Source of the DNA: an uncultured Planctomycetaceae bacterium
Lineage (GTDB): Bacteria > Planctomycetota > Planctomycetia > Planctomycetales > Planctomycetaceae
Assembly (NCBI GenBank): GCA_963815195.1
Contig: CAWFGE010000007.1
Location: forward strand, 1 to 64,000
Direction of reading: 5' to 3'
DNA: 64,000 nt
How positions within the stretch are numbered: position 1 is the stretch's first letter; each line of letters starts with the position of its first letter. Below, one piece after another: positions 1-64,000 of the stretch. The position numbers and the translations under genes were made by a program. Under the pieces are notes generated by a model, which was not told the DNA's origin, searched no databases, and saw only the letters and a program-made list of their open reading frames with translations.

Positions 1-2438
1 TGGATTTCGTCCATCTGCTCGAATCGGCATCGCATGAGCCAGAAGTCGTAACGCAGGAACTTCCGACCTCCATCGACGTATTTCACATAGGGATCGTTTG
101 GACCGAATTTGGCCCGCTTGTTTTCGAGGTCGTTCAGCCGGATTCGACCGCCGGTCGCCCCGTCAATGGTCCGGTCGCCCAGCGCTTCGTGCAATTTCTC
201 GGCCTTCTTCCAAGTGGCGCCGCGACTCGTTCCAGCGGCCGCTTACGCGAGCGAGTCGGCGTATCTCGCCGGAGTCGCAACCGGCCGCGAGAAGACGAGC
301 AGCGGGGGAATTGTGGAAGAAGCCCCGCCGTTGGTCCGCCGGTCGATGCAATACTCGAACAGTAATTTCGCAACGAGCCAGTTGTCGATGTCCTTATCGG
401 GCGACCGCGCTTTGTCCAGGTCGACATACTTCGCCAGCCTTCGGGTGCAATTCCTTGTCCTTGGAAAACAACTCGCGGAACGCGGCGTGATTGTTGGCCT
501 TGCCAATCTTCGGCCGATGAATCGGGCCGCCATCCAAAGCATATCGATGCTGGCAGGACTTTGCTCGGCGCCGTCCAAGAGCACGTTGATCCCCCGGCGG
601 ACCAAGGCATAGCGGGTCTCGTAACCGTCGAATTGGGGTGGCACGTTATACGAGAGATGCCAAGCCCGCTGGAACCAGGCTCCCGGCTCCTCGGGAACGC
701 GATCGGTCACCCGCCGCAGGACCTCGTCCATCCGATCGAATTGTCTGAGTTCGTACAGATCCATTGCGAGGGCCTCATCCATCTTCGCCCAAGCATACTT
801 CGCCCGCTTTGGGAAATTCGAAAGTATCTGAGGCTGGGGGAGCTGGATTATCAGAACGTCCCCTTTGGACTCCAGACGAATCAGGGCAAAAACTTGATCA
901 ATGATTTTGAGCAACTCCGACGTGCGCTTTTCGTGTTCCACTTGGAACTCTTCCGACGTGAGAGAGTCGCGGGGGAAGCTCATTGGAATGCCGTCCATAC
1001 CCAGAGCCGCCAGATTGGATTTGGCCTCTATGCGGTTGATTCCATCGCGAATCATCTTGCCGACCTGCTCCCGCGATTTCCGTACCTTTTCTTCGCAAAG
1101 TTTTCTTGCTTGGTCGGCACTCGATGCGTCAGTGAATTTCGCCGTGACCTGAGCCATCGTCGACTGAGCCTGGTCTAAGCGCACGGTGCCGGTCAACTCG
1201 GTCAACGCATCGGCCCATTGCCGGGTGATGGGGTCGCCCTCGATGAGGCGAAGAAACTGCTTCAACGCCTTGCGGTCTTCGTCTTGTCGCACGTTCGCAG
1301 CGACCACGATCTCGGCGGGCTGCGAAAGACGATCGGAAAGCGCCGCGGGTTTCGCCGCGTTTTGAAGCATCGCCTTGAGTATCTCGGAAGTTTGGGCGAC
1401 GACAAGTTCCCGATGATTGACGAACACGTACTCAAACGCCCGCGGCCGCACGTTCAAATCATAATCCCCGACGCCGATGTAGATGGCCTCTTCGGTTCCC
1501 TTGAGGACAACTTCCAACCGCCCGCCGGACACAAAATCCTCAAGCAGGTCCGCCTGGCGTTTGCCCTTCGCATCGATCGCGATCAGCCGGCGCGGAAAAT
1601 TCAATCGGCGGTTCACATACGACTTCGCTTCAATTCGCAGCGGTTCGCTGCAGAGGCCCGTGTCGGGGTTGCGTAATTCCACTTGAGCCGTCGTGAACTC
1701 GCGGTCGGGATAATACGTGAAGAACACGTCCAGTCGAAGTTCTAACGGAAGTTGGCCATCAACCAGGTCGGCTTCGTCAATTTCCGCAAGTGTGAAGATA
1801 GCGGATGCCTTCGTCTCGCCCTCCACGTAGCTGCGGTATTCGTAAATGTATCCCGTGTTAACGCCCTTGTCCGCTGGTTTTCCGTCTCGATCGGTAAACC
1901 GCAATTTGCCGTAGCTTCGCGGCGGCGGGAAGAAACTGCCGGCGGGAACTCGGAAGCAGTCGAACCCTTCGAGCCGAATGGGCTCCGGGTTTGGCTCAAC
2001 AGAGCTTTCCTGGGGAACGAGCGACCGGCGCCATTCCTTCATCAGAGCTTTGAGTTCGATGGGTTTCGCCAGCCGAGCCGCCGCCGCCCATTCGAGGCCG
2101 TGTTTCCATTCGGCGTTCGCCTGCTCACCGGCCGCCGGTCCGCAGAAAACCGCCAGTTCCTCGACCTCCAGGGCGTGGAGGCGACCCAAAGAGACCGGCT
2201 CTGGAAAATATCTCTGGATCGGAAGAGAGCCGAAATAAGGATTCGCGAACAAGGGCTGCGGCCGAACCCGGCAACCGGCAACAAAATCGTCGATCACATA
2301 TCGTGCAACCGACTCGGCCGTCTTGCGGTCTGCCTGAGGACTGTGGGAATTCGAATCAATTTGCCCCACACACGGCGCGGTCAAGAGGCCCAGGCCAATG
2401 GCGATCACGAGTGCTGGGACGCGAAAGAAAATTCTCAT
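1..2438 (-). CDS. Large secreted hypothetical protein; C-terminal part resembles a Planctomycete family often labelled 'IRE'-like; frameshifted, runs off the window start
   Basis: Signal peptide MRIFFRVPALVIAIGLGLL. Segment WHLSYNV..FDGYETRYALVRRGINVL. Coding-like sequence continues in other frames toward position 1 (..FLRYDFWLMRCRFEQ). Confidence 0.6.
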
Positions 2439-2503
2439 CTTTCATCCTGCGTTTCTTGGAGTAGGGCAACAAAATGGCGAGTCGGTTCGTGTCATTATCG
2501 GGA

Positions 2504-3121
2504 CTATCGCGTCAGATCATGTAATTCTTGCAGGAGTTTTTCCGCATCCTCATCCGATGGCTCCCAGGGGACGGCAACATAATAATCGTCAGGGATGCCA
2601 AGCAAGGATTTCAAGGGGCGGCTCTGTTCGGGAGAAGCGTCCTGCCGATTCTCGGCTTCGAAGTCGTTGTCCCAAAGGACGTTCCCTTCCAGGCATTGGA
2701 TCACAAAATCCCAGTCGTCCTTGTCCCTGGCATCAGGATTTGGGAGTTCCTCCAAATCCAAATCGAATGCCGCCGCGAGCACCAACTCACGCCAGGTCGG
2801 TACGTTGTCTTGGAAAAACTCATCGTCCGGAGGCAGTTTGATTTCTTGAAACAACATGACGCGAATGTGTTCAAACACGCTGGCCACGGCGCCTTCGAGC
2901 ACCGCCGTGAGTTCGGGGGCCGGCACGTCTTCACGCAACAGGGCGAGCGTGGCTGTGTGCAGGATGGCGATTTTTTGATTTCGCTGGAGATTCTCGAAGG
3001 TTGCGATGTCCGCACCGCAATCGTCGGTTCTCAGAAGATCGACCATCATGCCGACCGACGTTACGAATAGCGTTCTTTCGGCACCGCGAAGGACGCGCAC
3101 GCCACCTGGGGTGTCGTACAT
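2504..3121 (-). CDS. Acidic hypothetical protein
   Basis: 205-aa ORF with protein-like composition, 4 bp downstream of the preceding minus-strand gene. Confidence 0.65.
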   Translation of the reverse strand: MYDTPGGVRVLRGAERTLFVTSVGMMVDLLRTDDCGADIATFENLQRNQKIAILHTATLALLREDVPAPELTAVLEGAVASVFEHIRVMLFQEIKLPPDDEFFQDNVPTWRELVLAAAFDLDLEELPNPDARDKDDWDFVIQCLEGNVLWDNDFEAENRQDASPEQSRPLKSLLGIPDDYYVAVPWEPSDEDAEKLLQELHDLTR

Positions 3122-3125
3122 GGGG

Positions 3126-3326
3126 TCATACCTGCCCTAATTCAATCCGTTGGCGCAAATGCTGTTCGACTTCTTTATCCGTGGCGTTCGGATACTGTCG
3201 GCGAATCCCCGCCCGTGCAACGTCGCAAGCGAACGTGTGCAGGTCGAGCGCGATTTTCAGGCGTTGTTCGCCGGTCATCCTACGGTAGATTTCGATTTGC
3301 TTGGCGAGGGCGTCATCGGGGGTCAT
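3126..3326 (-). CDS. Small helical protein, resembles antitoxin-like partners of nucleotidyltransferases
   Basis: 66 aa: QIEIYRRMTGEQRLKIALDL...RAGIRRQYPNA. GAGG upstream of the ATG. No toxin partner seen. Confidence 0.6.
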   Translation of the reverse strand: MTPDDALAKQIEIYRRMTGEQRLKIALDLHTFACDVARAGIRRQYPNATDKEVEQHLRQRIELGQV

Positions 3327-3538
3327 GGGCTCGCCTCGGAAGAAGCGGGTGTTTGGTGTGGGCTCCGAATCTACGGTAATTCCGGAACCGTCGGCTCGCA
3401 AGACAGAGTGGCCGGAGCGTTTTAGGCAAGGGCACCCCGATATTCCAGACTGGATCGGAGAATGCTGATTTGGTTCCACATCACCAAAAGATACAATGGG
3501 CACAGGTCCTCTGAACTCAAATGGAAAACTGACCAGAT

Positions 3539-6048
3539 ATGACGCACTACGACACCCAAATCAAACAAGCCATTCTGCACCCAGAATCTGCCGTTCGGGA
3601 ATATGCGGTACGGGACTACGCCGCGTCCCATAGTTCGGATGAGGCGATTATTCCGCTGGTGATCCAAGCGGTCGAGACATATGGCCGAGAGACGGCTTTC
3701 GGAATTCTCGGGCGGCGGATGATTTGCCCCTGACGAATGAAGCCATCGATTGGCTGATGGGCGAACTCGAAGACGATCCACCCGCCCCCTCGCTGGAACT
3801 GGAGAACGCACGTTTTGCAACGGCCTTGCTGTTGTGCAATCCCCAATCGGATTTGATTCCTCCCCGCGGCCGGGAAATTCTGGCCCTGCCCGGGTTCCCC
3901 GCCCCCTTGAAGCCGGCCATGCGTGACATCATGCAAATGGCGAATTGGGACTGGCCCACCGCTTGGCAGAACCTCTTGGATTTGGGGAGGAAAGTCCGTC
4001 GGCGGGGGGAACTCACCACAAGTCAGCATCGGCAGTTCCATCGCTACGTGCAATTCATCGCGCGATTTCGCGAGGAAGGGGCAGAGCAAGTGCTCGAAAC
4101 CCTGCCGGCGAATTATTCCGGTCCTCAAAGCGAATTGTTGGATTGGCTGAAGCCTTGGCTCATTTTGTTGGCGGGCCAGATGCGTTTAGAACCGGCGATC
4201 CCGCATTTGATGAAATGGCTGAAATCTTCGTACGAGGCCGCCGCCGATGAGTGTGGGACGGCTTTGGGATGGATCGGAACCGAGGCCGTGGTGGATGCGG
4301 TCTGGAAGGCTTGGCCCCCGCGACGGAACAGGAACGGGTCGGACTCACTTCCGCATTGCGTCCGATTCGTTCCGAGCGCTGCTTTGAGATTTGCCAAAAG
4401 CTATTGCGTCTTGAACGTGCCGAAGATATCGCCGGAATTCTGGGGGATCGGCTTCTCCACCAATTCGATCCTCGTGCGATCGACATCGTCCGCGGTCTGG
4501 TGAAACAGGCGACTCCCGATTCGGCTCCCGAGATTCGCGACCTGAAATATGATCTGGTGATCGTGGCCACCATCATGGGAAACACGTTTCCCGAATACGA
4601 ACGGTGGTTCGCAGATGCGAAACGGGACGCCTTCGGTTGGTTCGGGGCCGAAACGCGGATGCGAATCGCGGATAATTTCCAGACTGATGAATCACGGAAG
4701 ACCGCCTTCGTCAAGCAGATGGCAGCCGACCTGACGGCCCGATTGGCCTCCGACCGCGCCACCCGAGAGCAAATCCTGCAGGCGATTTTGCACCCCAATC
4801 CTCACACCCGCCAGATGGCGGTGGCTTATTATGCGAAGGGATTTCTGCCGGATCCGGACGTCCTGCCCCGGATCATTCAAGCTGTGGAGACGTACGGCCG
4901 CGAGGCGTGTCGTTCCCTCTTTCCCCATGATGGGCTCTTTCACCAGACCGAGCAAACGCTGGATTGGATGATCGAAGAACTTAAGGAGCCTCGAAGCAAC
5001 AACGATGACAGAATCCCCTACCAGGTTGTCCTGTCCCGCGTCCTGGCGCACGCCCCGCCGGAATTACTCCTAACCCGGCAGAGGGATATCGAACAGTTGG
5101 ACGGCGTCGATTCCACATTTCAGGAACGCATCGCGCGGCGGATTGGTTTTTCCAAGTTGGGCCCCGAACATCTGTGGGAGCAGTTGGAAGCACTTTGCGA
5201 AGCCGAGAAAAAGAAACAATACCTGACGGAGGCCGACCTGCCGCTCGGCTATGACCTCGCCGAGGCTCTGGCCCGCTATCCCGACTTCGCAACGCCCAAG
5301 TGCCTCGAGATCCTGGCCCTGAAGATCGACGACTATAAAGACAATCCGCTGGCTTGGATGGAAGGCTTTATGGTCTACTTGGCCGGCTTGCTGAAGCTTT
5401 CCCAGGCGGTTCCCGCTTTGCTTAACTGGCTTCACACAGAAGATGACTGGCTGAATCCCTTGGCAATGGAAGCCCTGACAAAAATCGGAACGGATTCTGT
5501 GGTGGAATTGCTGGTTGAGGAGTATCCCGTGAGCGGTTGGAGTTATCGGTTTTCCACGGCGGACATTCTCGGAAAAATCCATTCAGACCTGGCCCTCATG
5601 GCCTGCCTTAGCGTGCCCGACTTGGAATCCGATCCGACGATTGGGACCCAGTGGGCCAGTTCGGCGTTGGAGCAATTTTCCCCCCCGAGCCATTGATCCC
5701 GCTCGTGAGCTGATTTTGGCCGAGAAGGATGATCCGCAGTTTCTCGATTTGCGGGAGGATGTTCTGGCCATCGCGGAGGGTTTGGGGTTGCGGTTTCCCG
5801 AAGACGAACAATGGAGAGAGGACCTCAAGCACGGTCGAAGCCGATTTCGCTTTGGATGGGATGCCGCTGAACCCGGAATGGAAGACGACGAATGGGGCCG
5901 GGAGGATGCGGAGCTTGGCCCCTCCTCGACAACGATTGTCAACGAACAGCCGAAAGTGGGACGAAACGATCCTTGCCCGTGTGGAAGTGGAAAAAAATAC
6001 AAAAAGTGCTGTTTGAAAAACCAGCCTTCCGATCCCCACTGGAATTAA
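3539..6048 (+). CDS. HEAT-like repeat protein with C-terminal SEC-C motif (about 3 frameshifts)
   Basis: C-terminal [20 protein letters not shown]. Pieces 3539-3733, 3724-4503, 4251-5696 and 5641-6048 join into one helical protein. Confidence 0.75.
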
Positions 6049-6462
6049 ATGACCTGGTTGGTGTGCAAAGTTCGCACCGGGTTGACCACCGGATCCGCAG
6101 GGAGCGGATCGAAAACGAATTCTGTGCCCGAATCAGAAAGCAAGATCGGGGAGTTCTGGCGGTTTGTAGCGCGACTTCGCGAGTGGCGGCACGCTCGAGA
6201 TCATTTTGAACTAAGCGGATCAGTTAGGCAGAGGGTTCGGCCCGGTGCCGAAATTGCGAACCGTCAACCCACTGGTTTACAGGCGTCCTGTTAACCAGTG
6301 GGTGCTGTTTACCGAGAGAGTCCGAGAGTTCGTCCGTGATTTTTCGGGGTCCGGTCGCAACCCTAGGGGTTCGGTTCGGACCCCAAAAATCGTTTGCCTA
6401 ACCGAGAGCGCGGCGTTAGGATGGGACGATCGCCGAAAGTCTTTGTTTCCCGCGGGTTAAGA

Positions 6463-6496
6463 CAAAACGCCCGACGCTCTCGCATCGGGCATTTTG
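6463..6496 (-). terminator. Intrinsic terminator-like hairpin downstream of the tRNA fragment
   Basis: Minus strand reads CAAAAUGCCCGAUGC-GAGA-GCGUCGGGCGUUUUG. The G-U pairs work only on the minus strand; GNRA loop; U run. Confidence 0.6.
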
Positions 6497-6537
6497 AGTA
6501 AACCGGTGGGTACGGGGATTCCGTACAAAGACTTTTA

Positions 6538-6580
6538 GCTCCCAGACAAGGACTCGAACCTTGAACCTAGCGGTTAACAG
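6538..6580 (-). pseudogene. 3' half of tRNA-Asn(GTT); probable att scar of a tRNA-targeting integrative element
   Basis: Minus strand: CTGTTAA-CCGCT-AGGTT-CAAGG-TTCGAGT-CCTTG-TCTGGGA-G (anticodon loop, T arm, acceptor 3' strand). No D arm and no 5' anticodon stem. Confidence 0.85.
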
Positions 6581-6728
6581 GAGCAGATTTCAAGAGCTCA
6601 ACTGGGTGATTCAAAATGTAGTAAAGTGTAGTTAATTGAACGGAAGGTTTCCAGATATGACTGAATTTGACCGGAATTCGGATTAGGATCAAGAATCCAT
6701 GAAAACGCTGGATTAGTAGAGTTTCTGC

Positions 6729-6905
6729 TTACTCGGTGGTGGTGTTCCGATACTTATCGTCCGCAAAGATCAGGATGATGTTCGGCAGATCTTTTTTGTC
6801 GTCCGCGGCGAACCCGGGTTTGGAGCCAAATAATAGAGCGGTTGTGCCGAGCAGCAGGAGCAGTGCGGTCCATGGATTGGGCTGTGAGCGTCGGGCGTGG
6901 AACAT
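6729..6905 (-). pseudogene. Sulfatase N-terminal fragment truncated just after the DD motif
   Basis: Hand translation: MFHARRSQPNPWTALLLLGTTALLFGSKPGFAADDKKDLPNIILIFADD-KYRNTTTE*. Below the ORF-track size cutoff. Confidence 0.8.
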
Positions 6906-7060
6906 GAATGAGGTCTCCGCGGTGGCTGATTCTGAAAAACTCGGATGCTGTTTTCGGATCGGTTTTGGTTTGTGAGCCGCCGGGCGCTTGCCGCCGGTTT
7001 TGACTTTCGCAACATCGCTTCATCGAAACCGGAGGCTAGCGCCGTGCCGCTCACATTTTC

Positions 7061-8320
7061 TCAGCCCGCGAGTTCCAGGCCCGTCATCGTTCCCGTGCTT
7101 GAGGCGAAGCGGTCCACGGGAAGACCGAGGCGGTTGAGCATGCTCACATACAGATTGGCGAGCGGGTAGTTGTGCTCCGCGTCGAACGCCAGATGCTGGC
7201 CGTGCCGGAATCCGCCGCCCGCGAGGAGCATCGGCAGGTTGCGGTTGTCGTGGCCGCCGCTGTGCATGTGCGATCCCATGAGGACCATCGTGCGGTCGAG
7301 CAGCGTGGCGTCGCCTTCCGAGGTGTCTTTGAGCCGGGTGAGAAACTCGCCCAGCGCCTTGATGTGGCCCGCTTCCACGATCCCCAGTTGTTTGAGCTTC
7401 TCGGGATCCTGCCCGTGGTGCGAAAGGTCGTGGTAGTTCATGGAGACGCCGGGCAGAGTCGCCACGGAGTTCGTATCGCCCACGGCATAAGTCATCACGC
7501 GCGTCGAGTCGGTGAGGATCGCCAGATACATCATCTCGTAAAGCTGCCGGGCGCGGTTGATGATGTCGTTCTGATCCTGGATATCTTTGGGCGGCTTGGC
7601 GTCCACGTGAGGCTTGGGTTTGTGCTGCCAGTCTTCGGATTTTTGCAGCTGGCGTTCGGCTTCGCGCACCGAGGTGAAGTATTGGTCGAGCTTCTCCCGA
7701 TCCCGCTGCGTGACGCGGTTCTGCATTCGCCGGGCGCTTTCGAGCACTGTGTCCAGAACGCTTTGCCCTTCCTGCAGGCGTTCGATCTGGGCCTTTTTCT
7801 CATAGGGCCGGCCTTCGAGGAACATGGTTTCGAAAAGCTTGGACGGATAGGCGTTCGCGGGCACGGGGACGCCGTTGGCCGACACGGAAATCCCGCCGCT
7901 TCCCACCGCCAGGTAGGCGAGGCGCGTCTGCAATCCGACGGCTTTGGCCGCGAGTTGATCGACGGAGATGGCGTTGTGGAAATTCGCGGCACCCGGATGC
8001 GGGGCGCCGGTGAGCCAGGACTTGACCGCGGCATGCCCGCCGTCCACTTCCGGATGCGATGCGCCGGAGATGATCGTCAAGTCGTTTCGCAGCGGGCTGA
8101 GTAATTTCAAATAGGGCGTCGGCTCATAATCCCGGCCGGCTTTCTCGGGCATCAGATTCGGCGGGTGGAACGACAGCGGAAAATTCACCGCCACCATCCG
8201 CCGCGGCACGGACGCAGACTTCTCGGCCCCGAACGCCGGGAGCATGCATTCCAAAGCGGGCAGCGCCATGGCCACGCCGGCGCCGCGAAGAAAAGTTCGT
8301 CTCGGGAAAGGCTTCGTCAT
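7061..8320 (-). CDS. DUF1552 family protein
   Basis: Tat-like RRTFLRGAGVAMALPALE; DREKLDQYFTSVREAE; TDSTRV; YHDLSHHG; NLPMLLAGG; PLANLYVSML. Confidence 0.92.
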   Translation of the reverse strand: MTKPFPRRTFLRGAGVAMALPALECMLPAFGAEKSASVPRRMVAVNFPLSFHPPNLMPEKAGRDYEPTPYLKLLSPLRNDLTIISGASHPEVDGGHAAVKSWLTGAPHPGAANFHNAISVDQLAAKAVGLQTRLAYLAVGSGGISVSANGVPVPANAYPSKLFETMFLEGRPYEKKAQIERLQEGQSVLDTVLESARRMQNRVTQRDREKLDQYFTSVREAERQLQKSEDWQHKPKPHVDAKPPKDIQDQNDIINRARQLYEMMYLAILTDSTRVMTYAVGDTNSVATLPGVSMNYHDLSHHGQDPEKLKQLGIVEAGHIKALGEFLTRLKDTSEGDATLLDRTMVLMGSHMHSGGHDNRNLPMLLAGGGFRHGQHLAFDAEHNYPLANLYVSMLNRLGLPVDRFASSTGTMTGLELAG

Positions 8321-8349
8321 TCTCGGGAGGCTCCAGGGTTTTGGGGGAT

Positions 8350-8412
8350 AAAATGCAAAGTGAAAAATGCAAAGTGCAAAGTGCAAAGTGCAAAGTGCAA
8401 AGTGCAAAATGG
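8350..8412. repeat. Tandem heptamer array, 9 units of AAA(G/A)TG(C/A)
   Basis: Read directly; inverted relative to the 8844-9067 array. Confidence 0.95.
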
Positions 8413-8417
8413 ATGAA

Positions 8418-8804
8418 TCAGCGGGACTTGCGTTGTCGTTTCGGGGTTTCGTTTGATTTTGCGGTGACGATTGATTTCCCGATGATGTTGCAGAGTTGGT
8501 TGGATTCGTCCAACACATTCGCCATTTGTGTTTGCGGCAGCAGTTCGGCTTTGATGATCAATCTGATCCAACACCGGGATTCACGCATTTCCTTCAAACA
8601 AATGCTCAATTGGTGAATAAAGTCGTTTCGGCTTTCCGCGGCACATGCTTCTTCATAATTCGGCGCCGGCGATGCTCCGCTTCGAACCAGTTGCCCCGCA
8701 ATATGTCGTCCCAACCGGGTGTCAGGAAGAGCATCCACCACTTTCCCCGCGCGTGCCGCAAAATCCAAAATCCTCTCGGCGAGGTCGTCGTGATTAAATG
8801 GCAT
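8418..8804 (-). CDS. Four helix bundle protein (23S rRNA IVP / TIGR02436-like)
   Basis: DLAERILDFA..RHIAGQLVRSGASPAPNYEEACAAESRNDFIHQLSICLKEMRESRCWIRL. RBS AAGGGGG. Confidence 0.92.
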   Translation of the reverse strand: MPFNHDDLAERILDFAARAGKVVDALPDTRLGRHIAGQLVRSGASPAPNYEEACAAESRNDFIHQLSICLKEMRESRCWIRLIIKAELLPQTQMANVLDESNQLCNIIGKSIVTAKSNETPKRQRKSR

Positions 8805-8843
8805 CAAATTCCCCCTTGTTAATGGAATTCGAACTTGCAATCT

Positions 8844-9067
8844 CCATTTTTCACTTTGCATTTTGCATTTGTCACTTTGCATTTGTCACTTTGCATTTGT
8901 CACTTTGCATTTGTCACTTTGCATTTGTCACTTTGCATTTGTCACTTTGCATTTGTCACTTTGCATTTGTCACTTTGCATTTGTCACTTTGCATTTGTCA
9001 CTTTGCATTTGTCACTTTGCATTTTTCACTTTGCATTTTTCACTTTGCATTTTTCACTTTGCATTTT
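8844..9067. repeat. Tandem array of 32 heptamers, mostly the 14-mer TCACTTTGCATTT(G/T)
   Basis: Read directly; begins 4 bp after the DUF1592 stop codon on the sense strand. Confidence 0.95.
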
Positions 9068-9071
9068 TCAT

Positions 9072-11402
9072 TCATGGTTCGCGAAACGTCGGGCTTTGGA
9101 CAATGTCATGGATCAGCGACCGCAGACCGTAGTTTTCGGTTTTCGCGCGGGCCACGATGCGTTCCACCTCCGCGCGGTCGGAAAAACCCAAATGCCGGCC
9201 GATGGCATAGGTGAGGAGTTGCCGAGCCAAGGCGCGGGGCAATGCGGTCTCATCGGCCAATAGCAGGCGTTTGTATTCGCGAACGCCGGCGAAGGCGCGG
9301 CCGTCGGGCGTTGTGCCGGAGGAATCCACGTCGGGTCCTTGGCGGTAGCGAACTTTCTGATTGGGGGACTGGGGATGCAGCGGCACGTTGACGAATTTGC
9401 CGGCCCCGGTCGTGCGGTACCATTCCCGCTGGCCGCCGATGACGTCGAAACTCTCCAGGGCGAATCCGGGCGGGTCGATGTTCCGGTGGCAGCGGTTGCA
9501 GCTCGCGTGGCTGCGGTGTTTGGCCAGTTGATCCCGAATCGAAGTGGCTCCGCGGATGTCGGGTTCGATCGCGGCCACGCTCGGCGGAGGAGGGGGTGGA
9601 GGCGTCCCGAAAAGATTCCCCAGCACCCAGGCCCCGCGAAGCACCGGCGACGTTCGCGTGCCGTCGGCCGAGACTTTCAGCACGCTCGCCTGCGTCAAGA
9701 CGCCTCCGCGCAGGCTACCGTCCGGCAGCTTCACCCGGCGAACGTCCAATCCGGAAACGCCGTCGATCCCGTAGAACTCCGCCAACGGCTCGTTGATCAT
9801 CACGAAGTCTGAATCCAAAAACGTCTGCACGCTGTGATTCTGGCCAAGAATCTCGCCGAAGAAGGCGTAGGTTTCCTCCAGCATCGAACGCCTGAGGAGC
9901 TGGTTGTATTCGGGATAGAGCCGATCGTTGGGGACCGTGAAATCGATGTCCCGCAGCTTGAGCCATTGGTCGGTGAAGTTCTTCACGAACCGTTTGGACT
10001 TGGGATCGTTGAGCATTCGCTCGACCTGGGCGTTGAGCACCTCCGGCTGATGCAGCTCGCCGCGGTCGGCCAGCTTTTCGAGTTCCGGATCCGGCAGGGA
10101 ACTCCACAGAAAATACGACAGCCGCGAGGCGAGGGCGAAATCGTCGATGAACTGCGGATCGTCTCCGAGCGGCTCTTCCAGAAACAGAAACTCCGGCGCG
10201 CACAGCACGCCCTTGAGAGCCCGCCTGAGCGCCTTGTCGAACGGCAGCCCTTCGTCCAGCGCGTGTTTGGCCAAGTCGACGTAGGGTTTTAATTGGGATT
10301 CGCCCGCGGGCCGGCGAAACGCGCGGGGGATGACCCGCGAGAGAACCGTGCGGACATCGTCCAGCGTGCCTTTGGCGGGATCGATCTGGCCGAGCAAACC
10401 GGCTCGGCTCTTGCGGGGCCAATCTTCCAGCGGGCCTTCGATGCGAATGTCGCCCAGGAAGAATCCGGGACCTTTGTATTTCTCCGCATTGACGCTCCAC
10501 CAGGGATACCCTTCGACCAATCCGAACGCGAACGTGTCGCCGCGCTCCGGAGCGCGGTCGGTCAATTCGATCGTGGTCATCTTGCCGGGCGGCACGTCAA
10601 AGAAGCCGGCGACATGCCCCGCAACACGTCCCGTGACACCGCCTTCCACGCGCATGATCACGGGCCGCTCGCTTTGCACGGCTTTCGCTTGGATCGTCAG
10701 CCGATAAAGACCCGGCCCCGGCACGGCCGAGCCATACAGCGGCAGCGTCTTCGCACCGCTGAACAGCACCACGCCGTCGGGCAGAACCCGGTCGGCGGTC
10801 GTCTTCGACCGGAGATCTTTGATGTTGACCGTCTCGTCGATCCGCTTGGGCTCCTGCGGCGGGCCGAAGACTTCATCGAGCACCAGGTCGGCCGCCTCCA
10901 GATACACGACCATTTGCTCGGCGGAGATCGACAAACCGGAGCCGATCGTATTGAATCCTTGTTCCGGCGAATCGTTCGGCAGCACGTTTTCGAGGTCCAC
11001 AGAGATCCCGAACAGGTCGCAGACGGTGTTTTCGTATTCCCCGCGGTTCAATCGCCGGAGCACCACTTCGCGGCCGGCCAGGTCCGCGGCGGCGAGCGAA
11101 TCGCCCAGCGTCTTGAGAAATGCCGACCGCTCGGCGGGTTGGGGCTGTTCCGCCGATTCGGGGGGCATTTCGCCCTTGGCAACGCGGTCGTAAAGATAGA
11201 CCCAGCGCCGGCGGACTTCGGCATCGGTCAGGTCTTGGGGCAACTGGTCCAGATGGAATCCAGCCTCGGGCTCCTTTCCGGAATGGCAATCCGCGCAGTG
11301 TTTCTTCAGGAAGGCTTGCGTTGGAACCGGCATGTCCGCGCGGACAGTCGCTGCAAAACCGAGAACGACAACTGCCAACAGGAATCTCGAAGACAACGTC
11401 AT
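9072..11402 (-). CDS. DUF1587/DUF1592/DUF1588/DUF1585 protein with cytochrome c-like CxxCH motifs
   Basis: HCADCH; RRLNRGEYENTV; LASRLSYFLWSSLPD; RGGVLTQASVL; TSPVLRG; SCNRCHRNIDPPGFALE. Confidence 0.93.
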   Translation of the reverse strand: MTLSSRFLLAVVVLGFAATVRADMPVPTQAFLKKHCADCHSGKEPEAGFHLDQLPQDLTDAEVRRRWVYLYDRVAKGEMPPESAEQPQPAERSAFLKTLGDSLAAADLAGREVVLRRLNRGEYENTVCDLFGISVDLENVLPNDSPEQGFNTIGSGLSISAEQMVVYLEAADLVLDEVFGPPQEPKRIDETVNIKDLRSKTTADRVLPDGVVLFSGAKTLPLYGSAVPGPGLYRLTIQAKAVQSERPVIMRVEGGVTGRVAGHVAGFFDVPPGKMTTIELTDRAPERGDTFAFGLVEGYPWWSVNAEKYKGPGFFLGDIRIEGPLEDWPRKSRAGLLGQIDPAKGTLDDVRTVLSRVIPRAFRRPAGESQLKPYVDLAKHALDEGLPFDKALRRALKGVLCAPEFLFLEEPLGDDPQFIDDFALASRLSYFLWSSLPDPELEKLADRGELHQPEVLNAQVERMLNDPKSKRFVKNFTDQWLKLRDIDFTVPNDRLYPEYNQLLRRSMLEETYAFFGEILGQNHSVQTFLDSDFVMINEPLAEFYGIDGVSGLDVRRVKLPDGSLRGGVLTQASVLKVSADGTRTSPVLRGAWVLGNLFGTPPPPPPPSVAAIEPDIRGATSIRDQLAKHRSHASCNRCHRNIDPPGFALESFDVIGGQREWYRTTGAGKFVNVPLHPQSPNQKVRYRQGPDVDSSGTTPDGRAFAGVREYKRLLLADETALPRALARQLLTYAIGRHLGFSDRAEVERIVARAKTENYGLRSLIHDIVQSPTFREP

Positions 11403-11695
11403 CTCCCACCGCGATGCGAAAGTGGCGCGAACCGGAACAGCGGACTCCGTCGAGCCGGTGTGTTTGAAGCAACCGCCCTCCCATTGAGCCTAATCCGGCC
11501 AAACTCCAAATGCAATGTATGGGCATTCGTTTGCACACGCTCGTGATTCGGCGAGGGAAGCCTTCGAGCTTTCGGGATTCTTGCATCAAGGTGTTTCGAT
11601 GGGTAAAGTGGGGTGCCTGGAATGTTCAGGATCTTTCCGAACAAACACCGGCCAGGCGGTCAGGTTGCTTTCACCCGTTCAAAGGAAATTCGCCC

Positions 11696-12922
11696 ATGAG
11701 AAAACCCATACACATGTTGTTCGCTGTTTTGATCCTGGGCAGCTTCGCGGAAGCCGGCGACTGGCCGGCCTGGCGCGGGCCGACCGGTCAAGGGTTTTGT
11801 GAAGAGAAACCGGTCCTGTTGAATTGGAGCGATACCGAAAACGTGAAGTGGAAAGTGCCGCTCGCGCATCAAGGCAATTCCACGCCGATCGTCTGGGGCG
11901 GCAAAATCTTTCTGACCCAGGCCATCAAAGACGGCTTGACCCGGAGCTTGTTGTGCTTCGACCGCAAGGACGGCAAACTCCTGTGGCAGAAGGACGTGGA
12001 GTATCCGGAGAAGGAGCGGAACTGGAACGACAACTGGTATTGCAACGCGTCGCCCGCGACCGATGGCGAGCGCGTGGTCGTCAGCTTCGGTTCCGCCGGC
12101 ATGTATTGCTACGACTTCGAGGGGAAAGAGCTTTGGAAGCGGACGGACTTGGGGAAATGGGACCATCAATTCGGCAACGGCTCTTCGCCGGTGCTCTACG
12201 GCGACCTGGCGATCCTGTGGTGCGGGCCCAATCAAAAGGAGGGCCGAAACTTTTTATTGGCGGTCAAGAAACAGACGGGCGAAACCGTCTGGGAGCACGA
12301 CGAGAAAGCCGGCTCCTGGAGCACGCCTTTGATCATCAACGCCAATGGACGCGATCAGCTTTTGCTGAGCACCGTTCCGGACCTCAAGGGCCTCGATCCC
12401 AAGACGGGCGAAGAGCTTTGGCGCTGCGACGGCCTGAATAAATATGTTTACACGTCGCCTCTGTTCGGCAACGGCGTGGCGGTCGCCATGTCCGGCTACA
12501 CCGGAGCCGCGCTCGCGGTCAAGCTGGGCGGCTCGGGCGACATCACCAAGGACCGCCTTTGGCTCCATCCCAAGAACACGCAGCGCGTCGGCTCCGGGAT
12601 GATTGTGGGCGACTATGTTTACATCATCGAAGAAACCGGCATCCCGCACGCCTACGATCTCCACACCGGCGAAGAAGTCTGGAAACTGACCAAGCGCCCC
12701 AGCGGCGGGCAAACGTGGGGCTCGATGGTTCATGCGGACGGCCGGCTGTATGTCCTCATGCGAAACGGCAGCACCCAAGTTTTCGCCGCCAGCCCCAAAT
12801 ACGAACTGCTGGCGACCAACACGCTCAAGGGAGCATCGACGAACTCGTCCCTCGTGATTTCCGACGGCGACATTTTCATCCGCACGTTCCAGCATTTATG
12901 GTGCATCGGCAAAACCGAGTAA
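11696..12922 (+). CDS. PQQ-like beta-propeller (BamB-like) secreted protein
   Basis: Signal peptide followed by DWPAWRGPTGQG; NVKWKVPL; repeated G+LW blade motifs. Confidence 0.9.
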   Translation: MRKPIHMLFAVLILGSFAEAGDWPAWRGPTGQGFCEEKPVLLNWSDTENVKWKVPLAHQGNSTPIVWGGKIFLTQAIKDGLTRSLLCFDRKDGKLLWQKDVEYPEKERNWNDNWYCNASPATDGERVVVSFGSAGMYCYDFEGKELWKRTDLGKWDHQFGNGSSPVLYGDLAILWCGPNQKEGRNFLLAVKKQTGETVWEHDEKAGSWSTPLIINANGRDQLLLSTVPDLKGLDPKTGEELWRCDGLNKYVYTSPLFGNGVAVAMSGYTGAALAVKLGGSGDITKDRLWLHPKNTQRVGSGMIVGDYVYIIEETGIPHAYDLHTGEEVWKLTKRPSGGQTWGSMVHADGRLYVLMRNGSTQVFAASPKYELLATNTLKGASTNSSLVISDGDIFIRTFQHLWCIGKTE

Positions 12923-13134
12923 CCCCGACGCGACATTAGTAGAGCTCCGTCAGAGCATGAATTTCGGGTTGAAAAATTTGCCTCCTCACCAGAATCTGTG
13001 GGTGAATTTTTGGCTCTGGACGGCCCGCGCCGCTGCTGCGAATACCAGCGAACCCCTTGCGCGATAAACGGCTTTCGAACCCATTGCTTTCGACAAATGC
13101 GTCACGGGTTCCGAATTGGCGAAACTGGCTCACG

Positions 13135-14862
13135 TCACGCAGCCGCGGATGACGCAGATTTTGAATCTTTTGTATTTGGCACCGGAGATTCAGGAACCTC
13201 GGGCTCAATGAGCCTCAATGCCTTGGCGGCATTCTCACGGAGTATCTCCGAATCCCGATCCTCCCCACGCTGCGGTTCAGTGTTCGCCAATTTCGTGAGA
13301 ACGGGAATGCCGGCTTTGGCTGCTGGACCAATCCGCCCCAGTGCCTCAGCCACTTTCGACCGGGCATAGTCTGAGCTTCTCTCGTTCAATTCCTGAATAA
13401 GGACCGGAACCGCGGATTTTGCCTCGGGACCAATTTCGCCCAGCGCTTCGGCGGAGTAACCGCAGACATAATCAGATTCCGAGTTTAGCGCATCGATCAG
13501 GGCGGGGATCACCGCCTTGGACGCCGCGCCAATCCTGCGCCAATGCCTGGCAGGAGAAATACTCGTTTCGTTTTCGTTTCAGACATTCGACGAGCGCGCC
13601 GGTGGCATCTTTGGCATCCGGGCCGAGCATCCCCAACGCCTCGGCGGCGGCTGAGTGGACACTGGCGTTGAGTTCCTGCAAGCGTGGCACAAATAGTGGG
13701 ACGGCCTCGTCTGGCGGCAGAATCTGGATGAGTGCTCTCGCAGCTACGTGGCAGATGTTCTGGTCGTCCAGAGCTTTCGTCAGCGCGGGAACCGCGTCTC
13801 TGGCTGCCGGGCCGAATTGCCCCAGCGCTGCGGCGGCATTGTCGCGATCCGGATGATTGCGCTGCAGTTCCGCGACGAGCATGGGAACGGCCTTCCTGGC
13901 TGCCGCACGGACTGCGGGAAGGTCGGCTTCGTCGCCCAGCACGAGCGCTTTGATCGTTGCCGGTGCCGTCTCGCCGGGCTCCAATCCCTCCACCGTCAGC
14001 GTCAATTTCGCATAACCGCCGCCCGCCTCGTTTGGAACCCGCACGGGCCCCGCGAACAGGCATTTCCCCCAGCTCCACCCTTCGGCCCGTAATGACTGCC
14101 TGGAAAGGATCGGCGGTGCGTCGGCGGTGCGTGCGGGAAACTCAATCTCTGCCAGCACCGTTCGGCCTCCCTTGGTGAGACCCGGCACACCGTCCCCATC
14201 CATGACGGTAAACGTACCCGGTCCAAGACCGCGGCTGCCGGCCATCAGGTTCAGCCATTCAAATTGCGAATCTCGCGTTTCATCCGCGGAGCGAAAGGCA
14301 AAGTTCATCGGCGTAAACGCAGCCAGCGTGATGGGACCATTGGGATGAATGATCGGAGCATCGGCCGGTTTCGCCGCCAACCGGGGCCTGGCGAAATCAT
14401 CACGACCCACAAATCGGTAAGCGGCATGAGGGGAACGGAGTGCAACGCTAAACTTCGAATCCTCCCACACTCGGATTCGGAGCTTCTCATGCGCCGTTTT
14501 GCCGTCCGCTTCGGTAACCTCTCCCAGGAGAAACCATCCGCAATCTTTCTTGTCGACGCACTCGCCGGCTTCGGTCAAGTCGCCGTTGCCGTTGCGGTCG
14601 AGATAAACATGGTCGCCGTCCACCACGAGCCAGACTCGCGTCTTGGCTTTCAGCCCAAACACCAACAGGCAATATCCCGGCGACTCGGTCTGGTAAGCCG
14701 GTTCCTTCGCGATCGTGCGTGGTATTTCCGCCAGGCTGAAGGTTTTCGCCCTGCCGCAAATAATCGGGTGTCTCTGCGGCGGCAGGAAACGCACTCGCCA
14801 GCAGGAGCAAGATCTGCGCATGCCATGATCGGCCTGGGTGAGTTGAAATCGATCCCACGCAT
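13135..14862 (-). CDS. Secreted protein with C-terminal HEAT/PBS repeats (frameshifted)
   Basis: IAKEPAY..YCLLVFG..RVWLVVDGD..DRNGNGDLTE domain; repeats of AAEALGxIGPxAKxAVPxL. Confidence 0.8.
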
Positions 14863-15041
14863 CTTGGATTCCCTCCGGAAAACAGAAATGGCAGGTCTGG
14901 TTACCGCCACTTCTTGGTAGGTGGTGTCACCACGCGGCACGAATTTATCCCTCGACTATGCTACCGTGCGAGAATTAGAAAGGAAACACGACGATAACAA
15001 TCCCTGCGATCGTGCTTTTTTCATCTTTCAGCAAGTCGCTG

Positions 15042-15315
15042 TCAAGAATCCGCCAACCGATCTTTCGTGCTTTTTAGGCAAACGTCCAAATCCTGTAACC
15101 GTTCAACCAATGCCGCCGCCACGGCGGTCGGAGTCTTGTGACTGGTGTGGGCGACGAAATCGGGCACGGTGACGTCGATTTCGTGACCAATACCCATCCA
15201 AACCGGCTTCCGGCATTGGGCAATGGCATGGCCAATTTCGTCCCGATCAAAGCTGGCCAAGTCCAGCGGAGAGCCGCCACCGCGAACCAAACAAATCACA
15301 TCAATGTCCCGACGT
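15042..15315 (-). pseudogene. xseA: Internal fragment of exodeoxyribonuclease VII large subunit-like gene
   Basis: DVICLVRGGGSPLDLASFD..PVWMGIGHEIDVTVPDFVA..KTPTAVA. N- and C-terminal parts absent. Confidence 0.8.
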
Positions 15316-15323
15316 TCGGAGGT

Positions 15324-15560
15324 TCCGATCAGAAACCGACGGAGAAAGTCACGGGGAAAGTTACCTTTGAGGGAAAACCCGTGACCGAGGGCAAGGTGAC
15401 GTTCCTCTCGAAGGACGGGGTCGGCGCGACGGCGAATCTGGACTCTTCCGGGAGTTTCGCCATTGAGAAACTGCAAGTCGGCAAATACGTCGTGGCCGTC
15501 ACGCCGCCTGCATTGACCGAAGCCGGAGACCCGTCCGAAATGTCCGCAACGAAAACCAAA
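15324..15560 (+). pseudogene. Truncated paralog of the 17069-17515 lipoprotein
   Basis: KPTEKVTGKVTFEGKPVTEGKV..LDSSGSF..GKYVVAVTPP. No signal peptide or C-terminus. Confidence 0.75.
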
Positions 15561-15881
15561 GCCTCCGCGATCCTCGCAAGATGGATGCTGAGGTTTTCCC
15601 ATCACCAAACCTCTCGATTCTCCCTGCCCGCAACATTTCTGGCTCGCATCGAACCGCAATTCCCTTCAATTCTTGCGGAATTATGTTCACGTGTGTTTTA
15701 TTGCTCAGATTCGTGATGAAAATTTCAAATCAAGAATCTTGAATTAGAAGATTACGTTGGTTAACGTGATGGGTGATAATTCTATCAGACTGTTCTTATC
15801 CTCCCCCATCGGGGATTTTCGCCATGACCAAGAAGTTCCACCTTAATTCTTTTTGTCCCGTTCTTCTTTGAAAGGTCGAGC

Positions 15882-16911
15882 ATGAGAGCCTCATTCCCCC
15901 TCCCCGTACCGAAGGCGAAGACGCGCGCCTTCACGCTGATCGAATTGCTGGTGGTCATTGCGATTATTGCGATTCTGATTGCCCTGTTGCTGCCTGCAGT
16001 TCAACAGGCGCGAAGCCGCCCGCCGGTCCAGTTGTAAGAACAATATGAAGAACATCTGCTTGGCGCTCATGAACTACCACTCCACCTATACAAGGTTTCC
16101 GATTGGGGAAACGGGGGCGGGCGTTAGCCGAGTAAGCGGCGGGGGGGCTTGGGCTGGCCCCAACTGGAGGGTGTCGATCCTCCCCGACCTGGATCAAAAT
16201 CCGGTGTATAAGCAATTGAATTTCATCAACGATACGTTCGATGCGGGGCGTCCCGGTTTCAATGTGGTCAACAAAAACAACAAGATCTTGAGCGGCTTCA
16301 CGATGTCGGTTTACAAGTGCCCGTCAAGTGCGGCCCCGATCAACGGCACCAACCAATCTCCCAGCCCGACCAACAACAACAAGCACAACGCGATGCTGAT
16401 TGATTACGTCGGCATGTCGGGCGCCACCGGCCAAACCGGCTTTACCGTCACGGGACAGTGCTCGTCGCAGACCGGTTATGGCGGGATCTATTGCAACAAT
16501 GGGATTCTCGCCCCGAACGATTGCTTCGCCATCCGGGACATTATCGACGGCCCTTCCAATACGATCATCGTCGCCGAGCAGTCCGGGATGATTGCCAACC
16601 TGCGGGACATTCGCAGCAACTATTACGGCGGATGGTGCGGGCATACATCCGGCGCTAAGGCCCCAAGTATGACCGGCAGTCCGTGGGGCAGCGGGACGAC
16701 CTCCGTCCGCTATCAAATCAACTCACTCTCCACGGCCGTGGGATCGGACAGTACCTGGGATGCCAATACCGTCCTCAATTCATTCCACGTGGGAGGAATC
16801 CATGTGGCATTGGCGGATGGAAGCGTGCATTTCATTTCCGAAAACATCAACATGCTTACTCTCAGGCGCTTGGCGTCGAGACAAGATGGGCAACCGGTGG
16901 GACAGTTTTAG
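15882..16911 (+). CDS. DUF1559 prepilin-type N-terminal cleavage protein (frameshift near 16010)
   Basis: [44 protein letters not shown]-terminal [23 protein letters not shown] (H-X9-DG). Confidence 0.93.
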
Positions 16912-17068
16912 TCCGGCAACCGGTGGGACTTCTTGTAATCCTCCAAATCAAATTGGGAACTCGCGGGACTTGTTCCATCCAAAACCGGAAACGGTCCCGC
17001 GATGTTTCAGATGCTTTTCTTTGGCTGACCCTCTCGCACTTTCTATCAGAACGCTTGGATTATTGCTC

Positions 17069-17515
17069 ATGACACGCTCCTTAGTCACCCCCATCGCCTG
17101 CTTGTTTTGTCTTGTTCTCGGCTGCGGCGGCCCGGCGAAGAAGCCCACGGAAAACGTCACCGGGAGGGTGACTTTTGAAGGGAAGCCGGTCACCGAGGGC
17201 GAAGTTCACTTTTACGCTGATGACGGAGCGGCCGCTTCGGTGAAATTGGATTCCTCGGGCAACTTCACCATTGAGCAGTTGCCGATCGGCAAATACAAAG
17301 TTTCCGTGACGCCCCCTCAAATCACGGAAGTGCCCGCGGAGGATCCCTCCAAAATGGCGCCTCCCAAAAAATACGAGAATATCCCCGACGGCTATCAGAG
17401 CGAGGTAACCACCGACCTGGTGGCCGAGGTGAAAGAGGGTAAGGAAAACAAGTTTACGTTTGACATGGTGCGTGGAGGCGGCCAATCGTCCAATCCCATG
17501 GAACAAGCCCCGTAA
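17069..17515 (+). CDS. Carboxypeptidase-regulatory-like domain lipoprotein (usual DUF1559 partner)
   Basis: Lipobox LVLGC; VTGRVTFEGKPV; GKYKVSV; IPDGY..TTDLVAEV..N.FTFDM. Confidence 0.85.
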   Translation: MTRSLVTPIACLFCLVLGCGGPAKKPTENVTGRVTFEGKPVTEGEVHFYADDGAAASVKLDSSGNFTIEQLPIGKYKVSVTPPQITEVPAEDPSKMAPPKKYENIPDGYQSEVTTDLVAEVKEGKENKFTFDMVRGGGQSSNPMEQAP

Positions 17516-17536
17516 GCACAAAAGATTTACGCCCAT

Positions 17537-20500
17537 TTGACTCTTCAGCGCACTGCGCCGCGAGGCGCGGTCGCCATATCTGTGGAACAAGTTGTCTTGG
17601 AGCGACCGTTTTCTAAGAACAGACGGCGATTCCTCCTGGCGGGAATCGTTTTGCTGATTGGGGGGATGGCGGTTGGAGTCTTTTTCTTCTTTCCGCGGCC
17701 GTCTTCCAATCTCCAGGAGTTGACGAACCAGGCGCAATCGGCCTATGCCGCCAGCCGCTTTGATGACGCGCTGCGTCTGGCCCAAGACGTTCTGAAAACC
17801 GAACCGGAACATTCCCTGGCGTTGTTGTTGGCAGGCCGGTCACTCGTTCAAATGAATCGCTTTGATGAGGCGCTTTCCTATTTGGACCGCGTTCCCAGGA
17901 CGGATCCCGGCGTCTTTTCTCAAGCCCAAATCTCAGCGGGCGAGCTGCTTCTCCTTGATAAGCGCAGTTTGTCGGAGGCCAGGCGGCGCTTTGAGGCGCG
18001 CTTGAAGTGGCCCCCAACGACCCGTCGGCCAACGACCTGTTGGCGTTCATCTACGGATTGACCAGCCAGTATTTCCAACAGGTTCCACTGCGGTTGCGGC
18101 TCATGCAGATGGACCGCTTTGTGCCTGCGCATTTATTGTTTTTGGCGTTGGGCGAAGAGTCCCTGGAAAATGCCGAGATGATCGAGGCCTACCATCTTGC
18201 ACAGCCGGACGACCCTTTGCCTTACATCACCCTGGGCCGTATCGCGCAGGAGAAGCAGGACTTCGCCATTGCCCGGCGGCATTTTGAAACGGCCATTCGT
18301 CTCGATCCCCAATTGATGGCGGCGCAGGTTCGCTTGGGGAAGCTCCTTTTCGAGCAGGAAAAATGGCCGGCGTTTCTCGCGTGGCATGAGAAGTTGCCCC
18401 CAGCGGCGGACGGGCATTCGGGAATATGGCTTCTGCGGGGCGATTTTGCGATGAAACATCTGGGCGATCGGCAAGCCGCCCGCTGCTACGCCGAAGCCCT
18501 TCGCCTGGACCCCAATCATTCGCATTCCAATTATCAGATGGGCCAAATCCTGATTTCGCTCAAACAATCGCAACGGGCGGCTCTATTTTTGGAGCGCGCG
18601 AAGCGGCTTCGCAAATTCATCAATGTGGTAAAAGTCGCCTATCGAGGGGAGCAGATCGCCAAGACCCAAGAAGCCGTGGAACTGGCGGAAACGCTTGGAT
18701 TACTGCGGGAAGCGGCCGCTTGGGCGACGTTGTTGGGGACGCAAGCGTATCCCGGAAGCGCAACCCAGGCTTGGGCCGAGCAAACGCGGTCGCGGCTTCG
18801 CTCCACTCTGATCGCGTTGCCCTTCACGCGCTGCACGCCGGAAGCCAACCCGATCCGCGCGATTGACGTGGACGCCTTTCCCTTGCCGGCCATTCCCGCT
18901 CCAAGTCGCCATCAAAATGCGCGGGAGGTCGTCCATCGTCAATCGGCGGACGGGAAACTTGCGGATCGTGAGGCACGGACCGCGGACGGCGAGAGGCGGG
19001 ATGTCGCCATTCGGTTCGATGATCAGGCCGAGCCGAGCGGCCTGCGGTTTCGCTATTTCAACGGCAGCGAGTCCGTGGAGCACGGGATGGAAAAAATGTA
19101 CGAATTCGCCGGCGGGGGTGTGGCAATCCTCGATTACGACGGGGACGGGCTGCCGGATGTTTTTTTCACGCAAGGCTGCCGTTGGCCTCCAAAATCAACA
19201 CCTTCGGAGTTCAATGATCGTCTGTTTCGGAATCGGGGGGACGGCCGCTTTCAGGATGTCACGCTGGCTGCCGGCCTCCGCGAAGCGGACTTTGGGCAAG
19301 GCGCAACTGTTGGGGATTTTGACAGCGACGGCTGGCCGGACCTGTTCGTCGCCAACATCGGTCAAAACCGGCTCTATCGAAACAACACCGATGGGACTTT
19401 CACCGAAATCGCCGTGGAAGCGGGCATTACCGGCAATCGGTGGTCCGCGAGCGCTGCGATGGTGGATCTCAACCGCGATGGCCTTCCCGATCTTTACGTG
19501 GTCAATTACCTGGGCGATGCCGATGTTTTCACGCGAGTGTGCGGGAATGGAGCCAAACCCGCCATCTGTCTGCCCCAAAGCTTTCACGCGGAGCAAGATC
19601 GGCTGTATCTGAACTTGGGTGACGGCCGGTTTCAAGATGTCACGGCGTCGGCAGGGATTGTTGCCGACGACGGAAAGGGCTTGGGCATCATCGCCGCCGA
19701 CCTTGATGGAACCCGGCAATTAAGCCTGTTTATCGCCAATGACACCACGCCCAACTTCTTCTTCACCAACTCCTTCGACGTGAAGACACCGCATAAATTC
19801 GAATTGACGGAGACCGCTTTGGTCGCGGGACTGGCCGTCAATCGGGAAGGAAAAACGGAATCCGGGATGGGCGTTGCCGCCGGTGATGCGAACGAGGACG
19901 GCCGCCTGGACTTGTTCGTCGCGAACTTTTTCGGCGAATCCAACACCTTGTATCAACAGGTGTCTCCCGGAGTTTTCGAGGATGTCACGCTTTCCGGGGG
20001 ATTGCATCAACCGAGTCTGCCGATGGTGGGGTTTGGATCGCAGTTTTTGGATGCCGATTTGAACGGTTGGCAAGATTTGATCGTTGCCAACGGACACATT
20101 GACGACTACCGCGACGAGCAAACGCCTTATTATCAAATGCCGCCGCAGTTTTTCGTGAATCACGGCGACGGGAGATTTCGCCTTGCCGATCCCGCTTCTT
20201 TGGGCCCGTATTTCGAGCGAAAGTATTTAGGCCGGACCGTCGCGCGAGTCGATTGGAATCGAGATGGACGGGAAGATGTCGTCATCACTCATTTGGACGC
20301 CCCGGCCGCGCTATTGACCAATACCACGTTGCAGCCCGGTGGATTTGTCGCATTGCAATTGCGGGGAGTCCAATCCCAGCGGGATGCCATTGGAACCGTC
20401 GTCAAAGCCACCTTCGCGGGCAAAACCCGCATGAGACAATTAACGGCGGGCGACGGATACTTTTGCAGCAACGAACGGCAAATTGTGATCGGGCTTGGCG

Positions 20501-20643
20501 AGGCTCCGCGAATCGATCGGCTTGACGTGGAATGGCCGTCGGGACTTCGCGAGCAGTATATCGATCTCCCGGCGGGTTCCCGGTGGCTGTTCGTCGAAGG
20601 ACACAAAACTCCGTATTCCCTTCCATCCCTCCAAAAGCCATGA
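17537..20643 (+). CDS. TM + TPR + FG-GAP + ASPIC/UnbV (CRTAC1-like) protein (frameshift near 18000)
   Basis: N-terminal TM helix; TPR-like helices; DYDGDGLPD and DFDSDGWPDL repeats; RDAIG..GDGYFCSN..GLG..VEWPSG. Confidence 0.9.
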
Positions 20644-23600
20644 ATGTGGAACGGCCGGCGCAACGCCCCTCCCATGCTGAGAATCGGCTTTCGTCTTCCT
20701 CGGGGAACCGCTGGAAGCGGATCCGCGGACTGATCGCCATCTTGGGGTTCTTGCTGTTGACGGCCGGTATCGGGCTGGCTGTTTTTTTTGCCGCGCGACC
20801 CGATGCGGAGACGCTCAAACGACAGGCCCGGTCGGCCATGTTGGCGGGAGAATATCGGCAAGCTCTGGATCTGGCTCGGGCCGCTCTCGACCTCGGTGGC
20901 CAAGATGCCGAAGCCTCCCTTTTGGCGGGAAATGCCTGTGAAAGTTTTGGGCAGTATGAGCGGGCATTAAAATATTTCGAGCAGATTCCCAGAACGAAGG
21001 CCTCGCATTCTTTGGAAGCGAGATACAAAACCGGCCGGATTTTGATGCGCCATCTCGGACGCCCTAGCGCCGCGGAAGCTGAGTTTCGCAGCGTGTTGAT
21101 GGACGATCCCAATCACGTGGAGGCTCTCAAAGAACTGGCAACCCTCTTGGGAGTTCTGTCTCGCCAACGCGAGGCCGTCCCATTCATCGTGCGATTATTC
21201 CAGAACGGTCAAGTGACGATCGATCTTTTGACGCTGTTCGGCAACCGTAGCGGGCGCCTTGTCAACACGTCCCTCTTTGACCTGTATCGGGCGAAGGCGG
21301 GGCAGGATCCGAATGTGCCGCTTACGACGGCTTGGATCGCCTGGAATTCCCCCGCCTCGGTGGATCTCGATCGAGCCCGGCGCATTTTAACCAAGGCCGT
21401 CGAAATGCATCCCGAGTTCCCCCCGCTGCGGCGGCTTTTGGTCGAGGTGTTGTGGAAATTGGACCGGCGCGACGAACTCTTCCCTCACTTAAGGCGATGT
21501 TTTGAGCAGCCCGGCATTCCCGCCCGGCTCTGGATCATCCGGGGAAAACTGGCGGAAGATGCCGACCAAATCCGCCCGGCTGCGCGGTGTTACTGGGAAG
21601 CCTATCGGCTCGCCCCAAGCGACCGCGAAGCGGTGTTCAATCTCTCAGAAATCGCGGATCAGCTCGGTCAGGACGACGTGGCAAACCTGTTGCGCGACCG
21701 GTTGGTGAAACTCCGCCAGGTCAAAGAGGCGGCGGATTTTTTGCTCAACTCGGAACATGATTCCACAAAGCCCATACAAGACCTGGTCGGGGTGATGGAA
21801 GATGTGGGACGATTGTGGGAGGCCTGGGCGTGGTGCCAGGTTGCCGCGACGATTGCTCCCCGGGAAGCCTGGCACCGACAAAAATCGCTGGCCCTCAAAG
21901 CCGAGCTTGGGCAATGCCCCCTCTCTCAAGTCTGCCCGCATCGGCTGACAATCCCTGTCGATTTTTCAAAACAGCCGCTTCCCGGCTGGCCTTCGGGCCC
22001 TGCTTCGGTGACGATCCCGCCGGCGGGTTCCTTCCCGGAAATCTCCTTCCGCGATGACGCTCAGCGGGCGGGCTTGGTGTTTCAATACTTCAACAGCCCC
22101 CATGTCCCGGGACAAGGCCAACGCATGTTCGAGTTCCCAGGCGGCGGTTGCGGGGTGCTCGATTTTGACGGCGATGGTTGGCCCGATCTTTATCTCACCC
22201 AGGGCTGTCAGTGGCCCGTCGAGGAGTCGAGCACACAGCACCTGGATCGTCTGTTTCAAAACCTAGGGGATGGCCGGTTCGCCGATGTCACCGAACAAGC
22301 CAATCTATTCGAGAATCGTTTTAGCAGCGGCATCGCCGTCGGCGATTTCGACAACGACGGCTTCCAGGATGTCTATGTGGCAAATCTCGGCGAGAACCGC
22401 TTGTATCACAATAACGGCGATGGCACGTTCGAGGACCAAACTCTCGCCTCCGGCACGGGCGATTCCCGCTGGTCGGCCAGTTGCGTCATGGCCGATTTGA
22501 ACGGCGATTCGCTGCCTGAGATTTATTCCGCCAATTACCTGGAAGCGGAGGACATCTACGAGCGAATCTGTCGTCACCAAGATGGAAAACCCCGATTGTG
22601 CATGCCGTTTCAATTCGACGACGCACAAGACCAGCTATTCCTCAACCAAGGCGATGGGCGGTTTCAAAACGTCACCGCGGCCGCGGGCATCGAGCACCCG
22701 AATGGAAAAGGGCTGGGAGTCGTCGCCGCGGATGTCACGGGGGACGGCAAGCTCGATGTGTTCGTGGCGAACGACACCGAGATGAACTTTCTGTTCGTCA
22801 ACCAAACCCATCACCCGCGGACGTTGAGATTCGCGGAAGAGGGGCTGCTCCGCGGGGTGGCGAGCAATGGAGCGGGCAAAGCCGAGGGGTGCATGGGAAT
22901 TGCCATCGATGATGCGGACGGCGACGGACGATTGGACTTGTTTGTCACCAATTTTCACCAGGAAACCAATACGCTTTATCGGCAGACGGAGCCCGGCTCT
23001 TTTGAGGATCTCGCTCGTGAAGCGGGGTTGGCGGCTGGAAGCCGCAACATGCTGGGTTTTGGAGCGCAATTCCTGGATGCCGACCTCGATGGGAAACCGG
23101 ATCTCATCACCACGAACGGTCACATTGACGACCTCTCCGCTTATGGACGCCCCTACCGCATGCCGAGCCAGTTTTATTGGAATCGGGGGACGGGACGATT
23201 CCGCGAACTTCCCGCTTCTGTCCTGGGACCATTTTTCGAAGAGAACGCTCTGGGGCGCGGCCTCGCCAAAGAGGACTGGAACCGCGACGGACGGGAGGAT
23301 TTTGTGGTGTCCTTCCTCGATCGTCCCGCCGCATTGATGACCAATACGGCGCCGCACGCCGGGAATTATCTGCATCTGCAATTTCGCGGCACAAAATCCG
23401 CGAGGGATGCCATCGGGGTGAAAGTGCGTCTGACCGTTGGCAATTCGATCGTGACGCGGTATCTCGTCGCGGATGGCGGGTATCAAGCCAGCAATCAAAA
23501 GCAACTCACCATCGGGCTGGGACCGAACCACCAAGTGGATGAACTCGAAATCCTTTGGCCTTCCGGGGAACGGCAATTCTTTTCCGATGTTCCGGCTAAT

Positions 23601-23660
23601 CAGGAATTGCTCTTCATCGAATCGATCTCCGATTCCTTCGTCCTTCCCCTATCAAAATAG
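20640..23660 (+). CDS. Second TM + TPR + FG-GAP + ASPIC/UnbV protein
   Basis: Same architecture as the upstream paralog; ATGA overlap with it. Confidence 0.92.
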   Translation: MNVERPAQRPSHAENRLSSSSGNRWKRIRGLIAILGFLLLTAGIGLAVFFAARPDAETLKRQARSAMLAGEYRQALDLARAALDLGGQDAEASLLAGNACESFGQYERALKYFEQIPRTKASHSLEARYKTGRILMRHLGRPSAAEAEFRSVLMDDPNHVEALKELATLLGVLSRQREAVPFIVRLFQNGQVTIDLLTLFGNRSGRLVNTSLFDLYRAKAGQDPNVPLTTAWIAWNSPASVDLDRARRILTKAVEMHPEFPPLRRLLVEVLWKLDRRDELFPHLRRCFEQPGIPARLWIIRGKLAEDADQIRPAARCYWEAYRLAPSDREAVFNLSEIADQLGQDDVANLLRDRLVKLRQVKEAADFLLNSEHDSTKPIQDLVGVMEDVGRLWEAWAWCQVAATIAPREAWHRQKSLALKAELGQCPLSQVCPHRLTIPVDFSKQPLPGWPSGPASVTIPPAGSFPEISFRDDAQRAGLVFQYFNSPHVPGQGQRMFEFPGGGCGVLDFDGDGWPDLYLTQGCQWPVEESSTQHLDRLFQNLGDGRFADVTEQANLFENRFSSGIAVGDFDNDGFQDVYVANLGENRLYHNNGDGTFEDQTLASGTGDSRWSASCVMADLNGDSLPEIYSANYLEAEDIYERICRHQDGKPRLCMPFQFDDAQDQLFLNQGDGRFQNVTAAAGIEHPNGKGLGVVAADVTGDGKLDVFVANDTEMNFLFVNQTHHPRTLRFAEEGLLRGVASNGAGKAEGCMGIAIDDADGDGRLDLFVTNFHQETNTLYRQTEPGSFEDLAREAGLAAGSRNMLGFGAQFLDADLDGKPDLITTNGHIDDLSAYGRPYRMPSQFYWNRGTGRFRELPASVLGPFFEENALGRGLAKEDWNRDGREDFVVSFLDRPAALMTNTAPHAGNYLHLQFRGTKSARDAIGVKVRLTVGNSIVTRYLVADGGYQASNQKQLTIGLGPNHQVDELEILWPSGERQFFSDVPANQELLFIESISDSFVLPLSK

Positions 23661-23784
23661 CCTCGCTGCTCGGCGCAAATATCGTCCAGATTCAGATGGC
23701 TCCTGCCACGTAAGGAGGACTCCCCAAATTCAGCGCGATACTTGAAGGGGCGAAACCGTCCGACGCGCTGTGCCCGGCGTGAGC

Positions 23785-26700
23785 TCATTTCCCAATCCGT
23801 TTCATAATCACATGACCGGGGAGATTGGGAGCGAGCGGGTCAAATGTGCCGAAGGCGACGCGTTGACCGTCCGGGTGGAAAGCCGAACAACTCACAGCCG
23901 GAAATTGCACATCGATCTCTTTTAGGATCTGGTTCTGCCGCCAATCCCAGAGGAACCCCTCGCCGGACAAATCCCCGGCGGCAACCCTTGTTCCATCCGG
24001 TGAAAAGCTCGGCCCGAATAGAGGTTGTACGCCGCCGGCCGCGCCGCGTGACGCATCTATTTTCAGCTCAGCCAGCTTGTTTCCCGTCTCGCTCTCCCAA
24101 ATCTGCACTAAGCCATTCAGATCTGAGGTCGCGAGGTACCGGGCATCTAGCGAGAGATTGATGCCAATCAAGATCGAGGTGGGCAGTTCGATCGTTTCGC
24201 GTTTTTGCCGCGACGCCAAATTCCAAGAAGTCAGTTGCAGCTGCGCTTGATCGCTCCGGCTTACGACGAGGGCTTGCTTTCCGTTTGCCGTGACTCGTGC
24301 GAAGTAGACCGGGTGTGGCAATTGAACCAATAGCTGGCCCTTTGCCTCTTTCTGCAGATCCCAAACCCATGCCTCGCCGGTTTGCCCCCACCAATGGGCG
24401 GCTGCAGCCAGAAGGGTTTTGCCATCGGGACTGAAGCTCAACGAGAGAATCGGCAGCTTTGGATCAGTCAACTTTGCAATCACTCGGCCCGTGGCGGCAT
24501 CCCAGACCCTGACTTCCCCATCTTCTGAACCGGAAGCCAGCTTTGTGCCGTCGGGCGAGAATTGTAAGGTTTGAACTGGTTGAGTGTGGGCAGGGAACTC
24601 GCGCGAAGTGCCCTGATTTGTGTCCCAGATTTGGAGTGAGGCATCTTGTCCCCCCACAGCCAATTGCGTGCCATCGGGGGAAAACGCGACCGATCGCACG
24701 CAACCTTTTGTTTGGGCGAAGACTTCGTCTCCCGGCCGTTGGGCATTCTCGTTTCGAGACTGAGCCACCGCCGGCGGAGCCTGGCCGCGAATGACCTGAT
24801 CTAAACGAGCTGCCAAATCCCGTTCGGCGGGCGACAGGGGGTCTTGTTGTTGAAGCCGATCAAGGATTTCCCGGACCCGCTGCAACTGGTAATAGGCTTC
24901 TCGCTGGTCCTCAAGCGGAGGGCTCTCAGAAAGCCCAACGGCCAAATCCAGGCAGTCTTCTGCGGCTTCCAGCCAGCGGAAACGTTCGTGACCGAAAAAA
25001 AAAGCCAACTGCATCGAGGATGTTTGCGTTCGTCGGAGTTGCTGGAGCCAACCGGGTTGGAATGCGATCTTCAACCCCACAAGCGATTGCCGATTTGAGA
25101 GTGCAGGATGGTGCTTGAGGTTGCGTTCGACCTGTTGGCATTTGTGATTCATAAGTTGGATATGCAGATTCCGCGCAATGGTTTGCACGGTGTTGGCCTG
25201 GTCTGTCTCTCCCGCCTGGCGGTAGGCCATCGCCATCGATTCGCAGCCTGCGATGAAATCTTTAAGATGTGTGAGACTCTCGGGATGCTTTTTGTAGAGT
25301 ATCTGATAGTTCTCAAAACATTCACGGCACGCTTTTAAGACTTCTTCGGCCTGACTGGGATCAGACGTGTTGTTGAACACATACCAATCAAAATCGGCAA
25401 GAGATTTGCGGAACGACTCGTTGTCTGGATCGGCGGCGACTAAGGGACGCATAATTTCGACGGCCTCGACAAAGGGCCCCGAGGCCTGCTTATGGTCACC
25501 TCGGGTAAAATACAAGCCGCCTAATTGATTGAGTTGAAATGCCAGTTCCTGTTTCCATTCGGCCTTGGCCGGATCTCGTGCCACTCGGCGACGGTAAAAT
25601 TCGACGACCTGTCGGTGTCCCCGCAGCATCGTCTCTTTGGCCGCCTCCTCATCTCCCAGTAATCGCTGAATCGTCGCGAGTTGTTGACAGCAAAGGAAGA
25701 AACCGTCTGCCCAGCGTTGCAGATCGGGATCCAATTCCACGAGTTGGGACAGGATCGCCACCGATTCCTCGGCAGCCGGCCGGGCCTCTTCAAGACGGGA
25801 ATGGCGGGGATCCTGCATGAAGGTCATTAAGCAACCGCCCCCTTGGCCTTCCAGAGTCTCCAGCGGAGCTTTCACCGCAAAGCCCGTCAGGTAGTTGGCT
25901 TTCAAGCGGAGGCCGAGGGCTAAACGGTTCTTCCACATTGCATCCCGAGCATCTTCTTTCACGCGTTGTCGACAAACCGCGACAAGATCCTTGCTCATTT
26001 GGAACTTCTCCCGAAAGGCGCCCGCTGTTGTGCCCTCGTCTGAGGCGACATCCATTAAACTGATGCGGGCGCCAATGAGGATTCGCTTCCACTCGGCGTT
26101 TTGGGGATCGAGTGGAAGTAGTCGTGCGGCGATCTCCTCTGCAGAACGAAAGAGCTTCACGGCCTGATCAGTCTTTCCTTGGTTTAAAACCGTGCTGCCA
26201 AAATCCATCTGCAAATCGGCCAACAATCGCTGCCAACGGACATAGCTCGGATACTGACGAGTCAGTTCCTCGAACAACTGCAGAGACTCTTGGTAGACCT
26301 GCATTTCCTGCTGAGTCTGTCCTGCGCGGGCATACACCGCGGCCATCCGCCAGAGAATCAAAGCATAATTTCCCCGAATCTCAGGATCTTCGGGATCGTC
26401 CTTGTAGAGCTTTTGACGAATTTGCAGCGCGAGGCGATAGTCTCGATCAGCCGACTGCGCGTCCCCGCGTCCATCCAGAGTTTGCCCGACCATTCGCTGT
26501 GCGAAGGCCAATTCACCGGCCCATTCTTTGTTCGTCTGGTCGCGCGTGTGCAAGGTTTTGTGAATCTTAGCGGCCGCCTGGAAGGCACCGAGGGCCCCCT
26601 CGGAATCCCCTTCCGTTCCCAGGACAATTCCCCGATTTTGAAGACTCATGGCCAGACCGTGCTGGAAGTGCGAATTCTTGGAATCGCTCTTGATGAGTTC

Positions 26701-28449
26701 CTGAAAGATCCCGTTGGCCGTTTCTGCAGCTTTCCGTGATTCTTCGGTTTGTCCGAGAGTGATGGTCAGTTGGGCTAGAGAATTCTGCAATTCTCCCCGG
26801 CCTTGCCGGACCAACGTCTCCAATTCGGAATCGGCAGGATTCTTCAGGAGCTTTTGGAAATTCGCATCCACGACCTTTAGGACTTTGGTCACGTTGTCCA
26901 GATTTGTGCCGGCTTGCTTTTCGAGTTCACCTGCCAGCTCAACGATGGCCGAGTTGTTCTCAAAGGCTAACTTAAAATTGTCCGCAACCCGGTCCCGTTC
27001 GTGTTGCACTTGGACGCGGGCCGCATCGATCATAAATGCAGAAGCCGTCGACACCAGGGCGACCAGGGCCAACGCGGCCGATCCCGCTCGGACCCAAGAC
27101 CGGTGTCGTCGTAACCAGCGGGACATTTTTTCGGCAACGGATTCGGGATAGGCTAGAACAGACTCATCCGCTAGAAATCGCTCAAGATCATCGGCGAGTG
27201 CTTTGGCCGAGGGATAACGCTCGGCGGGATCGGCAGCCATAGCTTTCAGACAAATCGCTTCGAGTGCGGCCGGGATCGAGGCGACAATCTCGCGCGGGAC
27301 CGGGAATTCGTGCCGACGGACTTTCTCCAAGATTCTGGCCAGGGAATCGCCCCCCACGGGCGGTTTTCCCGTTAACAGGCTGTATAGCGTCGCGCCCAAA
27401 CAGTAAATATCGCTCGTCGGCCCCATCCGGTTTTGATCCGCATTGGCCTGTTCGGGCGACATGTAATGAGGTGTCCCCACCACGGGGACGGTTTCTCCCA
27501 CCGCGGTTTCCGCGGGGATCGTCATTGGCAATTCCCCCTCGGCATTGGGAGTGGTTTCCGGCACTCCACAAGCCAACCCCCAGTCGACCACGAGTGTTTC
27601 CCCGTACGGCCCAAGCATCACATTCGCGGGCTTAATGTCTCGATGCAAGACGCCTCGGCTGTGGGCATATTCAATGGCATTGCAGACATCAATAAACCGG
27701 TTGAGCAACTGGCGAAATTCCACGGAAGCGAATCGCTCGCGCGGTTCGGTGGACTGTTCCTTCAGAGATTGGTGAAACCTTCGTGCGGCCTCCCCGAGGG
27801 TTTCCCCACGGATGAACCGCATCGTGTAGAATGGCTGCCGCTCATCATTGCTCAAACTGTAGACAGGGACAATGCCCGGATGTTCCAATCCTCCCGTGAC
27901 CTCGGCTTCGATCAAGAAATGTTCGCGGCTCGCGGCGTTCGACAGTTGGCCTTGGCGAATTCGTTTGAGAGCCACCTCGCGATGCAATTCCCGGTCGCGG
28001 GCTCGGTAGATCTCGCCCAATCCGCCTGCCGCATGAAAGCCCAAGATTTCATACCGTTCGGCCGTCAATGCCTCGCGGTCCGTGACCGAGGTTGAGCCCA
28101 GGGGAGAGGGGACGGAGACGGTTCGACAAGCCATGCGGTCGAGCGTGTGCTGAATGTCATCGTCCTTGAGATTCCGCAATCGCTGCACCAACTCTTCGGA
28201 GATCCCCCATCGGGAAAGCGACGCGAGGCTCTTGTGCTTGTGTCGCTCCAAATGCCGCTCAACCAGCGTATTCAAGAGTTTTTCATCGTCCTCCGTAAGG
28301 GCATTCCTTGCCCGCAGGATCTCGCTGAGAGAATCGTGTTTTCTGCACGTCCAATCATCAACCGCCTGGATTAAGTCCTCTTGACGAACGAAATCCAATT
28401 GCACGGCCAATACGCCGAATAACAGATTGCGGTCTGAGTGTTCCATCAT
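23785..28449 (-). CDS. Ser/Thr protein kinase with TM segment, TPR-like region and WD40 repeats
   Basis: GGLGEIY; VALK; HRDIKPAN; DWGLA; GTPHYMSPEQA; repeated FSPDG..WD motifs. Confidence 0.95.
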   Translation of the reverse strand: MMEHSDRNLLFGVLAVQLDFVRQEDLIQAVDDWTCRKHDSLSEILRARNALTEDDEKLLNTLVERHLERHKHKSLASLSRWGISEELVQRLRNLKDDDIQHTLDRMACRTVSVPSPLGSTSVTDREALTAERYEILGFHAAGGLGEIYRARDRELHREVALKRIRQGQLSNAASREHFLIEAEVTGGLEHPGIVPVYSLSNDERQPFYTMRFIRGETLGEAARRFHQSLKEQSTEPRERFASVEFRQLLNRFIDVCNAIEYAHSRGVLHRDIKPANVMLGPYGETLVVDWGLACGVPETTPNAEGELPMTIPAETAVGETVPVVGTPHYMSPEQANADQNRMGPTSDIYCLGATLYSLLTGKPPVGGDSLARILEKVRRHEFPVPREIVASIPAALEAICLKAMAADPAERYPSAKALADDLERFLADESVLAYPESVAEKMSRWLRRHRSWVRAGSAALALVALVSTASAFMIDAARVQVQHERDRVADNFKLAFENNSAIVELAGELEKQAGTNLDNVTKVLKVVDANFQKLLKNPADSELETLVRQGRGELQNSLAQLTITLGQTEESRKAAETANGIFQELIKSDSKNSHFQHGLAMSLQNRGIVLGTEGDSEGALGAFQAAAKIHKTLHTRDQTNKEWAGELAFAQRMVGQTLDGRGDAQSADRDYRLALQIRQKLYKDDPEDPEIRGNYALILWRMAAVYARAGQTQQEMQVYQESLQLFEELTRQYPSYVRWQRLLADLQMDFGSTVLNQGKTDQAVKLFRSAEEIAARLLPLDPQNAEWKRILIGARISLMDVASDEGTTAGAFREKFQMSKDLVAVCRQRVKEDARDAMWKNRLALGLRLKANYLTGFAVKAPLETLEGQGGGCLMTFMQDPRHSRLEEARPAAEESVAILSQLVELDPDLQRWADGFFLCCQQLATIQRLLGDEEAAKETMLRGHRQVVEFYRRRVARDPAKAEWKQELAFQLNQLGGLYFTRGDHKQASGPFVEAVEIMRPLVAADPDNESFRKSLADFDWYVFNNTSDPSQAEEVLKACRECFENYQILYKKHPESLTHLKDFIAGCESMAMAYRQAGETDQANTVQTIARNLHIQLMNHKCQQVERNLKHHPALSNRQSLVGLKIAFQPGWLQQLRRTQTSSMQLAFFFGHERFRWLEAAEDCLDLAVGLSESPPLEDQREAYYQLQRVREILDRLQQQDPLSPAERDLAARLDQVIRGQAPPAVAQSRNENAQRPGDEVFAQTKGCVRSVAFSPDGTQLAVGGQDASLQIWDTNQGTSREFPAHTQPVQTLQFSPDGTKLASGSEDGEVRVWDAATGRVIAKLTDPKLPILSLSFSPDGKTLLAAAAHWWGQTGEAWVWDLQKEAKGQLLVQLPHPVYFARVTANGKQALVVSRSDQAQLQLTSWNLASRQKRETIELPTSILIGINLSLDARYLATSDLNGLVQIWESETGNKLAELKIDASRGAAGGVQPLFGPSFSPDGTRVAAGDLSGEGFLWDWRQNQILKEIDVQFPAVSCSAFHPDGQRVAFGTFDPLAPNLPGHVIMKRIGK

Positions 28450-28576
28450 GACGGGTTGGGCCCTGTTTCAACCAACTGTGAGAAAATGAATTGAATCTGT
28501 CGGATACTTCGTTGTTATCAGATAACCACTGGCATACTAAAGCGGGTACCAGCATCGCGGAAGCCTATGCCAAAGC

Positions 28577-29467
28577 TCAGCGGAGATTGTCGTTGAAGAA
28601 CTCCAGCGTGCGTTTCCAAGCGAGTTTGGCCGCGTCCTCGTCGTAACGCGGCGTGGTATCATTGTGAAAGCCGTGATTCACCCCTTGGTACGTGTAAGCC
28701 TTGTAGTTGACCTTCGAATTTTTGAGCGCGGCTTCATAAGCTGGCCAGCCAGCGTTGATGCGTTTATCGAGTTCGGCATAATGCAACAGCAGCGGTCCTT
28801 TGATCTTGGGCACATCCTCCGCTGCCGGTTGCCGGCCGTAAAAGGGAACGGCTGCCGTAATCACGTCGGGGATACGAACCGCAAGGGTGTTGGCAACGCC
28901 GCCGCCATAACAGAATCCGACGACTCCGACCTTGCCGTTGGACAGCCGATGCTTCTGGAGCAGCTTTGCGGCTGCAATGAAATCCTCCACCATTTTTTCG
29001 GGATCGCGTTTTGACTGAAGTTCGCGTCCTTTGTCGTCGTTGCCCGGATACCCTCCCAGAGGCGTCAATGCGTCCGGCGCAAACGCCAGGAAGCCGGCAA
29101 CTCCCAACCGGCGGGTGACGTCTTCGATGTAGGGGTTCAGCCCCCGATTTTCGTGAATCACCAACACCGCGGGTAGCTTGCCTTTGGGATTCGCGGGCCG
29201 GACCAGATAGCCCCGCATTTTCCCCGCGCCCTGGGGAGATTCGTATTCGATATACTCGGTCGTCAGGCGAGGATCGTCCTTAGCAACCTGCTCGGCCCAG
29301 GAATAGTTCGGCGTCAGACTCGCCAGCAAAGCTTCGACCGTCAGCCCCGTAGCCGCGAACCTGGCTGCCCCTTGCAAGAAATCCCGCCGGCCGACGCGCC
29401 CGTGGACGTAGTCGTCGTAAAGATCCAAGAGTTCCTGATCGAATTCAGACGCCTGTTTTCGGTCCAT
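28577..29467 (-). CDS. Dienelactone hydrolase family protein (YghX-like)
   Basis: [16 protein letters not shown] nucleophile; [12 protein letters not shown]. Confidence 0.93.
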
Positions 29468-29775
29468 GTCAATTCCTCCACGAGTTGGGGTGTGATCCAG
29501 AGCGAAAGATTTGCCTTTCGCCATTTTACCCGGCGAGCCGCCTACCCACACGCCAACGGATCCTGGACGGATAACGAGAGGCGTTTTTGAAAATCAGCCC
29601 GGGATGATTTGCCGATTGGAGCCCAATTGTTTACATCAGACGCGGCTGATATATTGGCGGAGTTCCTGGCCGGTACTGATTCTCGATGAGTTGCCGTGCC
29701 CTTGAGAAATCGTGGACCACGAAGCGACGGACAATTGACATTTCACTTTGGATTGCGATGATTGGTGGGCCAATT

Positions 29776-31053
29776 ATGGAACACGACACGATCTTTCAAA
29801 TGTCGGCGGCCAACATCCGTTTTGGCCCAGGTTCGACCGCCGAAGTGGGCATGGACTTGAGAGACATGCGAGTCCGCAGGACTTTGCTGATCATGGATCC
29901 CAAGTTGAAATCCCTGCCGACGGGCGATGTGGTGGTTTCCTCGCTACGGGAGAACGGAATCGATTTTGACGTGTTCGACGACATTGCCGTGGAACCGACC
30001 GACGCGAGTTTCGCCCAAGCCATTCAATGCGCGACCGAGGGGCGGTTCGATTCGTTTGTCGCTGTGGGCGGGGGCAGCACCATCGATGCGGCCAAGGCGG
30101 CGAATCTCTATTCCAGTTACCCGGCGGAGTTTTTGCATTACGTCAACGCGCCAATTGGCCGGGGTGAACCAGTCCCGGGACCGCTCAAGCCGCTCATTGC
30201 GATCCCCACAACCGCGGGCACCGGGAGTGAAACAACCGGGGTCGCGATTTTTGACTATCTGAAGCAGAAAGCCAAGACGGGGATCGCGCATCGCTATCTG
30301 AAACCGACATTGGGAATTGTTGATGCGCACAATACGCGAACGCTGCCCGCGGCTGTCGCCGCATCCGCTGGTCTGGACGTTCTTAGCCATGCTCTGGAGT
30401 CGTACACGGCCATTCCCTTCGATCGCCGTCCCAAGCCGGCGGGTCCACTCCAACGGCCCGCGTATCAGGGAGCCAATCCCATCAGTGATCTTTGGGCGCT
30501 GCATGCCCTCCGGCTGGTGGCGGGGTTTCTAGCGCGCGCGGTCGCCGATCCTTCCGATGAGGAAGCCCGCGAAAATATGCTTCTGGCTGCCGCCATCGCC
30601 GGGATCGGGTTCGGCAATGCGGGCGTCCATTTGCCGCACGGCATGTCCTACCCGATTGCGGGCATGGTCCGCGCGTTCCGCCCGGAAGGCTATGACGTGG
30701 ACCATCCGCTCGTGCCGCACGGGATTTCGGTGATCGTCAATACCCCGGCCGTTGTGAGATTCACGGCTCCGGCCTGTCCGGAACGCCATCTCGCCGCGGC
30801 CCAGGCTTTGGGAGCCGATTGCACCGAGGCCGACGCCGAGGATGCGGGGGAGATCCTGGCGAACCGCGTTATTGACTTCATGAAATTGTTGAAGGTTCCC
30901 AATGGTCTCAGCGCCCTGGGGTATCGTGAAGCGGATATTCCCGCGCTCGTCGCAGGGACCATGCCGCAGCACCGCGTGACCAAGTTATCTCCCCGGCCCA
31001 TTGATGAGCAGGTGGTCGCGAACCTGTTTCGGGAATCTATGACGATCTGGTAA
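29776..31053 (+). CDS. Hydroxyacid-oxoacid transhydrogenase (Fe-ADH family)
   Basis: GGGSTIDAAK; YVNAPIGRG; PTTAGTGSETTG; RPAYQGANPISD; GVHLPHGMSYP. Confidence 0.92.
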   Translation: MEHDTIFQMSAANIRFGPGSTAEVGMDLRDMRVRRTLLIMDPKLKSLPTGDVVVSSLRENGIDFDVFDDIAVEPTDASFAQAIQCATEGRFDSFVAVGGGSTIDAAKAANLYSSYPAEFLHYVNAPIGRGEPVPGPLKPLIAIPTTAGTGSETTGVAIFDYLKQKAKTGIAHRYLKPTLGIVDAHNTRTLPAAVAASAGLDVLSHALESYTAIPFDRRPKPAGPLQRPAYQGANPISDLWALHALRLVAGFLARAVADPSDEEARENMLLAAAIAGIGFGNAGVHLPHGMSYPIAGMVRAFRPEGYDVDHPLVPHGISVIVNTPAVVRFTAPACPERHLAAAQALGADCTEADAEDAGEILANRVIDFMKLLKVPNGLSALGYREADIPALVAGTMPQHRVTKLSPRPIDEQVVANLFRESMTIW

Positions 31054-31081
31054 TCGTGTCACGAGAAGTGGGGCCCGTCAT

Positions 31082-31768
31082 TCAAGGCCAGCGGCTCGTC
31101 GTTTTTCTGGCTTGGGTCCAGAACTCAATTGAGCTTTTTCCCGTAATGTCACCGACCCCAAAACGCGAGTCATTCCATCCGCCAAAGCCAAAAGGCTCGA
31201 CAGGCACGGGCACGCCGATATTGATGCCGATCATCCCTGCCGATGCTCGCTCGGAAATGAAGCGGGCTTTGTCGCCGTCGCACGTGTAAACCGCCGCGGC
31301 ATTGCCGTAAGGTGAATTATTTTCGACAGCAAGGGCTTCCTCGCTGTCGCGCACCCGGAGGATCGAAAGCACCGGTCCGAAGATCTCTTCCTTGGCAATA
31401 TTCATGTCGGGACGCACCTGATCGATCACCGTGGCCCCCACATAGAAGCCGCCTTCGCGTCCGGGAACCTGTGCGTTTCGGCCGTCCACAAGAATCTTCG
31501 CACCGGCTTGTTCGGCTTCGGTGATATATCGTTCGATCCGCGATCTCGCTTCCGCTGAAATCACCGGCCCCAGGTTTTCGCCGGGAATCAACTTTCGTGC
31601 CTCCTTGCAAATCATTTGGATCGTGGACTCTGTGTCGCCCACGGCCAGCAGAGAAGCGGCCGCCATGCATCGCTGCCCGGCACATCCCGCCATCGACGAG
31701 ACGACATTGACCGCTGTGGGTTGCGGCGGAGCATCCGGCAGGACGATCAGATGGCTCCTTTTTGCCAT
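31082..31768 (-). pseudogene. mmsA: C-terminal half of methylmalonate-semialdehyde dehydrogenase
   Basis: HLIVLPDA; AGQRCMA; EEIFGPVL; YGNAAA; GINIGVPVP. NAD-binding N-terminal half missing. Confidence 0.8.
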
Positions 31769-32269
31769 CGTTGGGAAGAACAGTCCGATCGGCGCCAGAG
31801 CATCCAGGCCGGCTTGCGGCATTCGCCCTTCGTAAGATTCGTTTCTTCCGTTCGGGTGCAGTTCGAATTTCGTACTTTTCAGTTGGTGTTTCCACCAGTC
31901 TTTGTAGGTAGTCTCACGGATTCAGATGTGACATATTACGTCGTAAATATGAAGATTGGCAGATTTCCGAAAAATCGTTGTAGAGAACCCGGGCCGACAT
32001 CAGTAGGCTGAATGTCGAAGATACGATCTCTCAATTCTACAAAATCCTTGTCCCATTATCTTCAGTTTTTCAAATCGAGAGAATGGCGAACGCCCTCTCC
32101 AATCCGCACGAGTTCCACTGGAAAGAATGAAGAACGACACGCGTTTCTCGCAAGAAATCGCAATCGAAGAATATATCGAATGGATTCGCATCCGTCATCG
32201 ACCTTCAAATTCTTGGGGCGCAGCGGCCTCACGTGGTTCTACCTCTTTTTGACATGAACGGAGTGAGCA

Positions 32270-33022
32270 ATGTTTACTGAAAATGCTTTTCAAGACATGG
32301 GACTCGAACAACAGGCTCAAAAGTTCCACCGGCGAGCAATGTTACACACAGTCGCGGCCGGTGCGGTAGCTCTCGGGCTGGCTGGCGGCACCAGCGCCGC
32401 ACGGGCGGAGGATCACACACTAACCAAGCCCAGCGATTCGGATCTGCCTGAAGCTGACTCCTCGCTCCTCAAGGAGAAGTCGAAGTGCCCTGATTTGCTT
32501 AAAGTGTCGAAAATCCTCAAAGCACGAGTCTACCTGGGCAACTGTGAGAGATGCCCTTGCAGCGAGGACATCAATTTTATCGTCCCTTACACCGTCAGCG
32601 GCTATTTGTACGTCAATGATGCCTGTGACGAGACCGCAAAAATCTGGCCCGATCGAACAAAAGTGGCGGCAGAAGCCGTTATGACGCTGCGCCAGACCAA
32701 ATGTGAAAACCAGCTGCACCTGGTGGGATCCAACGAGGGCACCATCAAGATCTATGGAAATGCGGGAGGCATTGTGGCGGACCTCTTCGGCACCCAAGGG
32801 TTCGAAACGCACGCATCAGGCGAAAAGCGGTGCTGTGCGCCGGATCATGGCGAGGGCACTTGGAATGGGCGCGGCTACGAAAAACTTGAGGGATGCAGGC
32901 TGTGTGTGTCGTATGTCAGCCAGCTCTATAAATTGAACCCGAAAGACCCCTGCGAAATGCGATCAATTTCCATGACGGCCAGTCTGGATGGAGTGCTGAT
33001 CTGTCCCTGCGGAAAACTATAG
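32270..33022 (+). CDS. Tat-exported cysteine-rich hypothetical protein
   Basis: HRRAML..AARA signal; 13 Cys in the mature part. Confidence 0.75.
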   Translation: MFTENAFQDMGLEQQAQKFHRRAMLHTVAAGAVALGLAGGTSAARAEDHTLTKPSDSDLPEADSSLLKEKSKCPDLLKVSKILKARVYLGNCERCPCSEDINFIVPYTVSGYLYVNDACDETAKIWPDRTKVAAEAVMTLRQTKCENQLHLVGSNEGTIKIYGNAGGIVADLFGTQGFETHASGEKRCCAPDHGEGTWNGRGYEKLEGCRLCVSYVSQLYKLNPKDPCEMRSISMTASLDGVLICPCGKL

Positions 33023-33278
33023 CAGCCGGTGGAATTCAAAGTCGCGGGTTGACTTCCGGCCACAACGGACTTGCATCATGGCGTCAGTCCCTTACCCCAT
33101 ACTTTAAGGTTCCAGAAATGAAGCGGTGGATTTCGGCTGCAGTCGCGATTTTATTGACCGCCCAAGAGGCATAGCAGGAGAAATCACTCCTGAAAGCGTT
33201 TTGTGAGAGACTTTTGTAGTGGTCGGCCGTTGTGAAACCAAAACATGATGAGGATTCTTATCAGCGAAGGGGGAAAGC

Positions 33279-33995
33279 ATGGCAATCAGCGAAACTGAAA
33301 ACCTGCAACAAGATGAGGATTACTATCAGGAAGATGAACACCCCGCCCGAACAGGGCCAAGGGAAATTCCAATTTATAACTACTCTCAGCCATTTGCAAA
33401 AGACATCACACGTGGCGAAATTGCAGCTGGAGCGACCATTCTTTTCCTGTGGCTCGTCTTCTTTGGGGCGGGCTTATTCGTCCCGACTTCCGGAATGCGA
33501 GACGCACTCTGGCAAGGCGGTGCGGATTCGGTCTTAAAAACAATCGGCTATGTATTGGCTGTGGGCGCAGGTTATACCTTAACTAACGTCCTATTCCTTT
33601 CGTGCTTTACGGCATATTTGGGCGGGATGGCCCAGCGATGGCAGGTGGGAGACGGACTGGAAAAAATCCCCGAGAACACTCAATGCGTCCCACCGACCAG
33701 AATCTATATTGCCGCTTTGCTTCGCGGCTTCTTTCTCTATCTCATGTTCCTTTCGGGGTTTCTCGTTGTCTCCACAGAACAAACCGTGACTCAGACCGAG
33801 TTCTCCCAATACATCCGCATTGCAGGGATGATCTCCATCGTCGGCTTCATTGTCGGCTACGATCCAAACCTCCTCCTGCGACTGATGCAAAGAATTCTCA
33901 GTATCGCCAGCTTGCCTCCCACAAGGGAGAAGACTGCCACGACAACCAATTCCGCAGAACGCCATTCCCCTCAAAATCCTGCGCCAAAGGGGTAA
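33279..33995 (+). CDS. Four-TM membrane protein of unknown function
   Basis: Four hydrophobic stretches; GFIVGYDP; RBS AAGGGGG. Confidence 0.75.
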   Translation: MAISETENLQQDEDYYQEDEHPARTGPREIPIYNYSQPFAKDITRGEIAAGATILFLWLVFFGAGLFVPTSGMRDALWQGGADSVLKTIGYVLAVGAGYTLTNVLFLSCFTAYLGGMAQRWQVGDGLEKIPENTQCVPPTRIYIAALLRGFFLYLMFLSGFLVVSTEQTVTQTEFSQYIRIAGMISIVGFIVGYDPNLLLRLMQRILSIASLPPTREKTATTTNSAERHSPQNPAPKG

Positions 33996-34065
33996 AGCCG
34001 GGCGTCTATGGAGATTTGCGATTTGTGGAACTCGTTCCAATTCTTCGGCCGAAAGGCGGGATACC

Positions 34066-35512
34066 GTGTACCGAATCAGCTTTCAAAGAACGCTCATCCT
34101 TATCATCTTGTTGCTGGCTCCGGCTCGGTCGGCCTTTCCTCAAGGCGGCTACAACGACGATCGTGTCATGATCCAGGGGTTTCAGTGGGAATCCCACCAG
34201 GATGGGAAGTACACCGCTCCGGGAGGAACCGAATACGAAGTGCACTGGACGGGACGGTGGTACGACCATGTCCGGGATCAGGTCGAGCAGCTTTCGGCGG
34301 CCAAGTTTGACCTGATCTGGCTGCCACCGCCCTCCCAAGGGGAAGGTGCCGGATATCATCCTCAGCAGTTAAACAGTTTCAGCAACAATTACGGGACGGA
34401 AGAGCAACATCGGAAACTGCTGCGAGCTTTGCTCGAAAAGGGCATTGAACCGGTCGCCGACGTGGTCATCAACCATCGCACGGGGACGGGCGGTCTGGGC
34501 GACGTTTAAGAACCCGGAATGGCCGTCGCGTTTTATTTGTTCGACGGATGAGTTCTGGTTCCAGGATTCCAGCCAAGTGACAGAAGCAGATCGGGCGATC
34601 TTGAAGAAGGGCGAGAAAGGAAGCCCGGATTTTCAATTCTCGAACTACCCCAACTGGCCGGGGGCAAGGGATCTCGACCACAGCAATCCGGATCTCCGGG
34701 CCGAGATCAAGAAGTACCTCAAACGGCTTCGGGACTTCGGCTACCGCGGTTGGCGTTACGACATGGTGAAAGGCTTCGCTCCCGGTTATGTCGCGGAATA
34801 TGACTACGATTCTCAGCCGACATTCGCGGTGGGCGAGTTTTGGGACAACAACCCTTATGTGCTGACCCAGTGGGTGGATGGAACAAAAATGTATGGTCAG
34901 CCGGATCCTGCGGAACGGGCCTGTTCGGCGTTCGATTTCGCGACCTACGAACTGTTGAGGGATTTCATCAACGCGGGAAAGTACAACCATCTCCCGGCGG
35001 TTCATTTCAAAGACGGCGTTTATGACGGCCTCATTGCCGTCAACAAGGACAAAGCGGTGACGTTCCTGGAAAACCACGACACGGGATTTCCGCAGAAGCA
35101 GTTCGACTCGTTTCCGAACAACGAGAAACTCCTGCAAGGCTATGCGTACATTCTCACGCACCCCGGCTTGCCGTGCGTTTACTGGAAGCATTACTTCGAG
35201 TGGGGCCGCGACGAGGAAATCCAAGCCTTGGTTCGCGCCCGAAAGTATGCCGGAGTCCACAGTGGGAGCTACATCAAATCGGAGGTGCACGGTAGCGACT
35301 ACGTGGCCATTGTCGGTGACAAACCCGCCGAGAGCAGCACGCTCATCGTCAAGATCGGCCCTGGTTTGGAATTCAAACCCGACGAAAACGTTTGGGGCCT
35401 GGAAACATCGGGAACGGGATACGCCGTCTGGGTGCGAAAGTCCAAAAAGGCGGAGACAAAAGCTGACGTCGAGAGTTCGAAATCTCCTCTACGTATGCCA
35501 GGCGAAAGCTGA
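34066..35512 (+). CDS. Secreted GH13 alpha-amylase, plant/bacterial AmyA type (frameshift near 34490)
   Basis: MIQGFQWES; WLPPPS; DVVINHR; GWRYDMVKG; VGEFWD; FLENHDT; YILTHPG. Confidence 0.92.
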
Positions 35513-35607
35513 AACGGTAGATCCCAGAGAACTGCCGAATTCATTGCCTGTGTTTTTGCTGATTGCTGGCTGTTACCGATTAAAAATTAAAACACGAAGG
35601 GACTAGC

Positions 35608-35865
35608 ATGCCGATTCGAACGTGCACAAACCATCTTGCAGAGTTCCAGCAGGCGCTATGCGGTGATTGGTGTAACTTGCCATTCGGAGAAATTGACGGT
35701 AAATCGGTCGGCGGCGAGGATAACCCCCTGTCCTACAACATCATGCCATTGCCCGAAGCCGCCGATCTCGAATGTCTGGGCCGAGTGGAGTTTGTCGGCA
35801 ACGTAAAGCATCGCAAAAACCTCACTGCCATTAGTGCCATTCTTCTTTTCTGGGAACAAATCTAG
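35608..35865 (+). CDS. Small hypothetical protein or gene remnant
   Basis: 85-aa ORF with GAAGGGA upstream; no recognised motif. Confidence 0.3.
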   Translation: MPIRTCTNHLAEFQQALCGDWCNLPFGEIDGKSVGGEDNPLSYNIMPLPEAADLECLGRVEFVGNVKHRKNLTAISAILLFWEQI

Positions 35866-36343
35866 CTTTTCAAGAAGAAACTCACACGACGGCTCTTCGG
35901 AGTATCCATAAAGAAATAAAGATGGGACGTTTGGAACTGGCGCACTCCCGTGTGATCCCATCGGTGCCGGCGCGGCTAATGAGGCGATCCGACTGACTAG
36001 AAGCATCAACGCCGGTAAAACGAAAACGATTGTGGACACGGAGAATAAGATTCGCCTTGGCAATAGGGGGACCAGGCCATGCTGGTGAATCCCCAAAACA
36101 AGGTCGTGGATCGCGTGTCTAATACTCGCAGTCAGGTTAGGCGCGGTGTGTTTATTGCGTTTTGACACTTCTGACCATCGAGACGTGCATTATTGGTGCG
36201 GTCCCATCACGGGATTCTCGATCCTGATGGCGTAGAAATAGATGGGCCTGATAAGTGATTTTTCACAGTCACGTGTTTCCCTGGCCAGTTCAGGTTAGCT
36301 GAATCGTTCTCCGGTAATCCCTCAAACAGAAAGCGAGTTGCCC

Positions 36344-37859
36344 ATGTCGATTCCATTCAGCGGTAAGGAATTCACATTTACCCAACCCGACGGCACAGCC
36401 CTCCGAGTCCGGGGCTGGGGCGATCAGTACCACGCGGTCTTCGAAACCCTCAATGGCTATACGGTCGTCGAAGATCCGGCCACTGGCTTCTACCAGTACG
36501 CGGACGTCAGCGCAGACGGGGACGATCTGATCCCTACAGGAGCGCGGCCGCGGCTCGTGAACCCCCAGAATTTAGGCCTAAAACCTGGAAACCGTGTGTC
36601 GCGAGCGGCGGCCAAGGCCAAGGCGGTGGAACGCCCAGGCCTGCCGCGCGGCAACTCCCGGTGGGAGCAACGACGTCGGCAATTCAAGCAGATACTACGA
36701 GAGCGCAGCGGCCGCTCCCGGCGTAGTGCCCGCCCCACCTCACCGCGAGACTGTCGGCGACTTCGTGGGTCTCTGCCTTCTGGTGGAGTTCCCTGATGTC
36801 CCCGGAAGCATCACCCGCGACGAGGTAGATGACTTTTGCAATAAGGCCGGCTACACGAGTTTTGGAAACAACGGTTCGGTGTATGACTACTTTTTGGAAA
36901 CCACCGGCGGCCGGCTCAAGTACAAGAACATCGTGGCGCCATACTACATGGCCCAACACCCCCGGAGTTACTACACGAACGAGGCCATCGCTCAGCCGAT
37001 CCGGGCGCGGCAGTTGATTAAAGAGGCTTTGGACTACCACCGCGCCCACGGCTTTGACTTCACCGGCCTGACGACCGACGACCAGGAGTACGTCTATGCG
37101 GCAAACGTATTTTATGCAGGGACGCGGGTGAACAACTGGGCGAAAGGACTTTGGCCCCACTCCTATCACCTCCAGACGCCGTACACACTCGCCCCGGGGA
37201 AGAATGCCTTCGATTATCAAATCACCGACATGAGCAGCGAGTTATCGCTGGGGACGTTTTGCCATGAGAACGGCCACATGATTTGCGACTTCCCCGACCT
37301 TTACGACTACGGATACGAATCGGCCGGGATCGGCGTGTACTGCCTCATGTGTGCCGGGCCGAATGCCGACGAAAAAAATCCGCCTCATGTCGGCGCTTAC
37401 CTCAAGTACAAAGCTGGGTGGGCGCAGTCGCTGACGAAGATCACCGCCGGATTGGCCGGAACCGCGGAGGCCGGATCGAATAAGTTCTTCATACACCGCG
37501 CGGGGCCGACCGAGTACTTCATCATTGAGAACCGTTTCAAGCAGGGACGCGACCAGATTCTGCCGTGTTCCGGCTTGGCTATCTGGCATGTCGACGAGTT
37601 GGGCGACAACCAGAATGAACAGATGACTGCGGTCCTTCACTATGAGTGCTCGCTGGTGCAGGCCGATGGTCGTCACGACCTAGAAGATGATCCGCACAAC
37701 CTCGGCGATGCCACCGACCTTTTTGCACAAGGCGTCAACGCCCATTTCGGCAAATCAACGAATCCCAATAGCAAATGGTGGGATGGATCCGATTCCGGTT
37801 TGGACATTAGCGTCATCGGGCCAGCCGGCCCGCAAATGACGTTCACGGGCAATGCCTGA
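36344..37859 (+). CDS. M6 family metalloprotease (immune inhibitor A-like; frameshift near 36700)
   Basis: FTQPDG..GWGDQY propeptide; GSVYDYF; CHENGHMICDFPDLYDY; YCLM; YFIIENR; GLAIWHVDE. Confidence 0.9.
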
Positions 37860-37979
37860 TTGCGATGGCCAATGGCTTTGGGCGTTAAGGTTCGTTCGCT
37901 GGGTGGGTGTTTTCGCGATTTCTCCACTTCATTCTGCAGCATTTAGATGACCTGGTAAAATCTTCCAGGGATTCACCAC

Positions 37980-38890
37980 TTGCCCCAATCCATCCACAGG
38001 GACTGACCCGCGAACACATTTGCAAGCACTTGCCGACTTGGATACCGGCGCGAACCATCCGTTCGGCCAGCCCACCGGCTACGAATTGGTACACGACGGA
38101 AAGCGTTACGCCCCAAAGGCCGTGATCGGTTTGGCCTGCTGGGGCGGATTTTGGAACCGCAGGAATTTCGCGGCGGTGAGGCCCCGGGCAGGCGAATTAC
38201 GTGCTGCGACATTTGGGATTCGCCGTCGTCCCCAAAGGCGAACAGCCAGACGACGAAGGCCAGGAATCGCGGCAACCCTGGTCCGAAGCCGAGGTCAATC
38301 TGCTGGTTGCGGATTACTTCGACATGCTGCGGGCCGAATTCTTGGGCCAATCCTACAATAAGGCCCAGCACCGAAGGACGCCGAGTCCCCAGCTAAATGG
38401 CCGATCGGACGGTTCCATTGAATTCAAGCACCAAAACGTGAGTGCGGTGCTGGTCGATCGCGGGCTGCCCTATATTGAAGGCTACAAACCGCGGAGCAAC
38501 GACCAGGGCCTTCTGGTCCAGGCCGTGGACGCGTACCTGGAAAATCATCCCGATTTTTCTTGACCAAATTGCCAACAGCCCAACGATCGATCCACCCGGC
38601 GTCCCCAAAATCATCAGCCCAAACCCTGACCAGATCATCGAACCGCCGCCCGAGCAGATTATCGCCCCGCAATTCGACGGCAAACCGTTGCTGTCCCGAC
38701 GTGGTCGGCGGATCGATTTCGCCCAACGGGATGCCGCGAACCGGAGGCTTGGGAAAATGGGTGAGGAATTTGTCGTGCACCTGGAACGCCATCGCCTGCA
38801 GGCAATCGGCCGGGACGATCTGGCCCTGCGGGTCGAATGGGTCGCCCAGACCATTGGCGATGGGCTGGGCTTCGACATATTGTCTTTCAA
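37980..38890 (+). pseudogene. Putative restriction nuclease (McrA-like N-terminal head + DUF3883), truncated by the CRISPR array
   Basis: DGKRYAPKAVIGLA; WSEAEV..YFDML..SIEFKHQNVSAVL; LGKMGEEFV..GDGLGFDILSF, then repeat sequence in place of the expected EVK motif. Confidence 0.8.
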
Positions 38891-39265
38891 CGGGGCCGCG
38901 GTCATTCAACCGCGGAAACGCCATCTGTTGGCCGGCCGCAACACGCCAACCCTCTCCGCTTCAATGGGGCCGCGGTCATTCAACCGCGGAAACGGTACCT
39001 ATGGTCTCGTACCCTTGGACGCTACCGGAGTAGCTTCAATGGGGCCGCGGTCATTCAACCGCGGAAACTGCCTAACGAACAAATCCCAGGAGTCCAGACA
39101 CGCGCTTCAATGGGGCCGCGGTCATTCAACCGCGGAAACCCGGATACTCATAGTCAAAAGCAAGCTCCTGCTCGGTCGCTTCAATGGGGCCGCGGTCATT
39201 CAACCGCGGAAACAAGGAACTGTTGAAATGCCTCCGACGCAAACCGCGGCTTCAATGGGGCCGCG
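38884..39265 (-). CRISPR. Orphan CRISPR array with a type I-G(I-U)-like repeat: 5 full repeats, 1 half repeat, 5 spacers
   Basis: GCTTCAATGGGGCCGCGGTCATTCAACCGCGGAAAC (36 bp) starts at 38884 (3 mismatches), 38958, 39033, 39104, 39178 and 39249 (17 bp only). Spacers 38, 39, 35, 38, 35 bp. The minus strand ends in ATTGAAGC. Confidence 0.97.
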
Positions 39266-39390
39266 TGGAGATCGGCGTGCAATTGGGACCCACTTCGGGG
39301 GCAGGATCGGCGCGGAAAATGGACCCACCGTAGAAAACTTCGCATGCTACAGGATTGGAGGAGTCTGGTCCTGTTTCAGCGGAGGAGAGG

Positions 39391-40920
39391 ATGCTCACGG
39401 TGGACGATTATGCACGGATTCGTTGGGCTTATCGCGATGGCATGAGCCTCAGGGAAATTGAGAGAACATTTCATCACTCGCGAAAAAAGATTCGTGAGGT
39501 CTTGCGAGGCGCGGGCGAGCCGACGCCTTACGGCGGCAGCAAGCGGCTCCCCAATTGGGACGGTTTCACGATCGCATCCTGGAGATTCTCAAAGAGGATG
39601 AATCCGCGCCGCCCAAGCAGCGGCATACGCGGATGCGGATCTTCGAGCGGATCCGGGACGAAGACGGATACACGGGCGGCTATGATGCCGTGCGGCGGTT
39701 CGTGAACCGGCATCGGAAAAACCATGCTGAGACGTTCATCCCGTTGGATCATCGGCCCGGCCAGCGAATCGAAGCCGACTTTGGCGAGATTTCGGTGGAC
39801 TTCCCCGACGGTCGCCGGAAGGTCAACGTGCTGATCCTGGTCTGGTCGTACTCCAACCTTCCGTTCGCGGTGGCGCTGCCGACGCAGCGAACCGAAGCGA
39901 TCTTGGAGGGCATGACGCAGGCGTTTGATTTTTTCGGGTGTGTGCCGGAAGAAGTCTGGTGGGACAATCCGAAGACGGTGGCCGAGACGCTGTTGGCGGG
40001 GCGGTCGCGGAAGATCAACCCACGTTATCAAGCGCTCGCCAGTCACTATGTTTTCGATCCGCTGTTCTGCATGCCTGCGCGGGGCAATGAAAAGCCGGTG
40101 GTGGAAAACCGCGTGAAGACGTTGGAGCGGAAATGGTCCACGCCCGTGCCTCGGGTGAAGGATATGGAAGAGTTCAATGCTTATCTTCGCGAGTGCTGTT
40201 TGAAGGAACACGATCGCTGCAGCAGCGGCCAGACGCAAACGATTGGGGAGCGCTTTGCGGAGGAAAAACAGCGATCCGCTCCGCTTCCGGGGCCGCGGTT
40301 TGATCCCTGCATCCGGCAATCGGCGAAGGTCAACAAGTATCAGTTCGCGCGGTTCGACAACGTGAACTACAGCGTGCCTCGCCACGCCGCGTTTCAAACG
40401 GTGACGGTCAAAGGCTATGTGGATCGCGTCGAGATTGTGCTGAACGAAACCGTCATCGCCGTCCATAAACGGAGCTATCAGGCGGGCGAGGATGTGCTGG
40501 ATCCTTTGCACTATTTGACCACATTAACGCGTCGCCCGGCGGCTTTGGATCATGCGAACGTGTATCGCGATTGGAAGCTGCCCGCCGTGTTCGGCGAACT
40601 CCGCGAGCGTTTGGAAAGGCGGCACGGTCCCCACGCGGGCGTGCGGCAATTCGTGCGGGTGCTGCAGTTGCTGGCCGAGCATCCGCTCTCGCGCGTGCAG
40701 GCGGCGATCGAGCAACTTCGCGGCCCCGAAGGAGCCGATGCCGATCGCATCATTCGCCGCGTGGAAGCCTCCGCCCTCCGCCTGTCGGAAACATCGTCCG
40801 AGGGCATTTCCACTCCGATCGAGTGCGAACACCCCGGCGTGTTGTCGGTTCAAGTTCCCTGTCCGAGCTTGAGCCATTTTGACCAGTTCCTGTCCTCCTT
40901 CCAAGGAGATTCCGATTATG
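39391..40920 (+). CDS. istA: IS21 transposase (frameshift near 39540; end approximate, frame stays open to 41387)
   Basis: GMSLREIERTF HTH; PGQRIEADFG; WWDNPKT; RGNEKPVVENRV; NYSVP. Confidence 0.92.
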
Positions 40921-41276
40921 TCCCCGAACCCGAAACACGATGCCAACCAGATGCTCCTCAAGGCCAACCTCAAGCAACTCCGGCTGCCGACAATCCTGGC
41001 CGAGTACGAGAAGTTGGCCCGCGAAGCGAGTGCCTCGAACCAGACCTTCGAGCAGTACCTGCTCCGGTTGACCGAACTGGAGGTCGCGGCCCGGCAGACC
41101 AATGCCTTGAACAGCCGGATCCGCAATGCGAACTTTCCGGTGGAGAAGGGACTGGAGGATTACGACTTCCAAGCGGTGCCCGGCCTCCACAAACAAACGA
41201 TTTTGGAGTTGGCCCGCGGGGAGTGGATTGCCCAGCATTTCAATGTGTGTTTTCTCGGCCAACCGGGGACGGGAAA

Positions 41277-41677
41277 GGTCCGACCATCACAAGACACCTC
41301 TGGTCACTCAGTTATCGCGCGGTGAGATCACCGTCATCGATCCGGCCCATCCGCTTTATGGCCGAACATTTGATTTGTTCGGCTTAGCCCGCCTGCCAGG
41401 TTATCGTCAGTATTATCAAGTCGAGATTTTTCCTGACGAGATGACCTACATCGACGTCAGCAGCACGAACCTTTCCACCGCTCCTCCCCAAAAAACTTCC
41501 TGTCTGACCCTGGACGCGCTCCAGGATTTGGTGACTACCTTTCGGGATATTCTTTCTCGGAGGGAAGCCGATGTCACCCATTGCCACGGACCAGGTGTGG
41601 AACCGTCTGACTCTTCCAGAGCAGCAGCGGATCATCCAGCAAATCGTCGTCATTCTAACGGAGGAACTGGAGCATGA
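41277..41677 (+). CDS. Element ORF A; no ATG ahead of its protein-like N-terminal region in the integrated state
   Basis: SDHHKTPL..ITVIDPAHPLYGRTF..YIDVSSTNL..LTLDALQDLV. Stop overlaps the recombinase ATG (ATGA). Confidence 0.7.
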
Positions 41678-41855
41678 ACGGATCGATGAAAGTCAGCACC
41701 AGCCATTTGAATCGCCGCGGGATCGTATATCTTCGTCAGAGCACGACGAAGCAGGTCGAGAAAAACCAAGAGAGTGCCCACAACCAGCGAGCCTTGAAAA
41801 CCCGGTTGTTGGAGTTGGGGTGGAAGCCGGAACAAGTCAGCATCCTGGAGGATGA
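41571..41855 (+). CDS. Element ORF B, small helical protein overlapping ORF A and the recombinase
   Basis: RBS GGAGGG; MSPIATDQVWNRLTLPEQQRIIQQIVVILTEE. Confidence 0.55.
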   Translation: MSPIATDQVWNRLTLPEQQRIIQQIVVILTEELEHERIDESQHQPFESPRDRISSSEHDEAGREKPRECPQPASLENPVVGVGVEAGTSQHPGG

Positions 41856-43749
41856 TCAAGGGCAATCGGCCACGCAAACGGCGGGACGCGGGGCCTTTCA
41901 ACAGATGGTCGCCGACGTCGGCTTGGGTAAGGTCGGCATCATTCTGGGCTATGAAGTTTCACGGCTTTCCCGCAACGATGTGGATTGGCATCGACTGTTG
42001 GAATTGTGTGCGATCTTTGACACACTCATCGGTGATGTGGATGGGTTGTATCATCCACGGGATTTCAACGACAGGCTCCTCTTAGGCTTGAAGGGCACGA
42101 TGTCTTCGGCAGACTCCATAGCCTCCGATTGCGATTGGACGCGGGTCGATTGTCGAAGGCCGCGCGGGGCGAGTTGGTGCAAAACTTGCCGACGGGCTTG
42201 GTCCGCAATCTGGACAAGACGGTGATGCTCGATCCCGATCTGAGCATTCAAAAGCGATTGCATTTGGTGTTCGACAAGTTCGTGGAGTTGGGCACGATTC
42301 AAAAAGTCTTGACGTTCCTGGCCAAGAAAAATTTGAAGATTCCCCGGCGCCAAGTTTCGGGCCTTTATGCGGGCGAAGTGTTTTGGAGAGAAGCCACGGC
42401 CGCTTCGTTGGGCTCGATCCTGCATAACCCGGCTTATGCAGGCGCGTTTGCTCATGGGCGTCGGCAAGTCGATCCCACGCTACGAATTCCCGGTCGTCCT
42501 GCCACGGGTCGCACGCGCCGGCCCCAAGCGGAATGGTCGGTCTTAATTCCCGGCATCTACCCGGCCTATATCAGTTGGGAGCAGTACGAAGACAACCAAC
42601 GCCGAATCGCTCAAAACAACCTCCGCATCCAACAACGACTCGCCGCCAAGCAAGCCATCCGCAACGGCTGCGCGTTGTTAACGGGCTTATTGCGCTGCGG
42701 AAAATGCGGTCGAACGATGGGAGTGAATTACAAGGAGAACCGCTTTCAATACTCATGCAATTCTGGCTATCGGCATTACGCCCAACGATCCTGCCAGTAC
42801 TTGGGCGGCAACAAGATCGACGAGGCGGTGACGGAAGCTTTCTTTGAAGTGCTGCGGCCTGCCGAGATCGATGTGTTGGAGAAACTCTCCGCCGAAAGGG
42901 CTCGCACGCATGCGGACGTGGTTCGGCATTTGGAGCAAGACGTCGGGCGACTTGCAATACGCCGCCCATCGGGCCGAGCAACAATACGACTGTGTCGATC
43001 CCAAGAACCGTTTGATTGCGGCCAGTCTGGAAGAGAAATGGGAATCGGCTTTGTTGGCGCAAAAGCAAGCCGAAGAAAACCTGGCGGATGCCCGCCGAGA
43101 AATTCCCCAACCGATCCGCGTACCGAAGTCCTTGCGAGACGCCTTCGCGGATGTCGGGCGGCAGCTTCCCGAACTCTGGCCCGAGTTGTCTTGGGAGGCG
43201 AAGAAGTCGTTGTTGCGGACGATGATTACGGGAGTCAATCTTCACCGGCAATCGGATGGGCTGGTGCAAATTCGCATGGTCTGGGCCGGCGGTTCGGTGA
43301 CCGAAACGTCGGCTCTCCTACGGCGTTTTTCAATGAAACACACGGACTTGGAAGAGCACATCGTGGAACGCATCCGGCAAGAAACCAGCGAAGGCCGGTC
43401 GAGTGAAATGATCGCGGCGGATCTCAATCGCGAAGGCCATCATCCCTGTCGTGGCGAACAATTCACCTCGCAAATCGTGAACAAGTTAAGACATCGCTAC
43501 CGGATCAAAAGCCCGCGTGCAAAGAACCTGCCCCATGCCTGGACCGCCGCGGAAATGGCTCAGGAAATCGGGCACAACATATCCTGGATGTATCATAAAA
43601 TTGAGCAAAGACAGATCGTGGTTTCTGTCGATCCAACTTATCGGTGCTATCTGTTTCCCAAAACTGAGGAGGTTAAAGACGCCATGCTAAAACTCAAAAA
43701 TCACGAAACCGAGCAAATCACTATCCCAAGGGGGCACAACAATGGCTGA
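41674..43749 (+). CDS. Large serine recombinase (2 frameshifts)
   Basis: IVYLRQST catalytic Ser; EVSRLSRN; RLLLGLKGTMS; ILHNPAYAG; zinc ribbon LLRCGKCGRTM..YSC..SCQ; coiled coil VDPKNRLIA..LEEKWE. Confidence 0.93.
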
Positions 43750-44470
43750 GTCAAAACTCATATCAGCATTGGATTGGGCCTGGCCGCGTGCCGAGCGGGT
43801 TATAAGACCAAGTTCTTCACCGCCGCGGCTTTGGTGAATCGCCTGGAAGAAGCTCAGAAACATTACACCTTGGAGCGGTTGTTGAGCCAACTCGACAAGC
43901 TCGATTTGTTGATCGTGGATGAACTGGGTTACTTGTCGTTCAACCGGTCGGGAGCAGAGTTGTTGTTCCAGGTCTTCGCGGATCGCTACGAACGCAAGAG
44001 CCTGCTGATCACGAGCAACCTGGCCTTTAGCGATTGGGGGCAAATCTTCCAAGGCGAACGCATGACCGCGGCATTACTGGACCGCATCACGCACCATTGC
44101 CACATCTTCGAGATGAACGGCGAAAGCTACCGCTTCAAACAGTCGATGAAAGACAAAAAAGCGTCCGAAAACAAGAAGCCGAAAACCCGCTAAGTCGGCT
44201 CCGACGACGCCCGTCTTTCCTTCCCAACCTGCCCCATTCCACATCATTCCCCACCCCAGGTGGGTCCCATTTCCGCGCCGAAGTGGGTCCCAATTGCACG
44301 CCGATCTCCAGGCGTTGGAATGACTTAAAAACAAGGGGATTTGAAGCGGTTACGCTCTCGCTTCGTTCATACTCGCATTGTATTCATGTGGGGGTGATAT
44401 GGCCACGGGTGTTACCAAATTGTTACCAAAGTTTGAGATTCCACCGGACCAATGTCGCCGCTGGCATCCT

Positions 44471-45189
44471 CTAATACTCCCAATTCTCGTGACGCACCGG
44501 CAGGCGGTTTAGCACCTGTCGCCGGTGTTCCCAGTCGGGCATATATTTTTGCATAAGCCCTTGGAATCTTTCGTTATGTGTGGGTTCGAGAATGTGGATC
44601 ATCTCGTGGACGACGATGTACTCAAGGCATTCGCGGGGCTTCTTGGCCAGGTCGGTGTTCAGCCGGATCGTTCGTGCCTGTGAATTACAGCTTCCCCAGC
44701 GCGTCTTCATTCGCTGGACGTAGAAGCCACAAACGGTTACGCCGATCCGTGGCTCCCACTTTTCAATCAGTTCCTGGGTTGCAGTCTTTACCAGTGCGCG
44801 ATACCAGTTCTCGACTACCTGCTGCCGCTTGTGGTCGTCTGCAGCCTGGCCTGAGCGCGCAGAATCATCTGATTATGCTTCAATTCAATGGACGGCGAGG
44901 CATTCTCCTCGATGATGCTGAGTAGGTGTCGCTTGCCCCACACGAAGTGGCTTTCGCGACCGACGAACTCGCGGGGAGTTTCGCGCTCTTGCTCGCGGAG
45001 TTTACGTTGCTGCCGTTTGATCCAGCCCAGTTTGGAAATCGCAAACAGCCGGATCGTATCAACGTTCATTCGCTTCGGAGCCGCAATGCGGACCTTGCCC
45101 TCCGGCGGATGGACGCTCAGGTGGATGTTCTTGATGTCCTTGAGCACCACATCCACGGCAATGTTTCCAAGATCAATCGTCGTGGCCAT
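44471..45189 (-). CDS. M48/YgjP-like metallopeptidase associated with type I R-M (frameshifted)
   Basis: KDIKNIHLSVHPP; MKTRWGSCN; LEYIVVHEMIH. Confidence 0.9.
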
Positions 45190-48100
45190 CAGTATTCCGC
45201 CTGTGCTTTGATGATGAGGAAGATTCGTTCGACCTCGGCCTCGTCCTGAAGCACGCCGTAAAGGGCTGCTTTTATGACTTGTTCGCGGGCTTGAACTCCA
45301 CGCCAGCCATCGGGACGGACTTTCTTCACTGCGTCGTCGATCTGCAAGGCAAGCTCTCTCATTTTTGCCAAGGTTGTTGAATAGAGTGCGCGCTTGCCTG
45401 GCGTGTCGAGTTGTGCGGGCGTGTCCTCTGCCTGGCCGGCGTCAACCCTCTTCGCGAGTTCCGCAATGCGTTTCAGGTACTCTTCGTACTCGATGGCTTT
45501 TGCTTTGCGGGCCGCGATGATTTCGTCGAGCAGCGCCGACATGTTCGCGTAGAACGCGGGATCGTTCAGTTGCTCCTTCGTGATCTTTTTGCGGACGTTG
45601 TTTTCGATGGTCTCGGCAATGGCGTTCTTGTTGCCCTTCAGCCCGCCCAGCTTCGTGGCGATGGCATCGGCAATGCCCGTCTTCACGATCAATTCCAGCA
45701 AGCCCATGTTGTCAAACGGCGAAATCTTGCGTGGTTCATCGGCCTCGATGTAGGTGTCGATAAGGTGCCGCATGTCGGCTTCGTAGGGCTTGAGGTCAAG
45801 CGTCTCGCCACTGGCATTGCGGATGATCTCACGCAGCTTCAGGTATCGGTCGAGCAGTTGCTTGATGTGGGCAATGTCGGATGTGCTGTAACCCGCCTGC
45901 TCCAACTCGTCGGCAATGTTGGCGTAGGCACGAACCAGGGCTGACAACGGCCTTGTAGAGCGCTGCCCGTTGCGGCTGGCGTTCCTCCAAATCGCTCGGA
46001 GTCTCGGTGTTACCGCAGAAGTAGTGGATGTGCTCCAGTTCGCCTTGCGGTGGCTCCACCGGCTCGCATAAGAGGGCAAGGGTTTCGATGGCATTGTCGA
46101 GGCGTTCCTTACCTTTTTTCAGCCGATCCTGAAGCAGCACGTCGGGGCTGGCCCCGCCGGAACTGGTATCAAGTTCTGACGTATACACGGCGATGGCGTT
46201 TTCGACCTTCTTGAACAGGTCCTTGTAGTCCACGATGTAGCCGAAATCCTTGTCCTCACCGTCAAGCCTGTTCGTGCGGCAAATGGCCTGAAACAGGCCG
46301 TGGTCCTGCATCGACTTGTCGATGTAGAGATAGGTGCATGGCGGCGCATCGAAGCCGGTGAGCAGCTTGTCCACGACCACGAGCAGCTTCATGTTCGCCG
46401 GCTCTTTGATGAACAGTTCCTTGGCTCGCTCTTCGTAGGTCTCCGTTTTCGTCATGCCGGGCTTGGCGTCAACATTCTTGAGCAGTTCCATGTAAGTGTT
46501 GTAGATGAATTGCTTGTCCGTCTCCGTATTCGCACCGACTTCTTCCTTGGTTACGTTCTGGGCCTGTGGATTGTAGGAGGTGACAATGGCGCATTTGCCC
46601 TTGAAGGGCGTCTTCTGGAACAGCGTGAAATACTTGGAAGCCTCGTAGATGCTTGAGGCAACAAGGATCGCATTGCCTCGCTCGCTGGAAAGGCGGGGCT
46701 TCACGCTGAAATCGAAGACGATGTCCGCGACAACACGGTCCATCCGAGACTTGGAACTGAGCACCGACTGCATCGTGCCCCACTTGTGCTTCAGTTCATC
46801 CTTCTGCCAGTCATTCAGGCCTTTCGTCTTGGCGTCGAACCAGGCATCGATCTTATCCTCGGAGCCGAGCCGTTGGTCGATGTCTCGCGCTTCGTACACG
46901 AGGTCGAGCACGACTTCATCCTCGACGGCCTCGCTGAACTTGTAGGTGTGGATGTACCCGCCGAAAACTTCCCGGCTGGTCTGCTTGTCTTTCTTGAGCA
47001 GCGGCGTGCCGGTGAAGCCAATAAAGACGGCGTTGGGCATCATCGCCTTCATGGCCCGGTTCAGCTTGCCGCTTTGGGTGCGGTGGCATTCATCGACGAA
47101 CACGAACAGTTCGCCTACCGTCTGGCTCGGCTGCGATTCCAATTCCTTGATGAAAGCGTCGAAATCGTCCACACCCCTGCGGCCGAACTTGTGCACCAGG
47201 GAGCAGAGCAATCGGGGTTTTGCCTGAGCCAAGTTGCTTCATCAAGTCCCGGCCGCTGCTGGTGCGTTTGATGGCTTCGCCTGTCTCGGTGAAGACGCGC
47301 TCAATCTGCCCGTCCAAGCTCGTCGCGGTCGGTGATGATCGCGACGCGGGCGTTGGGGTTGTTCTCCAGAATCCATTTGGCGAGCAGCACCATGACGATG
47401 CTTTTCCCGCTGCCCTGGGTGTGCCAGATGATGCCGCCCTTCTTCTGCCGGACATGCTCCTGGGCGGCCTTGATGCCGAAATACTGATGCACGCGGGGCA
47501 GCTTCTTCACGCCGCCGTCAAACAGCACGAAATCGTGCATCAACTCGATGATGCGGTGCTTGTCGCAGAGCTTGAGCAGGTACTTGTCCAGCTTGAAGCG
47601 GGTATTGTCTTCCTCGTCTTCTTTCCATTTGAGGAAATACTTCTCTTCGGTCTTGATCGCTCCATATTGCAGGCCCTGCGAATCGTTGCCGGCGAAGACG
47701 AATTGCACAGTGCTGAAAAACCACTCGTTGAATTCAGGCTGCTGGTTGGACAGATTCTGGCGGATGCCGTCGCCGATGGTGACGCGGCTGTTCTTGAGTT
47801 CGATCACGCCGATGGCAATGCCGTTGACGTAAAGCACGAGATCAATCCGCCGCTCCAGGCCGCCTTTGAGGGTCACTTCCTCGGCAATGGCGAAATCGTT
47901 TTCTTCTGGCTTTTGCCAGTTGATGAGGCGGACGGTCTCGGTCACCTTGCCGGCCTCAATCTTGACGGGCACGCCATAGCGAAGCAGGTTGTAGACGGCC
48001 TGGTTGTTGCCGTAGAGCGTGCGGTTGTGGTTGTCGGCCTCGGTGCGCAGCTTGTAGATCGCCGCGCTGATCTGTGCCGGCGTGTTGCCCTGTTTCGTCA

Positions 48101-48242
48101 GCCAAGCGGAAAGCAGGTCTTCCTCGATGTTGCTGTTGGTGCGGTCCGTCCAGTCGCCGAGATAGCGATACTTGAGTTCGTCCTGAAACAGGGCGAGAAC
48201 CCGGTCCTGCGTGGCGCGTTCAGGTTGGCCGATGTTGCTCAT
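45189..48242 (-). CDS. hsdR: Type I restriction subunit R (frameshifted)
   Basis: IDLVLYVNGIAIGVIELK; IWHTQGSGKS; VDECHR; GFTGTP; LLTGFDAP; QAICRTNR. Confidence 0.95.
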
Positions 48243-49599
48243 TGCATAACCTCCCAATGACCGCCCTTGGCTGGACCGACCCGTTGCAGCTTGCCTTCTG
48301 CCGTGAGTTTTGCTGACCGCTCGTTCGACGGCGCTCTGGGATTTGCCAATGCTGGCAGCAACATCCGCCAAGCTGTAGTCAGGATGCTCGGCCAATACTG
48401 CAAGAATTTTCTCCGGCGTTTTTACCCGCGTTTTCACCGGCGTTTTCACCTCAGTTTCCCCCAAATTTTCGGCCGATTCAATCCGTTTCACAATGTCCGA
48501 AGAAAACGGGAAGGAAATCCACAATCCCGCCGGTTCCTGCTCGATGATGGTTCCGGGAAGCGGGCTTCACGGCAGGCGGCAAAAATCCGTTCGACGCCGC
48601 GTCCCCAAGCCTCGATCTCTCCCGCTCGAAAGAAGATGTTGGCAATATCGGGATTAAATGGGAGCGAAGCATGTTTGCGTTTGAGCTTCGCCACCGTCCA
48701 GGCCTGAGGAAGCTGGCCGGGGTTCCAAACCATGAGTTTATCCGCATACACGCTGATTTGCACCGGCGTGCCGCTGGCATAATCCTTATGAATAATCGCA
48801 TTCAGAACGGCTTCGCGGAGAGCCGGTTCGGGCACGGGGAGCGTTTCAACCCGCTGAATGCCCTGATAGGTGATGGCGGCTTTCAGGTATTTGGTCAGAA
48901 GCAGGTCGATCGTGCGGCTGACCTGCGTAAACAGGTCGCCGTGGACTTCATCGTGATAGAGCAGGTCGTCATTCGTGCGGAAATAGCCAATCTTCACGAA
49001 AGCGCCGGTCACGAACTTTTCCGGATCGGGATGAAAGGCCAGCACGGCGGCACGTTTAAGGTAGTTTCCCATCGTTCAGATGCAATTTTTCGATGAGACC
49101 GGCCGTCGATTCTTTCAGGTCAGGCGGCGGTCATCCGCTGGCTTTGCCGCGCCCGCGTGCGAAACGCTTCGATGGCGTCCTTCGACAAGTTTCGTGCCGT
49201 GACTTTGGGCACGGGCACGCCGTCCCAGGTTCTGCCCTGCTTGGCGAGCAGGAATTTGTCGAGGGCGGCTCCTTTGAGTTGCTGTTTGGTGCTGCCGGAA
49301 CGAATGTGGTACTCCCCCTTGTAATTCACCGGGTAGGGGTACGGATCGACGTGAATTTCGATCAGGTCTTTGCGTTTTTCGGAAACGAGCCGCACATTGG
49401 CCATGATGCCCAGCACGTCACGGATTTTGTTCGGCAGGTCCTCAAGCAGCTTTTTGGCGTCCGCAACACCGATGGCTTGCCCCTTGTCGTTTCGGCCGAT
49501 GACCAAAACACCTCCTTCCGCGTTGGCAAAGCCACAGAGCCATTTGAGGTACTCATCCCGCCAGGACTCTTTCCATTCGGTGTGCTGACTTTCCTTCAT
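48239..49599 (-). CDS. AlbA_2/Schlafen-like DNA-binding + ATP-binding protein with C-terminal wHTH (frameshifted)
   Basis: ESQHTEWKESW..FANAEGG; LREAVLNAIIHKDY; EAWGRG; GPAKGGHWEV. Confidence 0.88.
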
Positions 49600-50896
49600 A
49601 CCAGGCGAATCCTCCCGGTCAGCAGTTCCTGCATCATGCCCTGCTTGATCTGGCGGGCCTTGGACAGCTTCGTTTCCAAGTTCGCGATTTCGGCCTCCAT
49701 GTCTGAGAGGATCGGCGGCGATGGCACGTTTGTTCTTCGGTCGTTGGCAAGGGAATGACGATATTCCGAAACGACGCACCGGCGAACTACGATGCTTTGG
49801 ACATGTCGTGCCAGCTGCGACGACTGCAAGTGATTCGGTCACGGCGTGAAATGACTCGAAATGCAGACGTAGTCTGATATCATTCGCAGAAACGCCTTCG
49901 ATGTGCATTGCTGCAAGCCATCGCCGAAGAGCATGTTCACGTCAATTGAGTAGTTGGTGCTTCTTCAATGTCGAGCTTCCACGAACGCATAACAAAAGAT
50001 CACCAGACTTGCAGAAATCGTAGCTCGCGGCTTGATCGCGATAGTCCATGAATCGTAGAATGTGGATCGTCAGTTTCGAGTGAATTTGACGTCAGCCGTA
50101 TGAATCCAGTGGTATTGTTCGCACCTGTCCGATAGTCCGTGGTTCCGCGGCGACTGGTGCCATTCCACCGACTTCACCGCAAGTTCGCCGAGGAGCGTAT
50201 TTCCCACTCCCCGCTGAAACCCGGCAGGCGTTTCTTGCCGGTGAGCAATTCCTGCATGGCCCCTTGCTTGATGTCTCGCTTCTTGGCCAGCAGTTGCTCC
50301 AGTGACTCGATGAGGGCATCGGCATCACTCAATACCTCGGCAATGGCTTCCTGCTCGACCTTGGTCGGAGGCAGAGGAATTGGCATTGCGTTGAGTTTGT
50401 CCCTGCTAAGTTTGCATGCTGCCTGTCGATCCTGCCGCGACACTCATGAAGTAGCCACGACCGGCAAAAACTATTGGCATATCTCCAAAACCACTGAGCA
50501 ACAATCCTATCCCGAAAGCGAAGCCGCATCATCAGGTCGGGATAAAATAACTGTGTGCCAGCGCGGTGAAGATTGCAGTCGTCCCCACTAGATCAATCGT
50601 ATTGGAGCGTTGGACTAAAACGTCGTCTGGCTTAAGAAATAAATCTGACTCTGGAGAAATACTCTGTTCAATATACTTCACGGTGTCCTGATTGAGAATG
50701 AGCTTGCCTGATGTTGTTGCAGAAAGACTGAGTGTGGGTGTGCCGACAGCATCAGCACCGCTACGACCCGAGTATCCATTCTTAGGGCCACTGCGAACCA
50801 ACTCACCGACTCTTCAAGAATATCCCAGTCGAATGGAATTACGCCAACTTCAGTCTGTTTATATCCACTTGGAATGTCGTGCGTCGCCGTGCTCAC
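49596..50896 (-). CDS. hsdS: Type I specificity subunit, heavily disrupted in the second TRD
   Basis: GYKQTEVGVIP; EQEAIAEVLSD..KQGAMQELLTGKKRLPGF; KQGMMQELLTGRIRLV. Confidence 0.85.
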
Positions 50897-50915
50897 GATC
50901 CCACCTCCGCGAGCT

Positions 50916-53324
50916 TCAGCTTGAGGGGCCGAAGCCCATGCGTTCCAAGTCAGCGGTGACTTTGTCCTCCAGTTCCGCGACGCGGTCGGCGATCTGCGGG
51001 AATGTCTTTTCGTAACGCTCGGCAAGTTGCTTCACCCGCTGCGTGAGTTGCTGGCTTACCCGATCCATCTCGCCGTGAATCATGGCATCCAGCGCGGCGA
51101 GCCATTTGTCGTCCACGACCAGCGTCTTGATCTCCGCCTCGGTCAGCTTGGGATAATTGGCGTAGGCTTTGGCATCGAGGTCGGCTTCCGCCTCCTTGAG
51201 CTGCTTCTTCAGGTCGGCCTGCTCGCCGTTCAGCTTCAGCCACTCATTGAGCACGGCGGCTTCGTCGGCTGCTTCCTTGTCGCCCTTGATCTCCTTCAGC
51301 CGCGCGGTGACGTTGCCCTTGTTGATCTTGTCGAGTTCGGCAAATGCACCTTCTTCGCCGCTGTGTTCCTCTTCCAGTTCGGCGAGCTTGGCGGTGACGG
51401 CCTCCAGTTCGGCGGCGAGTTGGTCGATGGCGGCCTGCTCCTTGGCGAAGTAGCGGGCGACGATCAGGGACTTGGGAATCAGGTCGCAGGTCCAGCCCTT
51501 GTCCTTCTCCTTGCCCTTCTTGTCCTTCTCGATGATGCGGTAGGTCTCGGCCTTCCAGCCGTCGGCGGCGATCAGGTAGCAGTCGTCCTGCATGGTCTCG
51601 CGCCCAGTAATCCATCAGGTGCTGGTAGACGTCGTAGGGGTCGATCAGCGGCTTGCCGGCGTAGTGGGCAAGCAGGCTCTCGGAGAGCTCGGCGATCACC
51701 TGCTTCGGGTGGCAGCCGGCTTCGAGCGCCTTGAGCGATTTCGCGCTCTCGTCTCGCCAGTCGGCGAAGTGGGCGTTCATGTCCGTCGATGAAGGCGGCG
51801 AATTCGGGATGCTCGTAGATGGTGGTCTTGATGTCGGCCTTGTCCACGGCAAGGTCGACGTAGCCGGGGCGGTTGTGCTTGAAGAGCGCCTTGCGCAGCT
51901 TCGGGCAGACCTCCCAGTAGCGCTGCAGCGCATCGATGTCGGCGACCGGGATGCCGCCCTGCAGGTGCCCTTCGATGTCCTGGATGTCTTCGGCCTGCTG
52001 GCTGTCGATATAGCGGGGCAGGTTGAGGTTGAAGTCGTTCTTCTCGATCTCCTCGAAGCGGACCATGCGGGAGTAACCGGGAATCTCCAGCTGCTTGTTG
52101 AAGACATCGACGATCTTGTGGATGTCCTGCGAGCGCAGGCGGTTCTTGGGGCCGTCCTTCATGAAGCCCTCGCTGGCGTCGATCATGAAGATGCCCTTGC
52201 GGGCCTGGGCGTCCTCCTTGTCGATCACGACGATGCAGGCGGGGATGCCGGTGCCGTAGAACAGGTTGGCCGGCAGGCCGATGATGCCCTTGATGTAGCC
52301 CTTGCGGATGAGGTTGCGGCGGATGTCCGCCTCGGCGTTGCCGCGGAACAGCACGCCGTGCGGCAGGATGCAGGCGCCCTTGCCGGTGCTCTTGAGCGAG
52401 CGGACGATGTGCAGCAGATAGGCGTAGTCGCCCTGCTTGCCGGGCGGCACGCCGAAGGGCTTGAAGCGCTCGTAGCGGGTCGTTCGAGCGGATCGAGGCC
52501 GGTGCTCCAGCGCTTGTCGGAGAACGGCGGATTGGCGACGACGTAGTCGAAGGTCTTGAGCGCGTCGCCGTCCTTGAACTTCGGGTCGGCCAGCGTGTTG
52601 CCCTGCATGATCAGCGCCGTCGGGTTGTCGTGCAGGATCATGTTCATGCGGGCCAGGCCGCTGGTGGCGGCATCCTTCTCCTGGCCGTAGAGCGTGACCT
52701 TCGGTGCCGGCCTCGTCGCCGACCTTCAGCAGCAGCGAGCCGGAGCCGCAGGTCGGGTCGTAGACGGTGGTGGCGGCTGCTGGTCTTGGCGTCGCGGATG
52801 CCGAGGATCTGCGCCATGATGCGGCTGACCTCGGCCGGGGTGTAGAACTGGCCCTTGCTCTTGCCGCTCTCGGTGGCGAAGTGGCGCATCAGGTATTCGT
52901 AGGCGTCGCCGAGGATGTCGTCGCCGTCGGCCCGGTTCTTCGAGAAGTCGAGGGCCTTGTTCTCGAAGATGGCGATCAGGTTGGTGAGCCGGTCGACCAT
53001 CTCCTTGCCGCTGCCGAGCTTGCCGGCGTCGTTGAAGTCCGGCATGTCGGAGAGCTTGTTGGCGTTGGCGAGCGGCGCGATGATCTTCTTGTTGATCTGG
53101 TCGCCGATGTCGGGCTTGCCCTTGAGCGCGACCATGTCCTTGAAGCTCGCACCCTCGGGGATGGTGATCGGCGCGTAGGGCTGGCCGGCGTACTTGTCGC
53201 TGACGTACTTGATGAACAGCAGCACGAGGACGTAGTCCTTGTACTGGCTGGCATCCATGCCGCCGCGCAGCTCGTCGCAGCTTGACCAGAGGGAGGAGTA
53301 GAGTTCGGATTTCTTGAGTGCCAT
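50916..53324 (-). CDS. hsdM: Type I methyltransferase subunit (frameshifted)
   Basis: LRGGMDASQYKDY; GQFYTP; VVANPPF; PHGVLFRG; LPANLFYGTGIP. Confidence 0.95.
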
Positions 53325-53383
53325 GCGTCAGGATACCGTTCCGATGGGTTGGTGTGATTGAAAGCTGAGTTATTCAGATCGTA

Positions 53384-54240
53384 TCAGTTCTTGCGACCTT
53401 TCTTCTTCCGTTTCGTCGATTTGGTTTCCGCCGGTTTTGGAGTGGCCGACAATTGGGCAACCGGTTGTTGCCCAATGGGTTGGTCCCCTTCCAGTTGCGA
53501 TTGTGATTCCGCCAGTTCGTAAAACTCGTGCAGTTTGGCCTGAAGCAAGTTCTTGTCCGGCAATCGGGTTTGATATTCGGCGACGAGAGCCGGCGAGACG
53601 GCCCGGCTCAAGGCGTACTCGACGACTTCGTGGTTCTTGGTGGCGCAGAGCAGCATGCCGATGGACGGTTGCTCGTGCGGTTTTTTCACGTCCCGGTCGA
53701 GCGACTCCAGGTAGAATTCCAGTTTGCCGAGATATTCCGGCTCGAATTCGTTGATCTTGAGTTCGATGGCGACCAGGCAGTTCGAGCGCCCGATTGAAGA
53801 ACAGGAGGTCGATGGCGAAATCGCGTCCTCCGACCTGCACTGGGTACTGGCTGCCGACGAAACAGAAGTCCCGGCCGAGTTCGATCAGGAATTGCTTGAG
53901 ATTCTCCAGCAGCCGCTTTTTGCAGATCGGCTTCCGAATGTCCAGAGGGAAGCTCCAGAAACTCAACGAGATATGTGTTTTTGAAGGCGTTTGCAGCGTC
54001 AGGAAAATGCTGTTGCAACGGTGGCGACTGCTTCGGAGGCGACAGCACGACCCGCTCGAACAGAGTCGCCGTTCAATTGTCGCTCCAATTCCCGACTGGA
54101 CCATTTTTGCGAAGCGGCGAGCCGCAGGTAGAATTCGCGTTCTTCGTCCCGCTTGCACTTGCCGAGAATGAGCAAGTTGTTGGTCCAACTCAATTCTCTC
54201 AGCAGTGCCGAGAGTTTCGGCTCCCGAATGAAAACCAAAC
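53384..54240 (-). pseudogene. YhcG/PDDEXK nuclease-domain protein, 5'-truncated and frameshifted
   Basis: LSWTNNL..EREFYL..WSSRELERQ; FLIELGRDFCFVGSQY; IDLLFF; VVEYAL..VAEYQ. Confidence 0.82.
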
Positions 54241-54480
54241 GACAGGACGAGTTGCCTCTTGCTATCATCTGCATGGGTTTGCATCACATATCCTATTCTA
54301 AAGGATTCCGAGGCGGGGAAGCGAGGTGTCGTCGAGAAGAAGACGAGCAGGAGAAAACCTCCCCCGCCCACGGTTCGCAAATGCCATCGTTGGTGGCTGC
54401 TCATCCCGGTCTTGTTCGCATTGCTGCTGGTGGCATCCCGAATGGGAATGATTGGAATTGATTGGCAACGAGGTCATTTG

Positions 54481-54852
54481 ATGTCGAATCTTACGAATGC
54501 GTTAGCAACCATCACTGATCGACTCGTGCTTCTGGCGTCAGAAGATGCCACGTTGAGGCAGGAACTTCGATCATTGGCCACGGAACTGCTGACGGCCCTC
54601 GAACAAATGGATGAAAGCCCGCCTGAACAGGTTGAAACGGCGGCGGTTTCCATCAACCCTACTCAGGAAGCCGACTTGGTGGCCACCGCCCCTGCTCCAG
54701 TAAAGCCTGAGCCTGAGCCAGCCATTGAATCTCTGGTTCCGCTCCCAGTGCTGAGATTGGGCCAGTCCACGCCCCTCGTCGAAAGTCCCCCACCAAAGGC
54801 TGGGTTCGACTTCCACGAATTGGACCTGCCGAAGCTCGAATGGCGAGTCTGA
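54481..54852 (+). pseudogene. Hypothetical protein, probably truncated where it collides with the macro fragment
   Basis: GAGG RBS; helical N-terminus then a Pro/Glu-rich linker. Confidence 0.45.
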
Positions 54853-55023
54853 TGGATCGGTGTGCCATGCCCGATAATGAGCTTCGGGTTCCTTCCACCG
54901 CTTGGAAAGGGCGAGGACAAACCCTTTTCCCCAACGGCCCAGGTCATTGCAGCAACGGACAATGAGCCTTGGCCCTTCGCCCTCGGGCCGTGTGGCATCG
55001 CCAGTTTTGTAGTGGATGGGCAT
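54790..55023 (-). pseudogene. Macro domain (Poa1p-like) N-terminal fragment
   Basis: IHYKTGDAT..CNDLGRWGKGFVLALSKRW..VQFVEVE, then similarity stops. Confidence 0.75.
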
Positions 55024-55050
55024 GGTTTGGCTCAATCGCTTGCGGGATCA

Positions 55051-55380
55051 TCACTCCCCAAGTTCCACTTTAATTTCTGCCTGGCGGCGTTCGATTGCTT
55101 TCAGCCGAGTTTTGAGCTTCCTCGCTTCCTGATTGAGATCGGTCAATTCCTTCTTGAGCTTTTTCGTTTGCAGCCCATACGCTCCGCTCTGTTCCTTGAC
55201 CAAGGCTTCGACTTCGTGACTTAAGAGTCTGAGATAAGGATTGCCGTGGATGTGGTTCTCCCGGTACTGCAATTTGCCTTCCCGAATGGCGGCAATGATC
55301 TCCGGTTGTGTCAGCCCAAACTCCTTCCGAGCCGATTTGTCGCTGAGGGTGGCTCCCTTCTGATTCCAGATTGATGCCAT
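55051..55380 (-). CDS. Small HTH-like/coiled-coil hypothetical protein
   Basis: RBS GGAGG; TLSDKSARKEFGLTQ..HGNPYLRL; Lys/Glu-rich tail. Confidence 0.7.
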   Translation of the reverse strand: MASIWNQKGATLSDKSARKEFGLTQPEIIAAIREGKLQYRENHIHGNPYLRLLSHEVEALVKEQSGAYGLQTKKLKKELTDLNQEARKLKTRLKAIERRQAEIKVELGE

Positions 55381-55565
55381 CGTTGTTCCTCCCGAATCGG
55401 GATTTCAGTGAGGTCAGGGTTTCGCTCGGACCCGTCAGACTGCCCATCCTGCGGAGCGGCGGTCCTGATCCTCTCTGGGTATAGTATGGATCGGACCAAA
55501 AGTCCTGCAACCCTGCAACATAGGTATTGACAAACAATAGTATTTTACGGACAACTCGCGCCGCT

Positions 55566-58340
55566 ATGAGCGGTGCAAACTCGACATACGAGATTCGATT
55601 GCGTGCGGTACGTGCCGTTCTGGATGAGCATATACCTATTACGACGGTCGCACAAGCCTATGGAGCCGATCGGACAACGATCTATCGATGGGTTGTGCGT
55701 TATCAGGAAGCCGGAGACGACGCAGGTCTGGTACGTCGCCCGGTAACCGGTCGGCCTAAAAGGCTCACGGAGGTTGATGCCGAGGCACTGCGGACTATCG
55801 TCCTTGCGCCGGCATCTGATTATGGCTACGAGACTGACTTTTGGACAACACGACGACTGTTGCAAGTAATTGAGAGTGAATTTCGAGTCAAGCTATCAAA
55901 CCAAACCATCCTTCGCCGACTGCACGCGGCCGGTCTCCGCTACCAGAAACCGGAACGCGAGTATTTTCAAGTTTCCGAGCAGGAGCGGCAAGCCTGGGCT
56001 CGGAGGGAAGTCCCGAGAATTCGTGCCGCGGTCCACAAAAACAGGGCCATTTTGAATTTTCAGGACGAATCGAACATCTCATTGACCGCATTGTTGGGAA
56101 AGACCTGGGCACCCAAAGGCAAGACACCAAAGCAGGCTGTCACTGGAAAACGCGGGGGCGTGGCTGCTATGTCGGCAATCACCGGACGAGGTGGACTCAT
56201 TTTCCGACTTCATCAGCCCGGATTATTCATCAGGTCCGTGCGTGGTGAGTATTTCCGTGGCGGAAAGTGCACAGGGTGGTTGGGGAGCGGAGGATGGGCG
56301 GACCGCCCCCTTTCCCCCTGGGGCCTGGCGATCGTTGGGTGAGTGAAGGAAAGAAACAGAAAGGCGGATGCCACGATGGCGAACTGCTCAGTCCCGAAGA
56401 ACCAGTTGCTCATGGGCGTGACGTGGGAGAGGTGTGTAGGGCCGCGGGCCAGCTCCACGCGGACGTGGCCAGAGGTTGGCCAGGCGCAGCGAGCGGATGC
56501 GGGAAGACATCGCTGCCCAAAACGCGCGGACGCTTTCCTCAATGTAAATCACCAGGCGGCGGGAGTGCTTCGCCACCCGCGCTCCTGTCCGCAGCACCGA
56601 CTGCTGGAAACGATGCAAGTCCCAGCAACCGCCCAACTCGTCCTCGAACTCGATCCGCAGCATCGACGCCAGGTTGAACGCCAGCAGGCCCAACAGCAAC
56701 GTCACTTCGTTCTCCGCAAACACCGATGACGAAAGACGGCAGCCAATCACCGCGTTGAATTCGCCCAGCCGGTCCTCGAACGTGCCGCGCTTGCGGTAGT
56801 GCGACAACACCTCATCCGCCGAGCGTTGCTCCTCGGTCCAGTTTGTGATCAGGAAGAAGTAACGCGGAAACAGAGCCAGTTGGCCCGTCTTCGCCTCCGG
56901 CTTGTCGACGATGACCAGAATCACCCGCTGCGGATGACGCCAGCCCTCGGCTTGGTACTTTCCGAGTTCGATCACGTCCTCATATCCCCCTTTGGGCGGC
57001 CGGCCCGCGGGACGTGTCAGATAGGGCGCGGCCATCTCTTCCAGCACGTTGTTCTTCTTGATTCTCCCGCAAAAACGGATGTTTTCGTCGGTCAACTCAT
57101 CCAACACCGGGCCGGCGATGAAACCCGCATCGATCCGGAGGTCGAAGCTCCACGCCAGTTGCCGGGCCTTGCCGACCACGTTGCGAATAAACCGCCGGAT
57201 GCCATTGGCCGTATGCACGCTGCCTTGCCGCAGGATGGCATGAATGAAGCCGTTCCCCAGCCGCTGGCCTTCCCGCGTGCCGTCGTAGTCGCCGCCGACC
57301 GAGAAACTAGCGACCAGCGGATGATAGACGGTCTCCTTGTAGTAACCGTTATAGCGGGCCCCCGGCTGCTGGCCATAAACCTGCATCGGGAAACTGTCGA
57401 TGTCGATGGTGGCGTAGCGGACGCGGCGGTCGCTGTCGCCGGTGCTTTTGATATGCCGATGGATCCAGTCGAACAAGGCGCTCCGCACGGCCTCGAGATT
57501 CGTCTTGCAGTCGGCCAGCCAATCGATGAGCCGGGATTGAGTGGGTTGGCTGGCCAGGCGTTGGTTGAGCACTTCTTCGCCGGGCCGGTCCCAGGCGGCC
57601 ATCTTCATGGCGGGATCATGGGCGAGCCGGTCGAGATCATCCTGATCGGACTCTCCCAGGGCCATGGCGTAGATTCTTTCCCGCAGCAGTTCGACGCCTT
57701 GATAGCGGACGCGGTCTTGCCGGCGAGGATCGATCAGTCGATCGGCAAGGGATTCGGTGAGTCCGAGCCGATGATCGAAGTCCCGCAGCAGAACGGCACC
57801 GGAGTGTGACGTGAGCCGCCCATCGACGGCCTTGACCTTGATGGAACGATTGAAATCGGGCTCGAAAATGTTAGGCTGAGCTTCACCCATCGCGTGATTC
57901 CTCCGTTTGGTTTCGGGATTGCGGTATACCCCTTAAACGCAGAGGGTCACGCGATGGTTCCTTCTTTTTTCATCTTTTTTGGTGAATAATCCGGGATCAG
58001 AAGCGAATCGCATCCGAGGAGGTCATCGACGTTTTAAGGCAGATGTTAAAACATCATCCAAGGCGTCATTTGGTCGTGGTCATGGATCAGGCACCGCCTC
58101 ACACATCGAAACGGACCAAGGCCTATATGGAAAACCAAAAAAGACTGCATGTATTTTATCTGCCCAAGTACTCTCCTGACTGGAATCCAGATGAAAAGGT
58201 ATGGAATCATTTGAAACATCAGGAGCTAAAGAGCCATCAAGCGAAAACTAAAGACGAACTCCATCAGTTGGCATATGAAAAACTCATGGCGATGTCAAAG
58301 AACAGTTCATCGTTGAGAGGCATATTCTTCCGATGCTCAA
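55566..58340 (+). mobile_element. IS630-family transposase gene interrupted by IS1380
   Basis: HTH TIYRW; FWTT; FQDES; after the insert VVMDQAPPH..LPKYSPDWNPDEKVW. The frame rejoins as RLHQ|KRIA. Confidence 0.92.
56217..57995 (-). mobile_element. IS1380-family element; transposase 56388-57890
   Basis: Terminal IR CCCGGATTATTCA; 5-bp TSD ATCAG (56212-16 and 57996-58000); motifs LTSHSGAVL, LASQPTQSR, IDIDS, RIDAGF, YRKRGTFE. Confidence 0.95.
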
Positions 58341-58832
58341 GACCAGATCGGCACCAGCTATGCGCCGATCGGTCAGACGCCGGTGCTGGAGTTTCCCAAA
58401 ACCCGCATCCAGCAGAATCTGATCTCGAGCGTCACTCCCGATGGTGAAATGACCTATCGTCTGATTCCGGGAACGCTGAATGCGAACAAGTTTATCGACT
58501 ATTTGGAACAACTGATTGCCTCGACTCGGCAGAAAATTTTTCTTGTCATCGACCGCCATCCGGCTCACACGGCCAAGGCCGTCGAGCGTTGGGTTTCGGA
58601 GCACGCCGAAGAAATCGAAATTACTTGGCTGCCGCGTTATAGTCCGGAATACAACCCGGACGAGTTCCTCAACAACGACTTGAAAGCAAACTTAAAAAAC
58701 AAGCCGCTTCCCGACGACACCCCGGCTTTCGCCGAGACCATCCACACAATCCTAGACGAGATCGCCGGCCTACCAGAGCGGATCAAAGGCTACTTCCGAG
58801 AAGCCAAACTTGAACTAACGACTATCAACTAA
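58340..58832 (+). mobile_element. 3' half of a second, different IS630 transposase
   Basis: GQTPV; LVIDRHPAH; LPRYSPEYNPDEFLN. Confidence 0.88.
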
Positions 58833-59211
58833 CGACTATGTTGCAACTACAATTTTATCACTCCAAATTCCTGTGGAAGTAACAAGTCGCTCAAGGCAGG
58901 GATCAAGCAGGTTGAAAAACAGAAGGATGAATTGGTTGCCGCCGCTCGTGCCAAAATCAGCGAAGGGACTGCTTGATTTGGCAGCGCACCGCAACTGCGA
59001 TCCGGGTTGTCACCGGGCAGTTCTACACCGTTCTACACCTGCCACACGAAAACCAATATGATCGTGACGGCACGTCGGAACGGCAGTACCTCGATCTGTC
59101 ACAGGATATCAGCGGTATGTGTAGTATCTCGCACGGCGAGGCAAATTCCGATTCCACTTCACTGTCAAGACGGAATATCAATCAACCGTCCGCTACCTGG
59201 AAATTGCAAGT

Positions 59212-60652
59212 CTAAAAATCGATCTTTGCCCGGAGTCCCAACACGACGGCGTTATTGATCGCATCACGGTTGCGCGGCAGAATCGCCAGTGTTTGTTCGC
59301 GGGCCGGGACGAGAAATTGCAGGTCGGGTGTTATCCGAAACCACGGCGTCACGGCGTAGTTGTAGAACAGTTCCACAACCTGATCGTTTCGGATCGGTAA
59401 CAGGGCCGGCGCGAGGGTTTGCACCGGATCGGAATATCCGGTGTATGCGTAACCGACGCCGAACGTATCAAGCGGCCGCGTGACCAGCGGACTGCTGCCG
59501 CCGAGACCCACGTTGGCAGACCAGCGGATCGGGCTGGGGCCGTTATCGGATAAGCCGATGTTCGTGAACAATCCCCACGAGCGCTTCGGATTGCTGGCGT
59601 CAACGAACAGCGCCTGGTCGGCGGAATAAAGCAACGACCAGGAACCCGTGTCCCTACCCGAGACCAAACTTAGCCCGAGTTCCGGATCAAAATAGGGCGT
59701 CGGAGAGAGGTCGTTGTACGTTCCGCTGCTGTATGTGCCCCAGACGCCTTGATGGCCGGGCAGGTTATTGATGGAGACCGGAAGATCGAGTTTGGCAATG
59801 ATGGTCGCGCCGTTATTGAAAAAGCTTTGAAAGCCGGATGTGGTCGGCGTATTGTTGGTGTCGAGCACCATCATCGAAAAGATCGGCTGCATGTTGTCCA
59901 ACACGGCGAATCCCGCACCCAAGGTGGAATAAGGAACCGAACGGGCGGCTGCGACGGGGAAGGCCAGCCCCGTGTTCATGAAGGCGTCCACACCCCGGCC
60001 GGCGGCATAAGGTTGCACCAGTTCATCGAGCAGATTGATTTTCCCCGCGAACGTGATGAAGTTTTCCGAAAGCGCCTGTGTGAACTTAACAGCTGTCAAT
60101 GCCGTGACGCTGCCGGTGGGAACTGGGAACAGCGATGCAGTGTTGACCGGCATGATCGCGCCGGTGTCTAGGTTGATGCCGTTGCCATAACGCGTCTCGC
60201 CGTGCAACGTGACAAAAAAGCCCTTCCACAAGCCGGCTTTTTCGCCGTCGACGTTGAGGTAGTAGTCATTGCGCCCGACATATTCGAATCCCTGACGCAC
60301 ACCACCGGAAGCGACGCCCTGGTAGATCTGCGTCGAGGCCGAGATTGAACGTATAACCGCGGGCAGCGAGATCGTCGCGAGAACCGCCGAAGTTGCCGAG
60401 CAAGACCGGCCGTTCCCACAGACTGCCGGCATACGGTGAGACGTAGAAAGCCGAAGGTTGCGCGGCGGCAATCTCAGGGGGAGGTGGGTATTCGGCCGGC
60501 GCCGTTTCAACCTGGCTATTGTAAATCGGCGTCGACGAAGGCAGGAAATCTTGAGCCGTCGCCTGTGATGTCGCCAGCGCCCCGATCAGGCTCAGAACCC
60601 GTCCAAAATGCGTTGTCCGCCAAATGGTTCCACACGAAGAATTGTGAGCCAT
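59212..60652 (-). CDS. Carbohydrate-selective porin, OprB family (frameshift near 60340)
   Basis: LLGNFGGSRDDLAARG; RPLDTFGVG; ELFYNYAVTPWFRITPDLQ; terminal Phe. Confidence 0.88.
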
Positions 60653-60974
60653 TCTGGTATCCTAACTATATGAACAGAAATGCCATCCAATGAGGGTTCC
60701 TCAAAAGGAATCGGCAAACTGTCGATGGCACTTTTCGGGAACAAACCAGAAATCCCGCGTTCGACCGAAGTCTTGCGTCGCCTGTAGCGATTGGGTAAGC
60801 CAGTCGTTTTTGGACGATACTTTTGGTCGGATGACGAGTAACAATTGGGTGCGATCCCAATTCGTGACGGGTTGAACGTGGATGGTTGATGGGTCAGAAT
60901 GGCGACTTCCCCGACTTGTCGGTCGTTTTGAGGAAGGAGCCTCCCATGCAAATTCGCCTTGGTTCCCGTGATGG

Positions 60975-61270
60975 TCCGGCACGACTTGCAAACCTCCGAT
61001 GCGTTGGGAGCCGCGGCTTCGCAACTGGGGCCGAACCTCCAGGCGGTGATCGCGTTTCTCAATAAACGCTGTGGGCTGTCTCACGGCAAGATCGTGCAAT
61101 TCTTTCGGGAGCTGTTTGACATTCGGCTGTCGCGGGCGGCTCGGTCCAAGCCACGCTGCGGGCGGGACGCCGTTGTCGAGAGGTTTACAACGCGATCGTC
61201 AAGTCGGTGCGGGGATCGCCTTGGGGCGGTGCCGGACGAAACCGGTTGGAAAATCGGCGGCCGACCCGTT
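60975..61270 (+). mobile_element. IS66-family transposase internal fragment
   Basis: QTSDALGAAASQLGP..GLSHGK..LFDIRLSR..PDETGWKIGG. Confidence 0.75.
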
Positions 61271-61434
61271 TGACGCATGTTTCTTATTTCGTCTTATTTC
61301 GCAGAATCAAAGTAAACTTGTGATTCTGGGTCGTCTGGGAAATCGAGCGTGTTATCAAAACCAGAATCGTTACCGGCGTTGCGCGGCACCTCCCTCTGTG
61401 GGCCACCACACTGACAGGCCAATGATTCGGCAAA

Positions 61435-61664
61435 CCCGGATTATTCACAAGGCACCGAGTGCTAGCACGGTTTCGCCCGCATTTTTCAACGCGAAACGCA
61501 CTTTTCGAGTGCTTGTTTGCCTTCACCAAATTGGTGAAGCGTCTTTTTGAGTGAAAACACGCACTTCCTCAAGGAAAAACAGAGGGGGGTGTAACCGGTC
61601 ACCCCGGTTACACCCAAACAGAGGTTTTTGGACGATCGCAGCGATGGCTCGTGAATAATCCGGG
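61435..61664. mobile_element. 230-bp non-autonomous IS1380-type MITE
   Basis: 14-bp perfect IR CCCGGATTATTCAC; 5-bp TSD GCAAA (61430-34 and 61665-69); no transposase. Confidence 0.9.
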
Positions 61665-61949
61665 GCAAAAGAGTCGCTATTCAATCACTAATATTCACTT
61701 ACTGAATGCTTGACATCTCCCGATTGACGCGTCATAATTACCCTAACGTCCCACTCATTCTTCTTGATCCTGGCCAAAAAGAAGTGGCTTGGAACTCTTA
61801 TTGTGGCCCGCCGTACCGCGGCAACTTTCACTCCGATGCTCGAATGTTTTCTCATGTGGCCGCGTTCATTTACGCATTCTCCTTGACTCGCATGGAGCAT
61901 TCCTGAATCGAAAGTGACTTCGTTAAACCTGAACGAGATTTCCGTGGGT

Positions 61950-62598
61950 ACACCTCCCGAAACGCCCCTAGCTGCGCAAGAAGGAATGGTCTGGATTAAA
62001 GGTGGCAAATTCCTAGTGGGAAGCGACGCATCGATCGCCTGAACAGGCTGCTCATCGTGTCGTTGTTGATGGTTTCTCGATGGATTCGACGAAAATCATC
62101 CGGTGGTCCAGGTTTCATGGCATGATGCGGTGGCTTACGCCAGCTGGGCAGGAAAGAGGATTGCTGACGGAAGCCGAGTGTGGGAGTGTGCCGCCCCTGG
62201 AGGACTTCAGGGAAAGCCCTATGCGCCCTATGTATAGGAAAGCGATCCACCGAGCGAAACCTTGCCGCAAGCGAATCTATGGACAGGCTCGTTTCCACGA
62301 AAACACACAGATGTGAGTGTGTGCACACTAGCAGATCCCGTCGGCACCTTCAAAGCCAACGGATATGGGCTCTTCGATATGGCTGGCGACTGGTACGATC
62401 GCGATTTTTACATCAAACGTTCACAGACGAACGTTACCCTCAATCCCACGGGACCGGATCAGAGGTCATGATCCCATGCGCTCGTTCATGGCTTAGCGAA
62501 GTCAACGCGGCGGCTCGTTCCTTTGTAACGACTCACACTGATCTCGCATATACATGTATTCACGCAAGACTGGGATGCATGTAGGGTTTCGTTGTATA
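61950..62598 (+). pseudogene. Decayed formylglycine-generating enzyme (FGE/SUMF1) family gene
   Basis: GMVWIKGGKF; HPVVQVSWHDAVAY; LTEAE; PVGTFKANGYGLFDMAG; HVGFRC, scattered across frames with deletions. Confidence 0.82.
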
Positions 62599-62657
62599 AC
62601 GTCCGGGCAAGAGACCGTGCCCGGCAGCCTAGTGTCGCGTCAATCTTGGTTTGACGC

Positions 62658-62729
62658 GTGCCATTGGCTCCGCCAGTGCGAGATCGAGTTTACCGTTCCT
62701 TTCAAGCACTGGCAGAGCCAAGGGGACAC
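62658..62729. repeat. Inverted REP-like palindrome doublet
   Basis: GTGCCATTGGCTCCGCCAGTGC ... GCACTGGCAGAGCCAAGGGGACAC. Confidence 0.6.
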
Positions 62730-62823
62730 CACCTGTCAATCGAAGAATGACGGAACACTAGCAGAGATTGCATCATCGAAATGCTGTAATTGATTTTTAC
62801 TTCCTTGATTAAGGAGACTCCAA

Positions 62824-64000
62824 ATGAAGTTGCCTAACTGGTTTTCTAGCTCCCTATTGATGGTGGCAATCGGTGCCGTTTTGGGATACGTCGTCGCACT
62901 GAGCCCAATTGAGCAGCCGGCCTTCTCGGCGAAGCCGCAAAGTTCCCTTGTTGATGACGTGAAAAAAGGCTCCCGTCTTGATGACCTGAAAGAAGTCGAC
63001 ACTGCTGCCTACCGCGATAAAGGTCTAAGCCGAGCAGATGAGCGTCTGCTTGTGAGCCACAATCAGGTGGTTACGACGGCAGTAGCGCAGACGGGCAAAA
63101 AGCCAAATATTGTCGTCATCTGGGGCGACGACATCGGCGTTCACAACATCAGCGCTTACAACCACGGTATCATGGGGTATCAGACTCCAAATATCGATCG
63201 CATCGCCACAGAGGGTGCTTTGTTCACAGATGCCTATGCGCAACAAAGTTGTACTGCGGGCCGGGCGTCGTTCATCCTCGGGCAGCATCCGTTCCGCACC
63301 GGCTTGCTGACCATCGGCATGCCCGGCAGCCCGCACGGTATCCCGGACTGGACTCCGACCACCGCTGATCTCCTCAAGGAACAGGGTTACGCGACGGGAC
63401 AATTCGGCAAGAACCACCTCGGCGATCAGGATAAGCACCTGCCTACGCTGCATGGGTTCGACGAGTTCTTCGGCAACCTGTACCACCTGAACGCCGAGGA
63501 AGAACCGGAGACCTACTACTACCCGAAAGATCCCGAGTTCAAGAAGAAGTACGGTCCCCGCGGCGTGCTCCACTGCAAAGCGGATGGAAAGGGCGGCCAG
63601 ACCATCGAGGACACCGGCCCGCTGACCGCGAAACGCATGGAAACCATTGACGAGGAAGTCCACGCGAAAGCAATGGATTTCGTGGATCGGAACGCTAAAG
63701 CGAAGAAACCCTTCTTCCTGTGGTACAACAGCACCCGCATGCACGTCTGGACGCACCTCAAAAAGGCGTCCGTAGGTAAAACAGGCATAGGCCTTTATCC
63801 CGACGGCATGGTGGAGCACGACGGCTTCGTGGGCGAAGTCCTGAAGAAACTCGACGATCTGGGCATCGCCGACAACACCATCCTCGTCTACGGCACCGAC
63901 AATGGTGCCGAGACGGCTTCGTGGCCTGACGGTGGCATCACACCGTTCCACGGTGAAAAGGGAACCACCTGGGAAGGCGGCTTCCGCGTTCCGATGCTGG
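62824..64000 (+). CDS. Arylsulfatase, runs off the window end
   Basis: Hand translation: signal-like N-terminus; KPNIVVIWGDDIG; SCTAGRAS (CxxxR); FGKNHLG; TDNG; GEKGTTWEGGFRVP. Confidence 0.95.
   Translation, partial: MKLPNWFSSSLLMVAIGAVLGYVVALSPIEQPAFSAKPQSSLVDDVKKGSRLDDLKEVDTAAYRDKGLSRADERLLVSHNQVVTTAVAQTGKKPNIVVIWGDDIGVHNISAYNHGIMGYQTPNIDRIATEGALFTDAYAQQSCTAGRASFILGQHPFRTGLLTIGMPGSPHGIPDWTPTTADLLKEQGYATGQFGKNHLGDQDKHLPTLHGFDEFFGNLYHLNAEEEPETYYYPKDPEFKKKYGPRGVLHCKADGKGGQTIEDTGPLTAKRMETIDEEVHAKAMDFVDRNAKAKKPFFLWYNSTRMHVWTHLKKASVGKTGIGLYPDGMVEHDGFVGEVLKKLDDLGIADNTILVYGTDNGAETASWPDGGITPFHGEKGTTWEGGFRVPML

Follow-up and report, generated by a model that had tools for sequence, protein, structure and literature searches.

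Which described systems come closest to an integrative element that lives inside an insertion sequence? TnpX of Tn4451/Tn4453—reportedly the subject of a study by Lyras and Rood in 2000—is about 700 aa long, similar to the large serine recombinase (LSR) considered here. Attachment sites inside a gene are known from SSV-type integrases and from the repressor of mycobacteriophage BPs, in which the integrase or the repressor is cut. In Firmicutes, serine-integrase IMEs are described as inserting inside genes of Tn5252-type ICEs (traG, the SNF2 helicase, and Maff2), and TnpX as needing no directionality factor, using many GA sites, and forming a promoter at the circle junction (PMC5704250). Convergence of diverse LSRs on one conserved site within a protein family (e.g., Mg-chelatase/ComM) is described, and transposase activity is reported as not enriched among LSR targets (6/1,069 versus 2/908, FDR 0.37) (PMC10083194). 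The available text of that study does not mention istB, and eight of its supplementary files mention neither istB nor IS21.

We analyzed a 64,000-nucleotide stretch (the window) of contig CAWFGE010000007.1 from an uncultured Planctomycetaceae bacterium (GenBank assembly GCA_963815195.1), in which a small LSR element splits the istB gene of an IS21, here called IS21-A. The features of the locus are as follows.

39266..44310, + strand: host IS21-A, with TG..CA ends; would span 2,567 bp when empty and lacks a target-site duplication here
39391..40931, + strand: istA DDE transposase (Pfam rve, Mu-transpos_C_2), frameshifted
40918..41276, + strand: istB 5' half, whose last two bases open the Walker A lysine codon (Pfam IstB_IS21 profile 2–105)
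41275..41276, + strand: left core dinucleotide AA, putative attL crossover
41277..43754, + strand: LSR mini-element, 2,478 bp with one AA, 55% GC
41279..41677, + strand: orf1 body, DUF5372-like, predicted SH3/KOW-like barrel plus C-terminal helix
41571..41855, + strand: orf2, a short conserved helical peptide, whole when integrated
41674..43749, + strand: LSR (Pfam Resolvase, Recombinase, Zn_ribbon_recom), 691 aa in intact copies
43728..43752, + strand: orf1 5' part at the right end (purine-rich ribosome-binding-like site, ATG, and first codons)
43753..43754, + strand: right core dinucleotide AA, putative attR crossover
43755..44193, + strand: istB 3' half (Pfam IstB_IS21 profile 105–236)

The only duplication at the element ends is the AA of the istB Walker A lysine codon, as a preliminary description of this DNA had correctly placed it. 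In silico removal of the insert leaves a 265-codon istB with no internal stop and an intact Walker A motif, and excision would give back the exact reading frame. The insert has the makeup of an LSR element: a 2-bp core crossover at both ends, a single AA in empty relatives, and a recombinase whose catalytic resolvase domain lies at the N terminus, ahead of its recombinase and zinc-ribbon domains (in an intact copy, PF00239 at 17–167, PF07508 at 197–315, and PF13408 at 335–389). Residues Y19, R21, S23, C342, C345, C362, and C374 are invariant across 58 homologs. The host has that of an IS21, with istA (DDE) and istB (AAA+) between terminal inverted repeats (37 nt, 97%). Besides orf1 and the LSR gene, the element holds only orf2 (W10 is invariant in a 60-row alignment); there is no relaxase among its three genes. 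The whole is best explained as a minimal, nonreplicating integrative element that parasitizes IS21s, a reading to which we assign a probability of about three in four.

Two frameshifts, near 42113 and 42950, interrupt the LSR gene in the window; both are missing from the contigs of run X1, the first from those of X3, and the second from those of X2, and the LSR is intact at 691 aa in three of eight aligned copies (C12, C15, and C18). The window istA has a 7-bp deletion near 39529 that shifts the frame (first frame, 104 codons), and a second IS21-A copy likewise carries a frameshifted istA; that of the copy at C8:28205 is open over 640 codons. Two other identities for the recombinase do not fit. 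A TnpX/TndX-like multi-targeting LSR is disfavored by the lack of any DUF4368 match at E up to 1—the domain is reported in 63% of that clade (PMC10083194)—and by left junctions that all lie in one codon. IS607-family serine transposases are described as having their domains in inverted order and as being minimally specific for their target (PMC4058570); here, a protein of 691 aa carries the catalytic domain at its N terminus, and the target is fixed.

How specific is this target? The genome holds at least nine copies of the element, at least 99.5% identical, and all nine left junctions and all seven right junctions found lie at an istB lysine codon. The occupied hosts are three different IS21s (A, B, and C), whose 52-bp target sites have only 27–30 bases in common; the IstB 3' halves of hosts A and C are 32% identical. 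Element junctions with each of the three hosts also occur in contigs of runs X1–X3, of which X1 may be the source sample. A single AA is present in the empty relatives of hosts B (C9) and C (C23), and four further intact istB Walker A sites (C10, C15, and two on C14) are unoccupied in the genome. Judged from these junctions, the conserved Walker A codons of istB serve the LSR as a putative attB, providing many landing sites. That a conserved motif in a multicopy IS is used in this way had been proposed earlier, and the three IS21 hosts here, together with the same codon in homologs elsewhere, uphold it.

The collection scans for homologs used generic patterns, and 80 of about 600 matches were listed in each, mostly distant relatives. 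Eight loci with LSRs 52–70% identical group with the element in a well-supported clade (quick tree). Among the matches listed, 12 of the 13 visible junctions of LSRs at least 52% identical are at the istB Walker A lysine codon, an outcome that favors the proposed target in the mapping of homolog insertion sites for which the preliminary description had called. The exception, L231 (LSR 52%), has its right junction at a lysine codon of a tyrosine-recombinase gene; L163, a member of the sister clade, splits an integrase-core gene. Target specificity is thus not absolute. Both junctions are at the istB Walker A codon in four loci with LSRs 40–44% identical (L037, L045, L115, and L118), and overall the codon is used in Planctomycetia, Chloroflexota, and metagenome loci by LSRs 40–70% identical. 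No relative was found in viral contigs with a single-protein query.

Could the LSR have a relaxed specificity for Gly-rich P-loop or lysine-codon contexts, with insertions into cellular ATPases purged and istB hence in excess? The few bases shared by the three attB sites are compatible with this, as is the junction in the tyrosine-recombinase gene. So is a learned target pattern—whose scan is circular for the two empty relatives—in which many non-istB P-loops reach 21–23 of 26, like the unoccupied istBs. However, the genome offers 321 P-loop-like sites, many in redundant ABC or AAA genes, and none of the nine left junctions is at a non-istB site; after K-T/S, each of the four right-flank types has a His or Asn codon, which is an istB-type feature; and the close homologs keep to istB in all but the one junction. 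We regard purging as quite unlikely. Far less probable still is a single historic insertion, without true targeting, that spread by gene conversion or was multiplied by assembly collapse. The near identity of the copies, their mosaic SNPs, and the several contigs that break at element ends would suit it, but the hosts are three unrelated IS21s, the junctions recur in independent contigs, and the use of the same codon by LSRs of 40–70% identity refutes it.

The element contains a split gene of its own. The first 32 codons of the orf1 body lack a start codon, and its stop overlaps the LSR start; a ribosome-binding-like site (43728–43734) and an ATG (43742–43744) that overlaps the last codons of the LSR lie at the opposite end. 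Joining the ends fuses this site and start codon to the orf1 body, and, as read from the sequence, orf1 would be whole only across attP. Among the matches listed, 17 loci have mapped junctions: in 16 of them the start across attP is in frame with orf1, and in 15 an ATG or GTG lies 12–18 nt upstream of the joint, the exceptions being L167 (no clear orf1 fusion) and L231 (no standard start at −13). The stop of orf1 overlaps the LSR start (offset 0 or +3) in 21 of 65 orf1 matches. We rejected the idea that Orf1 arises by translation running in from istB: at the left junction, the −1 frame belongs to istA rather than to orf1, and antisense insertions offer no comparable route.

The rebuilt attP arms were earlier called imperfect inverted repeats, and they are. 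In this element 12 of 28 positions are symmetric (shuffle P = 0.03, weak alone), and over nine homologous elements there are 130 matches against 68 expected, a number reached in 0 of 5,000 shuffles, with a peak at offset 0 only. The Pfam profile of DUF5372 (PF17342) had no match in the window orf1 and matched two of six scanned orf1 homologs weakly, under the cut-off (E = 0.042 and 0.00028); the Atlas feature score is 0.94, with 223 of 256 features common to a DUF5372 cluster. A fold search with Orf1 returned no specific relative (best hit SH3b-like, Z 6.5, rmsd 2.9, 60 aligned), and Foldseek returned nothing at E under 0.001.

A model of the Orf1–LSR complex scores 0.74, against 0.01 for the best of three controls; among solved complexes, 116 of 157 attain this mark, as do 2 of 215 mismatched pairs (approximate counts, with own alignments). 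At least 77% of contacts are shared between model runs, with partner pLDDT of at least 70, and the modeled interface joins LSR residues 341–346, 393–409, and 481–544 to the Orf1 C-terminal helix. In SPβ, the C-terminal helix of the RDF is described as sitting between the zinc domain and the coiled-coil inter-hinge region (PMC11722253). We infer that Orf1 is likewise predicted on the zinc domain and coiled-coil base of the LSR, the directionality-factor site, with the caveat that the model's pass may stem from likeness to solved LSR–RDF structures. Neither the split gene nor this predicted binding appears in the preliminary description.

How, then, does the locus compare with the known systems? 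As with SSV-type integrases and BPs, integration alters an element-encoded reading frame; in this case, the gene deprived of its start encodes a putative directionality cofactor. Like the Firmicutes IMEs, the element shows LSR-driven, site-specific entry into a conserved gene of another mobile element, with very short direct repeats and sometimes two sites per gene (PMC5704250). Those IMEs are described as carrying mobilization or replication genes and targeting conjugative elements (PMC5704250), whereas here 2.5 kb with three genes targets catalytic-motif codons of an IS gene and has a gene split across attP. TnpX resembles it in the 2-bp core, and the circular intermediate of TnpX, with an expression signal formed at its junction (PMC5704250), has a predicted counterpart here. 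In the present element, however, that junction would supply a start for translation and make a cofactor gene whole, and one specific codon is targeted. With the phage LSRs that have an RDF (SPβ SprA/SprB and ϕC31 gp3), it shares domain order, a 2-bp core, and a symmetric attP (PMC11722253, PMC5814800), as well as a small partner seated by its C-terminal helix on the zinc domain and coiled-coil base, here modeled only (PMC11722253). Unlike them, it has no phage genes and an SH3/KOW-like-barrel partner that would be makeable only from the excised form, and its polarity may be reversed. As in the Mg-chelatase/ComM LSR clusters, one gene family is targeted, those targets including an ATPase gene (PMC10083194).

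By established LSR chemistry, the element would excise as a circle and re-enter by attP × attB, with crossover at the AA of the istB Walker A lysine codon. Gene logic suggests that the circle would be the sole source of Orf1, whose translation would be coupled to that of the LSR, and that Orf1 would switch the LSR to integration—the opposite of phage integrases—while the integrated form, with the LSR alone or with Orf2, would excise. We lean slightly toward this polarity. The element's pay-off would be a multicopy target that the cell can do without, that is itself mobile, and that selection on the P-loop at the protein level holds constant. The same element and target could have the classical polarity, with Orf1 an ordinary excision factor made by circles only; a rare first excision would then bar re-entry of that circle and trigger the exit of other copies, restoring many istBs. 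Orf1 is modeled where the SPβ RDF binds (PMC11722253), and RDFs described elsewhere, including factors on that LSR surface, favor excision (PMC5814800, PMC11722253), counter to the polarity that we propose. However, because the orf1 stop overlaps the LSR start, circle-made LSR would come with an integration-forbidding factor, a dead end without a replicon, and circle-junction expression is described as serving the integrase in other elements (PMC13023037). We consider this classical arrangement possible but doubtful.

What does the element mean for its host? Every IS21-A half found in the genome (five left and four right) adjoins it, and because it fills every assembled IS21-A copy, it may limit the spread of the IS. 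IstB, whose ATPase activity the earlier account held to be needed for efficient IS21 transposition, is described as essential for that transposition (PMC12486865). The element might even be a reversible IS21 off-switch that spreads mainly inside the host IS: excision would restore istB precisely, and the halves all adjoin the element as if filled ISs had been copied whole. Target-site duplication is an IS21 feature, but none surrounds either of the two complete filled copies (the window and C8:28205–33257), which suggests later rearrangement or misassembly. Furthermore, three of seven complete element copies have flanks from different hosts, blurring the history; SNPs among element copies are mosaic, with conflicting patterns unusable for copy genealogy; and istA is frameshifted in two copies, the window one included. 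No circle joint, tandem copy, or empty IS21-A allele was seen in the assembly or in the contigs of runs X1, X2, X3, and X6—contigs that drop rare variants, so that a missing form there is not evidence of absence. We judge this strong reading, in which the hitchhiking and the reversible switch first proposed would both be at work, unlikely, although spread as host-IS cargo with IstB in trans is plausible. The search for empty copies had a mixed outcome, with relatives of hosts B and C found empty and IS21-A not. None of the CRISPR spacers had a self-match longer than 20 nt.

If the reading of an IS21 parasite holds, it adds a layer of parasitism inside insertion sequences, in which protein constraint on the P-loop fixes a DNA landing site across unrelated transposons. 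DUF5372-like proteins would gain a testable role, and one could ask directly in this system whether the directionality of serine integrases can be inverted and gated by circularization. Being compact and having a degenerate, codon-defined attB, the LSR is also a candidate for genome engineering. Many annotated pairs of “istB pseudogene” and “recombinase family protein” are probably such insertions. Only tentatively do we suggest a widespread, unnamed group of IS-sized serine-recombinase hyperparasites that use catalytic-motif codons as DNA addresses and a circle-assembled cofactor as an integrase switch, the reverse of the phage RDF, with lineages partitioning one host gene (five istB sites, two occupied at once) and copies rearranging or shuffling host ISs. 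Our literature search found neither istB lysine-codon targeting nor a gene completed only across attP. In NGR234, y4bA/y4pH presumably adjoin an istB fragment; neither gene name occurred in the literature searched.

Across the wider family, many other mobile-element genes serve as targets, which the first account had missed. Among distant relatives, some interrupt istB at other motifs and others interrupt transposases or intron RTs, and one istB carries a second such element as well.

Where does the large serine recombinase (LSR) element sit within its IS21 host, and what remains of the host gene when it is removed? The features concerned are as follows:

39266-44310: IS21-A, the host, with TG..CA ends and 37-nt inverted repeats
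41275-41276 and again 43753-43754: core dinucleotide AA
41277-43754: LSR element of 2,478 bp, with the LSR gene plus two small ORFs (orf1 and orf2)

Taking out 41277-43754 in silico yielded an istB of 265 codons; its Walker A is intact, as the preliminary description had claimed, and the two halves of the window istB meet at positions 105/105 of the Pfam IstB profile. The window copy of the LSR gene contains two frameshifts. Because the LSR is intact at 691 amino acids in 3/8 aligned copies, and because the shifts are absent from contigs of the sequencing runs (both from those of X1, one from X3, and the other from X2), we regard them as errors or lesions of the window copy. The istA frame (39391-41387) has no stop where istB starts and reads on across the 5′ half of istB; the copy at C8:28205 keeps this frame open over 640 codons. 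Past its zinc domain, the LSR protein (P0001) has a C-terminal extension (residues about 555-691) with no Pfam match, possibly an extra DNA-binding module; PF12728 occurs in 7/120 homologues among the matches listed. Planctomycete-specific domains encoded in the window, together with the names of two homologues, point to a planctomycete as the host organism.

Is the istB codon a recurrent target in this genome? Using anchor sequences just inside each element end, we located nine left and seven right junctions. Every left junction lies directly after GGN-AA of the istB Walker A motif, and every right junction carries istB onward at R-Thr/Ser. Three different IS21s (A, B, and C) serve as hosts; their 52-bp target sites have 27-30 bases in common, and IstB of A is 32% identical to IstB of C over the 3′ half. 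The earlier proposal that a conserved istB codon serves as the landing site thus holds at 9/9 left and 7/7 right junctions in three hosts. Empty relatives of host B (C9, 96-98%) and host C (C23, about 89%) have a single AA. A census of 321 P-loop-like sites in the genome found none occupied outside istB, and four further intact istB sites are unoccupied. In 3/7 copies with both ends, the flanks come from different hosts, through either recombination between copies or misassembly, and several contigs end at the element. Contigs of runs X1-X3 (X1 possibly being the source sample) contain element junctions with hosts A, B, and C. In the region C12:939-6437, the element lies between the left part of IS21-C and the right part of IS21-A, and the IS21-C tail comes next—either the arrangement expected after a deletion from one element copy to another within nested ISs or a misassembly.

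How widespread is this codon choice among homologous elements? A protein search gave 120 relatives at 54-99% identity among the matches listed, mostly on short contigs; the surrounding DNA was taken from collection scans, which retained 80 + 80 loci out of about 600 each, from genome searches (301, 401, 5, and 121 genomes), and from four plasmid regions. LSRs 52-70% identical to that of the element occur at eight loci (L035, L036, L195-L198, L216, and L231), and all those placed form a clade with it (FastTree 1.00; SH-aLRT 100 on a subset); L216 and L231, both broken, were omitted from the tree. When the insertion sites of these close homologues were mapped, as had been suggested, 12 of the 13 visible junctions fell at the Walker A lysine AA. 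At L231 (G411:C45) the left junction is in istB Walker A and the right one in a tyrosine-recombinase gene, at a lysine codon just 5′ of the HxLR motif. The L231 LSR gene is itself split by a further LSR element inserted the opposite way round, and LSR/resolvase halves also flank L031 and L206. In the sister group (39-50%), both junctions of L037, L045, L115, and L118 again fall on the lysine AA of Walker A, L163 splits an integrase-core gene, and nine loci are too short or gave no clear junctions. A first screen gave an IstB match at 22/164 loci, 12 of them interruptions. An extra HTH ORF lies between LSR stop and right end in L045 (2888-3408; element 3,234 bp) and L047, and a Wolbachia chromosome has two family members (L164 and L165).

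The attP arms are symmetric, in agreement with the preliminary description: 130 matches vs. 68 in shuffles (nine elements; 0/5000 shuffles; peak at offset 0). On both arms, positions 8-10 read CCA and positions 17-21 read T(G/A)CnC. The attB left arm has CC at 8-9, contributed by a P-loop glycine codon, and we infer that it mimics the attP motif.

The joint would also reconstitute a gene. At the left end, orf1 lacks a start over its initial 32 codons, and the right end has a purine-rich site as well as an ATG located 13 nt ahead of the joint; with the ends joined via one AA, a frame of 137 codons results, and its stop overlaps the start of the LSR gene. Such a frame crosses attP at 16/17 loci with mapped junctions, despite differing cores and targets, with ATG or GTG 12-18 nt ahead of the joint at 15/17. 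The exceptions are L231, whose ATG is farther off, and L167, without a clear orf1 frame; the orf1-profile match of L168 is weak. Across 207 loci, profiles matched orf1 at 64 and orf2 at 111. Orf1 is DUF5372-like (Atlas 0.94; Pfam match weak), with a predicted fold of an SH3/KOW-like barrel plus a helix (pLDDT 89); a fold search with this model gave no specific match.

What might Orf1 do? In the modelled complex its C-terminal helix rests on the zinc domain of the LSR and the base of the coiled coil, with a score of 0.74 (best control, 0.01), contact agreement between runs of at least 77%, and partner pLDDT of at least 70; the score mark was attained by 116/157 solved complexes and 2/215 mismatched pairs. 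The model supports binding of Orf1 to the LSR and may echo solved complexes of LSRs with recombination directionality factors (RDFs). In excerpts of PMC11722253, the SPbeta RDF binds its LSR as modelled for Orf1.

LSRs recombine attP with attB via a 2-bp core. For the element, the sequences show the target codon, the 2-bp core, the use of several hosts, and the split gene; it would pass through a circle intermediate, with Orf1 acting as a putative directionality factor. Orf1 most likely promotes integration (probability about 0.55), since a non-replicating element would be stranded if the circle produced an excision factor by co-translation with the LSR. That same argument counts against the classical polarity, in which Orf1 promotes excision and which we consider rather unlikely. 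IstB is essential for IS21 transposition according to excerpts of PMC12486865. The suggestion that the element hitchhikes in IS21 and silences it reversibly describes a possible lifestyle for which the searches gave no support: neither a circle nor an empty IS21-A appeared in the assembly or the run contigs, no target duplications were found around IS21-A, and the window istA has a 7-bp deletion, common to run X1 and one other copy.

LSRs of 33-41% identity use four further istB sites:

Behind the FP motif near codon 75: L200, L201
Two codons 5′ of the Walker A lysine, reverse orientation: L123, L135, L137, L139, L168
Pro codon behind Walker B: a second element of this genome, on C14, C16, C18, C19, C21
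TSN/TSQ motif: L167

The second element, a distant LSR mini-element of 2,601 bp with a CCC core, sits in istB-C (C16:86800-88511 and C18:29475-30720; also C14, C19, and C21). On C16 and C18, two different elements follow one another within a single istB-C, so one istB can hold both. The istB label requires seven changes on a 39-row quick tree, at least five of them being forced by starred branches. The family also splits istA, IS3-like, IS66 tnpB, and DDE_5 transposase genes and group II intron RTs. Complementary Pfam halves lay on both sides at 14/48 loci, which is no family-wide rate because these were preselected for a mobile-element-like flank; many flank searches had no match, and a few matched housekeeping families.

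How does the element compare with known systems? It genuinely belongs among the LSR integrative elements, and the nearest described systems are serine-integrase IMEs and TnpX (see also Lyras and Rood 2000). According to excerpts of PMC5704250, such IMEs insert into genes of Tn5252-type ICEs, and TnpX has a 2-bp core, as does the element. The IS-parasitic form is apparently undescribed: the text of an LSR survey (PMC10083194) does not mention istB, eight of its supplementary files contain neither istB nor IS21, and full-text searches of openly accessible literature turned up no report of LSR insertion into istB and none on DUF5372.

Next to IS21-A lies an orphan CRISPR array (38884-39265) of five full repeats and a half repeat cut by the IS. 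It begins, at a repeat-like 7-mer, inside a gene with no Pfam match at E 1e-5 that we take to be DUF3883-like. At C15:142273-142634 (-), the apparent 3′ half of that gene comes after an array of six copies of this repeat that also has a leader; the two loci resemble the reciprocal outcomes of a single crossover within a CRISPR repeat. A Type I restriction-modification cluster (44818-54473, -) encodes HsdM, HsdR, a YgjP-like protein, a Schlafen/AlbA_2 protein, and a YhcG nuclease, with many genes frameshifted, and is followed by two transposase genes (55524-57932).

Follow-up and report, generated by a model that had tools for sequence, protein, structure and literature searches.

Inspection of a 64,000-nucleotide stretch of DNA from an uncultured Planctomycetaceae bacterium (here called the window) pointed to a mobile element whose integration separates one of its own genes from the gene's start. 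The element, a 2478-bp insert in an istB gene, carries ORF A, ORF B and a large serine recombinase (LSR), and as read from the sequence, integration leaves the Shine-Dalgarno (SD) site and start codon of ORF A at the right end of the element and the body of the gene at the left. ORF A is very probably translated only where the two ends have been joined, in the excised circle or at a head-to-tail joint. The split layout was kept by relatives from several bacterial phyla and, judging from comparison of these sequences, is real, conserved and probably functional.

The element, its ends and the crossover point

The features of the window (coordinates, strand, description) were assigned as follows:

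39262..44314, + strand: host IS21-family element with 37-bp terminal inverted repeats
40918..41276, + strand: 5' part of the interrupted IS21 istB (target); removal of the insert restores IstB
41275..41276, no strand: attL core AA, the first two bases of the IstB Walker-A lysine codon, from comparison of copies
41277..43754, + strand: LSR mini-element, a 2478-bp circle with one copy of the AA core if excised, delimited by the copies in genome G000 and by the restoration of IstB
41277..41677, + strand: ORF A body, covering residues 5-137 in the circle form; the low-complexity tail overlaps ORF B and ends on the LSR start
41571..41855, + strand: ORF B, with its own SD site; only the first 36-40 residues are conserved
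41674..43749, + strand: LSR (Resolvase, Recombinase and Zn ribbon domains), 691 aa in intact copies, with two frameshifts here
43728..43754, + strand: SD site (43728-43734), ATG (43742) and codons 1-4 of ORF A, overlapping the LSR stop and the left arm of attP
43753..43754, no strand: attR core dinucleotide AA, from comparison of copies
43755..44193, + strand: 3' part of the interrupted IS21 istB (target); removal of the insert restores IstB

In silico deletion of 41277-43754 produced a 265-aa IstB containing GQPGTGKTH as well as a 2478-bp circle, in which the joined ends encoded, in a single frame across the rebuilt attP, the 137-aa ORF A with an SD site that had been predicted. Coordinates were rechecked for the other sequence elements on which the original prediction was built, and all of these were found as described: the SD-like AAGGGGG lies at 43728-43734, followed by the ATG at 43742 and the LSR stop at 43747-43749, and the ORF A stop (41675-41677) overlaps the LSR ATG at 41674 in the sequence ATGA. 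In the integrated state the ATG at 43742 opens an out-of-frame peptide of 31 aa, the short product that had been anticipated. In the window, no stop interrupts the ORF A frame upstream as far as an ATG at 41126, which lies in istB DNA and has a weak SD site (-3.3 kcal/mol, versus -9.8 kcal/mol for the ATG at 43742), and the one internal ATG of ORF A, at 41441, lies past a conserved HP motif and has no SD site. A scan of the integrated form for promoter hexamers returned no site on the coding strand.

The window sequence by itself is compatible with several cut points, and the choice between these was made from other copies. Genome G000 contains nine copies of the element (eight near full length and one partial), which are inserted in three different istB genes, always after bases 1-2 of the Walker-A lysine codon. 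Since only AA is common to both ends of these copies when the three istB flanks on each side are compared, and since contigs from an independent run diverge from the element at 41275 and 43754, the crossover was settled at the shared AA, where it had been proposed. As for other elements moved by LSRs, the core comprised 2 bp, and no further target duplication was seen at any of the three targets. Several of the G000 copies, located on C7, C12, C15 and C16, have left and right flanks from different istB types, as a result of either misassembly or recombination between copies. A second family of LSR elements, 2601 bp in length and with about 34% LSR identity, was present at G000:C21:190-2790 and also on C14, C16, C18 and C19; it has the same split ORF A layout and uses another motif of the same istB type, so that one istB carries two LSR elements. 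The circle junction was found neither in the assembly, the contigs of four runs and the sequences behind 132 right ends, nor in viral contigs searched with one degenerate pattern, and such searches cannot show absence. In the window copy, the host istA (39355-41387) is apparently frameshifted near both ends, and a short CRISPR array (38883-39265; 36-bp repeat, 5-6 copies) abuts the left inverted repeat of the IS21 element. The repeat of this array also adjoins the element copy on C15, and occurs once on C22.

The ORF A frame and start across element families

A total of 157 loci with a related LSR were gathered from GTDB genomes, metagenomes and plasmids, of which 115 were full-length with flanks and formed 56 families at 85% DNA identity. 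Using one profile, ORF A was identified upstream of the LSR in 48 of the families (one match being weak) and not in the other eight; L102, L103, L112 and L022 are related LSRs without a detectable upstream ORF A. Where an element interrupts a gene, the frame across attP follows from restoring the frame of that gene, wherever exactly the cut lies. For 21 families the phase was set automatically by an intact target homologue matching both flanks, and for 15 the junction was placed by hand, from several copies or a target protein read across, a procedure that was not blind to frame and is weaker for L017, L026, L068 and L069. In all 36 families the right end supplies a start codon, ATG or GTG, that reads into ORF A in frame without an intervening stop, and two further families, settled by empty sites in their own genomes, were likewise in frame. 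The frame across rebuilt attP sites of homologous elements was thus non-random, as expected from the original prediction, with 38 of 38 placeable families in frame.

Both ends were present but the junction was not placed for L014, L032 and L059, and seven families had no usable left flank. At the right end of L014 an SD-like run is not followed by an ATG, and a search for its empty site gave no result; this locus could be an exception to the right-end start layout. The automatic phase of L004 gave an out-of-frame best match, which was outvoted by four of six votes together with other copies. The loci L153-L158 (G351) had been a candidate exception, which was rejected when a DNA search found empty sites that placed them in frame. 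These six copies interrupt a non-coding repeat at a TTGACA-like box, where attL makes an in-frame stop before ORF A. A fixed rule was then applied to a held-out set of 28 new loci, of which 14 were passed over, 13 for want of an ORF A match and one because of a short flank, and one more had no target. Of the other 13, ten were in frame. Among the three that missed, two have an SD site and ATG in the right frame that were outscored, and the third has lost its right end. The LSRs of the families fall into 12 clusters at 55% identity and nine at 50%, spread over the whole tree, and since the families are kin, the layout reflects inheritance and not repeated invention.

Starts were scored with an anti-SD motif, a spacing of 5-9 nt and a cut-off of -3.5 kcal/mol. 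An SD-backed start was present in the ORF A frame in 34 of the 36 families, as against eight and two for the other two frames, and the best-scoring start was strictly in the ORF A frame in 34, with one tie and one near-tie. These counts bear on an alternative in which the ATG is a by-product of the recombinase arm of attP, and ORF A is either never made or is produced by the integrated element from a start that is internal, leaderless or supplied by the host. The window ATG, at -11 relative to the core, does belong to the attP inverted repeat and mirrors a CAT at +11, which is a confound, and -11 and -14 were the commonest offsets; an ATG at -11 was, however, found in 15 of 36 left arms and at only four of 36 mirror positions. 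The offsets moreover span -8 to -38, so that the start is not merely an att-site motif, and starts at -23 to -38 lie outside the recombinase binding arm and have their own SD site. Among 19 right ends of the window clade, the ATG was present only at -38 in six, only at -11 in nine, at both positions in four and at neither in none, and an SD site accompanied the ATG in most of them (Fisher p 0.011, a value overstated by kinship). Production of ORF A from the integrated element would fit with a frame that is open to the flank ATG at 41126 in the window, and with the calling of ORF A homologues from flank or internal starts in databases. Against this, SD-backed starts in the flank before the next stop were found in 0 of 36 families, those inside the first 22 codons of ORF A in one of 36, and the ORF A frame was closed at most 15 codons from attL in 13 of 36, in one family by a stop that attL itself makes. 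A by-product ATG is accordingly regarded as very improbable, and gated translation of ORF A as the preferred reading. Three outcomes had been named that would speak against gating, and in each case the opposite was observed: the crossover is at AA, the frame is non-random, and homologues do not in general have an SD-backed internal start of their own. Two irregularities of the ends were recorded: in L068, L069, L026 and some W04 copies the two junctions disagree by a single base within the presumed core, and the right end of L028 carries a tandem duplication of about 126 bp that contains the SD site and the start.

Products of the element

The window ORF A and five close homologues gave no match above the cut-off to Pfam PF17342 (DUF5372), and homology to this domain was seen at the profile level, where one HMM united ORF A with genes annotated as DUF5372. 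PF17342 matched 12 of 36 rows of A1, and the top three Atlas clusters carry it at 0.93-0.95; altogether, ORF A-like proteins formed 4195 clusters at 50% identity. The database homologues open with unrelated, flank-derived sequence, and such arbitrary N-termini of DUF5372-like database proteins are explained by the start lying elsewhere. In the AlphaFold model of ORF A, a four-strand barrel is combined with a long helix (pLDDT 86), and the protein is predicted to be DUF5372-like, with an SH3/KOW-like barrel plus helix. Sequence searches gave no solved homologue, and structure searches gave neither a specific fold match (best Z 6.1) nor a Foldseek match at E<=0.001.

SH3/KOW-like barrels are frequent binders of proteins or nucleic acids, and the targets of the family are nearly all genes of other mobile elements. 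Both points are in keeping with an alternative in which ORF A serves the circle by other means (protection, segregation, packaging or transfer, or target capture on mobile elements) and has no part in directionality. An essential barrel is argued against by a clade in the window's class (L219, L220, L224, L228, L230, L231 and L232) that seemingly has the ORF A helix only and no barrel, and in which the same ends were found in three cases, partly by eye: an in-frame SD site and ATG at the right end were identified automatically in L224 and by eye in L219 and L228, and L232 is a weak case. Such a service outside directionality is considered quite unlikely, and a part of ORF A in the direction of recombination is taken up below.

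The LSR matched PF00239, PF07508 and PF13408 (Resolvase, Recombinase and Zn ribbon, respectively) above the cut-off. The frameshifts of the window copy, at about 42110-42113 and about 42950, are absent from three of seven complete copies and from a contig of run X1. The family is large, with 466 plasmid records that carry the LSR and a presence in 90 of 401 genomes of the window's class. ORF B matched no family, and the search against Rfam gave no match; ORF B is a candidate for the directionality factor.

The proposal that the circle is a closed ring of translationally coupled genes was borne out in part. Among 28 three-gene families, the ORF A stop lies at most 8 nt from the LSR start in 24, and the ORF A tail is open through ORF B to the LSR start in 24, with the LSR frame open over this region in eight. 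The LSR start and ORF B, however, have SD sites of their own in the integrated element (-9.5 and -10.0 kcal/mol, respectively), so that coupling can only add to their translation, and the ring was to this extent overstated. Furthermore, coupling cannot be general, since in eight five-gene families (for example, pNGR234a) the split is kept and a gap of about 900 nt separates the end of ORF A from the LSR.

Proposed mechanism, related systems and targets

It is established that LSR elements move through a circle and that excision needs a directionality factor (PMC12286644). In the mechanism proposed here, an element the size of an insertion sequence moves by LSR recombination via a circle and targets conserved coding motifs of other mobile elements, here the IstB Walker A. 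The attP site lies inside the 5' end of ORF A, and joining of the ends, as the sequence shows, restores the SD site, start and body in frame. More tentatively, translation of ORF A may then tip the circle towards re-integration by two routes: ribosomes on ORF A would cross the ORF B start and terminate at the LSR start, which would raise the ratio of LSR to ORF B, and the ORF A protein itself may be an integration cofactor. After integration the switch would be off again. We lean, by a little, towards the view that translation of ORF A, or its product, marks the circle and favours re-integration rather than excision. ORF A would be a poor excision factor, being off when excision must start, and ORF B, which is translatable in the integrated element, would be the likelier one; among the roles that had been suggested for ORF A (directionality, re-integration or replication), excision thus appears the least likely. 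A circuit of two cofactors set solely by the state of the DNA, with ORF B acting in excision and the DUF5372-like product in integration, and with attP as a translational switch, is conceivable and is put forward with some reserve.

ORF A could also be gated in the same way and nevertheless act as a directionality factor or as a block to re-integration, thereby driving the excision of other copies, after a first circle has formed, or keeping the circle free. Directionality factors, which are small and unrelated proteins, bind to either the coiled coil or DBD2 of the integrase, as described in the available part of PMC12286644; ORF A is likewise small and, in the 48 of 56 families, always located beside the LSR, and the nine copies in G000 could respond in trans. 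ORF A would, however, be absent at the first excision, for which ORF B is translatable, and a 2.5-kb circle without a replication gene would presumably gain little by staying excised. This possibility is therefore held to be unlikely, and a role of ORF A on the side of re-integration remains the preferred reading.

Several known systems tie expression to the state of recombination, and the comparisons made here refer to those parts of the cited papers that were available. Circle-specific boosts of integrases are known at the promoter level (PMC13023037), and in Tn4451/Tn4453 (with the LSR TnpX), ICEclc and ICEKp1 the junction forms or brings in a promoter (PMC13023037, which cites Lyras and Rood 2000). 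Tn4451 is comparable in being a small LSR element with a circle and with expression that is turned on by end-joining (PMC13023037), but in this group the junction supplies a recombinase promoter, whereas here it supplies the ribosome binding site (RBS), start and first codons of an accessory gene. Mycobacteriophage BPs also has attP within a coding sequence (repressor gene 33), and the protein depends on the recombination state; there, attP sits close to the 3' end, and the protein becomes active on integration through the loss of a degradation tag (PMC4557955), whereas here the 5' end is affected, integration removes translation initiation, and attP falls in codons 4-5 of a non-HTH protein. 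In the 'suicidal' archaeal integrases of the SSV type, the element's own attP splits a gene that is whole only in the circle, but there a tyrosine integrase is itself split mid-gene (PMC8371274), whereas the LSR described here is a serine enzyme that stays whole and stops 5 nt short of the core, and it is an accessory gene that is cut, at a cost of 3-13 N-terminal codons. As far as these parts go, none of the three (junction promoters, the BPs attP, archaeal integrases) moves an RBS and start codon. The multi-targeting LSRs of Durrant et al. are similar in that one LSR uses several attB sites around a dinucleotide core, but their clade is marked by DUF4368, for which no match was obtained here, and no gene spanning attP is described in the available part of that paper (PMC10083194).

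A DUF5372/HTH/small ORF/recombinase element on Sinorhizobium fredii pNGR234a has an LSR 38.6% identical, the DUF5372 gene at the left end, and an SD site and ATG (at -11) at the right end that are in frame with DUF5372 across the rebuilt attP. It differs in its length of 3.3 kb and its two extra genes, and its record starts DUF5372 at an internal GTG. We take this element to be NGRIS-4 or ISRsp2, with genes y4bA-y4bD; no paper on it was found in the literature searched. The split-start layout is not described in the available parts of PMC10083194 or PMC11187229, and no published description was found in a search that was thin on subscription journals, ISfinder and supplements (the LSR tables of PMC10083194 may list members).

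Gating of translation initiation would add a further route by which an element senses its state, beside junction promoters and attP cuts at the 3' end or in the middle of a gene, and one that is kept across a large family. It would also name two small candidate cofactors for LSRs with relaxed targets, whose directionality could be tested in a 2.5-kb system. If true, the elements would form a widespread class, so far little described, of LSR elements parasitic on other mobile elements, and a first function would be assigned to DUF5372.

Almost every target of the family (loci L009-L158) is a conserved motif within a gene of some other mobile element, several of the targets having been named by eye from motifs. 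The targets include istB, istA, tnpB and tnpC of IS66, cores of the IS3/IS481 type, a group II intron reverse transcriptase, RAYT-like and IS91-like transposases and other LSR genes, together with one dctP gene and two non-coding repeats. As the insertions break the transposition genes of other elements, they may curb the spread of these.
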